A DNA stretch of 64,000 nt from an uncultured Chloroflexia bacterium (GTDB lineage Bacteria > Chloroflexota > Limnocylindria > Limnocylindrales > CSP1-4): assembly GCA_963759135.1 (NCBI GenBank), contig CAVWXU010000002.1, positions 2,360-66,359 on the forward strand, given 5' to 3'. The notes under the pieces are model-generated. The model saw nothing but the letters and a program-made list of their open reading frames with translations, was not told the origin of the DNA and ran no database searches. This document shows positions 1 to 64,000 of this stretch, in pieces. Both the position numbers and the translations under genes were made by a program. The first letter of the stretch is position 1. The number at the start of each line of letters is the position of its first letter.

Positions 1-1
1 C

Positions 2-487
2 GACGTGGCCAGGGTTGTCGCCTGGGTGGTGGTCACCATCGTCTACGTGGGGTGCTGGCTCGCGTTCGCGATGCTGTGCTCGGTGGTGATGCGGCGCGCC
101 GCCACCTCGGCGCTGGCCGCGATCTCCGTCTGGCTGGTGCTCACCCTGTTCGCGTCGCTCCTGACCGGCATCGTCGCGGACGCGCTGGCGCCGGTCCCGC
201 CCAGCGCAACCCTGGACCAGCAGGTCGCGAACGCGCAGCTGCAGCTGGACCTGTCGCGCATCTCGCCCGGCGAGCTGTACGCGGAGGCGACCGCGTATCT
301 GCTCGACCCGACCGTGCAGACCGTCGGGATCATCCTGCCGTCGCAGCAGCCGGCTGCTCCCTCGATCCTGCCCTTCGAGCAGAGCCTGCTGCTGGGGTGG
401 CCCCAGGGCGTCGCCCTGGTGGCGCTGACGGTGGTCTGCTTCGGTGCCGGCTACGTGGTGTTCATGCGCCAGGAAGTGCGGGCCTGA
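2..487 (+). CDS. ABC-2/NosY-like transporter permease, C-terminal fragment (5' end outside window)
   Basis: The ORF is open at the window edge. It has three hydrophobic helices (VVVTIVYVGCWLAFAMLCSVV, ISVWLVLTLFASLLTGIV, VALVALTVVCFGAGYVVF) and an FMRQEVRA tail. The family call rests on resemblance only. Confidence 0.4.
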   Translation, partial: DVARVVAWVVVTIVYVGCWLAFAMLCSVVMRRAATSALAAISVWLVLTLFASLLTGIVADALAPVPPSATLDQQVANAQLQLDLSRISPGELYAEATAYLLDPTVQTVGIILPSQQPAAPSILPFEQSLLLGWPQGVALVALTVVCFGAGYVVFMRQEVRA

Positions 488-554
488 CGAGACGTCAGGC
501 CGCCGGCGGCGCGGCCGGGCGGTCTGCTGCCCCGCCGTCGTAGCGTCGGCTGAG

Positions 555-1148
555 TCAGTCCGATGCCGCGCCGTCGCCGTAGCGCCGGCTGAGTTCGCCT
601 GCCGTCAGCCAGGCGTCGACCGATCGCAACGGGCCCCGCCCGTGCCGCAGTCGCTCTCGTCCGGCCGGGGACCACCGGACGAGCAGCCAGCGGAAGTACC
701 AGTCCTCGACGCGCTGCCAGGCCGTTCGCCGGCGCGGCCGTATCTCCCAGCCCTCGCGCGCCGCGAAACGGGCGACGATACCGGCGCCGTGGCAGGCGGC
801 GAGCCGCCCGGCCGCAGGCAGCGACGCCTCGGCCGCCGCGAGCGCCCGCATGTCGGCTCTCGCCTCGCGAAAGGCCGCGGCCACGCCGGCCCGTTGCTCG
901 AGTTCGCGCACGCGGTCGTTGCGCAGGTGGATCTCGCCCACGCGGTCGCCGGGCCGCAGGATCGTGCCGCCGCGCAGCTCGATCGCCCGTCCCCGGTGCC
1001 GTGTCTGCTCGATCCCCAGGATGCCCTCGTCGCGCAGCGGGCGAATGCCGCGGCGCCGCCGGTCCGCCGCCTCCCAGGCAGAGAGGATCGGGTCGAGGAT
1101 GCGCGGAGGAGCGCCCCGCTCGGGGCCGCTCGGTCGGCCGGGCATCAC
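555..1148 (-). CDS. hypothetical protein (Arg/Trp-rich, WYFRWLLVRW segment)
   Basis: 197-aa ORF with a GTG 1148 / ATG 1145 start immediately downstream of the 18-bp repeat array. It is co-directional with the upstream MFS gene. I cannot name any motif. Confidence 0.45.
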   Translation of the reverse strand: MMPGRPSGPERGAPPRILDPILSAWEAADRRRRGIRPLRDEGILGIEQTRHRGRAIELRGGTILRPGDRVGEIHLRNDRVRELEQRAGVAAAFREARADMRALAAAEASLPAAGRLAACHGAGIVARFAAREGWEIRPRRRTAWQRVEDWYFRWLLVRWSPAGRERLRHGRGPLRSVDAWLTAGELSRRYGDGAASD

Positions 1149-1161
1149 GTCGGTCGGCTGA

Positions 1162-1233
1162 GCATCAGACCGACGCCGAGCATCAGACCGACGCCGGGCA
1201 TCAGACCGACGCCGGGCATCAGACCGACGCCGG
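1162..1233. repeat. tandem repeat, 4 x 18 bp (GCATCAGACCGACGCCGR)
   Basis: Read directly: copies at 1162-1179, 1180-1197, 1198-1215 and 1216-1233. The MFS stop codon (1219-1221) lies inside the array. The rest fills the gap to the next gene start. Confidence 0.9.
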
Positions 1234-2604
1234 CACCGGAGCCGGCTCGTGCACGTGGGTCACCGTCCAGGCGCCAACCGCGAACTCGATGGCGGCGAGC
1301 ACGAAGACCGCCCGGTACCCGGCGCCGAAGCTGGCGCGGTTGACCAGGTCCGCCACGGGCCCGCCGATGGCGACCGCCAGTACCGCCGAGGCTGCGGTGA
1401 CCGTGTTGGACAGCCCGAGATAGCGGCCGGCTTCCTCGGACGGCGCGACGTCGGTCAACAGCGCCCAGTCCGCCGACAGGAAGATGCCCATCGCCATGCC
1501 GAACGGGATGGCGATCGCGAACAGCTGCAGGTAGGACGTCGCGACGACGAAGAGCGCGGCCCCCACGGCCCCGGAGATCGCGCTCCACTTGACCGCGCGC
1601 ACCCGCCCCCACCGGGCCGTCATCGCGCCGCCGGGGATGGCGGCGAGCAGGGCCACCAGGACCACTGCGCCGGCGAGCGGCGCGACGAGGGTGCCGGCGC
1701 GGCTGCCGAGCCCGATCGAGTCCTCCAGGTAGTAGTAGACGAACGGCTGGAGCGTGCCCGTCGCCATCAGGATGGCGAGCCGGGACACGAGCAGCCACAG
1801 GTAGTCGCGCTGCTCGAGGACGTCCCGCCCCCACACCTCGACGACCGTCGTTCGCACGGCGCGCCTCCAGCGGACGGGATCCGCCAGCGAGGCGAGGGCC
1901 GCCGGGCGCAGTCGCGTCGAGACCCCCGGGGCTGCCACCGAACGTCCCTCTCGCTCCGTGACCCCCGCGAGCGTGATGACCGTACCGAGCCCGAGGCTCG
2001 CCGCGGCGAACAGGATCGACAGCCCGACGTGTCCAGAGACGGCGAACAGTCCGGCGATCGCGACGCCGATCACCTGGCCGGCCATCTGGGCGCCACCGAG
2101 GAACCCGGAGGCCAGACCGCGGCGGCCGTGGGGCACGAGGTCGGGAAGGAGCCCCTGGTACGGCCCCTGGGCGGTGTTCGATGCGACCTCGACCAGCAGC
2201 ATCACGACCAGGATCGCCCAGTACGAGTGGGACATGGCCAGGGCTACCAGCAGCACCAGCTGGACCGAGACGCCGAGCAGCATCAGCGGACGCCGCCGCC
2301 CCCACGGCGTGACGAGCCGGTCGCTGGCTGCTCCAGAGATCGGCTGGACCACGATCGCCACCAGCGCCTGGAGGCCGGCGATGAGCGACAGCGCCGACGT
2401 CTTGACCGCGGCCGGTACGAGCTGTTCGACGAGCTGCGGGAGGACGATGGTCGTCAGCGCGCCCCAGGTGACCGACAGCCCGAAGTAGTAGGCCGTGAGG
2501 ACGGAGAGCGAGCCAGCGCCCGGTTCCCTCGCGGCGGCAGATGCGGCAGATGCGGCAGTCGGCGGGGCGGCGTCACCCTGGAATGGCTCGCCCCGGTTCT
2601 CCAT
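1219..2604 (-). CDS. MFS transporter
   Basis: 461 aa with about 12 hydrophobic helices and an MFS-like loop DRLVTPWGRRRP after TM2. It starts 13 bp downstream of the ackA stop. Confidence 0.8.
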   Translation of the reverse strand: MENRGEPFQGDAAPPTAASAASAAAREPGAGSLSVLTAYYFGLSVTWGALTTIVLPQLVEQLVPAAVKTSALSLIAGLQALVAIVVQPISGAASDRLVTPWGRRRPLMLLGVSVQLVLLVALAMSHSYWAILVVMLLVEVASNTAQGPYQGLLPDLVPHGRRGLASGFLGGAQMAGQVIGVAIAGLFAVSGHVGLSILFAAASLGLGTVITLAGVTEREGRSVAAPGVSTRLRPAALASLADPVRWRRAVRTTVVEVWGRDVLEQRDYLWLLVSRLAILMATGTLQPFVYYYLEDSIGLGSRAGTLVAPLAGAVVLVALLAAIPGGAMTARWGRVRAVKWSAISGAVGAALFVVATSYLQLFAIAIPFGMAMGIFLSADWALLTDVAPSEEAGRYLGLSNTVTAASAVLAVAIGGPVADLVNRASFGAGYRAVFVLAAIEFAVGAWTVTHVHEPAPVPASV

Positions 2605-2617
2605 CCCCGCGCGCCGG

Positions 2618-3715
2618 CTATCGATCTCCGAGCAGGTCGCGGACCTCGTGCGCGATCTGCAGGTCCTCTCGAGCCGCGATGACGAGCGTCGCGACGCGCG
2701 CTCCCTGCGCCGAGATGTCGCGATCTCCGGTGCCGCTCCGGTTGGAGTCTTCGTCGAGTGTCACGCCCAGGAACCCGAGCCCTGTCGCGGCGTGCCCGCG
2801 GATCTCGAACGAGTTCTCCCCGACCCCTCCCGTGAAGACGAGCACGTCGAGGCCGTCCATCGCCGCTGCCATCCGCGCGATCTCGCCGCGGAGCCGGTGC
2901 AGGTACACGCCCAGGGCCGTCGCCGCCACCTCGTCCCCGCGCCCGGCACGCTGCAGGATGGCCCGCATGTCGGCCGTGCCGGTGAGCCCGACCAGGCCCG
3001 AGCGGTGCTCGAGCGCTGCCGCCAGCTCCGCCGGCGGCAGGCCGACGTGCTCCTCCAGCCAGAGCACGAGCCCCGGGTCGACCGACCCGGACCGCGTGGC
3101 CATGACCAGGCCCTCCAGCGGCGTGAAGCCCATGGTCGTGTCCACGGAGTACCCGCCCGCGACCGCAGCGAGGGATGCCCCGGCCCCCAGGTGGCAGGTC
3201 ACGATGCGCAGGTCCTCGACCGGTCTGCCGACCAGCCGGGCGGCCTGTCGCGAGGCGTAGGCGTGCGAGAGTCCGTGGAAGCCGTAGCGCCGCAGGTCCC
3301 AGCGCTCGCGCCACTCCGCAGGGAGCGCATAGGTGGCCGCTTCGGGCGGGATCCGGGCGTGGAACGCGGTGTCGAAGCACGCGACGGCGGGAACGTCCGG
3401 GATGGCTCGGCTGACGACGTCCAGCGCCGCCAGCGACTTCGGCTGGTGGAGCGGCGCCAGGTCCGTGAGCGCCTCGAGCCGCGCGCGCACGGCGGCGTCG
3501 ATACGGATCGGCGCCGAGTAGATCCGGCCGCCATGGACGATGCGATGCCCGACGGCGTCGATCGATCCGAAGGACTCGAGGGCGGGCGCCACTGCCGCCT
3601 CGTCCGCGTGGCCCCGGGGCGCCGGCAGATCGGCCGTCCCGGCGATGCGATCGTCGGCATCCAGGACGCGCAGCTTCAGGCTGCTGGAGCCGGCGTTGAC
3701 CACGAGCACGCGCAT
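2618..3715 (-). CDS. ackA: acetate kinase
   Basis: The N-terminus MRVLVVNAGSSSLKLRVLD and the full-length acetate/propionate kinase pattern are present. A GGAGGG RBS precedes the start, which lies 13 bp after the phosphoketolase stop. Confidence 0.95.
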   Translation of the reverse strand: MRVLVVNAGSSSLKLRVLDADDRIAGTADLPAPRGHADEAAVAPALESFGSIDAVGHRIVHGGRIYSAPIRIDAAVRARLEALTDLAPLHQPKSLAALDVVSRAIPDVPAVACFDTAFHARIPPEAATYALPAEWRERWDLRRYGFHGLSHAYASRQAARLVGRPVEDLRIVTCHLGAGASLAAVAGGYSVDTTMGFTPLEGLVMATRSGSVDPGLVLWLEEHVGLPPAELAAALEHRSGLVGLTGTADMRAILQRAGRGDEVAATALGVYLHRLRGEIARMAAAMDGLDVLVFTGGVGENSFEIRGHAATGLGFLGVTLDEDSNRSGTGDRDISAQGARVATLVIAAREDLQIAHEVRDLLGDR

Positions 3716-3728
3716 CGGGCCGCCCTCC

Positions 3729-6113
3729 TCAGTACGGCCAGGTCCAGTCGCGGACCTCGGGCAGGTCGTCGCCCTCGAGCCGGGTGTACGCGCGGGCCTG
3801 GAGCCGCCGGTCGGCCATCAGCTGGCGCACGTGGCCGGCCCGCGACGCCAGCCCCGGCACCCGGTCGATGACGTCCATCACGAGGTGGAAGCGGTCGAGG
3901 TCGTTGAGCATCACCATGTCGAACGGGGTGGTGGTGGTGCCCTCCTCCTTGTAGCCGCGCACGTGGATGTTGGCGTGGTTGCGGCGGCGATACGTCAGCC
4001 GGTGGATGAGCCAGGGGTAGCCGTGGTAGGCGAACACCACGGGGCGATCGGTCGTGAAGAGCGAGTCGAACTCGCTGTCCGTGAGGCCGTGGGGGTGCTC
4101 GGTCGAGGGCTCCAGGCGCATCAGGTCGACCACGTTCACCACGCGTACCTTCAACTCCGGGAGGTGCTGGCGCAGGAGGTCCACCGCCGCGAGCGTCTCG
4201 AGCGTCGGGGTGTCGCCGCAGCAGGCCATGACGACGTCGGGCTCGCCGCCCTGGTCGTTGCTCGCGAACTCCCAGATGCCCAGGCCGCGCGTGCAGTGGA
4301 GGACGGCCTGGTCCATGGTGAGCCAGTCGAGCGCGGGCTGCTTGCCGGCCACGATCACGTTGACGTACTGGCGGCTGCGCAGGCAGTGGTCGGCCACCGA
4401 GAGCAGGGTGTTCGTGTCGGGCGGCAGGTAGACGCGGATGACCTCGGCCTTCTTGTTCACCACGTGGTCGATGAAGCCCGGGTCCTGGTGGCTGAACCCG
4501 TTGTGGTCCTGGCGCCAGACGAGCGAGCTCAGCACGTAGTTGAGCGAGGCGATGGGGCGGCGCCAGGGGATGCCGTTCGTGACCTTCAGCCACTTGGCGT
4601 GCTGGTTGAACATCGAGTCGACGATGTGGATGAACGCCTCGTAGCAGTTGAAGAGGCCGTGCCGACCGGTCAGCAGGTAGCCCTCCAGCCAGCCCTCGCA
4701 GAGGTGTTCGGAGAGGACCTCCATGACGCGCCCGGCGGGGGCGAGGTGGTCGTCGGTGGGCAGGATCTCTCCCTCGAAGGCGCGGTTCGTCGCCTCGAAC
4801 ACCGCGCCCAGCCGGTTCGAGGCGGTCTCGTCGGGGCCGAAGAGGCGGAACGTCTCGGGGTTGCGCACGATGATGTCGCGCAGGAACGCGCCGAGGACGC
4901 GGGTCGCCTCGCTCTGGCTCGTGCCCGGTCGGTCGGCCGGGACCGCGTAGTCGCGGAAGTCCGGCATGACCAGGTCGCGCAGCAGGAGGCCGCCGTTGGC
5001 GTGCGGGTTGGCGCTCATGCGCTGCCAGCTGCGGGGCGGCAGCGCCGCCAGCTCGGGGATGAGGGCCCCCGACTCGTCGAACAGCTCCTCGGGGCGGTAG
5101 CTCTGCAGCCAGCGCTCGAGGAGGGCGAGGTGCTCCGGGTTGCCGCGCACCTCGCTCATGGGCACCTGGTGGGAGCGCCACGTGCCCTCCGTGAGCAGGC
5201 CGTCGACCTCCTTCGGGCCGGTCCAGCCCTTGGGCGTGCGGAGCACGATCATCGGCCACGTGGGTCGAGCGGCCTCCCCGCGCTCTCGGGCCGCGCGCTG
5301 GATGTCGTGGATCTCCCGCACGCAGTCGTCGAGGACCGCCGCCAGGCGCTGGTGGACCGCCGGTGGGTCGTCCCCCTCGACGAAGTACGGGTGGTACCCG
5401 TGGCCCTCGAAGAGCGCCTGCAGCTCCGCGTGGGGGATCCGAGCGAGCACGGTGGGGTTGGCGATCTTGTAGCCGTTGAGGTGCAGGATGGGCAGGACGG
5501 CGCCGTCGGTGACGGGGTTCAGGAACTTGTTGCTCTGCCAGGAGCCCGAGAGCGGGCCCGTCTCGGCCTCGCCATCACCCACCACGGCGCACACGAGGAG
5601 GTCGGGGTTGTCGAAGGCGGCGCCATAGGCGTGAGAGAGGGCGTAGCCAAGCTCGCCGCCCTCGTGGATCGACCCCGGCGTCTCGGGCGCCACGTGGCTG
5701 GGGATCCCGCCCGGGAAGGAGAACTGGCGGAAGAGCTTCCGCAGCCCGTCCGCGTCCTGCCCGATGCTGGGGTAGACCTCGCTGTACGTGCCCTCGAGGT
5801 AGGCGTTGGCGACGATGCCGGGGCCGCCGTGGCCAGGGCCGATCACGTAGATCGCGTCGAGGCCCCAGTTGCGGATGACGCGGTTCATGTGCGCGTAGAT
5901 CAGGTTCAGACCGGGCGTCGTGCCCCAGTGGCCGAGCAGGCGCGGCTTCACGTGCTCGGGGCGCAGCGGCTCGCGCAGCAGAGGGTTGTCGAGCAGGTAG
6001 ATCTGGCCGACGGAGAGGTAGTTCGCCGCGCGCCAGTAGGCGTCGATCAGGCGCAGCTCGTCGTCGGAGAGAGGTCCGCGAGCGGCCGGAGGTGTGGTGG
6101 CTGTGTCCTGCAT
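3729..6113 (-). CDS. xfp: xylulose-5-phosphate/fructose-6-phosphate phosphoketolase
   Basis: I trimmed the track ORF to ATG 6113 ([20 protein letters not shown]). Motifs [25 protein letters not shown] and EGGELGY are present. The 794-aa length is typical of XFP. Confidence 0.95.
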
Positions 6114-6253
6114 GCTGCATTGCCTCTCGCGGGATGGGCGGGTCGTCGAAACCGCCGGCGTGGAGCCCCCGACCGTTTCTCCGCCGGTCGAGGGCGCACC
6201 GGACACGTCGAGTGTACCCGCGCGCAGCCGATCCTCCAGCGGTCCTCCGGCGG

Positions 6254-7069
6254 CTACGGGACGATGGCCACCAGGCAGGTGGGGCCGCCGTCGGCGCGCG
6301 CGAACTCGTCGAGGCCCACCTCGACGACCGACTCGCCGGCCCCGGCCAGCAGCTGCCGCGTCTGCGGGTGCCCGCCGGCCATGAAGACTCGACCGCCGAC
6401 GGCGAGCACGTTGGCCGCCGCGGCCTCGTCGTCCGGGACCGCGAGCCGCTCGACCTCGTCCTCGGGCGCCGACCCGGGCGCCCCGTCGAGGGATGCGAAG
6501 CCCGCGGCCGTGCCGAGGAGCCGCCGCGGACCGAGCGGCGTGACCGCCGTGGCGAGGTGGAGGCGGTCGACGACAGGGCACAGGAATGCGTGGTAGCCGA
6601 GAGCCCCAACCGCCAGCGCGAGCTGACCGGCGCCGCAGACGTTGGTGCGCCCGGAGACGCCGATGGCGATGCGATCCCCGTAGACGATCACGTCCCCGCC
6701 GTCCAGCGTCCCGAGTTCCTCGATCTCGACGAGCGCGGCCTCCGGCGCCAGCGCCCGGGCCAGGGCGACCACGGACGCGACCTCGGCGCGACGCGACGTG
6801 GCTCCGGGCCGGGTCGCGACGAGGAGGGCGGCCGGGCCGTCAGGGTCGCCGGCGCGAGGCAGCGCGATGAGCGTGTCGGAGACGAACGTCGCGTCGGGGA
6901 GCGCGGGCTCGGGCGGGAGGGCCGCGATGTCCATGCCTGCCGCGGCGAGGGCGGCCACGAACCCGCGGTGCTCGGCAAGGGCGTGCGCCGGGTCGATCAG
7001 GGCGCGCTCCGGGTGGCCGGAGATCGCATGCCGGAACGCCTCGGACGGCTCGCGAACGATCACGTGCAT
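6254..7069 (-). CDS. dimethylarginine dimethylaminohydrolase / amidinotransferase-family protein
   Basis: 271 aa with a DDAH-like N-terminus ([12 protein letters not shown]...) and the C-terminal catalytic Cys context [10 protein letters not shown]. Confidence 0.7.
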
Positions 7070-7073
7070 CCGC

Positions 7074-7457
7074 TCAGCCCTCCAGGATGGGCCGTGCCTT
7101 CTCCGGGTCGTCGACGACGAACGCGAACATCGCGCGGTCGCCCCAGCGGCCGATGAACAGGTGGCCGAGGATGTTGACGCCGGCGTCGGCCAGCCGCCGC
7201 GCGATCGTTGCCATGCCGCCCGGCCGATCGTCGACCTCGGCCAGAAGGGACTCGCCTTCGAAGTAGGTGTATCCGCCTTCGTCGAGCACGCGCCGGGCCA
7301 TGTCGTCGTCGGCGGTCGTGAGGATCACGTGCCCCGCGCCGCCGAGCCCACCGCCCCCGATGGCCCGCAGGTCCACGTCGCGAGCGGCGAGTGCCTCCGC
7401 GAGCGTCGCCAGGGCGCCCGGCTCGTTCCTGAGCTGGACGATGAACTGCTGGGCCAT
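7074..7457 (-). CDS. ACT domain-containing protein
   Basis: 127 aa with two ACT-like units (VQLRNEPGALATLAEALA; VDDRPGGMATIARRLA). Its stop lies 4 bp before the DDAH-like start. Confidence 0.7.
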   Translation of the reverse strand: MAQQFIVQLRNEPGALATLAEALAARDVDLRAIGGGGLGGAGHVILTTADDDMARRVLDEGGYTYFEGESLLAEVDDRPGGMATIARRLADAGVNILGHLFIGRWGDRAMFAFVVDDPEKARPILEG

Positions 7458-7521
7458 GGCTCCCTCCGCGGATACGTCCCGACCGGTATGCTGCCCGGCG
7501 ACCGGGAATGCAGGCTCGATT

Positions 7522-8457
7522 CTATGGGCCGCGCAGGACGAGCATGTGCTGGTGCACGATGTTCGGGACGAAGGCGTGCGGGTAGCCGTACGGGCGCAGC
7601 CGCGTCCCCGCCTGGTACCACACGATGTCGCCCTTGGTCACGAAACCGGCGATTTCCGCGCGCGCAGCAAGATCCGAGGCCGTGAACCGGTACCGGCCCT
7701 CCTGGTACGCGTCGCGGACGATGATGACGGCGTAGCGCCGCGCCCGGAGTACCCGTCGCAGCTCTGCAAACACCAGCTCCATGCGGTCGAGATACTCGCC
7801 GTACGAGCCGCTGTTCGCGAGGTCGGCGTCCGATTCGGTCAGCATGGCGTAGTCGGTGCGCCGGTTCGCATAGGCTTCGCTCAGCGGCCCGCCGGACATC
7901 GTCATGCGGAGCTGCGGGTTGTACGGCGGGTCCGTCGCGACAAAGTCGACCGTCGCCGCCGGCAGGACCGCCAGGCGTTCCAGCGCGTCGCCCACCTCCA
8001 TCCGGCAGCCCGACGGGTCGAACGGCCGGTGGCCGGCCGGGTCTGACGGGCCCAGGTCGGCGAGCTCGGGGCCGATCCCGCCCCGCTCCGCCAGTGCAGC
8101 CCGCACCACCGCCTCGTAGATCGACGCCCACCGAGGATCCAGCTCGATCCCGTGTGCGCGGCGCGGCGCCCTGCAGATCGCGGCCCCCAGGAGGGTGCCG
8201 CCCACGCCGGCGAACGGATCGAGGACGAGCTCACCCCCCCGGGTGAAGAACTCGATCAGGCGCGCCATGAGGCGCGGCGGCTTGTTGGCTCCGTGGGCCC
8301 TGCGCTCGGCGTGCCCGAGCTCGGACGGATACGCGGTGGTCCACAGCGACTTCGTGAAGTACAGCCACTCCTCGCCCGACAGCTCGTTCAGGTCGTTGGC
8401 CGGGTGGACGGAGCCCCCGATCGGCCCCGTCCCGCGCGGATCCGGGCGGGCGCTCAT
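7522..8457 (-). CDS. DNA methyltransferase (N6-A/N4-C type, motif order I before IV), no adjacent restriction gene
   Basis: I trimmed to ATG 8457 (MSARPDPRG). The AdoMet motif VLDPFAGVGGT is followed about 85 aa later by VATDPPYN, and RVLRARRYAVIIV resembles motif VIII. The start overlaps the MFS stop (ATGA at 8454-8457). Confidence 0.8.
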   Translation of the reverse strand: MSARPDPRGTGPIGGSVHPANDLNELSGEEWLYFTKSLWTTAYPSELGHAERRAHGANKPPRLMARLIEFFTRGGELVLDPFAGVGGTLLGAAICRAPRRAHGIELDPRWASIYEAVVRAALAERGGIGPELADLGPSDPAGHRPFDPSGCRMEVGDALERLAVLPAATVDFVATDPPYNPQLRMTMSGGPLSEAYANRRTDYAMLTESDADLANSGSYGEYLDRMELVFAELRRVLRARRYAVIIVRDAYQEGRYRFTASDLAARAEIAGFVTKGDIVWYQAGTRLRPYGYPHAFVPNIVHQHMLVLRGP

Positions 8458-9809
8458 CCCGGAAGGCCGGCGTCGGCGGGATCGACGATCGGGACGGCGC
8501 GCGCCCGCCGCGACAGCCAGAGGAGGGCGACCGCCGACACGAGCCCGCCTGCGGTCATGAGGAGCCACGGAACCGGCTCCGGCAGGACGTCGAGGGCCAG
8601 GCCGCCGAGTGGCGGTCCGATCCCCGAGCCGAGACCCGCCGCGGCGCCGAACGCGCCCTGGTACCGCCCTCGCAGGGGCAGCGGCGAGAGGTCGGACACG
8701 TACGCCGGCTCGACCGGGAACACGAGCATCTCTCCGGTCGTGGCCAGCATGACGACGCCCGCCAGCACGACGGTCGTCAGCCCCGGGGCGTGCGCCGCCG
8801 ACACGGCGAGGTAGGCGAGCGAATAGGCGACCATGCCGAGCGCCATCGTGGTGGGCTTGGCCCACGATTCGGTCATGGTCGACACGCGCAGCTGGAAGAG
8901 GACGATCACCAGGCCGTTGAGTGCGAAGAGCAGGCCCCAGGTCGCCGTGGACACGCCGAGGTCTCGGCTGGCGTGGATCGGCAGCGTCGACACCCACTGG
9001 AACTCGGTCCCGTGGATGACCACCGCGATCGCGAGAAACGCCAGGAACAGCGCCCGCGCGTCGACGCGGAGGGGCACCGCCTCGCGCAGTTGCCGCGTGT
9101 CGTGCGGCCCGAGCGCCTCGAACCCCTCGTGGACGGCGGCGCCGTGCACGACGTCGATCGGGGAGCCGGCGTGCGAGTCCGCAGGGCCCGCCACCTGCAG
9201 GACCGGCCGCGTTTCGGGCAGGGCGACCACGAGGATCGCCGTGTACGCGAGCAGGATCGCCCCGGCCACGGTGAACAGCAGCGGATAGCCGAGGGTCGTC
9301 AGCCCCGCCCCGATCGACGGGCCGGCGATCCATCCGACGCTCGCCGCGACGCCCAGCAGTCCGTACGCCCGCGGCCGGCGCTGCTCCGGCACGACGTCGG
9401 CGACGGCCGCCCGGGCGGCCGGGACGAAGGCCGGGTCGACGATCCCGAGCACCAGCGTCAATGCTGCGAGCCCGGCCAGGTCGTGCACCTGTCCCATGGC
9501 GATGATCGTCAGGGACGTGAGCGCGATCGACGCGATCATGACCCCGCGGCGTCCCACACGATCGGCCAGCCACCCGCCCACCGCGTTGGAACCGATCGAC
9601 GCGATCGAGTACAGCCCGAGCACCAGGCCGGACTGCGTGGCCGTGGCCCCGAGGACCGAGGTCAGGTAGATCGTGAGGAAGGGGAACACCAGGCTGAACC
9701 CGAAGCTCGCGACGAGGTCGCCGACCGCCAGCACGAGGACGGCGCGGTCGAACTCCTGGCGCAGCTCGCGGAACGCCCCGAGGGGCCCCCGGCGGAGGAG
9801 GGAGGTCAT
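8454..9809 (-). CDS. MFS transporter
   Basis: 451 aa with 12-14 hydrophobic helices and a GWLADRVGRRGVM loop (MFS signature). Confidence 0.85.
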   Translation of the reverse strand: MTSLLRRGPLGAFRELRQEFDRAVLVLAVGDLVASFGFSLVFPFLTIYLTSVLGATATQSGLVLGLYSIASIGSNAVGGWLADRVGRRGVMIASIALTSLTIIAMGQVHDLAGLAALTLVLGIVDPAFVPAARAAVADVVPEQRRPRAYGLLGVAASVGWIAGPSIGAGLTTLGYPLLFTVAGAILLAYTAILVVALPETRPVLQVAGPADSHAGSPIDVVHGAAVHEGFEALGPHDTRQLREAVPLRVDARALFLAFLAIAVVIHGTEFQWVSTLPIHASRDLGVSTATWGLLFALNGLVIVLFQLRVSTMTESWAKPTTMALGMVAYSLAYLAVSAAHAPGLTTVVLAGVVMLATTGEMLVFPVEPAYVSDLSPLPLRGRYQGAFGAAAGLGSGIGPPLGGLALDVLPEPVPWLLMTAGGLVSAVALLWLSRRARAVPIVDPADAGLPG

Positions 9810-9852
9810 CCCCCGGAGAGTAGCGCAGCGGATGTCCGGGCTCGCGTCGGTG

Positions 9853-9897
9853 CTCGTATCCGCGCGGCTTGTATCCGCGTGGCTCGTATCCTTTCGC
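9853..9897. promoter_or_regulatory. 3 x 15-bp direct repeats (CTYGTATCC...) in the divergent MFS/LuxR intergenic region; candidate operator
   Basis: Read directly: CTCGTATCCGCGCGG, CTTGTATCCGCGTGG and CTCGTATCCTTTCGC. The array ends 1 nt before the ATG of the LuxR-family gene. Confidence 0.3.
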
Positions 9898-9898
9898 C

Positions 9899-12800
9899 AT
9901 GCACGTCGTCGGGAGGGAGCGTGAGCTTGGGCGGCTCGGCGTCGCTCTCGAACACGCCGCGGCCGGCCACCTCTCGCGTGTCGTCGCGACCGGCGCGACC
10001 GGCAGCGGGGTGACCACGCTCATGTCCGAGCTCGAGCGGCGGCTCGCGGGGGAGCCCGCCGTCGTGGTGGCGAGGGGCGCCGCGGTCGAGCCGCTCTCGG
10101 GTCACCCGTATGCGGCGCTGTCCGCGGCCCTGCGAGGGCCGATCTCCGCCCTCTCCGACGAGCGACTCCCCGAGGTGCTGGGTCCCGCGGCCGGCGAGAT
10201 CGCGCTCCTCCTCCCTTCGCTGGCGGCCAGGATCAACGCCGCGTGTCCCGTCGAGGGTTCGATGCAGTCCGGCCCGGACCAGCGCCGCGGCCGGTTCGTC
10301 GAGGCAGTCCTCGGCGTGCTCGGCCGGCTCGCGCGGGGCGGTGTCGTGCTGCTGGCGCTTGACGACCTTCACTGGGCAGACGCGGGAACCCGGGCGTTCG
10401 TCGAGTTCATGCTGGGGCTCGACGTCGCGCTGCCGCTCTGCCTGGTCGTGTCGTACCACGGAGACGAGCTGGGCAGGCGGCACCCGTTCGCCCGGATCGC
10501 CGACCTGCTCGCGTCCGACCCCTCCGTCGAGCACATCGAGCTCGAGCCGCTCCGTCCCGACGAGCTGCTCCGCTTCATCGAGGCGGAAACCGGAGAGCGT
10601 CCCTCGGCCGGGCTGCTCGCGGCCATCGTCGAGCGATCCGCCGGCAACCCGCTCGCCGCGGAGCAGATCCTGGCCGCGCGCCGGAGCATGCCGGGCGCAC
10701 GCCTGTCCGACTCGTTCGACGAGCTCGTCGAGTCGCGCCTCGCGCTCCTCGGCACCGGGGCCGCTCGGTGGGTCCGCGTCCTTGCCGCTCTCCGCCGGCC
10801 CGTCGCGCCGTCGTCTCTCGCGGGCCTGCGCGCCGCCGACGGAACCCTGGCCGAGAACGCCCTCGACGAGGCGATCCAGGGAGGGCTCGTCGCGCGTCGC
10901 GGGGGAGAGGCCGTCATCGCCCAGGAGCTGTACGCCGAGACCGTCGAGGCGCTGCTCGACCCGCTCGGCCGACAGGCGATTCACGCAGCGATCGCGGAGT
11001 GGCTCGTCGGGTCGCATGACGAGCAGGCATGGCACTGGGAGCGCGCCCTCCGACTCGACCTGGCGCGGGACGCCCATGTAGCGGCGGGCCTGGCCGCCGA
11101 GGAGCTCGACCCGGGCGGCACCGCGCTCGAGCACTACAGCCGTGCGCTCGAACTGGACGCCCTGCGGCGGGGGGCCGTCGTCGGTCCTCCGCCGGCGGAG
11201 ACAGGCGCCGCCCACGGGGATTGGCGGTTGGACCGGCCCGAGCTGCTGGCTCGCACCGCGGAGGCGGCGTTCGTCGACGGCGCGTTCCGGCGTGCGGCGG
11301 CGCTCGCGGCCCGGGCGATCGATGCGCGAGCCGACACGTCGGCGCTGTCCGACGTCGTCGCGCTGGGGCACGATGCTCGCGAGCGGCGGGCCCTCGAACT
11401 GGGATCGCTGTACGAACGGCTGGGTCGGTACCGCTGGGCTGCCGGCGAGATCGACGCGGCGCTGTCGGCGTTCGCGGCCGGGGCGCAGTGCGTCCCACCG
11501 GGTCCTTCTCTCGAGCGCGCTCGCGTGCTCGGCGCGCTGGCCCAGGCGCTGATGCTCGAGGGCCGCTTCGAGGAGAGCGCGCGGTGGGCGCGTGACGCGA
11601 TCGCTGCCGCCCAGGGGACGGGCGCCGCTGCCGCGCAGGGCGCGGGCGTCAGTGCCCTCGCCGATCTCGGCCATGCGACGTGCACGCTCGGCGTCGACGT
11701 GGCGTACCTGGGCGACCTGGAGGGTGGCCTGGGGATGCTGCGCGACGCGGCCGCGATCGCCCGGCAGGCGGGCCGGCTGGACGACCTGATGCGTTCGTAC
11801 GCCAACCAGACCACGCTGCTGGAGCTCGATTCGCGGCGAACCGAGGCGCTGGCGGTCGTGGACGAGGGGATCGCCGAGGCGCGCCGGTGGGGTCAGGAGG
11901 CCGTGTACGGCGCATTCCTCCGCGGCAACGGCGCCGACACGCTGTTCGTGCTCGGCCGCTGGGCCGAGGCGGAGGCGATGTGCCACCAGGCGCTCGAATG
12001 GAGTCCGTCGGGGGTGGCGCGCTTCAATCCGCTCGTGTGGCTGACCAACGTTCGCGTCGAGTCCGCGTCCGACGAGGAGGCTGGCCGGCTCCTCGGGCAG
12101 CTGCTCCTGCAGCAGGAGGCCGTGGCGGACTCGCAGTGGGTTGCCGAGGTGGAGCGCGCGACCGTGAGCTTCGCCCTCTGGCGCGAGGACGTGCAGGACG
12201 CGCGCCGCGCCGCGGAGCGCGGCTGGGCCCGGGTGACCCGTACCGACGACTGGGCGCAGGTGGCGATCTCGGCATCGACGACGCTGGAGGCCGCGGCTGC
12301 GGTCGCCGAGGACGCGCGCGAGAGGCGGGACGCCGGGACCGTCGCCGACGCAGTCGCATGGGCGGACGAAGTCCTTACCGAGGCGAGGCGACGGGTCGAG
12401 GCCGGCGGCATGTCGCTCGAGCTGGGCGGGAGAATCGAGGCCGAGCTGCACCTGGCCACCGCCCGTGCCCACCGGACGCGCGTCGTGGGCGAGCCGGACC
12501 CGGCCTTGTGGGCCGATCTCGCCCGGCGCTGGGCGGGGGTGCCTAACCCATACCGCGCCGCCCACGCGCGCTGGCGGGAGGCGGAGGCGGTGCTGCGGTC
12601 GCGGCCGGACACACCGCGGGGCCGCGTGGACCGGGTGCACGCGCGGCGGGCGCTGCTGCAGTCCTGGGAGATCGCCACGGCGCTGGGGGCGGGCCCGCTG
12701 TGCCGGGCGCTCACCCGCCTCGCGGCACGCGCGCGGATTCCGTTGCCGGATGCGAGCGCCCAGGGTGCCGACGGGAGCGTCCCGTCGCCCGAAGGGAGTG

Positions 12801-13168
12801 TCCCGTCGCCCCAAGGGAGCGGCCCGGCCCAGGCAACCAGGGGCGACTCAGACGCAGCCGTCCCCGCCTTCCCGGGCCGCGAGACGGCGGGCAGCGGCCT
12901 CGCCCTCCGCCTTGCCGCCACGCCCGAGGCTCCGCCGGCCGATCCCTTCAACCTCAGCCCGAGGGAGAAGGAGGTGCTCGGCGTGCTGGCCGAGGGGCGC
13001 TCGAACCGCGAGATCGCTCAGCGACTCTTCATCAGCGAACGCACGGTCGCCGTGCACGTCGGCAACATCCTGGCCAAACTCGGCGTGGCGGGCCGCGTCG
13101 AAGCGGCGACCGTCGCGCTCCGACTCGGACTCGTGGCAGTCTCGCAGCCGATCGTTCGCCGTCGCTGA
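9899..13168 (+). CDS. LuxR-family transcriptional regulator, large ATP-binding (LAL/MalT-like) type
   Basis: It has an N-terminal P-loop (VATGATGSGVTTL), a long helical/TPR-like middle, and the C-terminal LuxR HTH LSPREKEVLGVLAEGRSNREIAQRLFISERTVAVHVGNILAKLGV. I prefer ATG 9899 over TTG 9869. Confidence 0.85.
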   Translation: MHVVGRERELGRLGVALEHAAAGHLSRVVATGATGSGVTTLMSELERRLAGEPAVVVARGAAVEPLSGHPYAALSAALRGPISALSDERLPEVLGPAAGEIALLLPSLAARINAACPVEGSMQSGPDQRRGRFVEAVLGVLGRLARGGVVLLALDDLHWADAGTRAFVEFMLGLDVALPLCLVVSYHGDELGRRHPFARIADLLASDPSVEHIELEPLRPDELLRFIEAETGERPSAGLLAAIVERSAGNPLAAEQILAARRSMPGARLSDSFDELVESRLALLGTGAARWVRVLAALRRPVAPSSLAGLRAADGTLAENALDEAIQGGLVARRGGEAVIAQELYAETVEALLDPLGRQAIHAAIAEWLVGSHDEQAWHWERALRLDLARDAHVAAGLAAEELDPGGTALEHYSRALELDALRRGAVVGPPPAETGAAHGDWRLDRPELLARTAEAAFVDGAFRRAAALAARAIDARADTSALSDVVALGHDARERRALELGSLYERLGRYRWAAGEIDAALSAFAAGAQCVPPGPSLERARVLGALAQALMLEGRFEESARWARDAIAAAQGTGAAAAQGAGVSALADLGHATCTLGVDVAYLGDLEGGLGMLRDAAAIARQAGRLDDLMRSYANQTTLLELDSRRTEALAVVDEGIAEARRWGQEAVYGAFLRGNGADTLFVLGRWAEAEAMCHQALEWSPSGVARFNPLVWLTNVRVESASDEEAGRLLGQLLLQQEAVADSQWVAEVERATVSFALWREDVQDARRAAERGWARVTRTDDWAQVAISASTTLEAAAAVAEDARERRDAGTVADAVAWADEVLTEARRRVEAGGMSLELGGRIEAELHLATARAHRTRVVGEPDPALWADLARRWAGVPNPYRAAHARWREAEAVLRSRPDTPRGRVDRVHARRALLQSWEIATALGAGPLCRALTRLAARARIPLPDASAQGADGSVPSPEGSVPSPQGSGPAQATRGDSDAAVPAFPGRETAGSGLALRLAATPEAPPADPFNLSPREKEVLGVLAEGRSNREIAQRLFISERTVAVHVGNILAKLGVAGRVEAATVALRLGLVAVSQPIVRRR

Positions 13169-13223
13169 GAGCCGCGCGCGGTCATGGACGGCGCGCGCCT
13201 CGGGTTTCGGGGAGAATGGGGCA

Positions 13224-13875
13224 ATGGACAAGCGTGCTCGGTCCCTCGTCGGCGTCGCGATCCTGGCCATCGCAGCCGCCTTCGTCCTCGCCGGCTGTGC
13301 GTCATCCGCGGGCCCTGGCTGGACGTACGTGCCGCCGGCAGCGACTCCGCAGTCGAGCGGAACGGCGGCCTCGGGGGCCCCGGGCGGGGCCTCGGCGGCC
13401 CCGCGCGGCCGCGGCCGCGGCAAGCGGCGGCACCTCGTCGGGTGCGTCCGGCGCCCCATCGGCACCTGGTGCCCCGTCGGCTTCGGGTGCGGCATCGGGC
13501 GCCTCGACCGCCCCGTCGGCGTCCGGAGCCACGGCGGGTGGCGGGAGCCCCAACGAGATCGACCTCGTCGAAACGGCATCGCTGCAGATCACGAACCCGG
13601 CCGGGCAGCCGGTCACCGCGATCACCGTCCAGAAGGGTCAGACCTACCACTTCAGGATCACCAACACGGCCGGGTTCGTCCACAACTTCTACATCGGCAC
13701 GGTGAGCGACCTGGAGGCCGCCAACCTCGCGAATCTCACGGGCGTCGGCGATTTCTCGTCCGGCACCAAAGAGTTCGACTACACGTTCAGCGACACGAGC
13801 GCCCCGCTTGGATTCGGCTGCATGGTCCCCGGCCATTACCAGGCGGGGATGAAGGGCACGTTCACGATCCAGTGA
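13224..13875 (+). CDS. cupredoxin (type-1 copper) lipoprotein, apparent +1 frameshift near 13400
   Basis: A lipoprotein signal MDKRARSLVGVAILAIAAAFVLAGC is in frame 0. After an A/S/G/P linker the cupredoxin domain is in frame +1 (FVHNFY...GCMVPGHYQAGM = His, Cys-x4-His-x4-Met). The frames meet at the CCCC run at 13399-13402. Confidence 0.65.
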
Positions 13876-13927
13876 GTCCCGGTCGGGCCGGCTCGGATCG
13901 CGGCGTCTGGGGACCAGGGGGGCGACG

Positions 13928-14683
13928 ATGACCGACGCGATCTGCTACCGCGACGCGTATGCGCGCTCCTGCGAGGCGGTCGTCCAGACCGTCGACGTGT
14001 CCGACGCCACCATGCTCGTAACGCTCGACAGGACCGTGTTCTACCCGGGCGGCGGCGGGCAGCCGGCCGACACCGGCACGTTGCTGGCGCTCGACCCGAT
14101 ATGGGGAGGACAGCGCTGGCAGGTCGCGTCGGCGCGGAGAGCCGGCGACGAGATCGTCCACGTGGTCGACGCGGTCGCGTCCGAGGACGCCCCGGAACCG
14201 GGCACGCGGGTGCGCGTCGACATCGACTGGGAACGCCGCCACCTCCTGATGCGGACGCACACCGCGCTGCACACGCTGTGCGGCGTGGTGTGGCGCGACT
14301 ACGGGGCGCTGGTGACGGGCGGGAACATGGAACCCGGAGCCGGCCGGATGGACTTCGAGTTCGAGCGCATGTCGGCGGAACTGGTCGGGGAGATCGAGGG
14401 CAAGGTCAACGCCGAGCTCGCGGCCGCGCGTGACGTCCGCGTTCGCGTGCTGCCCCGTGACGAAGCATTCGCCATCCCTGACCTGGTTCGGACGAAGGTC
14501 AACCTGCTGCCGCCCGGGATCGCCGAGGTGCGCACGGTCGAGATCGTCGGCCTGGACTTCCAGGCAGATGGCGGCACCCACGTGGCCAACACGCGCGAGG
14601 TGGGGCGTATCCACGTCACCGGGTACGAGTCCAAGGGCCGGATCAACAAGCGGATCCGGCTCGAGGTGGTCGACGCGGGATGA
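13928..14683 (+). CDS. alanyl-tRNA editing protein AlaX-like (tRNA_SAD domain)
   Basis: 251 aa with the HxxxH motif HTALHTLCG and a C-terminal DGGTHV motif region. The N-terminus TVFYPGGGGQPAD is typical of AlaX/AlaRS-related proteins. Confidence 0.75.
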   Translation: MTDAICYRDAYARSCEAVVQTVDVSDATMLVTLDRTVFYPGGGGQPADTGTLLALDPIWGGQRWQVASARRAGDEIVHVVDAVASEDAPEPGTRVRVDIDWERRHLLMRTHTALHTLCGVVWRDYGALVTGGNMEPGAGRMDFEFERMSAELVGEIEGKVNAELAAARDVRVRVLPRDEAFAIPDLVRTKVNLLPPGIAEVRTVEIVGLDFQADGGTHVANTREVGRIHVTGYESKGRINKRIRLEVVDAG

Positions 14684-14797
14684 CCGGCCGCCTGTGCGCG
14701 AAACCTTCGGGGTCCGCGGAGAGGGTGACGCCGGCTTCGTTGCCGGGGCCGGCCGGCCACGCTGCCCGGAACCGGTGGTGAGACCGGCGCGCCCGGG

Positions 14798-15841
14798 GTG
14801 AAGGTCGACCTGGCGCTGGGCAGCCCTGAGCCGGCCTCGGTTGCCGGGCTGGCGCGGGCCGCCGAGTCGTTCGGGTTCGACGCGGTCTGGCTGGCCGAGA
14901 CGCGGCACGACCCATTCGTCAGCGCCGCGCTTGCGCTCGGCGCCACCGGGACGATCGAGGTCGGGACGGGGATCGCGGTCGCGTTCGCGCGCAGCCCCAT
15001 CGTGCTGGCACAGTCCGCGTTCGACCTGGCGGCCCTGTCCGGCGGGCGGTTCCATCTCGGCCTCGGGACGCAGGTGCGCGCACACGTCGAGCGCCGCTTC
15101 GGCATGCCCTGGTCTGCGCCCGCTCCGCGGCTCGCGGAATGGATCGCCGCCGTGCGTGCCGCCTGGGCGACGTGGCAGGACGGGACCCCGTTTCGCGTGC
15201 GATCCGAGCACCTCGATCTCTCGCTGATGTCCGAGTTCTTCAGCCCGCCGCCGCTGTCGTTCGAGCGGCCTGACGGATCGCCGCGCGTCCCGCTCTCGGT
15301 CGCCGGCGTGGGACCAGGGCTGGCCCGGCTCGCCGGCCGGGTCGCCGACGGGTTCCAGGTCCACCCGTTCCACACGGCGCGATACCTGTCGGAGGTGCTC
15401 GAGCCGGCTCTGGAGCGGGGAGAGGCGGAACGGCTGGGTGGTCCTCCGCGCAGGGTGGCCCGGATCGTGCCCGTGTTCGTCGCGCCGACCGATGTCCCCG
15501 CCGCGGTCGGCGAGGTGAGATCCCGGATCGCCTTCTACGCGTCCACGCCGACCTACCGGCCGGTGCTCGCGTTGCATGGGCGCGCCCACGTGGGCGAGCG
15601 ACTCGGCCGGCTGGCGGTCGCGGGGCGCTGGGACGAGATGGCCGACCTGGTCGACGACGAGCTGCTCGCGCTGGTCGCCGTCGTGGCTCCGTCGGCGTCG
15701 ATCGCCGCCGCCCTGGCGTCGCGCGTCGCGGGGCACGCCGACCGCGTGCTCCCCGTCCTGTCGTTCGAGCCGGACGCCTCCGGCGCGCTGCCAAACGCGT
15801 CGCTCTGGGGCGCCCTGATGGAGTCGCTCCGGGCAGCCTGA
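14798..15841 (+). CDS. LLM-class (luciferase-like) F420-dependent oxidoreductase
   Basis: 347 aa with a GTG start and an FGFDAVWLAETRHDPF...GRFHLGLGTQV pattern typical of luciferase-like monooxygenase-family proteins. Confidence 0.8.
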   Translation: MKVDLALGSPEPASVAGLARAAESFGFDAVWLAETRHDPFVSAALALGATGTIEVGTGIAVAFARSPIVLAQSAFDLAALSGGRFHLGLGTQVRAHVERRFGMPWSAPAPRLAEWIAAVRAAWATWQDGTPFRVRSEHLDLSLMSEFFSPPPLSFERPDGSPRVPLSVAGVGPGLARLAGRVADGFQVHPFHTARYLSEVLEPALERGEAERLGGPPRRVARIVPVFVAPTDVPAAVGEVRSRIAFYASTPTYRPVLALHGRAHVGERLGRLAVAGRWDEMADLVDDELLALVAVVAPSASIAAALASRVAGHADRVLPVLSFEPDASGALPNASLWGALMESLRAA

Positions 15842-15856
15842 ACAACGGCGCCGGAG

Positions 15857-17113
15857 CTACGCCGTCTCGCGCTCCGAGGTGCCGGCGCCAGCGGCCGCCC
15901 GCAGCTCCTCCTCGATTCCCGCCACGCTGCGCAGGATGCCGACCCGCAGGCCGTCCAGGTCTGCGGTGACCCGGCCGGTCGCGGTGCTGATGGAAGTGAG
16001 GCTGGCTTTCATGCCCTGGATCGCCGAGAGCTGGGTCCGGATCCCGTCCAGCGCGTGGTCCACGGCGGCGAGGTCGATCTCGACCGGCCGGTCTCGCAGC
16101 GCGTCGAGCGCGAAGATCCGGCCCAGACGGACGGCGCACTCCAGCGGCAGCCGGTCCGGAGCGGCCGGATCGAGGACGCACCACACGTCCCGCCCCACGA
16201 TGGCGAGCGGGTCGACGTTGGCGGGAGCGTGCTGCGGCGAGAAGACGATGACGGCCGCCTGGGCGGAACGGTTCTGGCGGGCCGCCGCCAGCTCCTCGAT
16301 GACCTGCCGCGTGCTCATGGCCCGGTCCTTCGACTCGATGACGACCCGAAGATCCGCGCCACGCGTGCGGCTGGGGTCCACCGTCAGCACGAAGTCACCC
16401 TTCTTGCCCTTGATCGTCTCGCCGGGCAGGGTCCCGGTCCGTTCAATGGCGTCTCCGAGCCCGCTGGAGATGTCCCCGAGCAGCCCCTCGAGGACGTCCT
16501 CGAAGTCGATTCCCTTGGCTGCCGACTTCGCCCGCTCCGCGGACCGGGTGTCCGAGACCTTCTCGAGGGCCTGGATGCGGCCCGCGAGATCCTCGAACCC
16601 CTTCGAGATCTCGCTCCGGAACTGGTAGAGCGGCGACCCGAGCCGGGTGGGGTCCAGCAGCTGTGCCAGCCGGCTGCCGTCCCCGTCGAAGTAGCGCCCC
16701 ATCAGGTCGTTCAGGCGGCCGATGGCCGAGTCCCGGCGGGTCTCGTCGAACAGGTCCGACACGAGGCGACGCAGCGCCCCCTGATCCCCGAGGAACCGTT
16801 CCAGCGTCCGGGGGAGCTTGCCGCCGTCCTCGGCAAACGACTCGCGAAGTGCCTGCGCCAGCGCCTGGCTGGCCCGCTCGTTGCGCTCGTCGATCTGCTG
16901 GACGAGCCGGCCGAACTCCTTCTCGATGACGTCGACGTTGACGGTCAGCCCTGCATCGCGCACGGCGAGCAGCCCGATCCTCAGAGAGCGCTCGAGGAGC
17001 TCCGGGCGATCCGCCTCCGCGCGCTCGGCGACGAACCGGACGAGGTCCGGGTCCGTCAGCTCGAGGTGCTCGACGACCAGACGGTCGGCAGCGAGGCTCA
17101 CAGTGGTCTGCAT
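15857..17113 (-). CDS. hypothetical protein: N-terminal helical/coiled-coil region plus putative PD-(D/E)XK nuclease-like core (DUF2130/RmuC-like architecture)
   Basis: 418 aa. KGIDFEDVLEGLL...KKGDFVLTV...RVVIESKDR gives a D...E-x-K pattern after about 190 aa of helical sequence. The family assignment is by pattern only. Confidence 0.55.
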   Translation of the reverse strand: MQTTVSLAADRLVVEHLELTDPDLVRFVAERAEADRPELLERSLRIGLLAVRDAGLTVNVDVIEKEFGRLVQQIDERNERASQALAQALRESFAEDGGKLPRTLERFLGDQGALRRLVSDLFDETRRDSAIGRLNDLMGRYFDGDGSRLAQLLDPTRLGSPLYQFRSEISKGFEDLAGRIQALEKVSDTRSAERAKSAAKGIDFEDVLEGLLGDISSGLGDAIERTGTLPGETIKGKKGDFVLTVDPSRTRGADLRVVIESKDRAMSTRQVIEELAAARQNRSAQAAVIVFSPQHAPANVDPLAIVGRDVWCVLDPAAPDRLPLECAVRLGRIFALDALRDRPVEIDLAAVDHALDGIRTQLSAIQGMKASLTSISTATGRVTADLDGLRVGILRSVAGIEEELRAAAGAGTSERETA

Positions 17114-17249
17114 GCCTTCACCCTGACATGCCCGTGTGCCAGCTTGGGTGGCACGGCGGCGCCCGGCGAGCGGGTGCGCGCGCCGGTGCGGCCTCCCGGA
17201 CCCCGGGGGCCGGCACGCGGACGCGCCGATCGGTCGACCAGGAACGGAA

Positions 17250-17277
17250 CGAGCCCGGCAGCTGCCTGCCGGGCTCG
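17250..17277 (-). terminator. candidate intrinsic terminator downstream of the zinc-ribbon gene
   Basis: A perfect 12-bp inverted repeat CGAGCCCGGCAG/CTGCCGGGCTCG has a 4-nt loop. On the minus strand it is followed by TTCCGTTCC. It lies about 70 nt after the stop at 17349. Confidence 0.45.
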
Positions 17278-17348
17278 TCGTCGACGCGTGCTCAGTGCGT
17301 CTGCTGGACGACCGTCCTGAACGGCCGCCCTGGCGTCAGGTGAGGGGG

Positions 17349-17750
17349 CTACCCGCGACGGCTCGCAAAGCAGTCGTTGCAGTAGACGGGCTTGCCCGAC
17401 GTGGGCCGGAAGGGCACTTTCGCCTCGCGACCGCAGCTGGAGCAGGTGGCCGTGAACATCTCGCGCGGTGCGCGAGTGCCGCCCCCGGAGTACCCACCGC
17501 CGGAGTAGCCCGAGCCGCCACCGTAGGATCCGATCGACCCGCCGGAGTAGCCGCCACCGGAGTACGACCCGCTGGAACTGTAGGAAGAACCGCCACCGCG
17601 GCTGGCCTTTCGGCTCGCACGGCACGTGGGACAACGTCGCGGCTCGCTGAACTGGCGATCAGCGTAGAACTGCTGCTCGCTCGACGAGAACGCGAACTCC
17701 TGCCCGCAGTCGGCGCACGTGAGAGTCTTGTCCTGGTACAACGAAAACAC
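17349..17750 (-). CDS. CxxC-x17-CxxC zinc-ribbon protein with Gly/Ser/Tyr-rich linker
   Basis: Two zinc ribbons (CADCGQEF...CPTC and CSSCGREA...CNDC) flank a 45-aa GGYSGG-type low-complexity region. TTG at 17741 has better spacing to the GAAGGAG SD than the GTG at 17750. Confidence 0.8.
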   Translation of the reverse strand: MFSLYQDKTLTCADCGQEFAFSSSEQQFYADRQFSEPRRCPTCRASRKASRGGGSSYSSSGSYSGGGYSGGSIGSYGGGSGYSGGGYSGGGTRAPREMFTATCSSCGREAKVPFRPTSGKPVYCNDCFASRRG

Positions 17751-17802
17751 TCCTTCTCGTCCGGCCCCCGCGACCGTCTCGCGAGAACCGAGAGAGGAGT
17801 GT
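17747..17802 (-). promoter_or_regulatory. 5' leader hairpin that can sequester the Shine-Dalgarno of the zinc-ribbon gene
   Basis: In mRNA sense, ACACUCCUCUCUCG (17802-17789) pairs with CGAGAAGGAGUGU (17759-17747) over 13 bp with one bulge. The 3' arm contains GAAGGAG. Confidence 0.35.
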
Positions 17803-17882
17803 CGTGTTGCCGAACGGGGCTGAATCTTTGGCCCGCCTCGCGGGCGTTGCCAGGATCATAGCAGTCGAATCCCGCGAGTCCA

Positions 17883-17931
17883 GCCCTTATTCCGGGGCTG
17901 TGGACGGCCCTTATTCCGGGACATGTGGACG
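17883..17931. promoter_or_regulatory. 2 x ~24-bp tandem direct repeat upstream of the zinc-ribbon gene promoter
   Basis: GCCCTTATTCCGGGGCTGTGGACG is followed by GCCCTTATTCCGGGACATGTGGACG. On the minus strand the repeats abut a CTGGAC-17nt-TATGAT promoter-like element (TATGAT = 17860-17855). Confidence 0.3.
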
Positions 17932-17938
17932 TCGCACC

Positions 17939-18835
17939 TCAGGCGGCAGGCCCGGGCCGTCCCTCGAAGGCGTACCGAAGGAGCAGGTGCGATCCGGCGC
18001 GTCGAACGGAGCGCACGGCGGCCCATCGCGCGGCGCCCGGGTCCCACGCGCGTCCCTCCGCCAGCCCGAGCCGGGCGGCCTCCGGCGTGCGGCCGAGCAC
18101 CTGTGGCGCGAGCGTCAGGAAGAGCTCATCGACTGCGTCCGCTCCCAGCAGGTGGGCCAGGAGGTGCGGTCCGCCCTCGCAGAGCGCGAGCCGAGCGCCC
18201 ATGTGCGTGAGCAGGGCGACCAGTCGCTCCGGCTCCACGAAACCCGCGTCCGACAGCACCTCCACGCGGGCGCCGGAAGGTACGCCGCCCGACGCCAGGC
18301 GTCGTGCGCCGGCCCGGCTGGTCGCGATCACGACGGGCACGTCGCCGCGTGTCAGGCCGGCGTGGTCCGCCGGGACGTCGCCGGCCGCCGTCACGACGAC
18401 GGTCGTGGGCTGCGACGCGAGGCCGAGACGGGAGCGCCATGCGTCGAACACGCCGGCCCAGTCGGGCGCGATCCCGCGCGGTGTCCACTCGTGCCTGGGC
18501 GCCGACCGGACGGTGCCCGCGCCGACCACGACGACGTCCGCGAGCGCGCGAAGCAGCGCCATCACGAACCTGTCGGGCTCGAACGCGCCGCTGATGTGCG
18601 ATCCACCGCCACGCGGGCCGCTGGCGATTGCCACGATCCCGTCCAGGCTCTCCACGAAGTTGGCCACCACGGTCGGACGGTCCGGCCGAAGCCCGATCGC
18701 CAGCGGGCCGCCATACCGTTGCGCGATGGTCAGCGGCGGATCGTCGCCCCGCACCTCGCCCGGGGCCCGCGGAGCTTCGAACAGTACGTCGAGCGGCTCC
18801 GCGTGGATCGGCGCGGAATGTGTGGCTGCGGACAT
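17939..18835 (-). CDS. RibD C-terminal domain / dihydrofolate-reductase-family protein
   Basis: I trimmed to ATG 18835 (MSAATHSAP). NFVESLDGIVA...VVVGAGTVR...LCEGGPHLL...DELFLTLAPQVLG is typical of pyrimidine reductase-like proteins. Confidence 0.75.
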   Translation of the reverse strand: MSAATHSAPIHAEPLDVLFEAPRAPGEVRGDDPPLTIAQRYGGPLAIGLRPDRPTVVANFVESLDGIVAIASGPRGGGSHISGAFEPDRFVMALLRALADVVVVGAGTVRSAPRHEWTPRGIAPDWAGVFDAWRSRLGLASQPTTVVVTAAGDVPADHAGLTRGDVPVVIATSRAGARRLASGGVPSGARVEVLSDAGFVEPERLVALLTHMGARLALCEGGPHLLAHLLGADAVDELFLTLAPQVLGRTPEAARLGLAEGRAWDPGAARWAAVRSVRRAGSHLLLRYAFEGRPGPAA

Positions 18836-19086
18836 GGCCGGTGCTCCTCGCGGTTCGCGGCTCGAAGCTCGGCGCGCGAGCCAGGCCGCACCAAGGATGT
18901 TCGCACGAACCGCGGCTTCGAGGCCTGGGCACCCGTGCCCGGGACGCGCATCGAGAAGTGCCCGGGACGCCTTTCGAGACGTGCCCGCCGCGCATCGAGA
19001 CGATCCCGCCACGCCCTTCTTGCAGAGCGCGGTATCCTCGCGGTCCGATCGCCCGCGTGGGGCGGCGGATCGTATCGAGGGGTTCC

Positions 19087-19983
19087 ATGCCGCGATCCAT
19101 GTGGCGGGGGGCGATCCAGTTCGGGCTGGTGACGATCCCCCTGCGGCTGTATCTCGCGACCGAGAGCAAGGGCGTCAGCTTCAACATGCTCCACGCCGAG
19201 TGCCTGGCTCGCGTGCAGATGCGGACCTGGTGCCCGGTGCACGACCGCCCGATCGCGCGGTCGGAAACCGTCAAGGGCTACGAGTACGCTCCTGGCCAGT
19301 ACGTCGTGGTGACCGACGCCGATCTCGACTCGGTGCCGCTCAACACGGTGCGCGCGATCGAGATCGACCGCTTCGTGCCGGCGTCCGACCTTGCGGCGAT
19401 GCGCTTCGTGAAGCAGGCGTACTACCTCGAGCCTGAGGCGCTGGGCATGAAGGCGTTCGCGCTCCTCCGCGACGTGCTCGCCGAACGAGGGCTGGTCGCC
19501 ATCTGCAAGGTCGTGCTCACCAACCGGGAGCACCTGGCGGCGCTCGACCCGTTCGGGAGCACCATGCTCCTGTCGACCCTGTACTGGCCCGACGAGATCC
19601 GCTCTCCCGCCGAGCTCGCGCTGCCGACAGCCGACGCCGCGCCGGTGCGGCCGGTGGAGCGGGCGATGGCGGAGCAGCTCGTGGCCGCGATGACGGAGTC
19701 GTTCGATCCGGCCGCCCACCGGGACGACTATCGCGACGCCCTGATGGCGATCATCGACGCGAAGGTGTCCGGCAGGCAGACGGTCGTTCCCGAGGCAGTC
19801 GCCGAGGGAGGCACTGTGATCGACCTGATGGCTGCCCTCGAGGCCAGCGTCGCGGCTGCCCGGGCGGCTCGGGTCGCGGCATCCGAACCAGCAGCCGGGA
19901 TGCCCGAGGCCCTGCCGGTCCCGGTCGCGGTCCCGGTCCCGGTCGCGGCCGGGCGAGGAGCGCGTCGACGCAAGACGGCCTGA
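19087..19983 (+). CDS. ku: Ku protein (non-homologous end joining)
   Basis: MPRSMWRGAIQFGLVTIPLRLYLAT...GYEYAPGQYVVVTDADLD is the canonical bacterial Ku N-terminus. It has a basic/Ala-rich C-terminal tail. Confidence 0.9.
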   Translation: MPRSMWRGAIQFGLVTIPLRLYLATESKGVSFNMLHAECLARVQMRTWCPVHDRPIARSETVKGYEYAPGQYVVVTDADLDSVPLNTVRAIEIDRFVPASDLAAMRFVKQAYYLEPEALGMKAFALLRDVLAERGLVAICKVVLTNREHLAALDPFGSTMLLSTLYWPDEIRSPAELALPTADAAPVRPVERAMAEQLVAAMTESFDPAAHRDDYRDALMAIIDAKVSGRQTVVPEAVAEGGTVIDLMAALEASVAAARAARVAASEPAAGMPEALPVPVAVPVPVAAGRGARRRKTA

Positions 19984-20045
19984 ACCCTACGCTGGGCCTG
20001 GACGAACCCGCTTCGACGTCCTGCCTGCCCCGGCGAGTCCGGCCC

Positions 20046-20675
20046 ATGGTCGCGGCCGACGGGCCGCCACCGTTCGACGATCCGGCCTACCTCTTCGAGC
20101 CGTGGTGGCCCGGCACCCGCGTCATCGCGTTCGTCGAGCGCGGCGGGCTCCGGCTGCAGGCGGCGGAGCTGGTGGACGTCCTCGGCACGTTCCCTGAACT
20201 CTCCGACCTCCCGCACCAGGTCGACGCGCCCGATGCGATCCTCGAGGGCGTCGTCCTGGTCGTCGATCCGGCCGGCCGGCCGGATCCAGGACTCCTGCGC
20301 AGGCGCCTGGTCGGGGCCGGGCAGCGGCTGGGGCGCCCGGCATTCGTGGCGACAGACCTGCTGTGGGCCTCGGGGCGCCGGCTGACGCGCGTCCGCTTCG
20401 CGTCCCGCCGCGAGCGACTCGGCGCGCTGCTCCGCACCTCGGACTGGTGCACGGTGAGCAGGGGGTATCCTGTCGAGGGTCGCGCGCTCGCAGCGGCCTG
20501 CGCCGACCTCGGCTTCGCCTCGCTCTCGGCGCACCGGCTGGACGCCCCATACCGCGCGGGCCCCGCCAGCGACGCGTGGGTGCGCGTTCCGATCCGGGAG
20601 CCCGGGGCAGACCCAGTCCGCCTGCCGCCGATCCTGGCCGTGTTCCGGCGTCTGCCGCTCGGGGATGCCCGCTGA
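20046..20675 (+). CDS. ATP-dependent DNA ligase (LigD-type) adenylation-domain homolog lacking catalytic lysines; no OB domain
   Basis: 209 aa that aligns by eye with the LigD ligase domain. Motif I reads EPWWPG (canonical E-x-K-W-D-G), motif III reads LEGVV, motif IV reads SLSAHR (canonical EG-x-x-AKR), and the WLKxK-type motif V reads WVRVP. Confidence 0.75.
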   Translation: MVAADGPPPFDDPAYLFEPWWPGTRVIAFVERGGLRLQAAELVDVLGTFPELSDLPHQVDAPDAILEGVVLVVDPAGRPDPGLLRRRLVGAGQRLGRPAFVATDLLWASGRRLTRVRFASRRERLGALLRTSDWCTVSRGYPVEGRALAAACADLGFASLSAHRLDAPYRAGPASDAWVRVPIREPGADPVRLPPILAVFRRLPLGDAR

Positions 20676-20762
20676 GCGCGAGGCAGGCGGCCCGGCCCTG
20701 ACGCCTGTACGCGCCGGATCTTGCACGCGCCGGCCGGCGTCAGTCGCGCTACCCTCGCCGAC

Positions 20763-21929
20763 GTGCAGTTCGAGTTCGCCACGGCGACCCGCATCGTGTT
20801 CGGCCCGGGCAGCATGGGCCGGGCCGGCGAGATCGTCGCCGGCCTCGGCAGCCGCGCGCTGCTGGTGACAGGCGCGTCGACCGCACGGGCGGCGCGCCTG
20901 GCCGAGGTTCTCGACGCTCACGGCGTCCGCCACGAGCGGTTCGCAGTGTCCGGCGAACCCACCGTCGACCTCGTGCGCGACGGGATCGACCGGGCGCGTT
21001 CTGCCGAGTGCGACGTCGTCATCGGGTTCGGCGGCGGCAGCGCCATCGACACCGCGAAGGCGATCGCGGCGATGGTGGGCACCGGCGGGGACCTGTTCGA
21101 CTACCTGGAGGTGATCGGCGAGGGACGGCCGCTCGACGTCCCCTCCGTTCCGTGGATCGCCATCCCCACCACTGCCGGCACCGGCAGCGAGGTGACGCGG
21201 AACGCCGTGCTGGCGTCTCCCCGACACGCCGTCAAGGTGAGCCTCCGAAGCCCGTCGATGCTCGCTCGCGTTGCGCTCGTCGACCCCGAGCTGACCCATG
21301 GGCTGCCGCCAGCGGTCACCGCGAGTTCAGGGCTGGACGCGCTGACGCAACTGGTCGAGCCGTTCACGTCGTCGCGGGCGAACCCGCTCACCGACGCCGT
21401 CTGCCGCGAGGGCATGATCCGCGCGGCTCGCTCGCTCCGCGTCGCGTTCGACGGCGCGGTCGCGGGGGTTCCGGTGCCGGAGGCTCGCGAGGACATGTCG
21501 CTCGCCGCGCTGTTCGGGGGGCTCGCTCTCGCCAACGCCGGACTCGGCGCGGTGCACGGGTTCGCCGCTCCGATCGGCGGCCGGTACGGCGCTCCACATG
21601 GCGCGGTCTGTGGCCGCCTGCTACCGGCCGTGGTTGCCGTCAACGTCGCCGCCCTCCGGGCACGGGCGGCCGGCTCCGCCGAGCTCACCCGCTACGACGA
21701 GGTCGCTCGCCTCCTGCTGGCCGATCCTCGCGCGACCGCGAGCGACGCCGTGCCGTGGCTGGCGCAGCTGGTCGACACCCTCGCCGTGCCCGGTCTCGCC
21801 TCGTATGGCATCCGGCCGGTCGATTTCCCCGAGCTGGTCGCCGCGGCGTCGGGCGCCAGCAGCATGCAGGCAAACCCCGTCCGGCTGGCGCCGGACGAGC
21901 TCGTCGAGATCCTGGCGCGTTCGCTGTAG
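20763..21929 (+). CDS. iron-containing (class III) alcohol dehydrogenase
   Basis: FEFATATRIVFGPGS...GFGGGSAIDTAKAIA...PTTAGTGSEVT...HGFAAPIGG are present. I prefer GTG 20763 to the upstream ATG 20721. Confidence 0.85.
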   Translation: MQFEFATATRIVFGPGSMGRAGEIVAGLGSRALLVTGASTARAARLAEVLDAHGVRHERFAVSGEPTVDLVRDGIDRARSAECDVVIGFGGGSAIDTAKAIAAMVGTGGDLFDYLEVIGEGRPLDVPSVPWIAIPTTAGTGSEVTRNAVLASPRHAVKVSLRSPSMLARVALVDPELTHGLPPAVTASSGLDALTQLVEPFTSSRANPLTDAVCREGMIRAARSLRVAFDGAVAGVPVPEAREDMSLAALFGGLALANAGLGAVHGFAAPIGGRYGAPHGAVCGRLLPAVVAVNVAALRARAAGSAELTRYDEVARLLLADPRATASDAVPWLAQLVDTLAVPGLASYGIRPVDFPELVAAASGASSMQANPVRLAPDELVEILARSL

Positions 21930-21970
21930 GCCGCGGGCCGCGATGCGGCTCGTCGTGGGCGGCGTCGGAG

Positions 21971-22707
21971 TCAGCGGCGGAACGCTCCGCCGAGCAGCAG
22001 CGCGCCCAGCACGATCAGCACCACTGGCCAGAAGAGGGCCGCGTCGAACCCCGGCAGGGCCTGCTGGAGCAGAAAGAGTCCGCCGATCACCACGAGGATC
22101 ACGCCGAACACGAGCCCGGCCGTGCTGCCGTCGCCCCGGCGCTGCGATCGCCAGTAGGCGCGCTCCGCTCGTCGCTGCGCGCGCGAGTAGGCCCGCATCG
22201 TCCGCCAGTCGGAGCCGTTCGGCGGCGGCGGTCCCCAGGGCCCCCATGTCCCGCCCCCCAGGTCCGAGGGTCCCTGTGCGCTTGGGGCGTCCGGCTGGCC
22301 CGGCGTGCCCGTGTCGCCGGAGGCCTGGCTCGCAGGGGCGGTGCTCGCGCTCCCTCCGCCGCCGGCCGCGGCAGCCTGCGCGGCGCCGCCGGGGGCGCCG
22401 GTTCCGCTGGGGACGCGGGGCGCGGGAGCGCCGGGGCGCCGGGAGCGCCGGGAGCGCCGGGAGCTGGGCCCCACTGCGGTCCGTTCCAGCCCGCCCACTG
22501 GCCCGGTGCGCCCACCGGGGGCTCCTCGGGCACGACCAGCACCATGATGATGTAGACGACCAGCAGCGGGAAGATGCCGGTCAGGACGTCCAGCACCACC
22601 CAGCCCAGCCTGACCAGCGCCGGGTCGAGATCGAAGCGTTCGGCCATGCCCCCGCAGAGACCCGAGAAGACCCGGTCGGTGGTGGACCGGTACAGGCGAT
22701 CGTTCAT
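21971..22707 (-). CDS. PspC domain membrane protein, apparent frameshift near 22433-22436
   Basis: The PspC domain MNDRLYRSTTDRVFSGLCGGMAERFDLDPALVRLGW and a TM helix are in one frame. After the GAPGAPGAP repeats, the low-complexity region and the C-terminal TM (LVFGVILVVIGGLFLL...) continue in another frame. ATG 22707 overlaps the upstream stop (ATGA). Confidence 0.6.
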
Positions 22708-23687
22708 CTGCATCCCCCAGCCGGGTTCACGTTGACGGACGCGAGGTTGGCATCGACCTGCAGGTCGATGCGGTTGGACGCCGCTGCGAAGTTGTCGCTC
22801 GTCCAGGTGTCGCCATTCCACGAACCTGCCCCCGAGAGCGTGGTCGACGCCAGCGCATCCGTCGAGTGGACTCGCAGGCCGCTCGCCGAGGACAGGCACA
22901 GCTCGAGCGACCCCAGGTTCACGTTGAGCGATCCCGTCGCGCTCGACGCTGCCGGGAGCACGACGCGGCCCGAGCCGCCGTTGACGTGGACCTGGATCGA
23001 CGGCACCGACGTTCCGGAGAGGTCGAGCCGCACGTCTGCGGCGTTGATGTCAACGGCAAGGGTGGAGAGGTGTGCGCCGGCCAGGTCCAAACGGGCGGAC
23101 CCGGCGTCGACGCCGACGCTGAGGTCGAGCGTCGGGCCGCTCGGGAGGCTGACATGCCAGTTCCGGTTGTGGTTGCCGCCGATGCTCCAGAAGGCGCCGG
23201 ACTGGGCAGGCGCCGAGACGTCCAGGGACGATGGAGTCTGAGCGAGCGTGGCGGCTCCGCCCTCCGGGTCCTGGCCCTGGAACGACCAACCGTTGCCCGG
23301 GGCGGTGGACACGTCGAGCACGCCGCAGCTCATCTGGATCCGGGCGCTCGCGGATCCCGGAAACGTCCCGCTGCCCTGGCTGGTCGCGGTGCCGGCGCCG
23401 CCGTTCGGGTTCCCGCACCCGGCGATGTCGCCAAGGTCGGGACCGGACGCCAGGAGGCCGCCGAAGGCGATCCCGAACGTGGCCGCCACGACGACCCCGC
23501 CGGCGAGTGCGGCGGGCGTGTGGCGCAGCAGGATGCCGACGCCGATGCCCACGATGATCAGGGGCCACAGGCGCCAGGCCTCTCCGGCGCCGGCGTGACT
23601 GACGATCCCCTGCTGGACGAGCAGCGGGACTGCGCCGAGTGCGATGAAGAAGATGCCCCAGTTCAGAAACCGTCGGTCGATCGCCAC
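22704..23687 (-). CDS. LiaF/LiaG-like membrane protein with beta-rich 'toastrack' (DUF4097/DUF2154-like) domain
   Basis: I trimmed to GTG 23687 (VAIDRRFLNWGIFF). It has 3-4 TM helices followed by repetitive beta segments (LDLSVGVDAGSARLDLAG..VRLDLSG..VHVNGGSGRVVLP). Confidence 0.6.
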   Translation of the reverse strand: MAIDRRFLNWGIFFIALGAVPLLVQQGIVSHAGAGEAWRLWPLIIVGIGVGILLRHTPAALAGGVVVAATFGIAFGGLLASGPDLGDIAGCGNPNGGAGTATSQGSGTFPGSASARIQMSCGVLDVSTAPGNGWSFQGQDPEGGAATLAQTPSSLDVSAPAQSGAFWSIGGNHNRNWHVSLPSGPTLDLSVGVDAGSARLDLAGAHLSTLAVDINAADVRLDLSGTSVPSIQVHVNGGSGRVVLPAASSATGSLNVNLGSLELCLSSASGLRVHSTDALASTTLSGAGSWNGDTWTSDNFAAASNRIDLQVDANLASVNVNPAGGCR

Positions 23688-23907
23688 GCGGCGTGTCCCT
23701 CCCTGTCGCTCCGCCCGCCAGGGCGGGACGGCGGCGCGATGCGGATTGGGCGTCCTGGCCGAGAGTATCTGCAGCTGCGACACCGAATGACAGGCCCGTT
23801 CGGCCCCCGGGAGGCGAGGCCGGTGCCCCAGCGGTCTGAATCGTCCGGTCCTGTGCGCGTCCAGACAGGTCCTTGCATGGTGGCGGCCGGACGCCGATAG
23901 TCCGCTG

Positions 23908-24939
23908 ATGCGCGCACTCGTCGTCGAGCGACCGGCCCCTGCGGCGGAAGGCCCTCTCCATCCCGTCGACGTCCCCACGCCACGCCCGGCGCCCGGCGAG
24001 ATCCTGCTCCGGGTGTCGGCGTGCGCCATCTGCCGGACGGACCTCCAGATCGCCGAAGGCGACGTCCCCGCCCGGCGCCTGCCCATCGTGCCGGGCCACC
24101 AGGTCGTGGGCCTGGTCGAGGCGATCGCACCGGGAGTGAAGGGCTGGCAGGTCGGGGATCGTGCCGGCGTCGGATGGCTGGGTGGCGCGTGCGGGCAGTG
24201 CGAGTTCTGCCTGGCGGGCCGGGAGAACCTGTGCCCGGACGCGGTGTTCACCGGGTGGGACCGCGACGGCGGCTTCGCGGAGCGGATGACCGCGCGTGCG
24301 GACTTCGCGCTCCGGTTGCCGGACACCTTCCCGGATGTCGACGCGGCTCCGCTGCTGTGCGGCGGCGTCATCGGGTACCGCGCGCTCAAGGTCGCCGGCA
24401 TCCGGCCCGGCGGTCGCCTCGGCCTGTATGGTTTCGGGGCGTCCGCGTCGCTTGCCATCCAGGTGGCCGTGCACTGGGACTGCGAGGTCTACGTGTGCAC
24501 CCGCTCCGAGCTGGAGCGGCGCCGTGCGCTCGACCTGGGAGCGACATGGGCGGGCGGCTACGAAGACGTCCCGCCGGTTCCGCTGCAGGCGGCCGTGACG
24601 TTCGCCCCCGCCGGCGAGGTCGTGGTCACGGCGCTGCGGGCCTTGGAACGGGGCGGCACCGTCGCGATCAACGCGATCCACCTCGACCGGGTCCCGGAGT
24701 TCTCGTACGACCTGCTGTGGCCGGAGCGCTCGTTGCGCAGCGTCGCGAACTTCACCCGCCAGGACGCGCGTGAGTTCCTCGAACTCGCCGCCGAGATCCC
24801 CATCCGAACCGCTGCCGAGCCACTCCCGCTCTCCGACGGCGGGGACGCGCTCGAGCGGCTCAAGAAGGGGAGGGTCGAGGGGGCATTCGTGCTGGTGCCG
24901 GCAGGCGAGGGATCTGACGGAGCCGGCTCCCGACCCTGA
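23908..24939 (+). CDS. zinc-dependent alcohol dehydrogenase family protein
   Basis: SACAICRTDLQIAEGD...PGHQVVG...GACGQCEFCLAGRENLC provide the catalytic and structural Zn sites. Confidence 0.9.
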   Translation: MRALVVERPAPAAEGPLHPVDVPTPRPAPGEILLRVSACAICRTDLQIAEGDVPARRLPIVPGHQVVGLVEAIAPGVKGWQVGDRAGVGWLGGACGQCEFCLAGRENLCPDAVFTGWDRDGGFAERMTARADFALRLPDTFPDVDAAPLLCGGVIGYRALKVAGIRPGGRLGLYGFGASASLAIQVAVHWDCEVYVCTRSELERRRALDLGATWAGGYEDVPPVPLQAAVTFAPAGEVVVTALRALERGGTVAINAIHLDRVPEFSYDLLWPERSLRSVANFTRQDAREFLELAAEIPIRTAAEPLPLSDGGDALERLKKGRVEGAFVLVPAGEGSDGAGSRP

Positions 24940-24940
24940 G

Positions 24941-25023
24941 CGGACCGCGGGCGACGACCGGACCGCGGGCGACGCCGGACGGCGGCGACGTCGGCGCGGG
25001 GCGAGGCCGGCGCGGGGCGAGGC
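24941..25023. repeat. two pairs of short direct repeats in a convergent intergenic region
   Basis: CGGACCGCGGGCGACG occurs at 24941 and 24959. GGCGCGGGGCGAGGC occurs at 24993 and 25009. Confidence 0.8.
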
Positions 25024-25032
25024 TGGCGCCGG

Positions 25033-25971
25033 CTACCGAAGGAGCCGCGAGAGACGCCGATCGGCCAGCGCGCGGCCGCCCGTCTGGCACGTCGGGCAGT
25101 ACTGCAGCGCCCGACTCGCGAACGCCACCTCGCGCACCGTGTCCCCGCACACCGGACACGGCAGGCCGGTTCGGCCATGCACCCGCATGGCCGAGCGCTT
25201 CTCGTCCTTCAGGTCGGACGCCGGCACGCCGTCGTTGCGCGCCAGCGCCTCCTCGAGCACGTCTCGCAGCGCCCGGTGCAGGCGCGTCACCTCGTCGGCC
25301 GACAGGTTCCCGGCGGGCCGGAACGGCGACAGTCGGGCGGCGTGCAGCGCCTCATCCGAATAGGCGTTCCCCACGCCCGCGATCACCGACTGGTCGGCGA
25401 TGAGGTGCTTGAGCTGCGCGGTCCGGCCCGCGAGCAGGCGGCCGAGCGCCGCGGCGTCGAAGGACGGGTCCAGGGGTTCGATTCCCAGTCGCGCGATCCC
25501 TTCGACCGCCTCCGGCGAGCTCACGACGTGGACCGCGAGCCGCTTCTGCGTCCCGGCCTCGGTCAGGTCGAAGCCGGATCCGTCGTCGAGCGTCACCCGC
25601 ATCGCCACGGGGCCGCCGCGGAGGCGGGGCCGGGAGGCAGCGCCAGGCGGGACTGCCCGCAGGTCTGGCGAGGCGCTGGTCGCGGTCGCGTCGTGCCAGC
25701 GGAGCCAGCCGGCCAGCGCGAAGTGCACCACGAGCCAGAGCGGGGTCGGAGCGGCGCCGCCGTCCGCGGCCTCGTCACCGACGGTTTCCACCAGCAGGAA
25801 CTTGCCGCGCCGACCGCACGTCCGGACGGCCCGGCCGACGAGCGCGGAGACCGGCGGGTCCACCGTCTTGAGCGCGGCGAACGAGAACAGGTCGACCCGC
25901 GCAATGCGTCGACCGCGCGCCTTCGACTCGACGAACGCCGCCAACGCCTGGACCTCGGGCAGCTCGGGCAT
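25033..25971 (-). CDS. Fpg/Nei-family DNA glycosylase/AP lyase
   Basis: It has the MPELPEV N-terminus and the C-terminal zinc finger CPVCGDTV...CPTCQTGG. Confidence 0.9.
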   Translation of the reverse strand: MPELPEVQALAAFVESKARGRRIARVDLFSFAALKTVDPPVSALVGRAVRTCGRRGKFLLVETVGDEAADGGAAPTPLWLVVHFALAGWLRWHDATATSASPDLRAVPPGAASRPRLRGGPVAMRVTLDDGSGFDLTEAGTQKRLAVHVVSSPEAVEGIARLGIEPLDPSFDAAALGRLLAGRTAQLKHLIADQSVIAGVGNAYSDEALHAARLSPFRPAGNLSADEVTRLHRALRDVLEEALARNDGVPASDLKDEKRSAMRVHGRTGLPCPVCGDTVREVAFASRALQYCPTCQTGGRALADRRLSRLLR

Positions 25972-26009
25972 GGGGGCATGGTCGGACAGGGCACACGTTC
26001 GCGCAAGAC

Positions 26010-26963
26010 ATGCAGGCGCATGATGGACGCATGGCAGCCGACGACCCGTCGTCCTTCGCCGGAACCGGGCTCCTCTGGGATGCCGCCGCTCGCTGGCGGG
26101 CGCTGGTCCGGGCCCGGCGCGCGCAGTTCGAGCGCCTGCGAACGGACGGCCCCGATCCCGCTGCGTACTGGCGGCGTCGTGCGCCCAGCTACTACGCCGC
26201 AGCGAGGGCGCGCACCGGCCTCGACGCGTTCGTGCGCGCCGTGCTCGCAGCCTGCGACGAGTCGGAGTCGGTCGATGCGCGCTGGGCCACCGGGGCCGAA
26301 CCCGCGCCCGCCACGGTACTCGACGTCGGCGGCGGGTTCGGTGCCGTCGCCATCCCGGTCGCGCTCACCGGCCGCCGCGTCACCGTCGTCGAACCGCATC
26401 CGTCGATGCTGGAGCTGCTCGGGGAATGGGCAGCGCAGGTGAGAGTGTCCGACCGCATCCGGGTCGTGCAGGCGCCATGGCCGCTGGCGGCTCCCGGAAG
26501 CGAACGCCACGATGTCGTGGTCTGTTCACACGTGCTCTATCCGATCGACGACGTCGTGCCGTTCGTCGAGGCGTTGCTTGCCGCCGCCCGGCGCGCGTGC
26601 CTGGTCACGCTGCGGCTGGCGGGGATCGAACAGGCTCCGGCCGCGCTGTTCCGCGAGCTCCACGGCGAGGACCCGGTGCCCCAACCGGGGTTCGGGGATC
26701 TCTGCGCGGTGCTCGCTCAGCTGGGCTTGCCATTCGAGGCCACCACGTACGAGAGCGAGACAACGTGGAGCTACGCCGACCTCGACGAGGCGGTCACGGC
26801 GCTCGCGGAGACCCTGCTGGCAGGCGGGCGGCCGGAGGCAGCTGGGCGGATCCGCGCGTGGGCCGAGGCAACGCTCGTGGAGGAGGGCGGCCGGCTGGTC
26901 GCCCCGCGCCGCCGCACGATGTCGGGGATCGTCACGCTTCGGGCTCAGGCCGTCCGCTCGTAG
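26010..26963 (+). CDS. class I SAM-dependent methyltransferase
   Basis: Motif I is VLDVGGGFGAVAIPVA, followed by VTVVEP. The 3' end overlaps the convergent HD gene by 19 bp. Confidence 0.7.
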   Translation: MQAHDGRMAADDPSSFAGTGLLWDAAARWRALVRARRAQFERLRTDGPDPAAYWRRRAPSYYAAARARTGLDAFVRAVLAACDESESVDARWATGAEPAPATVLDVGGGFGAVAIPVALTGRRVTVVEPHPSMLELLGEWAAQVRVSDRIRVVQAPWPLAAPGSERHDVVVCSHVLYPIDDVVPFVEALLAAARRACLVTLRLAGIEQAPAALFRELHGEDPVPQPGFGDLCAVLAQLGLPFEATTYESETTWSYADLDEAVTALAETLLAGGRPEAAGRIRAWAEATLVEEGGRLVAPRRRTMSGIVTLRAQAVRS

Positions 26964-28396
26964 GCGCGGCCGACCGTCACCACGGCCGGCAGCCGCTCCA
27001 GGAGTTCGCCCAGCGGAGCCGCGTCGAGCGAGCCGTCCCGTCGCGCGATCACCAGGCGCCCCTCGGCGAGGAGTGGGTTCTGAGGCCGGGCGTCGGCGTC
27101 CGCCAGGTCGAACCGGTAGCGGCCGGGGTCCGCCTCGAGCGCCGGTCCCAGGGCGGTGCGCAGCTCGAGCTCGACGCGCTCGCGCGCCGCCTCCGCCCGC
27201 GAGTCGTGGCGCACCTCGAGCACCGCCCGCCACGTGGGACGCCGCAGCAGGATCCCGCGCCACAGCCCGGCCACCCGTGGCGTGACGCTCCCGCTGCCCG
27301 GGACGGGAGCGCGGTCGACGTGCTCGCCGCGCGCCCACAGGGCGGCCTGGTGCAGCAGCGCGTACTCGTCGAGCGTGGCGTAATCGCCCAGCGCCTCGAG
27401 TGGGTTGCGGTCGCCGAAGACCGCCTCGAACGCCGGGCCGAACGCCTCCGAGAGGTCCAGGTCGATGGCGCGCACGGTGCGATGGAAATACACGGTGTTG
27501 TACATGAACAGGCGCGCCGTGAGGAACATCTCGAGCGCGCCCAGCCCCGGCTCGTACAGGGCGAGCCCCCGGTCGGACATGAACGCGTAGCGGCGGAGCC
27601 GGTCGGCGTCGACGGGTCCGCATGCCACGCCCGTGATCAGCGCGTCGCGCCGGACGTAGTCGAGGTTGTCGACCGTGAAGATGCCGGAGAACAGCGGCTG
27701 GAGGCGCCGAACCCACAGCGGCATCGTCGGGTCGGACAGGGGTGGCTTCGACACCAGGAAGCCGATCCATCGAGGGTCGATGCGCTCGCCGTCGGCGAAG
27801 GCCGCCCGCTCGGGATCGACCGCCGGGGCGCGCCGCAGCCCGTCGATCAGGGGAGCCAGTTCGCGCTCGACGATGGCCTGGCTCAGGTCCTCGTGCGCCA
27901 GGCGCTTCCCTGGGTCGCGGCTTGGATGCGGCGGTGCAGGCCAGCGCGACAGGACGTGCTCGTCGAAGAAGTGGGCGAAGGGACCGTGACCCACGTCGTG
28001 CAGCAGGCCGGCCATCCGAAGCGTCTCCACGACCAGCGCCTCCGACGGGATCGGGTGCTCGGACGCCTCGCCCTCGGATCGCGTGCCGTCGTGGAGGACG
28101 TCGCGCAGCGTCGGGTACAACGTGGCGCCCCACAGGCCGGCCTCGTGCATCACCCCGAGCGCGTGGACGAAGCGGGAATGCTCGGCGCTCGGGAAGACCC
28201 AGCGCGCGCTCTGCAGCTGGCTGATCCGCCGCATGCGCTGGAGCCACTGCGTGTCGAGGAGGTCCTCCTCGGCCACGTCCTCGGCCGGGAGGCCGGCCCG
28301 CGCCGACTGGTCGGGCGTCAGCCGCTTCGTCAGCTCGATGTACCCGTAGATGGGGTCGCTGATGAGGTTGACCGCCTCGAACTGCAGGTGCGGCAT
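26945..28396 (-). CDS. HD-domain phosphohydrolase, SAMHD1/dNTP triphosphohydrolase-like
   Basis: I trimmed to ATG 28396 (MPHLQFEAVNLISDPIYGYIELT). RISQLQSARWVFPSAEHSRFVHALGV and LLHDVGHGPFAHFFDE are present. Confidence 0.8.
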   Translation of the reverse strand: MPHLQFEAVNLISDPIYGYIELTKRLTPDQSARAGLPAEDVAEEDLLDTQWLQRMRRISQLQSARWVFPSAEHSRFVHALGVMHEAGLWGATLYPTLRDVLHDGTRSEGEASEHPIPSEALVVETLRMAGLLHDVGHGPFAHFFDEHVLSRWPAPPHPSRDPGKRLAHEDLSQAIVERELAPLIDGLRRAPAVDPERAAFADGERIDPRWIGFLVSKPPLSDPTMPLWVRRLQPLFSGIFTVDNLDYVRRDALITGVACGPVDADRLRRYAFMSDRGLALYEPGLGALEMFLTARLFMYNTVYFHRTVRAIDLDLSEAFGPAFEAVFGDRNPLEALGDYATLDEYALLHQAALWARGEHVDRAPVPGSGSVTPRVAGLWRGILLRRPTWRAVLEVRHDSRAEAARERVELELRTALGPALEADPGRYRFDLADADARPQNPLLAEGRLVIARRDGSLDAAPLGELLERLPAVVTVGRAYERTA

Positions 28397-28583
28397 GGCG
28401 GCAGTGTAGCCCGCCCCACGGCGCGTTCGGCCGTCCGCCGTGGCGCGTCCGGCCGCCGTTCCCGTACCATGTGCGGTGGCCTCGTTGGCGGCGACGCCGC
28501 GCGATCCGCGTGATGTGTCGGGCCGCAGGCCATTTCTCGGGGCATGACGTGGCGATCCCGCCACCGCACAAGGGTGTCCGTAC

Positions 28584-29759
28584 ATGAAGGTTGGTGTGGC
28601 CAGAGAGACAGCGCCGGGCGAGCGCCGCGTGGCGCTGGTGCCCGAGACGCTGGGCAGGATCCAGAAGGTGGGCGCCGAGGTGCTCGTGGAGCACGACGCA
28701 GGTCTCGGTTCGCACTTCCTCGACAGCGCATACGAGGCCGCCGGCGCGTCGATCGTCTCCACCGACGAGCTGTACGCCCAGGCGGATCTCGTCGCGCGCG
28801 TGCACAAGCCGTCGCCGTCCGAAGCCGCGAAGCTGCGGCACGGTCAGGCCGTGGTCGGGTTCATGCAGCCCCTGCTGGACCCGAGGCTCGCAGCCGACCT
28901 CGCCGCGAAGGGCGTGATCGAGATCAGCCTGGACGCGATTCCCCGCACCCTCAGCCGGGCCCAGACGATGGACGCGCTCTCCTCGCAGGCCAACGTCGGC
29001 GGCTACAAGGCGGTGATCATGGCCGCCGAGGCCTACGGCCGCTACCTGCCCATGCTCACCACTGCGGCCGGGACGGCGAAGCCGGCGAACGTGCTGGTCC
29101 TCGGCATCGGCGTGGCCGGCCTCCAGGCCATCGCCACGGCGCGCCGGCTCGGAGCCGTCGTCAGGGCGTACGACGTGCGCCGCGAGACGAAGGAGCAGGC
29201 CCAGAGCGTGGGCGCGACCTTCATCGAGCTGAAGTCCTTGGCCGACGCGACAGGTGAAGGCGGCTACGCCCGCGCCCTCACGCCCGAGGAACAGAAGGCG
29301 CAGCAGGACGAGCTCAACGGGCACATCGCCGCGCAGGACATCGTGATCACGACGGCGCAGGTCCCCGGCCGGCGACCGCCGGTCCTGGTCACCGCGGCGG
29401 CGGTGGCCGGCATGAAGCCGGGCTCCATCATCGTGGACATGGCGGCCAGCGATCTCGGCGGCAACTGCGAGCTCTCCAGGGCGGGCGAGACGGTCGAGAC
29501 GGACAACGGCGTCACGATCCTCGCGCCCACGAACCTGCCGGCGTCGATGCCGGGGAGTGCGAGCCTGTTCTACTCGCGCAACCTGGCCGCGCTGCTCGTC
29601 ACCTTCATCAAGGACGGACAATTCACCATCGATCCGACGGACGAGGTGCACGCGGCGACCGTCATCACCAACGACGGCCGGGTGGTCCAGGAGGCGACGA
29701 AGAAGCTGCTCGAGCCCGCCGCCGGCTCCGGCACGGGCACCGGAGGTTCCGCCGCGTGA
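28584..29759 (+). CDS. pntAA: NAD(P) transhydrogenase subunit alpha part 1
   Basis: MKVGVARETAPGERRVALVPE and the Rossmann motif VLVLGIGVAGLQAIA are present. It heads a three-gene pnt cluster with overlapping boundaries. Confidence 0.9.
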   Translation: MKVGVARETAPGERRVALVPETLGRIQKVGAEVLVEHDAGLGSHFLDSAYEAAGASIVSTDELYAQADLVARVHKPSPSEAAKLRHGQAVVGFMQPLLDPRLAADLAAKGVIEISLDAIPRTLSRAQTMDALSSQANVGGYKAVIMAAEAYGRYLPMLTTAAGTAKPANVLVLGIGVAGLQAIATARRLGAVVRAYDVRRETKEQAQSVGATFIELKSLADATGEGGYARALTPEEQKAQQDELNGHIAAQDIVITTAQVPGRRPPVLVTAAAVAGMKPGSIIVDMAASDLGGNCELSRAGETVETDNGVTILAPTNLPASMPGSASLFYSRNLAALLVTFIKDGQFTIDPTDEVHAATVITNDGRVVQEATKKLLEPAAGSGTGTGGSAA

Positions 29760-30076
29760 GTGTCGACCAGCTGCTCTCGTCCCTCACCATCTTCGTGCTG
29801 GCCATCCTGGTCGGCTTCGAGGTCATCAGCAAGGTCCCCGCGACGCTGCACACGCCGCTGATGTCCGGAGCGAACTCCATCCACGGGATCGTGCTCGTCG
29901 GCGCGATGCTGATCGCCGCCATCGCGGACAACCCGCTCAGCATCGTCCTGAGCGTCATCGCCGTCGCCTTCGCCACCATGAACGTCGTCGGGGGCTACCT
30001 CGTGACGGACCGCATGCTCGAGATGTTCAAGAAGCGCCCGGCTCCGCCGAAGGGCGGCACGAAGGCCGAGGCCTGA
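29756..30076 (+). CDS. pntAB: NAD(P) transhydrogenase subunit alpha part 2 (membrane)
   Basis: 106 aa with 3 TM helices. Its start overlaps the pntAA stop (GTGA). Confidence 0.9.
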   Translation: MSVDQLLSSLTIFVLAILVGFEVISKVPATLHTPLMSGANSIHGIVLVGAMLIAAIADNPLSIVLSVIAVAFATMNVVGGYLVTDRMLEMFKKRPAPPKGGTKAEA

Positions 30077-30080
30077 CGCG

Positions 30081-31505
30081 ATGTCGCTCGACACCTTCAT
30101 CCGGCTCGTCTACGTCGTCGCGGCGGCGTGCTTCGTGCTGGGTCTGCACCTGATGAACTCGCCGGCCACGGCGCGCCGGGGCAACCAGCTCTCCGCCGTC
30201 GGGATGGCGGGCGCCGTCCTCGGAACCCTGCTGCTGATCGCGGCGGGCGACGTGAGCACCACCGGCACGCTGATCTGGCCGATCATCGTGGTCGGCATCG
30301 TCATCGGCGGCGGGGCGGGCGCCTACAGCGCGCGCACCGTGAAGATGACCGCGATGCCGCAGCTCGTGAGCATCTTCAACGCGATGGGCGGCGGGGCCGC
30401 CGCGCTCGTCGCGATCGACGAGTTCGTGCGCGCGGCGGGCGTGGGCCCCCACACGCTCGGCACGACCGAGGTCGTCGCCACGGTGCTCGACGTCGTGATC
30501 GGCTCGGTCACGTTCACCGGCTCGCTGCTCGCCGCGGGCAAGCTCCAGGGGATCGTGACCGGCACGCCGGTCAAGCTGCCGTTCGGCCAGGCGGTCAACG
30601 TCGTCCTCGCGGTGGTCGCGCTGGCGACCGCGCTCTACCTGGTGGTGGTGGGCCAGGTCCTGGCGGTGCTGGCCCTGCTCCTGCTGGCGGCGCTGGTCTT
30701 CGGCGTGACCATGGTGCTGCCCATCGGCGGCGCGGACATGCCGGTCGTGATCTCGCTCCTCAACGCCTTCACGGGAACCGCGGTCGCCATGGCCGGGTTC
30801 GTGATCGACAACCCGGTACTGATCATCGCCGGCGCGCTCGTCGGAGCGTCCGGCGGCATCCTCACCAAGCTCATGGCCGACGCGATGAACCGCTCGATCC
30901 TCAACATCGTGGTGGGCGGCTTCGGCACCGGAGATTCGACGGCGGCGACGACCGCGATGGCCGCTGGCGGTGGCTCGGTCCGCGAGCTGACCATCGACGA
31001 TGCGGCGATCCAGCTGGCGTATGCCCAGCACGTGATCGTCGTGCCGGGCTACGGCCTCGCCGTGGCGCAGGCGCAGCACGTGACCGCGGAGCTCGCGGGC
31101 CTGCTCGAGGAGCGTGGCGTGGACGTGAAGTACGCCATCCACCCCGTCGCGGGCCGCATGCCGGGGCACATGAACGTGCTGCTCGCCGAGGCGAACGTCC
31201 CGTACCCGCAGCTCGTGGAGATGGACGACATCAACCCGGAGTTCCAGCGGGCGGACGTGGCGCTCGTGCTCGGGGCCAACGACGTGACGAACCCGGCGGC
31301 GCGCTCGGATCCCTCCAGCCCGATCCACGGGATGCCCATCCTCGACGTCGACAAGGCGGCCAGCATCATCGTGGTCAAGCGGTCCATGCGGCCGGGCTAC
31401 GCCGGCATCGACAACCTGCTCTACTCGGACCCCAAGACCGGGATGCTGTTCGGCGACGCCAAGGACGTCCTGACGCACCTCATCACTGCGGTCAAGGCGC
31501 TGTAG
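30081..31505 (+). CDS. pntB: NAD(P) transhydrogenase subunit beta
   Basis: 474 aa with an N-terminal multi-TM region and a C-terminal NADP(H)-binding domain (VPGYGLAVAQAQH...MNVLLAEA...LVLGANDV). Confidence 0.9.
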   Translation: MSLDTFIRLVYVVAAACFVLGLHLMNSPATARRGNQLSAVGMAGAVLGTLLLIAAGDVSTTGTLIWPIIVVGIVIGGGAGAYSARTVKMTAMPQLVSIFNAMGGGAAALVAIDEFVRAAGVGPHTLGTTEVVATVLDVVIGSVTFTGSLLAAGKLQGIVTGTPVKLPFGQAVNVVLAVVALATALYLVVVGQVLAVLALLLLAALVFGVTMVLPIGGADMPVVISLLNAFTGTAVAMAGFVIDNPVLIIAGALVGASGGILTKLMADAMNRSILNIVVGGFGTGDSTAATTAMAAGGGSVRELTIDDAAIQLAYAQHVIVVPGYGLAVAQAQHVTAELAGLLEERGVDVKYAIHPVAGRMPGHMNVLLAEANVPYPQLVEMDDINPEFQRADVALVLGANDVTNPAARSDPSSPIHGMPILDVDKAASIIVVKRSMRPGYAGIDNLLYSDPKTGMLFGDAKDVLTHLITAVKAL

Positions 31506-31623
31506 CGACCGAGGCGTCGCCGCCGCGACAGCGGCGCCGTCGGTACGGAGTCGCCGCCGAGCTGGAGGCGCTGGAGGGAATGTTGGGGCCAGGGCGCCTG
31601 GCGGGGCTCGGTATGCTGCCGCT

Positions 31624-32070
31624 GTGGACGAACGGCACAGCGTCGAACTCCAGGCGGAAGTGCGTGCCCTCCGCTCCGACGTGTGGCCCCTCCTGTCCAC
31701 GGCCGGCGGCCTGTCCCGCTGGCTGGACGGGGCGGAGTTCCCGGCGGACGTCGGCGGGCCCATCCGGCTGCGCATGCGCGACGCCCTCGCGGTCGGCACG
31801 CTCCTTGCCTTCGACCCGCCGCAGCACGTGTCGTTCACGTTCGACTGGGACGCCGACCCAATCGGACAGCCGACGGTGGTCGCGCTCGACGCGATCGACC
31901 ACGGCGACTCGACGCACCTGACCCTGCGACACGTGGGCCTCCCCGGCGGACGCCAGCGCGACCTCCACGAGGCGCTGTGGCGGCACTGGTTCGAGCGCCT
32001 GGTCCGGGCGGCAGGTCAGCCCGGCGGTCAGCCCGGGGCCGGGTATCGGGAGGCTGCCGAGCGCAGCTGA
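31624..32070 (+). CDS. SRPBCC / AHSA1-like domain protein
   Basis: 148 aa with a GTG start and a VWPLLSTAGGLSRWL...HVSFTFDW...THLTLRH pattern. Confidence 0.65.
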   Translation: MDERHSVELQAEVRALRSDVWPLLSTAGGLSRWLDGAEFPADVGGPIRLRMRDALAVGTLLAFDPPQHVSFTFDWDADPIGQPTVVALDAIDHGDSTHLTLRHVGLPGGRQRDLHEALWRHWFERLVRAAGQPGGQPGAGYREAAERS

Positions 32071-33044
32071 TCGGCCACGCTGGCGCGGAGCTCGGGCGGC
32101 TCGAGGACCTCCGCGTCCGGGCCCCAGCCAAGGACCCATACCTGGATCTCGTGCAGGCCGGCGATCCTTCCACGCCACACGAGTGAGCCGTCCGCCTGTG
32201 GCTCCAGCACCTGGCTGGCGTGCCAGCGCGTCTCGGCCACGCGGCGCGCCACGTCGGCCGAGAAGCGGATCGCGACGGCCTCGAGCGGCTGGTCGGCGAT
32301 GACGTCCCAGCCCCGTGCCAGGCGCGCCACGGTGCCGGCTCCCTCCGTGGGGTCGAACGAGTCGGCCGTCAGCGACGCGTCGCGGATCCGTTCGACCTTG
32401 AAGGTGCGCTGGCCGTCGCGCTGCTCGTCGAAGCCGATCAGGTACAGGGCATGCGTGAGCGCGGACGGCTCGATGGCGTACGGGCGCACGCGCGCGCGGC
32501 GAACGCCGCGCGACGGGTCGTACGCGGCGGCGTCGTACGTGATCGCCACCACGCGGCCGCGCGCCCACGCCTCGGTGAGCGTCCGGAAGACCCTCGTGAA
32601 CCGCTGGTCCGGCGGTCGCGCGGCGACGATGTCGGCGGTCGCCTGCACGTGGTCGGCCAGCACCGGCGGCAGTACGGCCGCGAGCTTGACGAACGCGCCG
32701 ATCAGCTCGCTGTCGTATTCGTCGCTGGCCTTTGCCAGGGCACGCGCGGCGAGGAACAGCGTCATCGCCTCGTGGAGCGTCAGGTCGAGGGGCGGCAGGA
32801 ACGCTCCCTCCTCGAGCCCGTACCTGCCCCCGTCCTGCCAGATGGGCAGCCCGGCGTCCCGCTCCATCGCAGCCAGGTCGCGGTAGACCGTCCGTTTCGA
32901 GACGCCCACGAGGTCCGCGATCGCCGCGGCCCCGATCCCGGCACGGTGCTGGTGCAGGATCCGGGCGATCTTCAGGTAGCGGGCGGCGCGGTCCCACTTG
33001 ATCCCCGCGCGGTCGTCAGGCGGAGGAGAGCCGGCATCCGTCAT
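32028..33044 (-). CDS. WYL-domain transcriptional regulator (HTH-WYL-WCX, PafBC-like)
   Basis: The N-terminal HTH is IADLVGVSKRTVYRDLAAME and the WYL region is RVRPYAIEPSALTHALYLIGFDEQRDGQRTFKVERI. ATG 33044 overlaps the upstream stop (ATGA). Confidence 0.8.
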   Translation of the reverse strand: MTDAGSPPPDDRAGIKWDRAARYLKIARILHQHRAGIGAAAIADLVGVSKRTVYRDLAAMERDAGLPIWQDGGRYGLEEGAFLPPLDLTLHEAMTLFLAARALAKASDEYDSELIGAFVKLAAVLPPVLADHVQATADIVAARPPDQRFTRVFRTLTEAWARGRVVAITYDAAAYDPSRGVRRARVRPYAIEPSALTHALYLIGFDEQRDGQRTFKVERIRDASLTADSFDPTEGAGTVARLARGWDVIADQPLEAVAIRFSADVARRVAETRWHASQVLEPQADGSLVWRGRIAGLHEIQVWVLGWGPDAEVLEPPELRASVADQLRSAASRYPAPG

Positions 33045-34333
33045 GGGACGGGGACCGTGATCACCGGTGGCGCAGCCAGCGCCCGTGCCGTCAGGGACGC
33101 CCGCAGCGTGGCCTGCAGACCGGGCGGCCAGCCTTGCGGGGCCAGCCCCTCGACCGAGACGGCCGCCATCGTCAGCGTCCCGTCATTCGACACCCACCAG
33201 TCGAGGCTGCCCCGCCAGTCGGCGAGCGCGGTCGCGTCGGAGAGCGGTGGCTGACCGAGCAGCCAGCGGAGCGGGCGGAACGCCTGCAGCGCGATGGAGC
33301 CTCCGGCCAGGAGCTGGCAGTGCCGTGTTCGCACCCCGCCCACGAGCTCGATCCCGGCGTCCTCGGCCGCGAGGCGGGTCGTGCCGGACAGCGCCACGCG
33401 GATCACCTCCGAGTCGAGCGTCTCGCGGTCCTGCACGATCACCGGCGCCGGCGTGGCGCCGACCGCGACGTATGGCGCGATCTGTTCCGCGAGCGGGACG
33501 GCCGTCCACGGTCCGCTCCCGGGACGCAGCCACGTCGCCGTCGACGTCCGCGCATACGCGAGCGTCGCCGGCTCATCTCCCTGTTCGACCGGCCACCCGC
33601 CCAGCGTCGCGTCCCAGCGCTCGAGTCGGCCGGCGCGCACGCCCGTCAGCGCAACCGTGCCGATCTCCCGTCCGTCGATCTGCGCCGTCGCGTCGATGGT
33701 GACATCCGCGTTGGGCGCCGCCTGAAGCGACGACGAGCACGTGGGGGGCAGCGGCGCCTCCGCCGCCGGGCCGTCCGGCGCCACGGCTGCGCCCGGGAAA
33801 CCCAGCTGGATGCCGAGCGCGGCGGCACCGGACACCCCGGCCCCGACGGCGAGCATCGTCACCGCGATCACGCCGGCGAGCGCCAGGCGCGTGCGGCGCA
33901 GCGCCATCCCGCCAAGCAGGCGCCGTGACAGGCCGATGCCGGCGAACAGGGATGCGGCCGCGAGGGCCACGAACCAGCCGTAGGCGTCCTCCCCGGACGG
34001 GAGGAACAGCGACGCGCCGGGCTGCCGCAACTCGGACACGAGCCCGGCCACCGACGGCGCGAGGAGGAGGAGCTCGAGGATGCCCAGCCACGCGACCCCG
34101 GCGGCCGCCCGGCTGCCGCGGACGAGCGGCGGCCACGCGAGTGCGCACAGCGACGCCGCCGTGCCAACCACGAGCGTCGCCGATACGAGTGCGGCGAGCG
34201 GCAGAAACCCGGGGGGGTACGCCACGAGCACGGCCAGCGCCGCGGCCCCCCACAGGAGGGTCGCGACCAGCGCCAGCAGCCGAAGCCGGATCGCGCGGAC
34301 GCGCACGCTCCGCAGTGTACGGTCGGCTACCAT
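33041..34333 (-). CDS. membrane protein (5-6 N-terminal TM helices plus extracytoplasmic domain), unknown function
   Basis: I trimmed to ATG 34333 (MVADRTLRS). It is translationally coupled to the WYL regulator gene. Confidence 0.6.
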   Translation of the reverse strand: MVADRTLRSVRVRAIRLRLLALVATLLWGAAALAVLVAYPPGFLPLAALVSATLVVGTAASLCALAWPPLVRGSRAAAGVAWLGILELLLLAPSVAGLVSELRQPGASLFLPSGEDAYGWFVALAAASLFAGIGLSRRLLGGMALRRTRLALAGVIAVTMLAVGAGVSGAAALGIQLGFPGAAVAPDGPAAEAPLPPTCSSSLQAAPNADVTIDATAQIDGREIGTVALTGVRAGRLERWDATLGGWPVEQGDEPATLAYARTSTATWLRPGSGPWTAVPLAEQIAPYVAVGATPAPVIVQDRETLDSEVIRVALSGTTRLAAEDAGIELVGGVRTRHCQLLAGGSIALQAFRPLRWLLGQPPLSDATALADWRGSLDWWVSNDGTLTMAAVSVEGLAPQGWPPGLQATLRASLTARALAAPPVITVPVP

Positions 34334-34339
34334 CGGGCG

Positions 34340-35384
34340 ATGCCCGAGAGGTTCACGCGCCCCGTCGTGACCCCCGCCGTCGACCGCGCCCGGATCGAGG
34401 CCGGCACGGTTCGTGACCCGCGGGCGCTGGTGAGTCTCACGACCGATTTCGGCGAGCGTGACGCCTCGCCGGCGATCTGCCGGGGTGTGATCCTCGGCAT
34501 CGCCCCCGACGTGCGGCTGCTCGACGTCAGCCACGAGGTGGCGAAGTTCGCGGTTCTCGACGGAGCCCTGCTTCTGTGGGCCGCGCTGCCGTACCTGCCC
34601 GTCGGCGTTCACGTCGCCGTCGTCGACCCGGGCGTGGGGACGACGCGCCTGCCGATCGGCGTGCGCGTCGCGCGGGGCGACGTGCTGGTAGGGCCGGACA
34701 ACGGCCTTCTCTTGCCGGCCGCGGACCGCCTGGGCGGGGTGGTCGCTGCGCACGTGCTTGAGGCCGTCGAGTTCCGGCTGCCAGAGGTGAGCGCCTCGTT
34801 TCACGGCCGGGACGTCTTCGCGCCGGCCGGCGCCCATCTGGCTCTCGGGGTGCCGCTCGAGGCGTTCGGGCGGCCGCTCGATCCGTCCGGGCTCGTTCGG
34901 CTCCGACTTCCGGAACCGAACGTGATGCCGGGGGCGCTCGTGACCGCCGTGATCTATGTGGACTCGTTCGGCAACGTCAAGCTGGCCGGGGAGCGGCCGG
35001 ATCTCGAGGCTGCGCTCGGCCGGCTGACCTTCGGCGATCCGCTGCAGGTCGGGCCGCCGCCGCAGGAGCGGTCGCCGCAGGAGCCGCCGCCGCAGGAGCC
35101 GCCGACGCGAGGGGCAGTCGCCCCCGGAGCCGTCGCCCGAGGAGCCGTCGCCCCAGGAGCTGTCCTTCGGCCGCGGCAGCTCAGGCTCGCGCGGCCCGAC
35201 TCCGGCCACGCTGACCTGGCAGCCGACCTTCGGGGCCGTGCCGCCAGGCGACCCGCTCCTCTACGAGGATTCGCACGGCCGCCTCTGCCTCGCCGTTGCC
35301 CAGGGAGACGCCGCACGGCGCCTGGGGCTCCGGACGGGCGACCGGCTGGCGATCCGGCGAGCGCCGCCCGGCCGGGCGCCGTGA
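34340..35384 (+). CDS. SAM hydroxide adenosyltransferase (SAM hydrolase, DUF62 family), apparent frameshift inside a P/E/Q/S-rich repeat insertion
   Basis: The N-terminal domain has TTDFGERDASPAICRGVI, AVVDPGVGTTR, GPDNGLL and FHGRDVFAP. The conserved C-terminus TWQPTFGAVPPGDPLLYEDSHGRLCLAVAQGDAA is in another frame and ends with TGA at 35382-35384. The frame switch lies around 35105-35125. Confidence 0.75.
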
Positions 35385-35526
35385 AGCGGCGAAGGGCGCG
35401 ACCGAGAAAGATGAACGCCGGCGGCGCAGGTCCGGCGGCTACACTGACGGAAGGGGAGCGCACCGCGAGGGCGTGGGGCGCGATGCGGCCCGCCGGATGG
35501 CGTGCCGGATCCAGAGGAGGCCACGG

Positions 35527-36534
35527 ATGCACACCAGGATCAGGCTGCTCGCCGTCCCACTGACGGCGGCATTGCTGGCCGGATGCGGCGCGGGGGCGAC
35601 AGCATCCCCCGCCGCTCCGACCGTCGCGCCGGCCGTCACGCCGGCCGCGAGCGTCGCGCCGGCGCCGTCGGCCGCGGCATCCGCCGTCGCGAGCCCGGGC
35701 CAGGCCGCGAGCGCGGCTCCGTCGGCGGCGGCGATCTCCGCGAGCTGCATGATGGGGCAGGCCCAGACGCTCTCAAGCGGCAAGCTCACGATCGGCACCG
35801 ACAACCCCGCCTACCCGCCGTACTTCGCGACGGACAGCGGCACGCCGCCCAAGCCCTGGAAGCTGGGAGACCCCACGAACGGGCAGGGCTTCGAGAGCGC
35901 CGTCGCCTACGCCGTCGCGGGCAAGCTCGGCTTCGGCACGAGCAACGTCGTGTGGACCGTGGTTCCGTTCGACAATTCGTACGCGCCCGGCCAGAAGCCG
36001 TTCGACTTCTACCTGGCGCAGGTGTCGTACACGCCGGAGCGGGCCCAGGCCGTCGACATGTCCGACGGCTACTACTTCGTCGCCCAGTCGGTCGTCGCGC
36101 TTTCGGCCGACCCGATCACGAGGGCCAAGTCGATCTCCGACCTGAAGCCGTTCAAGCTCGGCGCGGCCCAGGGAACGACCGCATACACGGCGATCAAGAC
36201 CGTCGTCGCGCCGACGGCGCCGATCTCGGTCTACTCGACGAACGACGCGGCGATCCAGGCGCTCAAGGCGAAGCAGATCGACGGGATCGTGACGGACCTT
36301 CCCACGGCGTTCTACATCACGGCGGCGCAGCTGGACAACAGCGTCATCGTCGGACAGTTCCCGGTGACGCCCGGCCCGAATGCCGAGCATTTCAGCCTGG
36401 TGCTGGCGAAGGGCAGTCCGTTGACGTCCTGCGTGAACCAGGCCATCTCGGCCCTCAAGGCCGACGGGACGCTCGATCAGATCACCAAGGAGTGGCTCTC
36501 GGACAAGGCGAGCGCGCCGGTCCTCCAGCCCTAA
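35527..36534 (+). CDS. polar amino-acid ABC transporter substrate-binding lipoprotein
   Basis: I trimmed to ATG 35527. The lipobox is LTAALLAGCGAG. A family-3 SBP pattern is present (LTIGTDNPAYPPYF...GIVTDLPTAFY). Confidence 0.85.
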   Translation: MHTRIRLLAVPLTAALLAGCGAGATASPAAPTVAPAVTPAASVAPAPSAAASAVASPGQAASAAPSAAAISASCMMGQAQTLSSGKLTIGTDNPAYPPYFATDSGTPPKPWKLGDPTNGQGFESAVAYAVAGKLGFGTSNVVWTVVPFDNSYAPGQKPFDFYLAQVSYTPERAQAVDMSDGYYFVAQSVVALSADPITRAKSISDLKPFKLGAAQGTTAYTAIKTVVAPTAPISVYSTNDAAIQALKAKQIDGIVTDLPTAFYITAAQLDNSVIVGQFPVTPGPNAEHFSLVLAKGSPLTSCVNQAISALKADGTLDQITKEWLSDKASAPVLQP

Positions 36535-36556
36535 CGCCGGTGGGGCTGCTCGAGGG

Positions 36557-37441
36557 GTGAGCGCCTTTCGGGGTGGCCCGCTCGATCAGGGGGAGCTGGT
36601 CGCTCTCGGGCAGGCCGGGCTGCCCCACGCGGGCCGCCGCCGGGATCGGACGGCGCTGCGGTCCACGCTGGTCGCGCTGCTCAGCACCGTCGTCTTCTTC
36701 GGCGCGGTCGGGTGGATCGTCGTCCACGCACCGGGCTGGCCGGCGGTCCAGCGCTCGTTCCTGAACGGGACGGTCTGGGCGCAATCCGCGCCCGACATCG
36801 TCCCGGCGTTCTCGGTGAACGTCGAGCTCTTCTGCATCGCCGAAGTCTTCATCCTGGTGCTGGCGCTGATCCTGGCCGTGCTGCGGAGCCTGCCCGGCCC
36901 CGTCCTGTTCCCGCTCCGGCTGCTCGCCACGATCTACGCCGACTTCTTCCGGGCCGTCCCCGGCGTGCTCATCATCTACCTGCTCGGCTTCGGGATCCCC
37001 GGCCTCCAGATCAACGGCGTGCCCAACAGCCCGTTCTTCTACGCGGTCGTCTCCCTCACGCTCGTCTACTCCGCGTACGTGTCGGAGGTGTACCGGGCGG
37101 GCATCCAGTCGGTTCACCCCAGCCAGGATGCGGCGGCCCGGTCCCTCGGGCTCACGCAGTTCCAGGCGCTCCGCTACGTCGTCCTCCCGCAGGCCGTGCG
37201 GCGCGTGATCCCGCCGCTCCTCAACGACTTCATCGGCCTCCAGAAGGACACCGTGCTCGTGTCCTACATCGGCGTCGTCGAGATCTTCCGCCAGTCGCAG
37301 ATCGATGAGGCGGCCACCTTCAACTTCACCCCGTACATCGTCACGGCGCTGGTCTTCCTCGTCATCACCGTCCCGCTCGCCCGGTTCGTCGACGTGCTGA
37401 TCGCGCGCGACCGTCGCCGTTTCCTGGCCGGGGCTCGATGA
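36557..37441 (+). CDS. amino-acid ABC transporter permease (HisMQ/GlnP type)
   Basis: It has 5 or more TM helices and an EAA-like loop (AARSLGLTQFQALRYVVLPQAVRRVIPPL). Confidence 0.9.
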   Translation: MSAFRGGPLDQGELVALGQAGLPHAGRRRDRTALRSTLVALLSTVVFFGAVGWIVVHAPGWPAVQRSFLNGTVWAQSAPDIVPAFSVNVELFCIAEVFILVLALILAVLRSLPGPVLFPLRLLATIYADFFRAVPGVLIIYLLGFGIPGLQINGVPNSPFFYAVVSLTLVYSAYVSEVYRAGIQSVHPSQDAAARSLGLTQFQALRYVVLPQAVRRVIPPLLNDFIGLQKDTVLVSYIGVVEIFRQSQIDEAATFNFTPYIVTALVFLVITVPLARFVDVLIARDRRRFLAGAR

Positions 37442-38214
37442 CCGCGGCGACCGCCCACTCCGACTCGGCCCTCCCTGCGCTGCGCGTCGAGGGGGCCTGG
37501 AAGTCGTTCGGGCCCAACCAGGTGCTGCGTGGGATCGACCTCGAACTCGCGCAGCACGAGGTGGTCTGCCTGATCGGGGCCTCCGGGTCGGGCAAGTCGA
37601 CCTTGCTGCGCTGCATCAACCTGCTGGAGCCGGTCGACGCCGGCCGCATCTACCTGCAGCGCGAGGAGCTCACGGCTCCGGGTATCGACGTGAACAGGGT
37701 GCGGCGCCGGATCGGCATCGTGTTCCAGGCCTTCAACCTGTTCCCCCACATGACGGTCCTGGCGAACGTGACCCTGGCGCCTCGCAAGGCGTTGGGCCTG
37801 CCGGAGCGAGAGGCCCGCGAGCGCGCGGTGGCCCTGCTCGACCGCTTCGGCCTGGGCGACAAGCGCGACGACTATCCGGACCGACTCTCGGGCGGCCAGC
37901 AGCAGCGCGTCGCCATCGTTCGGGCGCTCGCGATGGAGCCGGACCTGCTCCTGCTCGACGAGATCACCAGCGCCCTGGACCCCGAGCTCGTGGCCGAGGT
38001 GCTGAACGTGATCCGCGAGCTGGCACGCGCAGGGATGACGATGCTCATCGCCACGCACGAGATGGGGTTCGCCCGCGACATCGCGAGCCGCGTGTGCTTC
38101 CTGGACGCGGGCGTCATCCTCGAGCAGGGACCGCCCGGCGAGATGTTCAGCCACCCTCGGGAAGCTCGCACGCAGCAGTTCCTCCAGCGGATCGTCGAGG
38201 CCGGGCGGCTGTAG
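37438..38214 (+). CDS. amino-acid ABC transporter ATP-binding protein
   Basis: Walker A is GASGSGKST, the signature is LSGGQQQRV, and Walker B is LLLLDE. The start overlaps the permease stop. Confidence 0.95.
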   Translation: MTAATAHSDSALPALRVEGAWKSFGPNQVLRGIDLELAQHEVVCLIGASGSGKSTLLRCINLLEPVDAGRIYLQREELTAPGIDVNRVRRRIGIVFQAFNLFPHMTVLANVTLAPRKALGLPEREARERAVALLDRFGLGDKRDDYPDRLSGGQQQRVAIVRALAMEPDLLLLDEITSALDPELVAEVLNVIRELARAGMTMLIATHEMGFARDIASRVCFLDAGVILEQGPPGEMFSHPREARTQQFLQRIVEAGRL

Positions 38215-38329
38215 CACGTTCGGGCGGAGCAGGACGTGCCGCAGGCGGCCGAACGCGAGCTGAACGCTCGGGCGGCGGCTCGCCGGGCGGCATGCTCCCC
38301 ACCCGCCGGGCCCGGGTCGCGAGCGGCGG

Positions 38330-39347
38330 TCAGCGCCGCTGTGCCACGCGGACGTACAGGACCGAGGCCCCGGCCGTGAGGGCGCCGAGCGCGACCACGG
38401 CAAGCGCGGCGAGAATCGGCTGCCCGACGAAGCTGGGCGGGGTTTCGCTCGACCGCGTGTCGCCTCCGGCGATGGCCAGGGGAGAGGGCGAAGCCCCGCC
38501 GGCCGCGAACGACGCAGCCGACGACGGCGCGACCCCGCCGGCCGCGAACGATGCCGCGACGCCGCTGCCACGCCGGCGAACCGCCAGCGGCCTGCACCGG
38601 CGAACCGCCAGCGGCCCGCACCGGTCCGACGAGCGCGACGGCCAGGGCGGCGACGAGCAGGAGGCATCCAGCGGCCAGCAGCGCGGCCGCTCCGGCTGCA
38701 CGAGCTCGGTTGCCCTCCCCGAGCACGCGCATCGCCTCGGGCAGTTCGAGCGTGCACACGATGAGCGGGCGGCCCGCGCCGGCCGTCAGCATGGGTCGTC
38801 CGCTCGAGTCGAGCGCGGGGACGCCGGCCACGTAGGCGTGCTCGACCGCCGACACCTGCTCGACCAGCAGCCGCATCGGGCGCTCGGGCGGCGTGCCGGC
38901 TGGAGCTACCTGCGGGACCTCGCCGGCCGTGCCCCGCGACTCGCGGGGCAGGACCACCAGCCCGTCGCCCAGCGCGTCCATGTCGATGCCGATCGCGACT
39001 CCGCGCGCCGCGATCCCGAACGGCACGGCTTCGCGCCGGTCCTCGATGGACTCCCAGTCGGCCCCGGCGCCGAGCTGCACACGTCGTCTCCTGTAGACGA
39101 GCGGCCGGTCGTGCTCGTCGGGGAAGTCGTCGTCGCTCGAGACGCGACCATGAGCCCGCATGTACGTCCGCCGGCCCGCCCTGGCCGCCTCCTCGACCTC
39201 CGCGAGGGTCGCCTCAGGGGCGGCTCGCAGTGTGCGGCCGATCCGGTACCCTCGGCCGAATCCGCGCAGGACGAGTGCGCCGAGGACCAGCGCGACGATG
39301 CCGGACGCGGCAAGGACGGCGGCGATCACGTCGGGCGATGCTAGCAC
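38330..39347 (-). CDS. membrane protein with N- and C-terminal TM anchors, internal tandem duplications, apparent frameshift near 38570
   Basis: The GTG start is at 39347 (VLASPDVIAAVLAASGIVALVLG). The C-terminal anchor PILAALAVVALGALTAGASVLYV is in another frame and ends at 38330. There are 24-bp x2 (38573-38620) and about 39-bp x2 repeats around the junction. Confidence 0.5.
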
Positions 39348-39471
39348 CGGTCACCTGTGCTGCCCGTGACGCCGGGCATGGAAGCGCCCGAAGGAACCTC
39401 CGCGAACTCACGTGGGCGTTGATGTCATCGCCGCCGTTAGTGATCGCTCCTGACCCCTTCGGGCCGGGCTT

Positions 39472-39500
39472 ACGCTACGCACGCCCGGCACCCGAGTCAA
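39472..39500 (-). promoter_or_regulatory. candidate sigma-70-type promoter (TTGACT-17nt-TAGCGT)
   Basis: Read on the minus strand in the 305-bp lower-GC gap upstream of the gene starting at 39347. It would give a leader of about 115 nt. Confidence 0.25.
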
Positions 39501-39652
39501 TCGCATTGTCCACAGCCGGGCCGACGTCTCCCCCGACTTATCCACCGCCGGTCCACCTGCACGCACCTTCCCGACGCACCGACGAAGTGCCGGGCCGCGT
39601 CAGCGCGCAGGCGTCGCTGCGAGCTCCGCCCGCCCGGCCCTGCGTGGCGACA

Positions 39653-40225
39653 TCACAGCGCGCGACCGGTGGTCGGGTCGAACGCGGAGACCTGCCCACC
39701 GTAGCTCGTCAGGACCAGCCGGCCGCCGACCAGCTGGGCCCCGGTCACCACATCGGAGTGGGCGAGCCGCCACGCCACCGAGCCGTCCGCTTGCACGGCG
39801 ACCGTGTCGATCTCCGACTGGACGAGCACATGGTCGACCCGCGAGCTCCCGAGGACGTCGATGATCGGCGCGCCGGCCTCCCGCGACCAGCGGAGTTCCC
39901 CGGTCCGGGCGACGAGCCCGTAGCACCGGAAGCCGAACTTCGCCACCAGGAGCGACGGCACGTCCCAGAAGAAGGCGGTCGGCCCGTCGAAGATCGGTGA
40001 CGCAAAGCGGGCGGTCCAGCTCCCCGTCGGGGCCTCGACACGCATCTCGGCGCGGCAGAGGCGGTCGGGGTCCGGCGACACGAGCGAACCGTGGTCGTCC
40101 AGTCGGCCGCCGCTCTCGGACAGCGCGAACACGTCGGCTGCATGCCCGGTCCCGGCCCAGCGGAACCGGATCGTCAGGCCTCCCGGGTAGCGAACCGTGG
40201 AGCGATGGACGTCGGCGCCGGTCAC
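39653..40225 (-). CDS. hypothetical protein (beta-rich)
   Basis: 190 aa. The GTG start overlaps the YbaK-like stop (GTGA at 40222-40225). I see no recognisable motif. Confidence 0.5.
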   Translation of the reverse strand: MTGADVHRSTVRYPGGLTIRFRWAGTGHAADVFALSESGGRLDDHGSLVSPDPDRLCRAEMRVEAPTGSWTARFASPIFDGPTAFFWDVPSLLVAKFGFRCYGLVARTGELRWSREAGAPIIDVLGSSRVDHVLVQSEIDTVAVQADGSVAWRLAHSDVVTGAQLVGGRLVLTSYGGQVSAFDPTTGRAL

Positions 40226-40860
40226 GCGCCGCCGAGGGAGCCGGTTGCCCGCACGCGTTCACCGATCCGGCCGGGCTGTCCCAGGGGCGCATTCCCCTCC
40301 GCGGGCGCACTCCCCTCCGCGGGCGCACTCCCCTCAGCGGGCGCTCTCCCCTCAGCAGGCGCGCTCACGTCCGCGATCGGGGCGACGGTCGCGTTGGCCA
40401 GCATTCTCAGCGTGCCGGGAGAGACGGGAAAGACGGCGTTCTGCGTGCCGGCGGCGGCCCAGACCGTTTCGTGCCTGCCCAGCCCCGGATCCATCACGAC
40501 CCGGATCGGGCGCTCGTGCCCGAAGGGCGGGATGCCGCCGATCACGAACCCCGTCAGGGCGCTTGCCTCCTTCGCCGTCGCCCTGCGCACCCCCGGCTCG
40601 CCCAGGACCGCGGCGAGCTGCGCGACGTTGACCCGGTCCGGGCCGGCGACCAGCACCACAAAGGGTTCCAGCCGGCCCTCGTCCCGCGGCGCAACGAACA
40701 CGAGACTCTTGACGATCTGTCCAAGCTCGGCCCCGACGGCGCGAGCGGCTTCGTCGGCGGTGTGCGTGCTCTCCGGGAAGGTCACGATCTCGATGGTCAC
40801 GCCCTTGCGGGCCGCGGTCTCGAGGACGCGACGTGACGGCGGAGCGAGCGGATCGGGCAC
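40222..40860 (-). CDS. YbaK/EbsC-type aminoacyl-tRNA deacylase domain protein with C-terminal APAEGx repeats
   Basis: A YbaK-like core is present (VKSLVFV...FVVLVAGPDRVN...TGFVIGGIPPFGH). The tail is SAPAEGRAPAEGSAPAEGSAPAEGNAP. Confidence 0.7.
   Translation of the reverse strand: MPDPLAPPSRRVLETAARKGVTIEIVTFPESTHTADEAARAVGAELGQIVKSLVFVAPRDEGRLEPFVVLVAGPDRVNVAQLAAVLGEPGVRRATAKEASALTGFVIGGIPPFGHERPIRVVMDPGLGRHETVWAAAGTQNAVFPVSPGTLRMLANATVAPIADVSAPAEGRAPAEGSAPAEGSAPAEGNAPLGQPGRIGERVRATGSLGGA
40283..40372. repeat. tandem repeat, about 4.5 x 18 bp, coding (APAEGx)
   Basis: GCGGGCGCACTCCCCTCC-type units were read directly at 40283, 40301, 40319, 40337 and 40355 (the last is degenerate). Confidence 0.9.
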
Positions 40861-40888
40861 GGCGGCGAGTCTATCACGGCACCTGGGC

Positions 40889-40936
40889 GCGACCGGCCCG
40901 CCTGCGGACCGGCCCGCCTTCGCGACCGGCCCGCCT
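40889..40936. repeat. 3 x ~16-bp tandem repeat (GCGACCGGCCCGCCT) in a divergent promoter region
   Basis: Read directly between the YbaK-like start (40860) and the HAD start (41015). Confidence 0.85.
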
Positions 40937-41014
40937 CCGGCCTACCTTCTGGCCGCGACGCCGCCCTCGACAGCCTCCGGCCCACGCGGTCGTTCGCGCT
41001 GCGAGAATGAGGGC

Positions 41015-41707
41015 ATGCGATTCCCGGGGTGGGGAGGCCCACCACGCGAGGTGCTGCGCGCGATGGACGAGCGCCCGGTCTGGGCGTTCGACTGGGACGG
41101 CACGCTCATCGATTCGATCGCCCGGACGAGGGCCACCTACCGGCAGATCTTCAGGGAACTCGACCTCCCGTTCGACGACGCGCTGTTCCGGAAGCACTAC
41201 GCGCCCGACTGGCGCCGCATGTACCAGAGCCTGGGGATACCCGCCGAGCTCTGGCCCCGCATCGACCGGCGCTGGGTGGAGCTCTTCGAGACCGAGGTGT
41301 CGGCGCTGGTGCCGGGCGCGGTCGAGGCGCTCGCCTGGCTGCGCGAACAGGGCCGCCGCCTGGCGCTCGTGACCGCGGGACACAGGGAGCGGCTCGAGCT
41401 GGAGCTGAAGGCGACCGGGCTCGCGACGCTCTTTGACACCGAGGTGTTCGGCAACGAGGTTCCACACCAGAAGCCAGACCCGGCGCCGCTGCTGATGGCC
41501 TCGCGCTATCTCAAGGTGGCGCCGGCCGACATGATCCTCGTCGCCGATGCGAGCGACGACATGCTCATGGCACGACGCGCGGGGGCTCTGCCCGTGGGCG
41601 TCCTGACCGGGGCTGCCCGGTCGCGCGGCCTCAGGGCGGGCGGGGCGCGGTGGGTCGCGAAGGACGTCACGGCGGCGATCGCGGCCCTGCGCGACGGCGC
41701 CCGGTAG
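41015..41707 (+). CDS. HAD-superfamily hydrolase (phosphoglycolate phosphatase-like)
   Basis: Motif I is WAFDWDGTLIDS, motif II is LALVTAG, and motif III/IV is KPDPAP...ILVADASDD. I trimmed to ATG 41015. Confidence 0.8.
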   Translation: MRFPGWGGPPREVLRAMDERPVWAFDWDGTLIDSIARTRATYRQIFRELDLPFDDALFRKHYAPDWRRMYQSLGIPAELWPRIDRRWVELFETEVSALVPGAVEALAWLREQGRRLALVTAGHRERLELELKATGLATLFDTEVFGNEVPHQKPDPAPLLMASRYLKVAPADMILVADASDDMLMARRAGALPVGVLTGAARSRGLRAGGARWVAKDVTAAIAALRDGAR

Positions 41708-41739
41708 GCGGCGAGTAGTAGCATTCCGCCACAACCGAA

Positions 41740-41840
41740 GAGCGGACAGGGGAGCGCCATGCGGTGGCGCTGAGAGTGCGGCCGGTGCCGCAGACCCTCG
41801 GAACCTGATCTGGGTCGTACCAGCGAAGGGAGTCCAGGAG
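41740..41840 (+). ncRNA. TPP (THI-box) riboswitch
   Basis: ACAGGGGAGCGCC...GCGCTGAGAGTGCGG...AGACCCTCGGAACCTGATCTGGGTCGTACCAGCGAAGGGAGTCC matches the conserved THI-box cores (GGGG-GC, CUGAGA, ACCUGAUCUGG-UA-UACCAGCG-AGGGA). Confidence 0.9.
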
Positions 41841-41872
41841 CGCGACCTCTGTCCGAACGGACGGAGGTCGCG
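41841..41872 (+). promoter_or_regulatory. riboswitch expression platform: hairpin sequestering the SD of thiN
   Basis: CGCGACCTC (41841-49) pairs perfectly with GAGGTCGCG (41864-72). The 3' arm holds GGAGG, 5 nt before GTG 41873. Confidence 0.5.
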
Positions 41873-42600
41873 GTGCACCAGGGGTCGCTCAAGGCGCTGC
41901 TCGTCGGCAACGGGCGCGTGCCTCCGCGGTCGCGCCTGGCGGCGCACGTCTTCGACGACGTCGGGCTGATCGTCGCGGCCGACGCCGGAGCGTCGCGATG
42001 CCTCGAGCTCGGCCTGCGGCCGGACCTGGTGGTGGGCGATCTCGACTCGGCCGACCCGGCCGACATCCAGGTGCTCGAACGTGCCGGCGTCGAGATCCGC
42101 CGGGTGCCGGCCGAGAAGGACGAGAGCGATCTCGAGCTGGCCCTGCGCGCGGCCATCGAGCGCGGCGCCCGCCGCGTGATCGCACTCGGGGCGCTCGGCG
42201 GTCCCCGGGTCGAACATGCCCTCGCCGCCATCTGGCTGCTGGCGCTGGCCGCCGGCAGGGGGTCGACCTGTCCATCGTTGACGACCGGTCCGCGCTGTGG
42301 GTGCTGGTGGGCGGATCGGCTCCCGGCGCGCCTTCACGCGCCGAGATCACGGGGACGCCGGGGGACTTCGTCTCGCTGTTTCCCTTCGGCGGCGACGTGG
42401 AGGGCGTCTCCACCGTCGGACTGCGCTACCCGCTGCACGACGAGCCCCTTCGCGTCGGCCCGTCACGGGGCCTGTCCAACGAGCTCGTGGACCGGGCCGC
42501 CATGGTGTCGTGCCGCGAGGGCCGCCTGCTGATCGTCCACACGCGCCGGTCGGCCACCGAGCCGGCCCGCGAACAGGGCAGTGAGGAGAGCATCCGATGA
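41873..42600 (+). CDS. thiN: thiamine pyrophosphokinase, apparent frameshift at the G5 run 42258-42262
   Basis: The N-terminal catalytic domain (LLVGNG...DLVVGDLDS...EKDESDLELAL) is in one frame. The C-terminal thiamine-binding domain (GDFVSLFPFGGDVEGVSTVGLRYPLHDEPL...RGLSNE) is in the next frame. One extra G would restore GRGVDLSIVDD. Confidence 0.75.
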
Positions 42601-43193
42601 CCGACCGAACCGCGTCGCGAGGGGTTGGGCTGACGCCGCCGGACACCCGCTGGCGCACACGGGACATCGTGGTGACGGCGGTGATCGCCGTCGCCTTCGG
42701 CGTCGTGTTCTGGGCCTGGGACACGGTGTGGAACGTCGCGGCTCCGCTGTTCGCGGCGGCCAAACCCCTGGAGTACGTGATCAGCGGCGTCTGGCTCATG
42801 CCCGCCGTGATCGCGGCGCTGATCGTGCGGAAGCCCGGGGCGGCCCTGTTCGCAGAGCTCGTCGCGGCCATCGTCTCGGCGCTCCTGGGCAACGTCTGGG
42901 GCCTGGACGTGGTGCTCTCCGGCTTCGTCCAGGGGACGGGTGCCGAGCTGGTGTTCGCCTTCACGCTGTACCGCTCGTTCGGGTTGCCGGTGGCGCTCAT
43001 CGCGGGCGGCCTCGCGGGCGCGGGCGAGGCGTTGCACGACCTGCCCGTCTACTACCCGGCCAACGGGATCCCGTTCCAGGCGTCGGTCGCCTTCCTGGAG
43101 ATCGTTTCCGGCGTCGTGATCGCCGGGTACGGTGGGTGGCTGCTCGTCCGCGCGCTGCGCCGGGCCGGCGTGCTGGAGGGCTTTCCGAGCTGA
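42597..43193 (+). CDS. ykoE: ECF transporter S component, YkoE-like (HMP/thiamine)
   Basis: 198 aa with 5-6 TM helices. ATG overlaps the thiN stop (ATGA). It is followed by a duplicated ECF ATPase and a T component under a TPP riboswitch. Confidence 0.65.
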   Translation: MTDRTASRGVGLTPPDTRWRTRDIVVTAVIAVAFGVVFWAWDTVWNVAAPLFAAAKPLEYVISGVWLMPAVIAALIVRKPGAALFAELVAAIVSALLGNVWGLDVVLSGFVQGTGAELVFAFTLYRSFGLPVALIAGGLAGAGEALHDLPVYYPANGIPFQASVAFLEIVSGVVIAGYGGWLLVRALRRAGVLEGFPS

Positions 43194-44818
43194 CGCCCAC
43201 GGTCGCGGATCAGCCTGGAGCCGCCGGGTTCGGGAACGACGGTACGAGCGGCACGCCACCGTCGATCGTCGCGCGCGAGTTCGGGTGGACATATCGGGGC
43301 CGCACGAGGCCGGCCCTGGCCGGGCTGTCGTTCGATGTTCCCCCGGCCCACGTTCTGCTCGTGATCGGCCCGTCGGGGAGCGGCAAGAGCACGCTCGCTC
43401 GCGCCCTGGCGGGGCTGGTGCCGCACGAACTGCCGGGCGCATGGTGCGGCTTCCTGCGTGTCGGCGACCTCGACATCGCCGCGACGCCGGCGCGGGTCCT
43501 GGGCGGCCGAACGGGGATCGTGTTCCAGGAGCCCGAGAGCCAGCTCGTGATGCCGCGCGTCGAGGACGAGGTCGCCTTCGGCCTGGAGAACCGCGGCTGG
43601 GGGCGGCTGGCCATGAAGGCACGCGTCCCCGAGGCGCTCGAGCTCGTCGGCCTCGCCGGGTTCGAGACACGGGCCACCGCGGCGCTCTCGGGCGGCGAAC
43701 AGCAGCGGCTCGCCATCGCCGACGTACTCGCTCCCATGCCCGGGCTGCTCGTCCTGGACGAGCCGACGGCGAACCTGGATCCGCCGGGCATGCACGGCGT
43801 GTTCGAACGGCTGACCGGCATCGCGTCGGCCCGGGCCCGGACGCTGGTCATCATCGAGCATCGCCTCGACGCGGCGCTCCCGCTGGCGGACCTCGTCCTG
43901 CTGCTCGACGCCGGCGGCCGGCAGCTCGCGTTCGGCCCTCCCGGCGAGGTCGGTCGCGCGCACGCGGAGGAACTCGCCCGACTCGGGAGCTGGGTCCCTC
44001 GCGCCTGGCAGGCGTGGACGGCCGCCGAGCCGCCCGTCCTCAAGCCCGAGCCGGCGCAACCCCCCGCGGCTCGCGCCGTCCTCGTCGCCGACTCCGTGAC
44101 CGTCCGGTACCCGAGGACCGCCGAGGGGGGTGATCGGGTCGCCGTCGCCGCCGTCTCGCTCGTCCTCAACGCCGGGGAGCGCGTCGCGCTGGTGGGGCCG
44201 AACGGGTCGGGCAAGTCGACACTGCTCTTCGCGCTCGGCGGTCTGCGCCGGCCCTCCAGCGGCACGGTGCGGGTCGCCGAACGGGGAGGACCGCCCGACC
44301 GGGACCCCGCCCGGCTGCCCGGCAGGTTGCTGGCGCGCGTGCTCGGCCTCGTGTTCCAGAACCCGGAGCTCGGGTTCGTCGCGTCCACGTGCGCGGGGGA
44401 AGTCGCCGCGAGCCTGCCCGTGCTCGGCCGCCCTGCCGACGCCTCGGACCCGGACGTCGTCCGTGCGCTCCGTGACTTCGGCCTCGAGGCGCTCGCCGGC
44501 GAGGATCCCTTCCGCCTGAGCGAGGGCGAGCAGAGGCGCCTGGGGATCGCCGCCGCGAGCGTGATCGGGCCGTCGATCCTCCTGGTCGACGAGCCCACGT
44601 TCGCCCTGGACCGCCGCGGCGCGGAGGCAGTCGTGGCTCAGCTCGACCGGCTCCGGACCGGCGGCCAGGCGCAGCTGCTGGCGACCCACGATCCGCGGCT
44701 GATCCCAGCGTGCGACCGTGTCGTCGCCCTGGACCGGGGGCGCGCGATCTTCGACGGGTCGGCCGCGGAGTTTCTGGCCCATCCGCCGTTCCGCCCGGCG
44801 GGGCCGTGGCGAGGGTGA
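43136..44818 (+). CDS. ykoD: ECF transporter duplicated ATPase (YkoD-like)
   Basis: There are two ABC ATPase domains (GPSGSGKST...LSGGEQQRL...LVLDEP; GPNGSGKST...LSEGEQRRL...LLVDEP). The start is uncertain: GTG 43136 is the only canonical candidate, and the domain itself begins around 43270. Confidence 0.85.
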   Translation: MAARPRAAPGRRAGGLSELTPTVADQPGAAGFGNDGTSGTPPSIVAREFGWTYRGRTRPALAGLSFDVPPAHVLLVIGPSGSGKSTLARALAGLVPHELPGAWCGFLRVGDLDIAATPARVLGGRTGIVFQEPESQLVMPRVEDEVAFGLENRGWGRLAMKARVPEALELVGLAGFETRATAALSGGEQQRLAIADVLAPMPGLLVLDEPTANLDPPGMHGVFERLTGIASARARTLVIIEHRLDAALPLADLVLLLDAGGRQLAFGPPGEVGRAHAEELARLGSWVPRAWQAWTAAEPPVLKPEPAQPPAARAVLVADSVTVRYPRTAEGGDRVAVAAVSLVLNAGERVALVGPNGSGKSTLLFALGGLRRPSSGTVRVAERGGPPDRDPARLPGRLLARVLGLVFQNPELGFVASTCAGEVAASLPVLGRPADASDPDVVRALRDFGLEALAGEDPFRLSEGEQRRLGIAAASVIGPSILLVDEPTFALDRRGAEAVVAQLDRLRTGGQAQLLATHDPRLIPACDRVVALDRGRAIFDGSAAEFLAHPPFRPAGPWRG

Positions 44819-44822
44819 TCGC

Positions 44823-45612
44823 GTGAGCTTCCTTCCAGCGCCCCTGGAACCAATCCGGCCGGCGCTGCTGACCCGCGTCGCGCCCGTCACGCGGCTCGTC
44901 GTGGGGATCAGCCTGGCTCGGGGTCGCGGTGGTCGCCGCGGGTCCCGCCGTCCCGTTGGTCCTCGCCGCGGCCGGCGTCGGTTCGCTCGTGCTGCTCTCC
45001 GGCCTGCCCCTCCAACGAGTGCCGGGGCGACTCGCGCCGCTCGGCCTGGCTGCGCTCGGGCTCGGCCTGCTCACGGTGCTGGTCAATCCCGCCAACGGCG
45101 ATCCGGCCGCGCGTGTCGCGATGGCCGCGGGCCCGCTGCGGGTGACCGAGACGGCGCTCTGGGCCGGTGCGACCATCGCCCTGCGCCTCGCGGTGATCGC
45201 ACTGGTCAGCCTCCTCGCCTTCGCGACGTCGGATCCGACCCGCCTGGCGGACTCGCTGGTTCAGCAGTGGCGTGTGCCGTACCGGTTCGCCTACGGCACG
45301 CTGGCTGCCCTCAGGATCGTTCCGCTCCTCGCGGCGGACTGGACGGCGATCGGGACGGTCCGCCGGCTGCGGGGGATCGAGCCGCGCGGAGTCCTCGGAA
45401 GGGTGGGTGCCTTCGGGCGCCGGCTCATGGTGCTCCTGGTCAGTGGCATCCGGCGGGCCGAACGCATGGCGCTGGCGATGGACGCGCGCGGGTTCGACGG
45501 GGACCAGCCGCGCGGAGTGTTCCGGCCAGTCTCGCTCGGGTGGCTTGACGCGGCGGTGCTTGCCGGGGGACTCGCGATCGCGATGGCCGCGCTGGCCGTC
45601 GGCATGCGCTGA
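44823..45612 (+). CDS. ykoC: ECF transporter T component (EcfT/CbiQ, YkoC-like), apparent frameshift at the G4 run 44920-44923
   Basis: From GTG 44823 the N-terminus reads SFLPAPLEPIRPALLTRVAPVTRLVVGISLA. The remainder, including the ARG motif region (RRAERMALAMDARGF), is in the ORF 44929-45612. Confidence 0.7.
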
Positions 45613-45629
45613 CGCGGTACGATCCGACG

Positions 45630-46358
45630 ATGGCAGGCGGACCGACACTCCACACCGAGCGCCCCCAGAGCCTCCTGGTCATCGTGGCGCACCCGGACGA
45701 CGCGGATTTCGGGCCTGCGGCGACGGTCGCGAGCTGGATCGACCGGGGCTCCGTGGCGGAGCTGGTGTGCTGCACGAGCGGTGACGCCGGCTCGGACGAC
45801 GCGGACACCGACCCGGTCCAGCTGGCGCTCCTGCGGGAGCGTGAGCAGCGTGCCGCCGCCAACGTGATCGGATATCGGGCCGTCCATTTCCTGCACCAGC
45901 CGGACGGAGCGCTCGAGAACGACCTGCCGCTGCGCGAGGAGCTGGTCCGCATCATCCGGGAGATGCGGCCGGACGCCGTGATGACGTCGGACCCGACACA
46001 CCTGTTCACTGCGGACGGTTTCGTGCAGCACACCGACCACCGGGCGGCGGGGAGCGCCGCAGTCGATGCCGTCTATCCGGCTGCGAGAAACGCGATGGCG
46101 TTTCCGCACCTGGCGAAGTCGGGCCTGGCGCCGCACGTGGTCCGGAGGCTGTACCTCTTCTGGCCGGGCGAGCCCGACGAGTGGGTGGACGTTTCCGGGT
46201 ACGTCGATCGCAAGATGCTCGCGTTGCGGGAGCATGCCAGCCAGCTGCGGGACCCGGCGGCAGTCGACGAGCGCGTACGTGCGCGGCTGGCGGAGCAGGG
46301 TGCGCTGGTGGGGGTGCCCGCCGCCGAGCCGTTCCGGGTCATCCGGATCGAACGCTGA
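45630..46358 (+). CDS. PIG-L/LmbE-family deacetylase
   Basis: LLVIVAHPDDADFG and the HTDHRAAG motifs are present. Confidence 0.85.
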   Translation: MAGGPTLHTERPQSLLVIVAHPDDADFGPAATVASWIDRGSVAELVCCTSGDAGSDDADTDPVQLALLREREQRAAANVIGYRAVHFLHQPDGALENDLPLREELVRIIREMRPDAVMTSDPTHLFTADGFVQHTDHRAAGSAAVDAVYPAARNAMAFPHLAKSGLAPHVVRRLYLFWPGEPDEWVDVSGYVDRKMLALREHASQLRDPAAVDERVRARLAEQGALVGVPAAEPFRVIRIER

Positions 46359-46373
46359 CCGCCCGACCCGCCG

Positions 46374-47483
46374 TCAGCGTGCCGCGGCCGCGAGGAGCGG
46401 CCGCACGCGTCCCCATTGGTCCCAGAGCGTGGTGAGCCCGGGCGCACGGCGGCCCAGCAGCTCCACCATCTGCCCGAGCGTCAGGTCGGGCGCGCCGGCA
46501 AGGACGAACTCCTCGACCGCGACGTGCGCTCCGTCCAGCAGCTGGGGGATCTCGGCGGCAGCGGGCCAGCGCCGGATGCGCCGCGGGTCCATCCGTGCGT
46601 ACCCGATCGCCAGCGCCAGGTCACGGGCCGAAGGAAGCCGGCCGTCCGCAAAGCCTCCCCGGCCGTCGTATCGATAGCCGAGGCTGGCCAGCGCCACGGC
46701 GATCTCGCGCGCCTCCTCCGGCGAGAACGTCGACCAGAACGGGTGATCCCTCGGCGGGTCGACCAGTGCCGCGTCGATGGCGGCCGCAACCAGCGCGTCC
46801 CGAAGCGCAGACAGCTCCTGGAGCCACCTTCGCGCGTCCTGGGCCGAGTCCGCGGCAAGCGCCGCGACGACCTCGTCGAGCGCGCCGTCGTCGCCGTGCA
46901 GGATCTCGACCAGGTAGCTCCGGGGCTCTGCCATGTTGCGATCCGGGATGTCGCTGTCCGCCGCCGGCACGGGCGGAAGGGCACCGCCCGGCGCCCCTTC
47001 CTCGTGCGCGATCGTCGCGCCTGGCTTCTCACCGGCCGCATGGGGCGCGCCGGACGCCATCGACGCGGCGGCGCGCCGAGCGCCCCGCAGCTCCTCGCAC
47101 GCGGCCAGCGCCTCGCGCGCCTGATGCGCCTTGTCCTCGGCAGCCTCCAGCGCGATACGCGCCGCGTCGACCCGGTAGCCGCCGGCCTCGATCTCGGCCA
47201 CGAGCCGGGTGGCACGGCGGCGTTCGACGGAGGCCGTCCGCCGGGCCTCCTGCACCTGGACGTTAAGGTCGTTGATCGCGGCGAGCCAGCGCGTCGCTGC
47301 CTCCTCGACGTCCGACGCGCTGTGCGCGGAGGTGCGTGCGGCGCGGAACCGTCGCTGTGCCGCGTCCTTCTCCTCGAGCACGCGCCGCCTGTCCATGACC
47401 TCGGCGGCCGCCTGCGCGCTGGCCGTGGCGGCATCGTAGTCGCGCTGCAGCCCACGCTGACGGTCCAGCACGTCCTGGTTCAC
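46374..47483 (-). CDS. hypothetical protein, N-terminal coiled coil, conserved C-terminal domain
   Basis: 369 aa with a GTG start at 47483. The in-frame sequence upstream still looks coding (DRRLVRELSALVARART), so the true N-terminus may be longer or frame-disrupted. Confidence 0.6.
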   Translation of the reverse strand: MNQDVLDRQRGLQRDYDAATASAQAAAEVMDRRRVLEEKDAAQRRFRAARTSAHSASDVEEAATRWLAAINDLNVQVQEARRTASVERRRATRLVAEIEAGGYRVDAARIALEAAEDKAHQAREALAACEELRGARRAAASMASGAPHAAGEKPGATIAHEEGAPGGALPPVPAADSDIPDRNMAEPRSYLVEILHGDDGALDEVVAALAADSAQDARRWLQELSALRDALVAAAIDAALVDPPRDHPFWSTFSPEEAREIAVALASLGYRYDGRGGFADGRLPSARDLALAIGYARMDPRRIRRWPAAAEIPQLLDGAHVAVEEFVLAGAPDLTLGQMVELLGRRAPGLTTLWDQWGRVRPLLAAAAR

Positions 47484-47993
47484 AGTACGTGCGCGCGCGA
47501 CGAGTGCCGACAGCTCCCGGACCAGGCGACGGTCCCCGGCGCATTCGTCCTCGACACCTGACGATCCGTCGGACGGGTCCGCGCCGTCGCCCGGTCCGCG
47601 CCGACGCCCGTATCCGCGCCAACGTCACTCGGGCGGCGGACTCCCACCCGCCGACAACGGCCACGGTCAGGTCCGGCTGTCGAGGACGCGGGCGGAGGTT
47701 CGGCCGGTGCGGTCGGTTCCGGCTCGGTCGTCGCATTGGCGTCGCGCGACCCTCGCCCCACGAGCCGGCGCAGGATTCTGTCCACGCGGGACGGATTGGG
47801 GAGGCTCATCGCGAGCGAAGCAGTACGGCCGACGGTGGGCGTCGCATCCTGGAATGCGAGCCTACGGGCCGCCGGGCTCCGAGTCAACCGGACACCGGAC
47901 AGCGCGGGCCCTGTGGGTCCCGCGAGACAGTCGGCCCCAAGGAGCGGCTCCGGAGCTGAATGGCCCTCCCGCGAGGTGTCGAATGGGCATTCT

Positions 47994-48024
47994 TTGCACG
48001 ACTTTCGGCGGCCGATGGTAGATT
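47994..48024 (+). promoter_or_regulatory. candidate promoter of the Rieske/b6 operon (TTGCAC-19nt-TGGTAGATT extended -10)
   Basis: Read directly about 75 nt upstream of GTG 48098. The spacing is not ideal. Confidence 0.25.
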
Positions 48025-48097
48025 CCGCCCCTGCACCGACCACGCGGTCTCCCGGACCAACCAGCTCCATCCCCACAAGCGGAGAGCCGATCCGACC

Positions 48098-49948
48098 GTG
48101 GCGATCGATCCCAACCAGGAGTTCCTCGTCCAGCCAGTCGACGCCTCCTGGCTGCAGTGCAACATCGAATGCCAGGAGGCGTGCCCGGTCGGCACCAACT
48201 GCCGCGGGTATCTCAACCTCGCCGCGGAGGGCCGCTTCGAGGAGGGCTACATCCTGGCCCGCGATCCCAACCCCGTCGCGGCCATGTGCGCCTACGTGTG
48301 CTCGGCGCCGTGCGAGCGCGCGTGCCGGCGCGGCGACATCGATCGCCCGCTGGCGATCCGCGCCATGAAGCGGTTCCTGACCGAGTGGCACGCCGCCTCC
48401 GGCATTCCCGACGAGATACCGGTCGTCACGCCTCGCGACGAGACCGTCGCCGTGGTCGGCGCGGGCCCCGCCGGCCTGTCGGTCGCCCGCGAGCTGGCGA
48501 CGGCCGGCTACCAGGTCGAGGTCTTCGACGAGCTGCCGTACGCGGGCGGGACCATGCTCATCGGGGTCCCCGCCTTCCGCCTCCCGCGCGAAGCGATCGA
48601 GATGGACGTGCGCCTGATCGAGCGACTGGGTGTCCGCTTCCGCTACAACACCCGCATCGGCCGCGACGTGTCGTTCGAAGCGTTGCTGGAGCGCTTCGAT
48701 GCCGTCGCGATCACCGCCGGCGCGATGGAGCCGGTTCCCCTCGACCTGCCCGGACGCGATCTCGAGGGCGTCCAGTACGGGGTCGAGTACATGCGCAAGG
48801 CCAACCTCGGCGAGCCGCTCGAAGTGGGACGCGACGTCGTGGTGATCGGCGGCGGATACACGGCCATGGACTGCTCGCGGACCAGCCTGCGGTACGGGGC
48901 GGAGCGCGTGACCATCGCCTACCGCCGCACCCGTTCCGAGCTGGTGGTCGACGAGGAGGAGCTGGGCGAGACGGAGCGCGAGGGCGTCCGCATGGAGTTC
49001 CTCGTCAGCCCCGTCGAGCTGATCGGGGAGAGCGGGCGGCTGACCGGCGTCAGGATGATTCGCAACCGGCTCGGGGAGCCCGACGCGACCGGCCGGCGCT
49101 CGCCCGTGCCGATACCGGGCACCGAGTTCGTCATTCCCGCGGAAACCGTCATCCCGGCCGTCAGCCAGGCCGCCGACACCACGTTCCTGCCGGTCGAGTC
49201 GAGGTTCGAGGTCGCCCGGGGGCGCATCAAGGTCGATCCGGGCACCTACGCCACCAACGTCAAGGGCGTCTTCGCCTGCGGCGATTTCGTGACCGGCCCG
49301 ACCACGCTCATCGAGGCCGCGGGTCACGGCAAGAAGTGCGCGTACGCCATCGACCGGTACCTGTCCGGGCGCTCGCAGGTCGAGATCCGGGCCGGCGTGC
49401 GGGTGATCAGCTCCTGGCGCCACGAGATGCCCGAGTTCTGGGACACGATCCCGCGGCAGCACGTGCCGATGGTGTCGCCGGCGGCGCGCATGCCATCGAC
49501 CGACCCGTCCGTCAACTTCGCGCAGCCCGTCGAGCGCGGCTACGGCGCGACCGAGGCCGTCGCCGAGTCCACCCGCTGCCTGATGTGCAACTACAACATC
49601 TGGTTCGACCCGTTCCGTTGCGTCCTCTGCGGCGCGTGCGCGGACGTGTGCCCCGAGGGCGTCATCCACATGATCGACGTCAGCCAGATGAAGTCCGAGG
49701 AGGCGCTTCCCGAGCTGGTGGAGGCATACGGCTGGCAGACCGGCGCGGCGATGGTCCTCGACGAAGAGCGGTGCATCCGGTGCGCCCTGTGCGTCACGCG
49801 ATGCCCCTACGACGCGATCACGATGGAGCGGTTCGAACTCCAGGAAGTCAGCAGCGACGGGTGGCTCTACAAGGAGAGCTATCGCGATGCCCAGCTCGGA
49901 CTGTTCGGCCTTGACAACCAGCCGGTGACCGGAGGTGGCGGCAGGTGA
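48098..49948 (+). CDS. GltD-like NAD(P)H-dependent flavoprotein oxidoreductase with C-terminal 2x[4Fe-4S] ferredoxin domain
   Basis: GTG 48098 follows a GGAGAG RBS. The N-terminal Fe-S region is CNIECQEACPVG...CAYVCSAPCERAC. The dinucleotide folds are VAVVGAGPAGL and VVVIGGGYTAMD. The C-terminus is CLMCNYN...CVLCGACADVCP...CIRCALCVTRCP. No TM helix is present. Confidence 0.85.
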   Translation: MAIDPNQEFLVQPVDASWLQCNIECQEACPVGTNCRGYLNLAAEGRFEEGYILARDPNPVAAMCAYVCSAPCERACRRGDIDRPLAIRAMKRFLTEWHAASGIPDEIPVVTPRDETVAVVGAGPAGLSVARELATAGYQVEVFDELPYAGGTMLIGVPAFRLPREAIEMDVRLIERLGVRFRYNTRIGRDVSFEALLERFDAVAITAGAMEPVPLDLPGRDLEGVQYGVEYMRKANLGEPLEVGRDVVVIGGGYTAMDCSRTSLRYGAERVTIAYRRTRSELVVDEEELGETEREGVRMEFLVSPVELIGESGRLTGVRMIRNRLGEPDATGRRSPVPIPGTEFVIPAETVIPAVSQAADTTFLPVESRFEVARGRIKVDPGTYATNVKGVFACGDFVTGPTTLIEAAGHGKKCAYAIDRYLSGRSQVEIRAGVRVISSWRHEMPEFWDTIPRQHVPMVSPAARMPSTDPSVNFAQPVERGYGATEAVAESTRCLMCNYNIWFDPFRCVLCGACADVCPEGVIHMIDVSQMKSEEALPELVEAYGWQTGAAMVLDEERCIRCALCVTRCPYDAITMERFELQEVSSDGWLYKESYRDAQLGLFGLDNQPVTGGGGR

Positions 49949-50673
49949 GCTTCCTCGAGCGGGTCGACCAGTCGATCCGCCGCAGCGCGGTCTGGCGCTC
50001 GGTATTCCGGCAGGCCTACCCCACCGACGAGCGCTCGCGGGCGATGGCGGTCATGAACAACGTGTTCCTGCACCTCCACCCGGTGCGGGTGCGCCAGCAC
50101 GCGGTGAAGTTCGCCTACACCTTCTGCCTCGGCGGGCTGTCGTTCTTCCTGTTCCTGGTCCTGGTCGTGACCGGCGTCTACCTCATGTTCTTCTACGTTC
50201 CCTCCGCCACGCAGGCCTACACCGACATCCTGCAGATCCAGTCGCAGGTGGTGTTCGGACTCCTGACCCGCAACATCCACCGCTGGGCGGCCCACCTGAT
50301 GGTGTTCTTCGTCTTCCTGCACATGATGCGGGTCTTCTACCACGGGGCGTACAAGCCGCCGCGCGAGTTCAACTGGGTCGTCGGCGTCGTGCTGCTGTTC
50401 CTGACGCTGATGCTGTCGTTCACCGGCTACCTGCTGCCGTGGGACCAGATCGCGTACTGGGCCATTACGATCGGCACCAACATGGCCAACTACGCGCCGC
50501 TGTTCAACAAGCCGTCCCAGCTCATCCTGCTCGGTGGGATCGAGGTGGGGCAGAACACGCTGCTCCGCTTCTACGTGCTCCACATCATGGCGTTCCCGCT
50601 GATCGCCGCCGTCTTCATGGCCGTCCACTTCTGGCGGATCCGGAAGGACGGCGGGATCTCCGGCCCGCTGTGA
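49945..50673 (+). CDS. petB: cytochrome b6-type (N-terminal cytochrome b, 4 TM)
   Basis: The GTG overlaps the upstream TGA. The heme His pairs are HRWAAHLMVFFVFLH and HIMAFPLIAAVFMAVH. The heme-ci Cys context is FCLGG, and the C-terminus is WRIRKDGGISGPL. Confidence 0.9.
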   Translation: MSFLERVDQSIRRSAVWRSVFRQAYPTDERSRAMAVMNNVFLHLHPVRVRQHAVKFAYTFCLGGLSFFLFLVLVVTGVYLMFFYVPSATQAYTDILQIQSQVVFGLLTRNIHRWAAHLMVFFVFLHMMRVFYHGAYKPPREFNWVVGVVLLFLTLMLSFTGYLLPWDQIAYWAITIGTNMANYAPLFNKPSQLILLGGIEVGQNTLLRFYVLHIMAFPLIAAVFMAVHFWRIRKDGGISGPL

Positions 50674-50694
50674 CGGGCGATCGCGGAGACTGAG

Positions 50695-51300
50695 ATGACC
50701 GAGACTCGACTCCCCCAGCGGAGCACGACGCCCGCGGCGCCCCCGGAGCGGCGCACGACCGAGATCGACAAGCAGCGCGTGCCGATGGCGGCCAAGCCGT
50801 ACCGGTTGCTTGCGCTCGTCAAGCAGGACGCCGTCGTGCGGGTGCAGAAGGAGCCGGACGACACCGTCCTGACCTGGCCCCACCTGCTGGCCATCGAGTT
50901 CTTCGCGGCCGCCATGATCAGCATCTTCCTGCTCTTCATGGGCGTCTTCGTCAACGCGCCGCTCGAGGACCTGGCCAACGGCAACGTGACGCCGGAGGTG
51001 GCCAAGGCGCCCTGGTACTTCGTCGGGCTGCAGGAGCTGCTGACCGCGTTCCACCCCACCGTGGCGGGCGTCCTGGTGCCGACGTTCGTGCTGGTTGGGG
51101 CTGCGCTCATCCCCTTCATCGACCGCGGTCCCGACGGCACCGGGGGCTCGCACCGGCCGTCCGACCGGAAGGTCGGCGTCATGCTCTTCTCCTACATCGC
51201 GATCTTCGGGCTCTTCCTCACCTTCGTCGGCGCCTTCTTCCGCGGTCCCGGCTACGCCTTCGTGCTGCCGTGGGTCAGCGGGCTGCACTTCGCGCTGTGA
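50695..51300 (+). CDS. petD: cytochrome b C-terminal part / subunit IV
   Basis: It has 3 TM helices. The Qo-site region TPEVAKAPWYFVGLQELL corresponds to TPLEILPEWYFFP of b6f subunit IV. Confidence 0.8.
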   Translation: MTETRLPQRSTTPAAPPERRTTEIDKQRVPMAAKPYRLLALVKQDAVVRVQKEPDDTVLTWPHLLAIEFFAAAMISIFLLFMGVFVNAPLEDLANGNVTPEVAKAPWYFVGLQELLTAFHPTVAGVLVPTFVLVGAALIPFIDRGPDGTGGSHRPSDRKVGVMLFSYIAIFGLFLTFVGAFFRGPGYAFVLPWVSGLHFAL

Positions 51301-51362
51301 ACGCAGCGAACGAGGAAGGGCGATGATGTCGGCCGCGCGTCTCCCGGGAGGACCGTCGCCTC

Positions 51363-52031
51363 ATGGGTAACTGGAAGCTCGCCGTCTCCGAACAGCCGCG
51401 TGCGCTGACGCCAGAGGTGCTGAAGTCGATGCGGTCCGGCCGCTCCGCCGGGCTGTCCCGCCGCCAGCTGCTGCGACGATCGCTCGGGGCGGCCGTGGGC
51501 CTCTGGCTGGCCGAGGTGCTCGGCGGGACGCTCGGCTTCCTGTGGCCCAACCTCGCGGGCGGCTTCGGAGGCACGGTCGAGATCGGGGATATCAAGACCG
51601 TGGCCGCCTCGCCGGCCAACAGCGCCGCGAAGTTCAGCGACGGCGCGCCGGCCTACTTCCAGAGCGCCCAGACGTACATCATGATGCTCGACCCGAGCCG
51701 GGGCTTCGTGCCCGGAGACAACCCGCTCGGTGACGGTGCCAGCACGAACGTGCGAACGCTCTGGCAGCGCTGCACGCACCTCGGCTGCAAGCCGAACTTC
51801 TGCCCCAGCAACTTCTGGTTCGAGTGCCCCTGCCACGGCTCCCGCTACGACCGGCTCGGCATCAAGGTCGCCGAGCTGGGGCCGGCCCCGCGGAGTCTCG
51901 ACCGCTTCGCCTCCACCATCGACTCCAACGGCATCCTCACGATCGATACCGGGAAGATCACCCTGGGTCCGCTTCCAGTCTCGATCGGCCAGCCCGGACT
52001 GATCCCGGCCAAGGGTCCGGGCTGCCTGTGA
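51363..52031 (+). CDS. Rieske [2Fe-2S] subunit
   Basis: A Tat-like motif SRRQLLRRSLGAAVG is present. The cluster boxes are CTHLGC and CPCHGS. Confidence 0.9.
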   Translation: MGNWKLAVSEQPRALTPEVLKSMRSGRSAGLSRRQLLRRSLGAAVGLWLAEVLGGTLGFLWPNLAGGFGGTVEIGDIKTVAASPANSAAKFSDGAPAYFQSAQTYIMMLDPSRGFVPGDNPLGDGASTNVRTLWQRCTHLGCKPNFCPSNFWFECPCHGSRYDRLGIKVAELGPAPRSLDRFASTIDSNGILTIDTGKITLGPLPVSIGQPGLIPAKGPGCL

Positions 52032-53173
52032 GTGGAACCGGCGATCACCGCACCGGGCGCGAACTGGAGCCGCGACCCCCCACGGAGGCGGGCGTCGAGC
52101 GCTTCTCGGCCCCCGACACCGCCCACACCGTCGGGCTCAGCGAGGAGCGCGCCGCGCAGATCGTGCGGCAGACGGGCAACGCCCGTGCCATCGCCTTCCT
52201 CGCCGTCCTGGTCATTGCGTTGTTCATCCCCATCTACTGGTTCTACGACCTGGGCGTCCCGGCAGTGGCGAACACGAGCCGCCTGGCGAAGGAGGCCCAG
52301 GCCCAGCAGGTCACCGCGATCCAGGCCGGCGAGCAGCTGTTCCTGTCGAACTGCGCCCGGTGCCACGGCGACCAGGGCCAGGGCGGCATCGGGCCGCCCC
52401 TCAACGACCAGGGCAAGCTGTACAACGCCGTGACGCCGGCGGGCGCCCCGGGAGCCGGGCACCTGAACCCGAACTACATCCGGAACGTGCTCACGGTGGG
52501 CGGTCGCTACGTGTGCGGCGACCCGAACAGCCTCATGCCCATCTGGTCCGACGTCAACGGCGGCCCGCTCAACTACGTGCAGATCGACGACCTGATCGCC
52601 TTCATCACGGCCAGCAAGGACGTGAGCTGGGTCTACCAGCCCGTCGCGTCCCCGGGGCAGACGGCCGGCCCGTCCGCCATCCACCAGGGCTGGCGCGACC
52701 CCACGTACGTGCCGCCTCCCGGCGCCACGCCCGTGCCCGCCTGCTGGCGGAATCCCAGCGGTCAGATCGGCCCGGGCGCAGCGCCTGCATCCTCGAGCAC
52801 CGCGGCCGGGTCTCCGCCGCCCATCGCCAGCCCCGGCACGGCGCAGAGCCCGCGCGTGATCAAGCTCGACGAGACCGCGCAGCTGGAGATCACGGACCCC
52901 AGCGGCCAGCAGGCGTCCACGATCTACGTCAAGAAGGGCGAGACGGTGCGCTTCGAGATCACCAACACCGCCAACTTCACGCACAACTTCTACGTCGGGC
53001 TGGTCTCCGACCTTCAGGCCGCCAACACAGCCGCGCTCAAGGGTGTCCCTGACTTCTCGTCCGGAACCGAGACTCTTGACTACACCTTCGACCAGGACGG
53101 GCAGTTCGGCTTCGGATGCCTGGTGCCCGGGCACTACACGACCATGCACGGCACGATCCAGATCGAGCCGTAG
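52028..53173 (+). CDS. membrane-anchored cytochrome c fused to a C-terminal cupredoxin (type-1 copper) domain
   Basis: The GTG overlaps the Rieske TGA. The TM anchor is AIAFLAVLVIALFIPIYWFY, the heme motif is CARCH, and the likely distal Met lies in SLMPIW. A P/S/A linker precedes the cupredoxin domain FTHNFY...GCLVPGHYTTM. Confidence 0.8.
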   Translation: MSGTGDHRTGRELEPRPPTEAGVERFSAPDTAHTVGLSEERAAQIVRQTGNARAIAFLAVLVIALFIPIYWFYDLGVPAVANTSRLAKEAQAQQVTAIQAGEQLFLSNCARCHGDQGQGGIGPPLNDQGKLYNAVTPAGAPGAGHLNPNYIRNVLTVGGRYVCGDPNSLMPIWSDVNGGPLNYVQIDDLIAFITASKDVSWVYQPVASPGQTAGPSAIHQGWRDPTYVPPPGATPVPACWRNPSGQIGPGAAPASSSTAAGSPPPIASPGTAQSPRVIKLDETAQLEITDPSGQQASTIYVKKGETVRFEITNTANFTHNFYVGLVSDLQAANTAALKGVPDFSSGTETLDYTFDQDGQFGFGCLVPGHYTTMHGTIQIEP

Positions 53174-53185
53174 ATCGAGCCGTAG
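53162..53185. repeat. perfect 12-bp tandem duplication (ATCGAGCCGTAG x2) including the stop codon of the cytochrome c gene
   Basis: Read directly. The first copy encodes I-E-P-stop. Confidence 0.95.
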
Positions 53186-53214
53186 TCGGATCGCGCAGGG
53201 GAGCAGGAGGAGAC

Positions 53215-54726
53215 GTGGCGGAGCGGGCATTGCCGCCCGGCGGCGGCCGCAGGCGGGCCTTCTTCGGCGCGCTCGACGCCGACGGCTGGACGTGGGCCGG
53301 GATCAAGGCGCTGGGCTGGTTCGTCGTGCTGGTCCTGGTGCTTGGCTACCTGCCCGACCGCGCCTACTACTTCACGGTGTTCCCGACCATCGACCTCGGG
53401 GCGAACATCGTGAGCCCGATCAACCTCTGCCCACCCGACAACGCCGACCTGCCCTGCCCGGCTCCCGTCGGATCGCTCATCCCATGGCAGGGGAACCCGC
53501 CGCAGCTGTCGCTCCCCGAGGGACGCGTCGACGCGGTCGCGATCACGGCCGGGACGAGCATGTACGTCGCCGGCGGCAGCGGCCCCGGCGGGGCCAGCGC
53601 CTCGGTGTTCCAGACCACGGTCAGCGCCCAGGGCAACCTCTCGCCGTGGAAGACCGCGGCGGCCCTCCCGGCGCCGCGCGCGGGCGCGGCCGAGGCCACG
53701 ATCTCCGGCACGACGCTCCTCATCGGCGGGGCCGACCAGGGGGGCAAGGCGTCCGACGCGGTCTACGAGGCCGTCCTCGACGCCAACGGCGCGCTGACTG
53801 GCTGGAAGCCGCTCCCTGCTCTGACCCTTCCCAAGCCCCTGGCCGGCGCGGCGGCGGTCGTCGGGCCGACGAGCGTCTGGCTCCTGGGGGGCCGGGACGC
53901 CACCGGTGCGTACAGCCGCTCCGTCTACCGCTCCATCGCGGATGCGACCTCGGGCGCGCTGGGTCCCTGGAAGGAGCAGCCGGCGCTGGTCCTCCCCGCG
54001 GGGCGAGCGTTCGCAGTCGGCGCCGAGGTCGGCAACTTCCTCTACCTGGCGGGGGGCCAGGATGCGCACGGCGCGCAGGCGAGCGTCTTCCGCCTCTCGC
54101 TCGACTCGAAGGGCGAGCCTGCCGTCGACGCGGCGACGAACGGCGTGCTCGGCTGGAACGTCAGCCGTCAGTCGCAGTCCCTGCCGGCACCCCGGACCGA
54201 TGCCTCAGGGTTCGTGGCAAACGGCTCGCTCTACGTGGTGGGCGGCCGAGATGCGGCCGGAACGCCGACGGACTCGTTCTACTGGGCCACCCCGGACGCC
54301 GCCGGCGACCTGGCCGGTGGGTGGCAGCAGCTGGCGCAGGACAACCTGGCGGCGGCCGGGCAGGCAGGCCGGGTCTCCGAGCCGAGAGCCGGCGCGGCGG
54401 CGGTGGTGACGAGCGGCCAGGCGTTCCTGATCGGTGGCGCGGGTATCGGCGGACCGTCGGCAGCCACACTCCGCAGCGACATCTCGCCGAGGCCGCCGTT
54501 CTTCGCGCTGGGCCTGGTGGGCGCCACCATCCCGGCGCTCTCGATCAAGGGGGACATCGGCCAGCAGCTGGGGTACGTCGACGCCAGCGTCGTGGGCGGC
54601 ACGGACTTCGCGCTGCTCATCCTCATCGGCGTGGCGTTCTCCCACCGGCGCGCCACGCGGCGGTTCTTCTCGCGGCTCACCCGCGGCCGGGTGCACCCGC
54701 CACTCGAGGACGAGTACCCGGGCTGA
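53215..54726 (+). CDS. Kelch-repeat beta-propeller membrane protein
   Basis: GTG 53215 follows a GGAGGA RBS. It has an N-terminal TM, five to six repeats of the type LPAPRAGAAA..G..LYV.GG.D, and C-terminal TM helices. Confidence 0.7.
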   Translation: MAERALPPGGGRRRAFFGALDADGWTWAGIKALGWFVVLVLVLGYLPDRAYYFTVFPTIDLGANIVSPINLCPPDNADLPCPAPVGSLIPWQGNPPQLSLPEGRVDAVAITAGTSMYVAGGSGPGGASASVFQTTVSAQGNLSPWKTAAALPAPRAGAAEATISGTTLLIGGADQGGKASDAVYEAVLDANGALTGWKPLPALTLPKPLAGAAAVVGPTSVWLLGGRDATGAYSRSVYRSIADATSGALGPWKEQPALVLPAGRAFAVGAEVGNFLYLAGGQDAHGAQASVFRLSLDSKGEPAVDAATNGVLGWNVSRQSQSLPAPRTDASGFVANGSLYVVGGRDAAGTPTDSFYWATPDAAGDLAGGWQQLAQDNLAAAGQAGRVSEPRAGAAAVVTSGQAFLIGGAGIGGPSAATLRSDISPRPPFFALGLVGATIPALSIKGDIGQQLGYVDASVVGGTDFALLILIGVAFSHRRATRRFFSRLTRGRVHPPLEDEYPG

Positions 54727-54727
54727 C

Positions 54728-55477
54728 TCAGGAAGGCGCCGGCGTCACCTGCGGGGTGGCCGAAGGGCCCGACGATGGGCGCAGCGACGGGCCCGCTGAA
54801 GGCCCCGCTGAAGGGCCCGCCGAGGGACCTGGTCCCGCGGCGCCGGCGAGGGCCGCGTCGATCGCCGCGGAAACGGCCTGCAGGCCCCACGATCCGAGCG
54901 TCGTGCCGTTGACGATGAGCGTCGGCGTCTGGTGGATCCCCGCCTGCAACGCCGCGGCCGTGTCGGCCTGCACCGCTTTCGCCTGCGCCGGATCGGCGAT
55001 GCAGGAATCGAACGTGGTGCGGTTGATGCCGATCCGCTCGGCGATGGCGTCGAACAGGGTGCGGTTGTACGTACCGCCGTTCTCCGCGGGCCCCTGGTTC
55101 GCGAACAGGTACTCCTGGTAGGACCAGAACCTGCCCTGGGCCTCGGCGCACCGCGCGGCTACCGCCGCCTGGATCGACTCGTTCTTCGCCGGGTCGGAGC
55201 CCGTGCCCAGGAACGCCAGGTCGTGGAACACCATCCTGGCCGAGCCCGGACGCACGTACTGGTTCACCAGTCGCGGCTCGACCTGCTCCGCGTAGGCCCG
55301 GCAGTTCGGGCACTGGTAGTCGGCGTAGACGTCGATGGTCACCTTCGCGTCGGCGCTTCCGAGCGCCATGCCACTCGCCAGCGACGCGGGCGCGGGCTCG
55401 GCCGGGGCGACGAGGTGCGCAGCGGACGGAGGCTGGTTGAGGAGCAGGTTCGCGGCAATGGCGACGATGCCGATCAC
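54728..55477 (-). CDS. DsbA-family thiol:disulfide oxidoreductase
   Basis: The thioredoxin-fold CxxC is YADYQCPNCRAY, and the C-terminus has a GPSA x3 repeat tail. The TM segment continues upstream of GTG 55477 without a start codon, so the N-terminus may be frame-disrupted. Confidence 0.8.
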   Translation of the reverse strand: MIGIVAIAANLLLNQPPSAAHLVAPAEPAPASLASGMALGSADAKVTIDVYADYQCPNCRAYAEQVEPRLVNQYVRPGSARMVFHDLAFLGTGSDPAKNESIQAAVAARCAEAQGRFWSYQEYLFANQGPAENGGTYNRTLFDAIAERIGINRTTFDSCIADPAQAKAVQADTAAALQAGIHQTPTLIVNGTTLGSWGLQAVSAAIDAALAGAAGPGPSAGPSAGPSAGPSLRPSSGPSATPQVTPAPS

Positions 55478-55841
55478 GACGGCTCCGGCCGTGATCAGCG
55501 ACCATCGGTGAGCGTGCCAGGGCCGCCAGGCGGGACGGCTGCGCGGGCGTCCGCCGCCTCGTCGGAGCAGCGGACCGGCCCGCGGCGGTGCCTCGACCCT
55601 CTCGTTCCTCGGCTCGACGCTGCTTCCGGTTCGCGGGGTTCCGGTTCGGTCGCTGTGCGTTCAGTGGACGTGCCTCCTTCCCTTCCCTCCGTCCGGGAGG
55701 GTCGCGTGGGAGGCACGCACCGTCAAGGACTGGATGGCCCGGTCCGTCGCAGGTCGGTCACGGGGGCGGGTTGACGACGGTCAGGGCCGGCGACGGTCTG
55801 GGGGGCCGGCCGCCGACGGTCTGGGGGCCGGCTGCCGACGG

Positions 55842-57166
55842 TCAGGGCCGGCGACGGGCGAGCCAGGAATGCACACCCGGGCGGGTCGGGTCGGCGGGCC
55901 TGATGTCGCCCAGCCTGGCGTCGGTGGCCATCGCCTCGGGGACCCCGGTGCCCTCGACGAGCAGCCACCCGCCGGGTTCAAGCGCGTCCACGAGTGGGCC
56001 GACCAGGTCGACCGGACTCGCCGAGCGTCGCCGCGCCGTCCCACGCCGGCACGACCGCCAGGCGGAAGCGTTCGGCGGGGAGCTGGCGCACGGCCCCCGG
56101 GTCCGCCACGTGCCAGGAGAACCGGTCGGGGAGGGCCAGCTCCGATCGCGGCACCGGATCGGTTTCGAGCCACAGGGCCGGACCGGGCAGCGCGCGGTCG
56201 GATGCCTGGGCGAGCCACGCTGCCATCCGATCCTGCCGGAGGCGCTCGTCGCGGACCCGGGCCGCCTGCTCGACGTCCACCGCGGCGCGCAGCGCAGCCA
56301 CTCGAAGCGGCGAGCCGTCGGGACCGGCCGACAGCAGCGTGGCGCCGGCGTCCAGCAGCCGGGCCTCCGGCTGCGGCGATCCTTGGGGTTGGGGTGCTGC
56401 GGCCTCCAGCGGCAGGGCCGCGCCGAGTGCGATGGCGCCGCGCGGATCGAAGCAGCTCGAGCGCCGCGCGGGCGGCGTCGAGCCCAGCCATCGTGGCATC
56501 CCATGTGTCCGCCTCGATGAGCAGGCCCGCCGGCTCGAGCGGCGCGACCACCGACAGCCACGCGGACACCGGCTCGCCCGACGCCAGGGCGGTCCCGCGC
56601 TCGTCGAGCGTGACCCCAGTCCAGGTCTCGACGCCCGTTTCGATCGCGGCGATCGTCGCCGCCTCGCTTTCGGCGATCGTTTCGATGCGTTCGATGCGCA
56701 GCAGCCCGGCGCCCGCGTCCGCCAGCGCGCCCGCGTGTGCCCGGTGCTCGGCCGACGCGACGGCGACGTCCGGGGCGGCTTCCGGTCCGCCGTGCGGCTC
56801 CAGGGGCCACACGAGGCCGGCAACGCGAACGGGAGGGGCCGGCTCACCGGCCCGTTCCGGCCGGCCGGCATCCTCCGCACTTGCCGCCGCCTCTCGTGCC
56901 AGGTCCAGCGCCACGCCGATCCACTCCCGCACCCGCCGCGCGGCGCCGATCCGGGCGAGCGCGCGTCGGTGAAGGTCCCCCGTCATCGCGGTCACGACGT
57001 CCGAGCCGGCCAGGGCGGAACCGGCGTGGAACGTGCGAACGGCCTCGGCCTCCCGGACAGGCAGCGGCGGCGCACCCGGCGCCGGGCGCAGCGGGATGCC
57101 TCGCCGCTCGAGCTCCGGGCGGGGGTCGCCGTCCAGGACCAGGATCGGGCCCCTCGCGGGTGTCAC
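55842..57166 (-). pseudogene. homocysteine S-methyltransferase-like domain protein spread over three reading frames
   Basis: GTG 57166 overlaps the DUF2203 stop. Frame 1 carries VVTAMTGDL...VAGLVWPLEP...LLRIERIETIAES. Frames 2 and 3 continue with FDPRGAIALGAALPLE... and VDLVGPLVDALEPGGWLLVEGTG. The junctions are near 56450 and 56015. Confidence 0.35.
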
Positions 57167-57561
57167 GCCAGGTCGATCAACGGACGACGCCCCCGCACGC
57201 CTGCGGAGAGCTCGTGCCACCATGCGACGTCCGCCTCGCCGAGCCGCCAGCAGAGCCAGACCTGCCGCCCGGTCACGAGCGCCGGGAAGTCGACCAGCCC
57301 CGTCTGGATGTCCCGCAGCGTGATACCCCATGCGTCGACCTGGGCGACCGCCTGTTCCATCCGTGCGACGATCTCGCGCACGCGGCCCTGTTGCGCCTGG
57401 AGCGTGCCTTCCGAGCCGGGCGCCCCGTCCGACGCGAGAGTCTCGCGGAATTCCCGCTGCGCCTGCGCCAGGGCGTCACGGTCGGCTCGCAGGCCCTCGA
57501 GCAGCGGCCTCAGCTCGACCAGGCGCTCGTTGGCGGCGTCGATGTCGTAGAAGCGTCCCAT
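57163..57561 (-). CDS. DUF2203 family protein
   Basis: 132 aa with N-terminus MGRFYDIDAANERLVELRPLL and C-terminal WGITLRDIQTGLVDFPA...VWLCWRLGE. Confidence 0.7.
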   Translation of the reverse strand: MGRFYDIDAANERLVELRPLLEGLRADRDALAQAQREFRETLASDGAPGSEGTLQAQQGRVREIVARMEQAVAQVDAWGITLRDIQTGLVDFPALVTGRQVWLCWRLGEADVAWWHELSAGVRGRRPLIDLA

Positions 57562-57714
57562 CCGCCGGATTCTCGCACGGACCCGTCGGCTTCCCCTGCG
57601 CCGGTTGCGCAGTGTCGCGCGACGCTGCCGGCCCAGCTCCGCACGGCGCCTCGGCGTCGTTTCGCGGCGATCAGCGGGCAGAGAGCGCTGGGGCGGGCCG
57701 ATTGGCTTGCTGCG

Positions 57715-58110
57715 TCAGGCCTCGGCGCGGTGGGCGAGAGCCTCGGTGATGGCCGCCTGCAGGTGGGCGCGATCCGGGATGCCCGTCAGCGGCGTCACGC
57801 CTCTCGGGCCCTCTTCCTCGACCCAGTCGAGCTCGAGCCCCGGTGCCGTCAGCACCACGGGGATGCCGGGGTACATCTCGCGGAGCCCGCGGATGAGCCG
57901 GCGCCCGCCGTCGCTCTCCCCGGTGGCCCACACGTCGTAGAGCAGCACGTCCGCCTTCTCCGCCGCGTCACACGGTTCGCCGCGGAGGACGGGACAGCGG
58001 TTCATTGCCGGCCCCGTGCACAGCTCGGCCTCGTAGCCGGCCATTCGGAGCGCCTCGACCTCCTGGTCCGCAATGTCGATGTCGTGGTGCACCACGAGGA
58101 CGCGCGTCAT
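57715..58110 (-). CDS. stand-alone receiver-like (CheY-fold) protein, atypical
   Basis: ATG 58110 follows a strong AAGGAGGA RBS. The sequence is MTRVLVVHHDIDIADQEVEALRMAGYEA...ADVLLYDVW...IPVVLTA. The acidic pocket is degenerate and a Cys-rich insert is present (CTGPAMNRCPVLRGEPC). Confidence 0.5.
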   Translation of the reverse strand: MTRVLVVHHDIDIADQEVEALRMAGYEAELCTGPAMNRCPVLRGEPCDAAEKADVLLYDVWATGESDGGRRLIRGLREMYPGIPVVLTAPGLELDWVEEEGPRGVTPLTGIPDRAHLQAAITEALAHRAEA

Positions 58111-58225
58111 CGCCAGATCCTCCTTCGTCCCCGTCCCCGACTCGGACGACGGGGCGGCTCGAGAGGACCGATCGTCACCCGGACACGGGCCGATCGACAG
58201 GGGCAAACGTCCCGATTCGGCCGGG

Positions 58226-58269
58226 AACGGGTGGGGTGCAACGGGTGGGGTTGCAACGGGTGGGGTTGC
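58226..58269. repeat. 3 x ~15-bp tandem repeat AACGGGTGGGG(T)TGC, G-tract rich, 36 nt upstream of tRNA-Lys
   Basis: Read directly: copies at 58226, 58240 and 58255. Together they provide six G3-G4 tracts. Confidence 0.9.
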
Positions 58270-58304
58270 TCGCGCCCGGAGTCCGCCGCCGCTACCCTGT
58301 GCGC

Positions 58305-58380
58305 GGGCCGGTAGCTCAGCGGTCAGAGCAGGGGGCTTTTAACCCTCGTGTCGTGGGTTCGAATCCCAGCCGGCTCACCA
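58305..58380 (+). tRNA. tRNA-Lys (anticodon UUU)
   Basis: The cloverleaf was folded by hand. The acceptor is GGGCCGG/CCGGCTC, the D-arm is TAGCTCAGCGGTCAGAGCA, the anticodon loop is CTTTTAA, and the T-arm is GTGGGTTCGAATCCCAG. CCA is encoded. Confidence 0.9.
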
Positions 58381-58630
58381 CGAATTCACGCGTGAATGTA
58401 GGCCCAGCAGCGAGTCGACGGGGCGGCCGAAACCCGATTGACAGCCCCAGAGACAGCCACGTCAAACGCATGGGGTGGACAAGCTGCGAGCTGGTGGACG
58501 TACGCCCCTCGATCGCCTCGTAGATCTGGTCGAGGGCTGCTGGGTTCAGGGACCAGCTGCAATACTGGAGGGGGGTATTGTCAGCGGGCGTATACTCGTA
58601 GAGCAACCCCGGCAGCTCTGCTGTCGGCCC

Positions 58631-58669
58631 GGAGGTCGCCGGAAACGGTGACCTCCGCTTGTTTGTTGG
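58631..58669 (+). terminator. hairpin plus T-rich tail (candidate intrinsic terminator) just upstream of the NYN gene
   Basis: GGAGGTCGCC-GGAAAC-GGTGACCTCC forms a 10-bp stem with 1 mismatch, followed by GCTTGTTTGTTGGG. Confidence 0.35.
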
Positions 58670-58677
58670 GACGCCGT

Positions 58678-59299
58678 GTGAAGACCAACTACTACGTCGA
58701 CGGCTTCAACTTGTACTACCGGGCACTGGAGCACGGGCCGTATCGTTGGCTTGACCTCGCGGCGCTGTTCCGACACGCACTGCCACGCAACTCCATCCAC
58801 CGCATCCGTTACTTCACGAGCCACGTGTCGGGGTCTGTCGATCCCGACAAGCCCGTGCGCCAGCAGCTTTATCTCCGTGCGTTGGCGACGACCCCCGACC
58901 TGTCTTGTCACTACGGGCAGTTCCACCGGAACCGGGTCTTGCGGCCGGTTGTCCAACCAAGGCCGGGTTCCCGGACGCACGTGGAGGTCTGGGACACGAA
59001 AGAGAAGGGCTCGGACGTGAGCCTCGCGTCGATGCTTCTCTTTGATGCCCACCAGAGCGACTTTGAGGCCGCGGTGGTGGTTTCCAACGATTTTGATCTA
59101 CTCCTGCCCGTGCAACTCGTGGTTCAAGAGTTCGGCAAGCCCGTTGGAATCCTTGACCCGAGCGACAGACGAAGCAAGTCTTCTCGCCCGCCTAGCGAGC
59201 TTCTACCGCGTAATCCATCGATCCGATCTTGCGGCCAGCCAGTTCCCCGCGACAATGCACGACGGGCGCGGGCCGTTCAGCAAGCCAGCCGCCTGGTAG
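58678..59299 (+). CDS. NYN (LabA/PIN-like) domain protein, apparent frameshift near 59171
   Basis: From the GTG start: KTNYYVDGFNLYY...KEKGSDVSLA...AAVVVSNDFDL. The conserved C-terminus ASFYRVIHRSDLAASQFPATMHDGRGPFSKPAAW is in another frame. G+C is clearly lower than the flanks. Confidence 0.7.
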
Positions 59300-59302
59300 C
59301 CC

Positions 59303-60435
59303 TCAGGCCCCGAGGATCGCGTCCATGCCGGCCGCGACCTGCTGCTGGCGCTGCTCCAGAACATGTCCGTAGGTGTTCGAGGTCAGCGTGATGGAGCTAT
59401 GGCCGAGCAGGTTCTTGACGTCCTCGAGCGTGAAGCCCTGCGCCAGCAGGAACGTCGCGGCGGTGTGGCGCAGGTCGTGGAAGCGGCTGTGCGGGCAGCC
59501 CCGCCCGCACGAGCGCGCGCTGGAAGGCGCGGGTGACGGTGGCGGCATCGAGGGCTGATCCGAGACTCGTGGTGAAGACGTAGCCCGCCTCCTGCCAGCG
59601 CGACCCGGCCACCAAACGTTCCATGCGCTGGCGGGTCCGATGCGCACGCAGGGTCGAGAGGGCGATCTCGGGCAGGACGAGCGTCCGGCGGCTGCGCTCG
59701 GTCTTGGGCTCCAAGAGCACCAGCTTGCCCTGCACCCGCGCGAGGGCATGCCGCACGTGCAGCCGGCGGGTCTCCAGATCGACGTCCTCCCAGCGCAGCC
59801 CTAGCAGCTCCCCCTGGCGCATCCCGGTGGCCAGCGCCGTGACGTACAGAGCTTCGAGCCGGTCGCCGGCCGCGGTTTCGAGCAGCTGGTGGGCCTGCTC
59901 GGGGGTGAGGGGTCGGATCTCGTGGTGGGGCACGCGTGGCGGATCGACCAGCCGGGCCACGTTGCGTGAGGCGAGGCCCCAGCGCTCGGCGGTCACCAGC
60001 GCTCGCCGCAGCACGGCACGGATGTGCATGACCCGCTTCGGGGAGAGCCCCGCAGCGAGCTTGGCGTCGAGGAACGTCTGCACCTCCATGGGGGTGAGCC
60101 TGGCCACCGCGATCCGGCCCAATCCGGGGATCAGATGGAGCGACACGATGTCGTCGTAGGTCGAGTAGGTGGAGTAGCGCAGCGTCGGCCTGGCGACCTC
60201 GTCGAGCCACTGGCGCAGGAAGGGCCCGAGCTTGCGGCGTTGGTCGGGGACCGCTCGGCGCTCGTCGCGCGCGCGGAGGAGCGGGAGCGAGCTTGGCGGC
60301 GACCTCGGCGCGGGTGTGGCCGATGACGAACTTGCGCACCCGTCGTCCGTTCTCGTAGCCCAGGTGGACCGCGCCCTCCCAGCGCCCGTCCTGGCGCTGG
60401 TAGATGGAGCCCTCGTTCGGCCCACGGCGGGTCAT
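59303..60435 (-). CDS. tyrosine recombinase (phage-type integrase), read through two apparent frameshifts
   Basis: The N-terminus MTRRGPNEGSIYQRQDGRWEGAV, the core ...ATGMRQGELLGLRWEDVDL... and the C-terminus RFHDLRHTAATFLL...LLGHSSITLTSNTYGHV lie in three frames. The junctions are near 60290 and at the GGG run 59493-59495. Confidence 0.8.
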
Positions 60436-61640
60436 CGGGGCATCCCCCGCGGGACGTTCGGGGAAGGGGCGGCGAGGCGCTTGCGTCGTTCGCGCTGGGT
60501 GAAGCGGAAGCGCTCGCGATCGTTGCAGAAGCTCGATCGGCGGGCGTCGAGGGTGAGGAAGGGCTGGCCGCACTCGCGGCAGAAGGCCGCGCCCCTGTGG
60601 CCTTCGCTGACCCGCCGCAGTCCTTCGAGGAGCTGCAGGTAGACGGGCGCCAGCAGGGAGCGCCACCGGCGGTGCTCGTGTACCTCGAGCGGCCCGCCCC
60701 ATTCCCAACGGGGGGCCTCGCCTTCGCGTTCCGGCGGAACGGCGCGACCCTCGCGGGCGCACCCAGACCTCGTGCGCCGCGGCCCTGCGGACATACGGGT
60801 CGAGCAGCCGTCGCTCGAGCTCGAGAAGCCCATGCCAGTCGGCGCTCAGCCGGCCGCCAGCATCTGAGGGTGCGGCGCCCAGCCGTCGATCTCATAGGCC
60901 TCGTCGTCCCACTGCTCGCCCAGGCGTCGCTCGGGACCCACAGGATCGGGACGGCTCGCGCTGGATGCGCTCCCAGGCGGCATGGGCTGTGGGCCACCAG
61001 TGCTCGGTGAACTGCCTGGGCGTGATGCGGCCGAGGTTCCACTCGAGCCGGCCGTGGTTCAGCACGTCCTCGAAGCGCGCGTACTGCTGCATGGGCGGCG
61101 TGATGCGCGCCTCGAGGTCGTGGCGCCGCCCAGCCAGAGCACGCTCGCCACGGGGGTCCGCGAGCGCAGGCTGCGACCAGGCTCGGGTCCCACCCTCCGT
61201 CGGGCCGCCAGCCGCGGCAGCGGAGGAACGGCTCGGTCGCGCTCCGCGCTCAGGCGGGCCAGCGCGAGGAGATGCCAGCGCACGTTGCGCTGCTGGCCAG
61301 ACACGTCGGTCAGGCGCATCGTGGAAGCCGTCGTCATCGGTGGGCCAGTCGTGGCGCTCAGACTCCTCGTCGGGGAACAGGTGCGGCCAGATCGAGCACG
61401 CCATGCTGCGCGTACCACTGCTGCGCCTTGCGCGGGCGCTCGAAGTCGAACCGGGCGAAGGCCTCGGCGAGCAGGAGGCCCTCCTGGCGGTGCGCTCGAA
61501 GGGATCCCAGTCGCGACCGGCCGTGCTCGACCAACGATGTCCCCCGCCGTCGCCCTGACCGCTGTCGCTGCCCGCAGGATCGAGACCCAGGTCGGCAGGC
61601 GCAGGCACCCGACGCCAGCGAAGCGCGGCCGCAGGCTCAT
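60432..61640 (-). pseudogene. frame-disrupted gene(s) upstream of the integrase; C-terminal Cys-rich CGNR-like zinc-finger segment
   Basis: Coding-looking segments switch frame at least 5 times (HRQEGLLLAEAFARFDFERPRKAQQWYAQHGVLDLA / LFPDEESERHDWPTDDDGFH / RLTDVSGQQRNVRWHLLALARLSAER / RHDLEARITPPMQQYARFEDVLNHGRLEWNLGRITPRQF / DWHGLLELERRLLDPYV / CRECGQPF...FCNDRERFRFTQRERRKR). Confidence 0.4.
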
Positions 61641-61756
61641 GGCATCTTCGTCGAGCGTGAAGTCATCGGCTGTTTCCTGTTGTGCGCGTCACTCGCGGGC
61701 TTAGAGTTTTCGCATGGTCCTCGGCAATCTATCAAGCTACCAATGACACGGAGAGC

Positions 61757-61982
61757 ATGCCACAAGTGGCGACGCAAGGGAAGCCCGTGGACGCGGTGGA
61801 CGGCGGGACGGGGCGCCTGCTCCGCATCGAGGAGATCGCCGACCGGCTGTCGGTGAGCCGCTCGATGGCCTGGAAGCTCATCGCGCTCGGGCAGATCCGC
61901 TCGCTGCGCATCGGCCGGTGCAGTCCGCGTCCGTCCCCAGGATCTCGAGGCCTTCATCGCCGACGCCGGCCGCGAGCGCTGA
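61757..61982 (+). CDS. excisionase/MerR-like HTH DNA-binding protein, apparent frameshift near 61919
   Basis: LLRIEEIADRLSVSRSMAWKLIALGQIRSLRIGR is followed in the next frame by AVRVRPQDLEAFIADAGRER-stop. A GGAGAG RBS is present. The divergent AT-richer region at 61690-61756 lies upstream. Confidence 0.6.
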
Positions 61983-62000
61983 CGGGAAGCCGGTGACGCC

Positions 62001-63600
62001 GTGAGCCGGGGACCGGGGCACATAAGATTGCCGCTCGACTTCGACGAGGACGAGGGGTGGGCCTCGATCGGTCCGATCGGGCAGGCGATGGCAGTCCGCG
62101 CGCTCGCCGCGTCGGCACGCAAGCTCACCGACGGCTACATCAGCGTGATCACCTACCGTCGGCTGGCCGTCGATGTGACGGGCCACCAGGCAACACAGGC
62201 GGCGACCGCCCTGGGGCGCATCGGCTTCTGGCAGCCTGTGGACGGCGGTGGCTGGCAGGTGGTTCGCTGGGAGCAGTACGCCTTCACGGCGGAACAGGTG
62301 GGAGAGTACCGCTCCTCGCAGGCGGAGAAGGCCAGCGCGGGCGGGTATGCCCGGACGGCTACGGCGACGCGTGACGGCCGTGGGCGGATGACGTCATCGA
62401 CTGAACCCAAGTCCCAGCCCAGCATGCAGCCCGACGGGCTGGATGCCCACCGGCCCGTCCACCAGCCCGAGTCCAGCCCTGATACCGATACCGATGCCGA
62501 TACCGGGTTCCGTCCCAGGGCCAGCGGCCCTAGGACAAGAAGAGACGAGTCGTTCTCTGATATCGGCGACGGGGAGGAACCGACCGAGACACGCTCGTTT
62601 GCCGGTGGATCGCCTGACGGAAGAAGCGAGGAAGATCTCTCTTCCGTCCCCCGGGCCGCTGGCCCGCCGGACGCCCCTCCCGGTATCGCCACTGGCGGGG
62701 GTATCGGGGACCACTGCCCCCGACCCGGTATCGCCGCCGCGGGGCGTCCGCGTGGGGCGGAGAGGGCGACGCTACGACCCGGCCTGGTCGAAGGCATCGG
62801 AGGCGTCGGTGTCCGGCTGGAAGACCGAGCGCTGCCAAGCGGCGCGCCAGGCCTGGGAAGCCCGTGGCTTCCGCAAGCCGCCCACCCAGAACCAGTGGCG
62901 GCTTCTCGAAGGCGTCAACGACCACGACCCAGCAGCCCTCGCGACGCTGATCCGCGACGCCCCGGCCGGGCAGTCAAACGAGATCGTGGGGTACGTCTTC
63001 GACCGGATCAACGCGGATGCTCGGCTGCACGGCTTCCTCGCCGCCGGACCGACCGCCGAGGGCAAGGCGCGCGAGCACCGCTGCCCTCCTGCAGCCGCGC
63101 GATGTCGCAGGGCTGGACCGGGCAGTACTTCTGCCTCTGGCATGGCCGGCCTGAGGCCGAAGCCGAAAGTGCGGCATCGTCGATGGGCGCCGACCAGGCC
63201 CCCGGGAGTTCTTCCGTCGACGTGGGCAGCCACGACGGCACGACGGCCAGTCCCGACGTCCGCGCCCCCGAAGCGCAAGAGGACCCTCCGCGTTGCGAGT
63301 GCGGCAAGACAAAGGTCGCCCGGCCGGACGGGCAGGGCTGGGTCTGCACCAACCCGTACGGGCATGACCGGTCTGGCGGTCGACCGGATGGCCGTCAGGA
63401 TCGGGGAGGACCTCTCGCGCGTGGCATCGGACAGCGAGGCCCCGCCGTGAACGAGACCCCCGTCCGCGACCCGCGGGCTGCTGTTCTCGTGCGGTACCAC
63501 GAGGCCTACCTTCGGCACCTCGATGGCATCGACCGCGGCGCGGACTCCGAGCGGCACCGCTTGGCCGCCTGGCTCCTTGAGCGTGCCGCACGTGGGGAGC
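62001..63600 (+). pseudogene. phage/integrative-element-like gene(s), frame-disrupted
   Basis: GTG 62001 opens IRLPLDFDEDEGWASIGPIGQAMAVRALAASARKLTDGYISV...WQVVRWEQYAFTAEQVGEY. Later coding-like pieces are in other frames (YDPAWSKASEASVSGWKTERCQAARQAWEARGFRKPPTQNQWRLLEGV; PPRCECGKTKVARPDGQGWVCTNPYGH). The function is unknown. Confidence 0.4.
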
Positions 63601-63607
63601 GCGATGA

Positions 63608-63969
63608 TCCGGCGTGTGGTCGTATGACTGGCCCGGCAACGTTCGCGAGCTCGAGAACATATCGAGCAGCTGCTCATAATGTGCCCCGATGATGTCATCG
63701 ATACGGCGATCCTGCCGCCCAACCTGGTTTCGGCGAACCGGACGGTGGAATCCCAGATTCCTGAAAAGCTCACCGATGCGGGTCTCGACCTCAATGCGGT
63801 GGTGCGCGAACTCGAGGGCAAGCTCATCAACGAGGCGCTCAAGCAGACCGGAGGAAACAAGCAGGCGGCGGCGAAGCTGCTGGGGCTGAAGCGGACCACC
63901 TTCGCCGCGAAGCTCCGCAGATGCGGCGTGATAACCCCATCGACGAACGGCAACGGACCGGAGACCTAG
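63608..63969 (+). pseudogene. C-terminal fragment of a sigma-54-dependent (NtrC/Fis-family) transcriptional activator
   Basis: YDWPGNVRELEN is followed, after a 1-nt frame slip near 63660, by IEQLLIMCPDDVIDTAILPP and the Fis-type HTH GGNKQAAAKLLGLKRTTFAAKLRRCG. No AAA+ domain lies upstream. The local G+C is well below the window average. Confidence 0.7.
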
Positions 63970-64000
63970 GAAACGCGATGGACGCTGAGCAACCGGCAGT

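Follow-up and report, generated by a model that had tools for sequence, protein, structure and literature searches.

A flavoprotein-linked Rieske/cytochrome b6 gene cluster in a soil Limnocylindria genome and a tentative model of quinol bifurcation to NADP+

A soil Chloroflexota (Limnocylindria) genome carries a gene for a soluble NAD(P)H flavoprotein at the head of a Rieske/cytochrome b6 gene cluster, which raises the question of whether this protein belongs to the membrane complex and, if so, in which direction electrons would pass between NADP(H) and quinone. Five co-directional genes (48098-53173) were analysed within a 64,000-nucleotide stretch of this genome, hereafter the window. The preliminary description of this DNA had listed five genes with their order, domains and two stop/start overlaps, and every detail was confirmed by the open reading frames, all on the + strand, and by Pfam. 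The features are as follows:

48098..49948, +, g1, NfnB/GltD-like FeS flavoprotein, soluble, 616 aa (Pfam Fer4_20, Pyr_redox_2, Fer4/Fer4_7)
49945..49948, +, GTGA, b6 GTG over flavoprotein TGA (sequence; conserved among relatives)
49945..50673, +, g2, cytochrome b6, 242 aa (Pfam Cytochrome_B; PDB b6 match; NCBIfam ExtP)
50695..51300, +, g3, subunit IV, 201 aa, 3 predicted TM helices (Pfam Cytochrom_B_C)
51363..52031, +, g4, Rieske [2Fe-2S] protein, 222 aa (Pfam Rieske; PDB matches 9rk4, 9rk3)
52028..52031, +, GTGA, g5 GTG over Rieske TGA (sequence)
52028..53173, +, g5, monohaem cytochrome c-cupredoxin fusion, 381 aa (Pfam Cytochrom_C/Cytochrome_CBB3, Copper-bind)
53215..54726, +, Kelch beta-propeller protein, membrane-anchored, possible sixth gene (Pfam Kelch)

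The g1/g2 overlap (49945-49948) reads ...GGTGAGC... and the g4/g5 overlap (52028-52031) reads ...CTGTGAGT..., and a Shine-Dalgarno-like GGAGGTG lies 7-8 nt upstream of the b6 GTG. The GTG starts of g2 and g5 are supported by tblastn alignments in related genomes, which start at residues 1 and 6, respectively. Judged by the gene layout, b6 and the flavoprotein gene are coupled in translation. The Kelch gene lies 41 nt downstream of g5 with GGAGGAG ahead of its start; it stands behind the c-cupredoxin gene in 39 Limnocylindrales loci and was not found there in the other Limnocylindria, Acidobacteriota and anammox loci examined. Its product is a possible sixth member of the complex.

Subunits encoded at the locus

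The GltD-like architecture ascribed to g1 in the preliminary description, namely, an Fe-S N-terminus, two dinucleotide folds and a doubled CxxCxxCxxxCP motif, was recovered by Pfam (Fer4_20, 3e-15; Pyr_redox_2, 7.6e-29; Fer4/Fer4_7, 4e-12) and motif analysis. The N-terminal Fer4_20 region holds eight Cys, the FAD and NADPH Rossmann folds are accompanied by the dinucleotide-binding motifs GAGPAG and GGGYTA, and the C-terminal 2x[4Fe-4S] ferredoxin domain has CxxCxxCxxxC at residues 508-518 and 559-569, with Pro after each; an additional CxxC is located at residues 494-497. Use of NADPH is supported by YRRTR in the NADPH fold, because this motif aligns with the same motif in Nfn enzymes. No hydrophobic or TM segment and no membrane anchor were predicted over the g1 sequence. 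Homologues matched its 616 aa at 100% coverage, and the best PDB matches were NfnABC 9bov/9bp5 (E 2e-109), followed by NfnA 9n5u and NfnB 4ylf and 5jca; 9bov/9bp5 has also been reported as the best structural relative of the anammox protein Kuste4570. The identity of g1 as a genuine small subunit of glutamate synthase, which the preliminary description had named as one case that would undo its reading, was ruled out: GltD/GOGAT NCBIfam scores were far under their cut-offs (GltD models, 210-278 bits versus 448-483), and ORFs and Pfam over the locus revealed no large-subunit (GltB) or NfnA-like gene adjacent to g1.

Cytochrome b6 (g2) was identified by Pfam Cytochrome_B (1.3e-45) and a PDB b6 match (E 3.6e-53), and carries four haem-ligand His and a haem-cn Cys in FCLGG. 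Its N-terminal extension of ~26 residues (WRSVFR...FLHLHPVRV) corresponds in the alignment to an n-side element, W[RK]S[VI]FR...LH[LW][HL]P, common to g2, anammox and acidobacterial b6, and covers the position of Kuste4571 His43 (PMC12954380). This position is also kept in L087, a relative without the flavoprotein, and falls in the stretch that the Geobacter ExtP model spans; His43 is therefore not specific to flavoprotein-linked b6. The score of g2 was above the NCBIfam ExtP cut-off (299 versus 290 bits), and g3 matched the ExtQ model weakly (46 bits; cut-off 150) and Pfam Cytochrom_B_C at 2e-6. The Qo motif of g3, AKAPWY, is kept in all loci compared, and by this motif the g2/g3 pair is assigned to the uncharacterised APWY clade.

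The Rieske protein g4 (Pfam Rieske, 3.4e-6) has a Tat-type signal anchor (SRRQLLRR) and the cluster motifs CTHLGC...CPCHGSRYD, including the Ser and Tyr positions that raise the potential; its best PDB matches were the Kuenenia Rieske proteins 9rk4 (E 2e-15) and 9rk3 (3e-13). In g5 (Pfam Cytochrom_C/Cytochrome_CBB3, 1e-6; Copper-bind, 9e-7), a single N-terminal transmembrane helix (residues 54-72), a single CxxCH and a type-1 copper site (C-x4-H-x3-M) were found, and residues 277-378 weakly matched auracyanin A 2aan (E 0.002). This fusion is conserved across Limnocylindrales, and its haem c and type-1 copper would form a high-potential exit.

Linkage of the flavoprotein and cytochrome b genes

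The linkage was counted in GTDB species-representative genomes, which gave 73 informative loci, with 76 Limnocylindria loci retrieved. The Rieske/b genes adjoin the flavoprotein gene in 72/73 informative loci, 69 of the 72 coming from the retrieved Limnocylindria set, and the 4-nt NTGA overlap between flavoprotein and b6 is kept in 60 of these 69. Adjacency inside the order is weak evidence because the whole Limnocylindrales neighbourhood is syntenic well past the operon ends; the weight is carried by the cross-phylum cases, since Acidobacteriota and anammox Planctomycetia contigs show the same linkage with a different gene order and other flanks. Adjacency to Rieske/b is also not automatic for this flavoprotein family, because a paralogue clade from other lineages (P0128), with the same architecture and 39-40% identity, is stand-alone and has no Rieske/b neighbours. 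The linkage is far beyond chance. The preliminary description had taken the flavoprotein for a likely subunit or dedicated partner, not one placed there by chance, and had proposed adjacency in related genomes as a test; adjacency and stop/start overlap proved conserved, and the linkage recurs in three phyla. The flavoprotein is very probably a subunit or dedicated partner of the complex.

Direction of electron flow

We propose that the products of all five genes assemble into one membrane complex, the core of which would be an APWY-clade, b6-type Rieske/cytochrome b quinol oxidase, with the NADP(H)-binding FeS flavoprotein peripheral on the cytoplasmic (n) side. (Mena)quinol would be oxidised at the Qo site (APWY). 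One electron would pass through the high-potential Rieske cluster to haem c, blue copper and a terminal oxidase, and the other through haem bL and haem bH to haem cn, possibly also through an inter-monomer haem b ligated by His43. The latter would then enter the flavoprotein, where the C-terminal 2x[4Fe-4S] and N-terminal clusters would complete a wire between the n-side haems and NADP(H), and two electrons arriving at FAD would reduce NADP+. The exergonic oxygen-linked branch would drive the uphill formation of NADPH from quinol, as in the bifurcation scheme of Kartal and Hauser, here applied to an aerobe. The argument for this direction is that g4 has both Ser and Tyr, as does Kuste4569, for which +303 mV is given, and that haem c and type-1 copper make the acceptor a high-potential one. 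If the quinone is menaquinone, the b chain would be of very low potential, as argued in PMC12954380.

NADP+ reduction would be energetically borderline because n-side electron transfer opposes the membrane potential. For the host, an aerobic heterotroph, making NADPH from quinol would meet no obvious need, and PntAB, a transhydrogenase, is encoded in the same window. GltD/NfnB-type modules are commonly NADPH-oxidising input modules. The model is built on sequence comparison, and the subunit IV helix count, the missing Arg511 and the presence of His43 in a flavoprotein-less relative count against it. As a whole, one complex that bifurcates quinol electrons with net NADP+ reduction is a tentative model, with somewhat less than an even chance of being correct.

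The same complex and wire might run in reverse, with NADPH reducing the flavoprotein and, via haem cn/Qi, quinone; this NADPH:quinone activity, overall NADPH:cytochrome c oxidoreduction with a Q-cycle, would parallel, in respiration, the FNR-b6f route that has been suggested for cyclic flow in chloroplasts. Such a flow is downhill by ~250 mV and requires no special energetics, the g1-homologous GltD, DPD and NfnB modules typically take hydride from NADPH (textbook), the haem-cn Cys is kept beside the docking side, the hosts are aerobic with a high-potential exit module, and the proton-translocating transhydrogenase PntAB encoded within the same window is already a source of NADPH. However, it leaves unexplained the high-potential Ser/Tyr signature common with anammox and the need for four low-potential-type clusters, the activity would be redundant with that of ordinary NAD(P)H dehydrogenases, and the haem-cn Cys is gone in acidobacterial members, which nevertheless keep the flavoprotein. 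We regard this reversed direction as rather unlikely. Both directions had been put forward in the preliminary description, and both are hypotheses.

It appears improbable that the flavoprotein acts on its own as a soluble enzyme (such as an NADPH:ferredoxin-type oxidoreductase or GltD paralogue), co-transcribed with the Rieske/b operon yet physically and functionally uncoupled from it. The stand-alone P0128 clade, with the same architecture at a similar level of identity, the missing membrane anchor and the long Limnocylindrales synteny are in its favour; linkage in three phyla with differing flanks and gene orders, the conserved 4-nt overlap, the low GltD and GOGAT scores and the lack of an adjacent large-subunit or NfnA-like gene speak against it, and the homologous Kuenenia complexes are treated as including the flavoprotein subunit (PMC12954380). 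An Nfn-like flavin-based bi- or confurcation, in which electrons would pass between FAD and each of NADP(H), the b-haem chain and a third partner of low potential, for example ferredoxin, so that the complex would link the quinol, ferredoxin and NADPH pools, is very improbable. The nearest solved relatives are bifurcating NfnB and NfnABC subunits, and the FeS sites (eight N-terminal Cys, two of them Limnocylindria-specific, CxxC and 2x[4Fe-4S]) are in surplus for a simple wire; yet the conserved cluster contains no gene for ferredoxin, an NfnA-like protein or another third partner, and this reading is inferential throughout.

Comparison with known systems

The anammox Rieske/cytochrome b analogue with an NAD(P) oxidoreductase, named in the preliminary description, proved to be truly homologous in sequence (39% flavoprotein, 52% b6), and on sequence comparison all subunits are homologous to the Kuste4569-4574 type. 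The flavoprotein aligns over its full length to an anammox-type homologue (39% identity, 573 aa), and g2 is closer to anammox b6 (52% over 248 aa, 277 bits) than to spinach b6 (44%, 180 bits). The Kuenenia stuttgartiensis complexes (Kuste4569-4574 and Kustd1480-1485) were proposed by Kartal et al. 2013 and modelled by Hauser et al. 2025 (PMC12954380); what they do is a matter of proposal, and the additional haem b is an AlphaFold3 prediction (PMC12954380). In both systems the Rieske/b cluster includes the gene for a GltD/NfnB-like FeS flavoprotein that bears a di-cluster domain at its C terminus, and both have a split b6 with the haem-cn Cys and an N-terminal extension including the His43 position, the Qo motif APWY and the Ser/Tyr high-potential Rieske signature. 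However, the anammox exit module consists of hexa-/octahaem cytochromes and an HAO-like protein instead of a monohaem c-cupredoxin fusion, its subunit IV has five helices rather than three, and its gene order is Rieske-flavoprotein-b6-IV-c rather than flavoprotein-b6-IV-Rieske-c. With the extra C21 and C35, g1 has an all-Cys N-terminal cluster site; the two residues probably complete the cluster for which Kuste4570 has no fourth Cys. Kuste4570 Arg511, a proposed haem contact, is Ala here, and the host is an aerobic-type Chloroflexota without an anammoxosome.

The account of the APWY clade in Kao and Hunte (2014, PMC4122944) describes a split cytochrome b, a CxGG haem-ci motif and APWY in subunit IV in phyla that include Chloroflexi and Planctomycetes; it states that none of the members is characterised and sets the clade by its Qo motif, with no mention in that account of a flavoprotein subunit such as the one linked here. 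Geobacter ExtOPQ, the core of extHIJKLMNOPQS (PMC5877670; NF040969, NF040970), is related through g2, which exceeds the ExtP equivalog cut-off, whereas the ext cluster has multihaem cytochromes, a porin and a rhodanese and no flavoprotein or cupredoxin (PMC5877670), and the ExtP N terminus is ~35 residues shorter than that of g2.

NfnABC chain A aligns to g1 residues 20-508, and NfnB (4ylf, 5jca) and GltD to residues 18-425. GltD and the NADH-dependent ferredoxin:NADP+ oxidoreductases NfnAB/NfnABC have the N-terminal cluster region, Rossmann folds and YRRT in common with g1; unlike them, g1 has no NfnA or GltB partner, bears a fused 2x[4Fe-4S] extension and is encoded alongside a membrane Rieske/b module. 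The b6f-FNR pairing hypothesised for chloroplast cyclic electron flow is a functional analogy, with a haem-cn b6 and an n-side NADP(H) flavoprotein; FNR, however, has an unrelated fold, no FeS clusters and a gene apart from b6f, and the present locus, unlike b6f, has no cytochrome f or PetG/L/M/N and has APWY in place of PEWY. An arrangement earlier described only from anammox bacteria is now found class-wide in Limnocylindria aerobes and in Acidobacteriota.

Operon layout and gene products

Five open reading frames were found at exactly the positions proposed in the preliminary description, and a Pfam HMM search returned the expected domains for each product. The genes are as follows:

48098-49948, forward strand: g1, flavoprotein (616 aa); Fer4_20, Pyr_redox_2 and two Fer4 domains
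49945-50673, forward strand: g2, cytochrome b6 (242 aa); Cytochrome_B
50695-51300, forward strand: g3, subunit IV (201 aa); Cytochrom_B_C
51363-52031, forward strand: g4, Rieske protein (222 aa); Rieske
52028-53173, forward strand: g5, cytochrome c-cupredoxin fusion (381 aa); cytochrome c and Copper-bind

The two GTGA stop/start overlaps claimed earlier, at g1/g2 and g4/g5, are real in the sequence. The GTG starts of g2 and g5 are unusual, and they are supported by the relatives, in which protein-level conservation begins at residue 1 of b6 and at residue 6 of g5. The G+C content of the window is approximately 73%; a promoter scan found no promoter-like site, and a terminator scan gave one terminator-like match, which is not above the chance expectation for DNA of 73% GC. 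A 12-nt tandem duplication (53161-53184; ATCGAGCCGTAG ATCGAGCCGTAG) spans the g5 stop codon and so repeats the last codons and the stop in frame behind the first copy. A membrane-anchored Kelch-repeat beta-propeller protein is encoded 41 nt past g5 (53215-54726, forward strand), with a GGAGGAG string ahead of the gene. In 39 Limnocylindrales loci, this gene comes after the one for the c-cupredoxin; it is absent from the other Limnocylindria, Acidobacteriota and anammox clusters, and it is possibly a sixth operon gene specific to the order. Farther along the window lie a tRNA-Lys(TTT) gene (58305-58380) and a phage-type integrase gene (59397-60431, minus strand), and local G+C falls to 0.667 at 58-60 kb; on these three features, the region is probably an integrated mobile element.

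Inspection of the g1 product revealed two GxGxxG/A motifs, eight N-terminal Cys, a CxxC at 494-497 and the motif CxxCxxCxxxCP twice, at 508-519 and 559-570; a hydropathy estimate found no hydrophobic segment. The features of an NfnB-type NADPH FeS flavoprotein module are present, namely, the Fer4_20 N-terminal cluster domain, FAD and NADPH Rossmann folds and a YRR(T) NADPH motif, and the top PDB match was NfnABC (9bov/9bp5, E 2e-109), above NfnB and GltD. Close homologues (80-94% identity, 616-617 aa) are encoded in MAGs named Candidatus Limnocylindrales, Limnocylindria or Chloroflexota. An AlphaFold2 model from a 33-sequence alignment was of low confidence (mean pLDDT 55.8, FeS domains below 50). 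The preliminary description had allowed that g1 might prove to be a true glutamate synthase small subunit (GltD). This identity was ruled out by NCBIfam scores, architecture and gene context: all three scores fell under the cut-off (TIGR01317, 210 vs 448; TIGR01318, 278 vs 483; TIGR01316, 324 vs 472), g1 carries a C-terminal ferredoxin domain that is extra to GltD, and no adjoining GltB large-subunit gene was found among the ORFs of the window.

Every one of the 76 Limnocylindria flavoprotein loci has two extra N-terminal Cys, C21 and C35 in g1, and these align with Cys of NfnABC 9bov; the positions hold S/T and A in Acidobacteriota and Q and V in anammox sequences. In the Kuenenia flavoprotein Kuste4570, one cluster is short of a fourth Cys, and C21 and C35 probably make this cluster complete in Limnocylindria. 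The NADPH-type YRRTR motif is kept in Limnocylindrales and anammox bacteria, and since it is replaced by FQRTR in several other Limnocylindria loci and by CLESR in Acidobacteriota, the cofactor preference may vary between lineages; the YRR forms are predicted to favour NADPH, and the CLE forms of Acidobacteriota perhaps NADH.

A split cytochrome b was confirmed, with a b6-like four-helix g2 and a separate subunit IV, g3. All four haem-ligand His are kept in the g2 product, as is the haem-cn Cys (FCLGG), and its C terminus reads GISGPL, as in plastid b6. Three helices were predicted by hydropathy in the 201 aa of g3, vs approximately five in the 240-aa anammox-type subunit IV. Both AKAPWY in g3 and FCLGG in g2 are conserved in all Limnocylindria loci, and AKAPWY is present in every subunit IV from Limnocylindria, Acidobacteriota and anammox bacteria. 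Judged by this motif, together with the split cytochrome b and the CxGG haem-ci motif, the b6/subunit IV pair belongs to the APWY clade, a cytochrome b group named for its Qo motif. Its survey (Kao and Hunte 2014, PMC4122944) counts Chloroflexi and Planctomycetes among the phyla of this clade and states that none of the members has been characterised.

The Rieske protein g4 carries a Tat-type signal anchor (SRRQLLRR). Its top PDB matches were 9rk4 (E 2e-15) and 9rk3 (3e-13), both annotated as Rieske-like, and cyanobacterial PetC gave 6e-9; from their Ser/Tyr and Ser/Phe positions, 9rk4 and 9rk3 are taken to be the Kuenenia Rieske proteins. A high-potential signature (Ser and Tyr after CPCHG) was read in g4 as CPCHGSRYD and in 9rk4 as CPCHGSKYY; the predicted potential of g4 is above +250 mV. 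In the exit protein g5, a single CxxCH and a single transmembrane helix were identified, together with a copper site of the azurin-like form C-x4-H-x3-M; the only PDB match of its cupredoxin domain was auracyanin A, which was weak.

Linkage of the flavoprotein and Rieske/cytochrome b genes across genomes

When GTDB genomes, one for each species, were scanned with the flavoprotein alignment, 593 relatives were recovered, and the best 80 of the 593 loci were read. They included 76 from Limnocylindria, one from Acidobacteriota, one from Terriglobia and one from an anammox Planctomycetia bacterium; the Limnocylindria loci form two groups, at ~80% and ~51-53% identity to g1. Seven of the 80 stop at the flavoprotein gene or no more than 58 nt beyond it, leaving 73 informative loci. 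The b6, subunit IV and Rieske genes directly adjoin the flavoprotein gene in 72 of these 73, and the adjacency on which the preliminary description staked its reading is therefore conserved in relatives. The sole informative Limnocylindria locus without Rieske/b genes, L050, keeps the flavoprotein stop and b6 start (2980-3010; GTGAGTTTGG, with the b6 start GTGAGTTT) and then runs into unrelated DNA, which looks like either the breakpoint of a rearrangement or a chimeric assembly. In 60 of 69 Limnocylindria loci, a 4-nt NTGA overlap joins the flavoprotein stop to the b6 start, and the exceptions are mostly long-read MAGs with evident frameshifts. The flavoprotein alignment is incomplete in L023, L056, L068, L076, L081, L082 and L084, all but L076 from the 'MFD' MAG series; the apparent loss of the overlap there is attributed to frameshift errors, which the truncation fits.

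Adjacency within Limnocylindrales is by itself weak evidence, because the wider neighbourhood is syntenic too (PIG-L, a 369-aa protein, the operon, the Kelch protein and DUF2203). The decisive cases are the distant loci. The ~52% Limnocylindria group has flanks unlike those of Limnocylindrales. Four independent Acidobacteriota contigs have the order flavoprotein-Rieske-b6-IV-multihaem c-c, with an ATGA overlap of flavoprotein and Rieske genes, and anammox-type contigs have the order Rieske-flavoprotein-b6-IV-multihaem c-HAO-like. As a negative control, a stand-alone flavoprotein clade (P0128) from a single-protein metagenome scan has the same architecture and 39-40% identity to g1; no Rieske/b gene was found within 6 kb of its genes in metagenomes, and the flanks are type II secretion and phosphoglucose isomerase genes. 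The linkage thus belongs to particular clades and not to the architecture. On these comparisons of gene content, the module extends through the whole class Limnocylindria and also occurs in Acidobacteriota.

The exit proteins vary around this core. Among the g5 homologues (L007-L086), those in Limnocylindrales are monohaem c-cupredoxins with two copper-site spacings, C-x4-H-x3-M or C-x2-H-x2-4-M, and the exit of the ~52% Limnocylindria group is a dihaem c from which the cupredoxin is absent. As read from the genes, the complex core is conserved and the exit modules (c-Cu, dihaem c, multihaem c, and multihaem c with HAO) are interchangeable. In the Acidobacteriota loci (L002-L005, L083 and L088), the haem-cn Cys of b6 is lost (YYLGS), the Rieske box has Phe for Tyr, the flavoprotein has CLESR for YRRTR, and a Copper-bind/CarboxypepD_reg protein gene lies ahead of the cluster.

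A complete anammox-type reference cluster was reached via the homologue P0390 from a search with a 63-aa Kuenenia Rieske fragment. Its contig has a Rieske fragment 84% identical to 9rk4, a flavoprotein whose residue 511 is Arg and coincides with the Arg511 described for Kuste4570, and a b6 in which, numbered from Met17, the first His of WLHLHP is position 43. Identity to the reference was 39% over 573 aa for g1, 44% for subunit IV and 45% for the Rieske protein; g2 was 52% identical over 248 aa (277 bits), vs 44% (180 bits) for spinach b6. The anammox complexes had been named as an analogue in the preliminary description, and the window proteins match them on each count readable from sequence. 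Every subunit is thus shown, at the level of sequence, to be homologous to the anammox system, in an operon that is conserved and translationally coupled.

Proposed docking and direction of electron flow

The Kuenenia stuttgartiensis complexes Kuste4569-4574 and Kustd1480-1485 comprise b6-like cytochromes b, a five-helix subunit IV and multihaem cytochromes, with a putative NAD(P) oxidoreductase (Kuste4570 or Kustd1483) whose closest structural relative is NfnABC 9bp5; an additional haem b was predicted by AlphaFold3 at the interface of the b6 dimer, with His43 of Kuste4571 or His62 of Kustd1481 as ligand, and the Rieske potentials are +303 and +335 mV (Hauser et al. 2025, PMC12954380). In the window, FLHLHP of b6 (H43) aligns with the anammox-type WLHLHP at the same position as Kuste4571 His43. 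As a marker specific to the flavoprotein, His43 was ruled out, since a flavoprotein-less Rieske/b cluster (L087) keeps the His. It is probably a feature of a broader clade, because g2 also passes the NCBIfam ExtP equivalog (299 vs 290 bits), a model that begins at g2 residue 36, and ExtOPQ has no flavoprotein. An N-terminal n-side extension of b6, W[RK]S[VI]FR...R.R[AS]...N[VL][FW]LH[LW][HL]P[VA][RK]VR, is common to Limnocylindria, Acidobacteriota and anammox bacteria and is missing from plastid b6; L087 lacks the WRSVFR segment as well as the cn Cys. The first ~35 residues of b6 are a better candidate docking element than His43.

In the proposed mechanism, the flavoprotein would dock on the n side of b6, and its at least four FeS clusters would link FAD/NADP(H) to haem bH/cn, perhaps by way of the extra haem b. 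As the net direction we tentatively favour quinol bifurcation to NADP+, because the Rieske protein has both potential-raising residues, like Kuste4569, and electrons would leave through a haem c/blue copper pair of high potential. Chloroflexota generally use menaquinone; with this donor, the Rieske residues and the high-potential exit would imply a very low-potential b chain, the same argument as was made for Kuenenia. Against bifurcation to NADP+, the reaction is energetically borderline and works against the membrane potential, and aerobic heterotrophs have no evident need of it. The window also encodes a proton-translocating NAD(P) transhydrogenase 18 kb upstream (28548-29759 and 30006-31505, forward strand; AlaDh_PNT N and C for PntA, PNTB E 3e-178), and PntAB would give the organism another way of making NADPH at the membrane, a point relevant to what the flavoprotein does physiologically.

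GltD/NfnB modules are moreover usually NADPH-oxidising, which again speaks against NADP+ reduction; the reverse flow, with NADPH input at haem cn/Qi by analogy with FNR-b6f cyclic flow, is a possibility that we consider somewhat less likely than bifurcation. That the flavoprotein is an unrelated soluble enzyme, co-transcribed only, is unlikely. An Nfn-like three-partner flavin bifurcation appears more improbable still; g1 resembles NfnB as a module only, and the NfnA partner of NfnB systems is absent here.

Place among known systems

A Rieske/b complex with an NAD(P) oxidoreductase was reportedly proposed in 2013, in anammox bacteria only. To our knowledge, the proposed bifurcation that would generate NAD(P)H has not been demonstrated in anammox bacteria, whose complexes are hard to study. 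The same kind of complex was modelled in 2025, again in anammox bacteria only (PMC12954380). No description of the Rieske/b-flavoprotein linkage in Chloroflexota or Acidobacteriota was found in the open literature; an earlier mention in subscription papers is possible. The locus is therefore not categorically new, and its comparative spread is the more interesting part. The retention of the module, translationally coupled, throughout a class of widespread aerobic-type Chloroflexota and also in Acidobacteriota indicates that it is ancient, widespread and selected outside the anammox lifestyle, and the same core in non-anammox lineages indicates a function not tied to hydrazine or nitrite chemistry. 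More speculatively, it is conceivable that Rieske/b complexes with an NADP(H) FeS flavoprotein as an integral part belong to the mainstream of respiration in abundant aerobic bacteria of soil and fresh water (all Limnocylindria and many Acidobacteriota) and are no anammox curiosity; quinol would be bifurcated such that the O2-linked high-potential branch covers the cost of producing NADPH, or a different low-potential reductant, directly at complex III. If true, this would be an unrecognised route by which aerobes obtain reductant from quinol-level donors, e.g. H2, CO or succinate. The locus broadens a bioenergetic question and offers simpler test systems: versions with a monohaem c-copper exit and a three-helix subunit IV are possible tractable models for biochemistry and cryo-EM, and the APWY clade gains a concrete, testable partner.

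The features of b6f membership (PEWY, cytochrome f and PetG/L/M/N) were not found in the window complex; cyanobacterial and plastid b6f have PEWY where APWY occurs here, and a c-cupredoxin protein replaces cytochrome f. Geobacter ExtOPQ has no flavoprotein, unlike the window operon; the g2 product scores above the ExtP model, g3 falls below the ExtQ cut-off (46 vs 150 bits), and no ExtH-N genes are present at the locus. Under PGAP-style annotation, g2 would become a selenite/tellurite reduction operon b-type cytochrome (ExtP), a label that probably misleads at this locus, and g1 would receive a generic name as an NAD(P)-binding or FAD-dependent oxidoreductase; the system is obscured in either case. 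The anammox type differs in its five-helix subunit IV (three helices in g3), in a gene order unlike that of the window operon, in Arg511, which is Ala in g1, in lacking C21 and C35, and on the p side, where a hexa-/octahaem cytochrome c and an HAO-like octahaem protein stand in place of the single CxxCH and type-1 copper cupredoxin of g5. It nevertheless shares with the window operon a GltD/NfnB-like FAD/NAD(P) FeS protein that has further [4Fe-4S] sites and is encoded inside the Rieske/b cluster, the N-terminal His position of b6, for which the haem is predicted by AF3, and, in the Rieske protein, Ser and Tyr following CPCHG.
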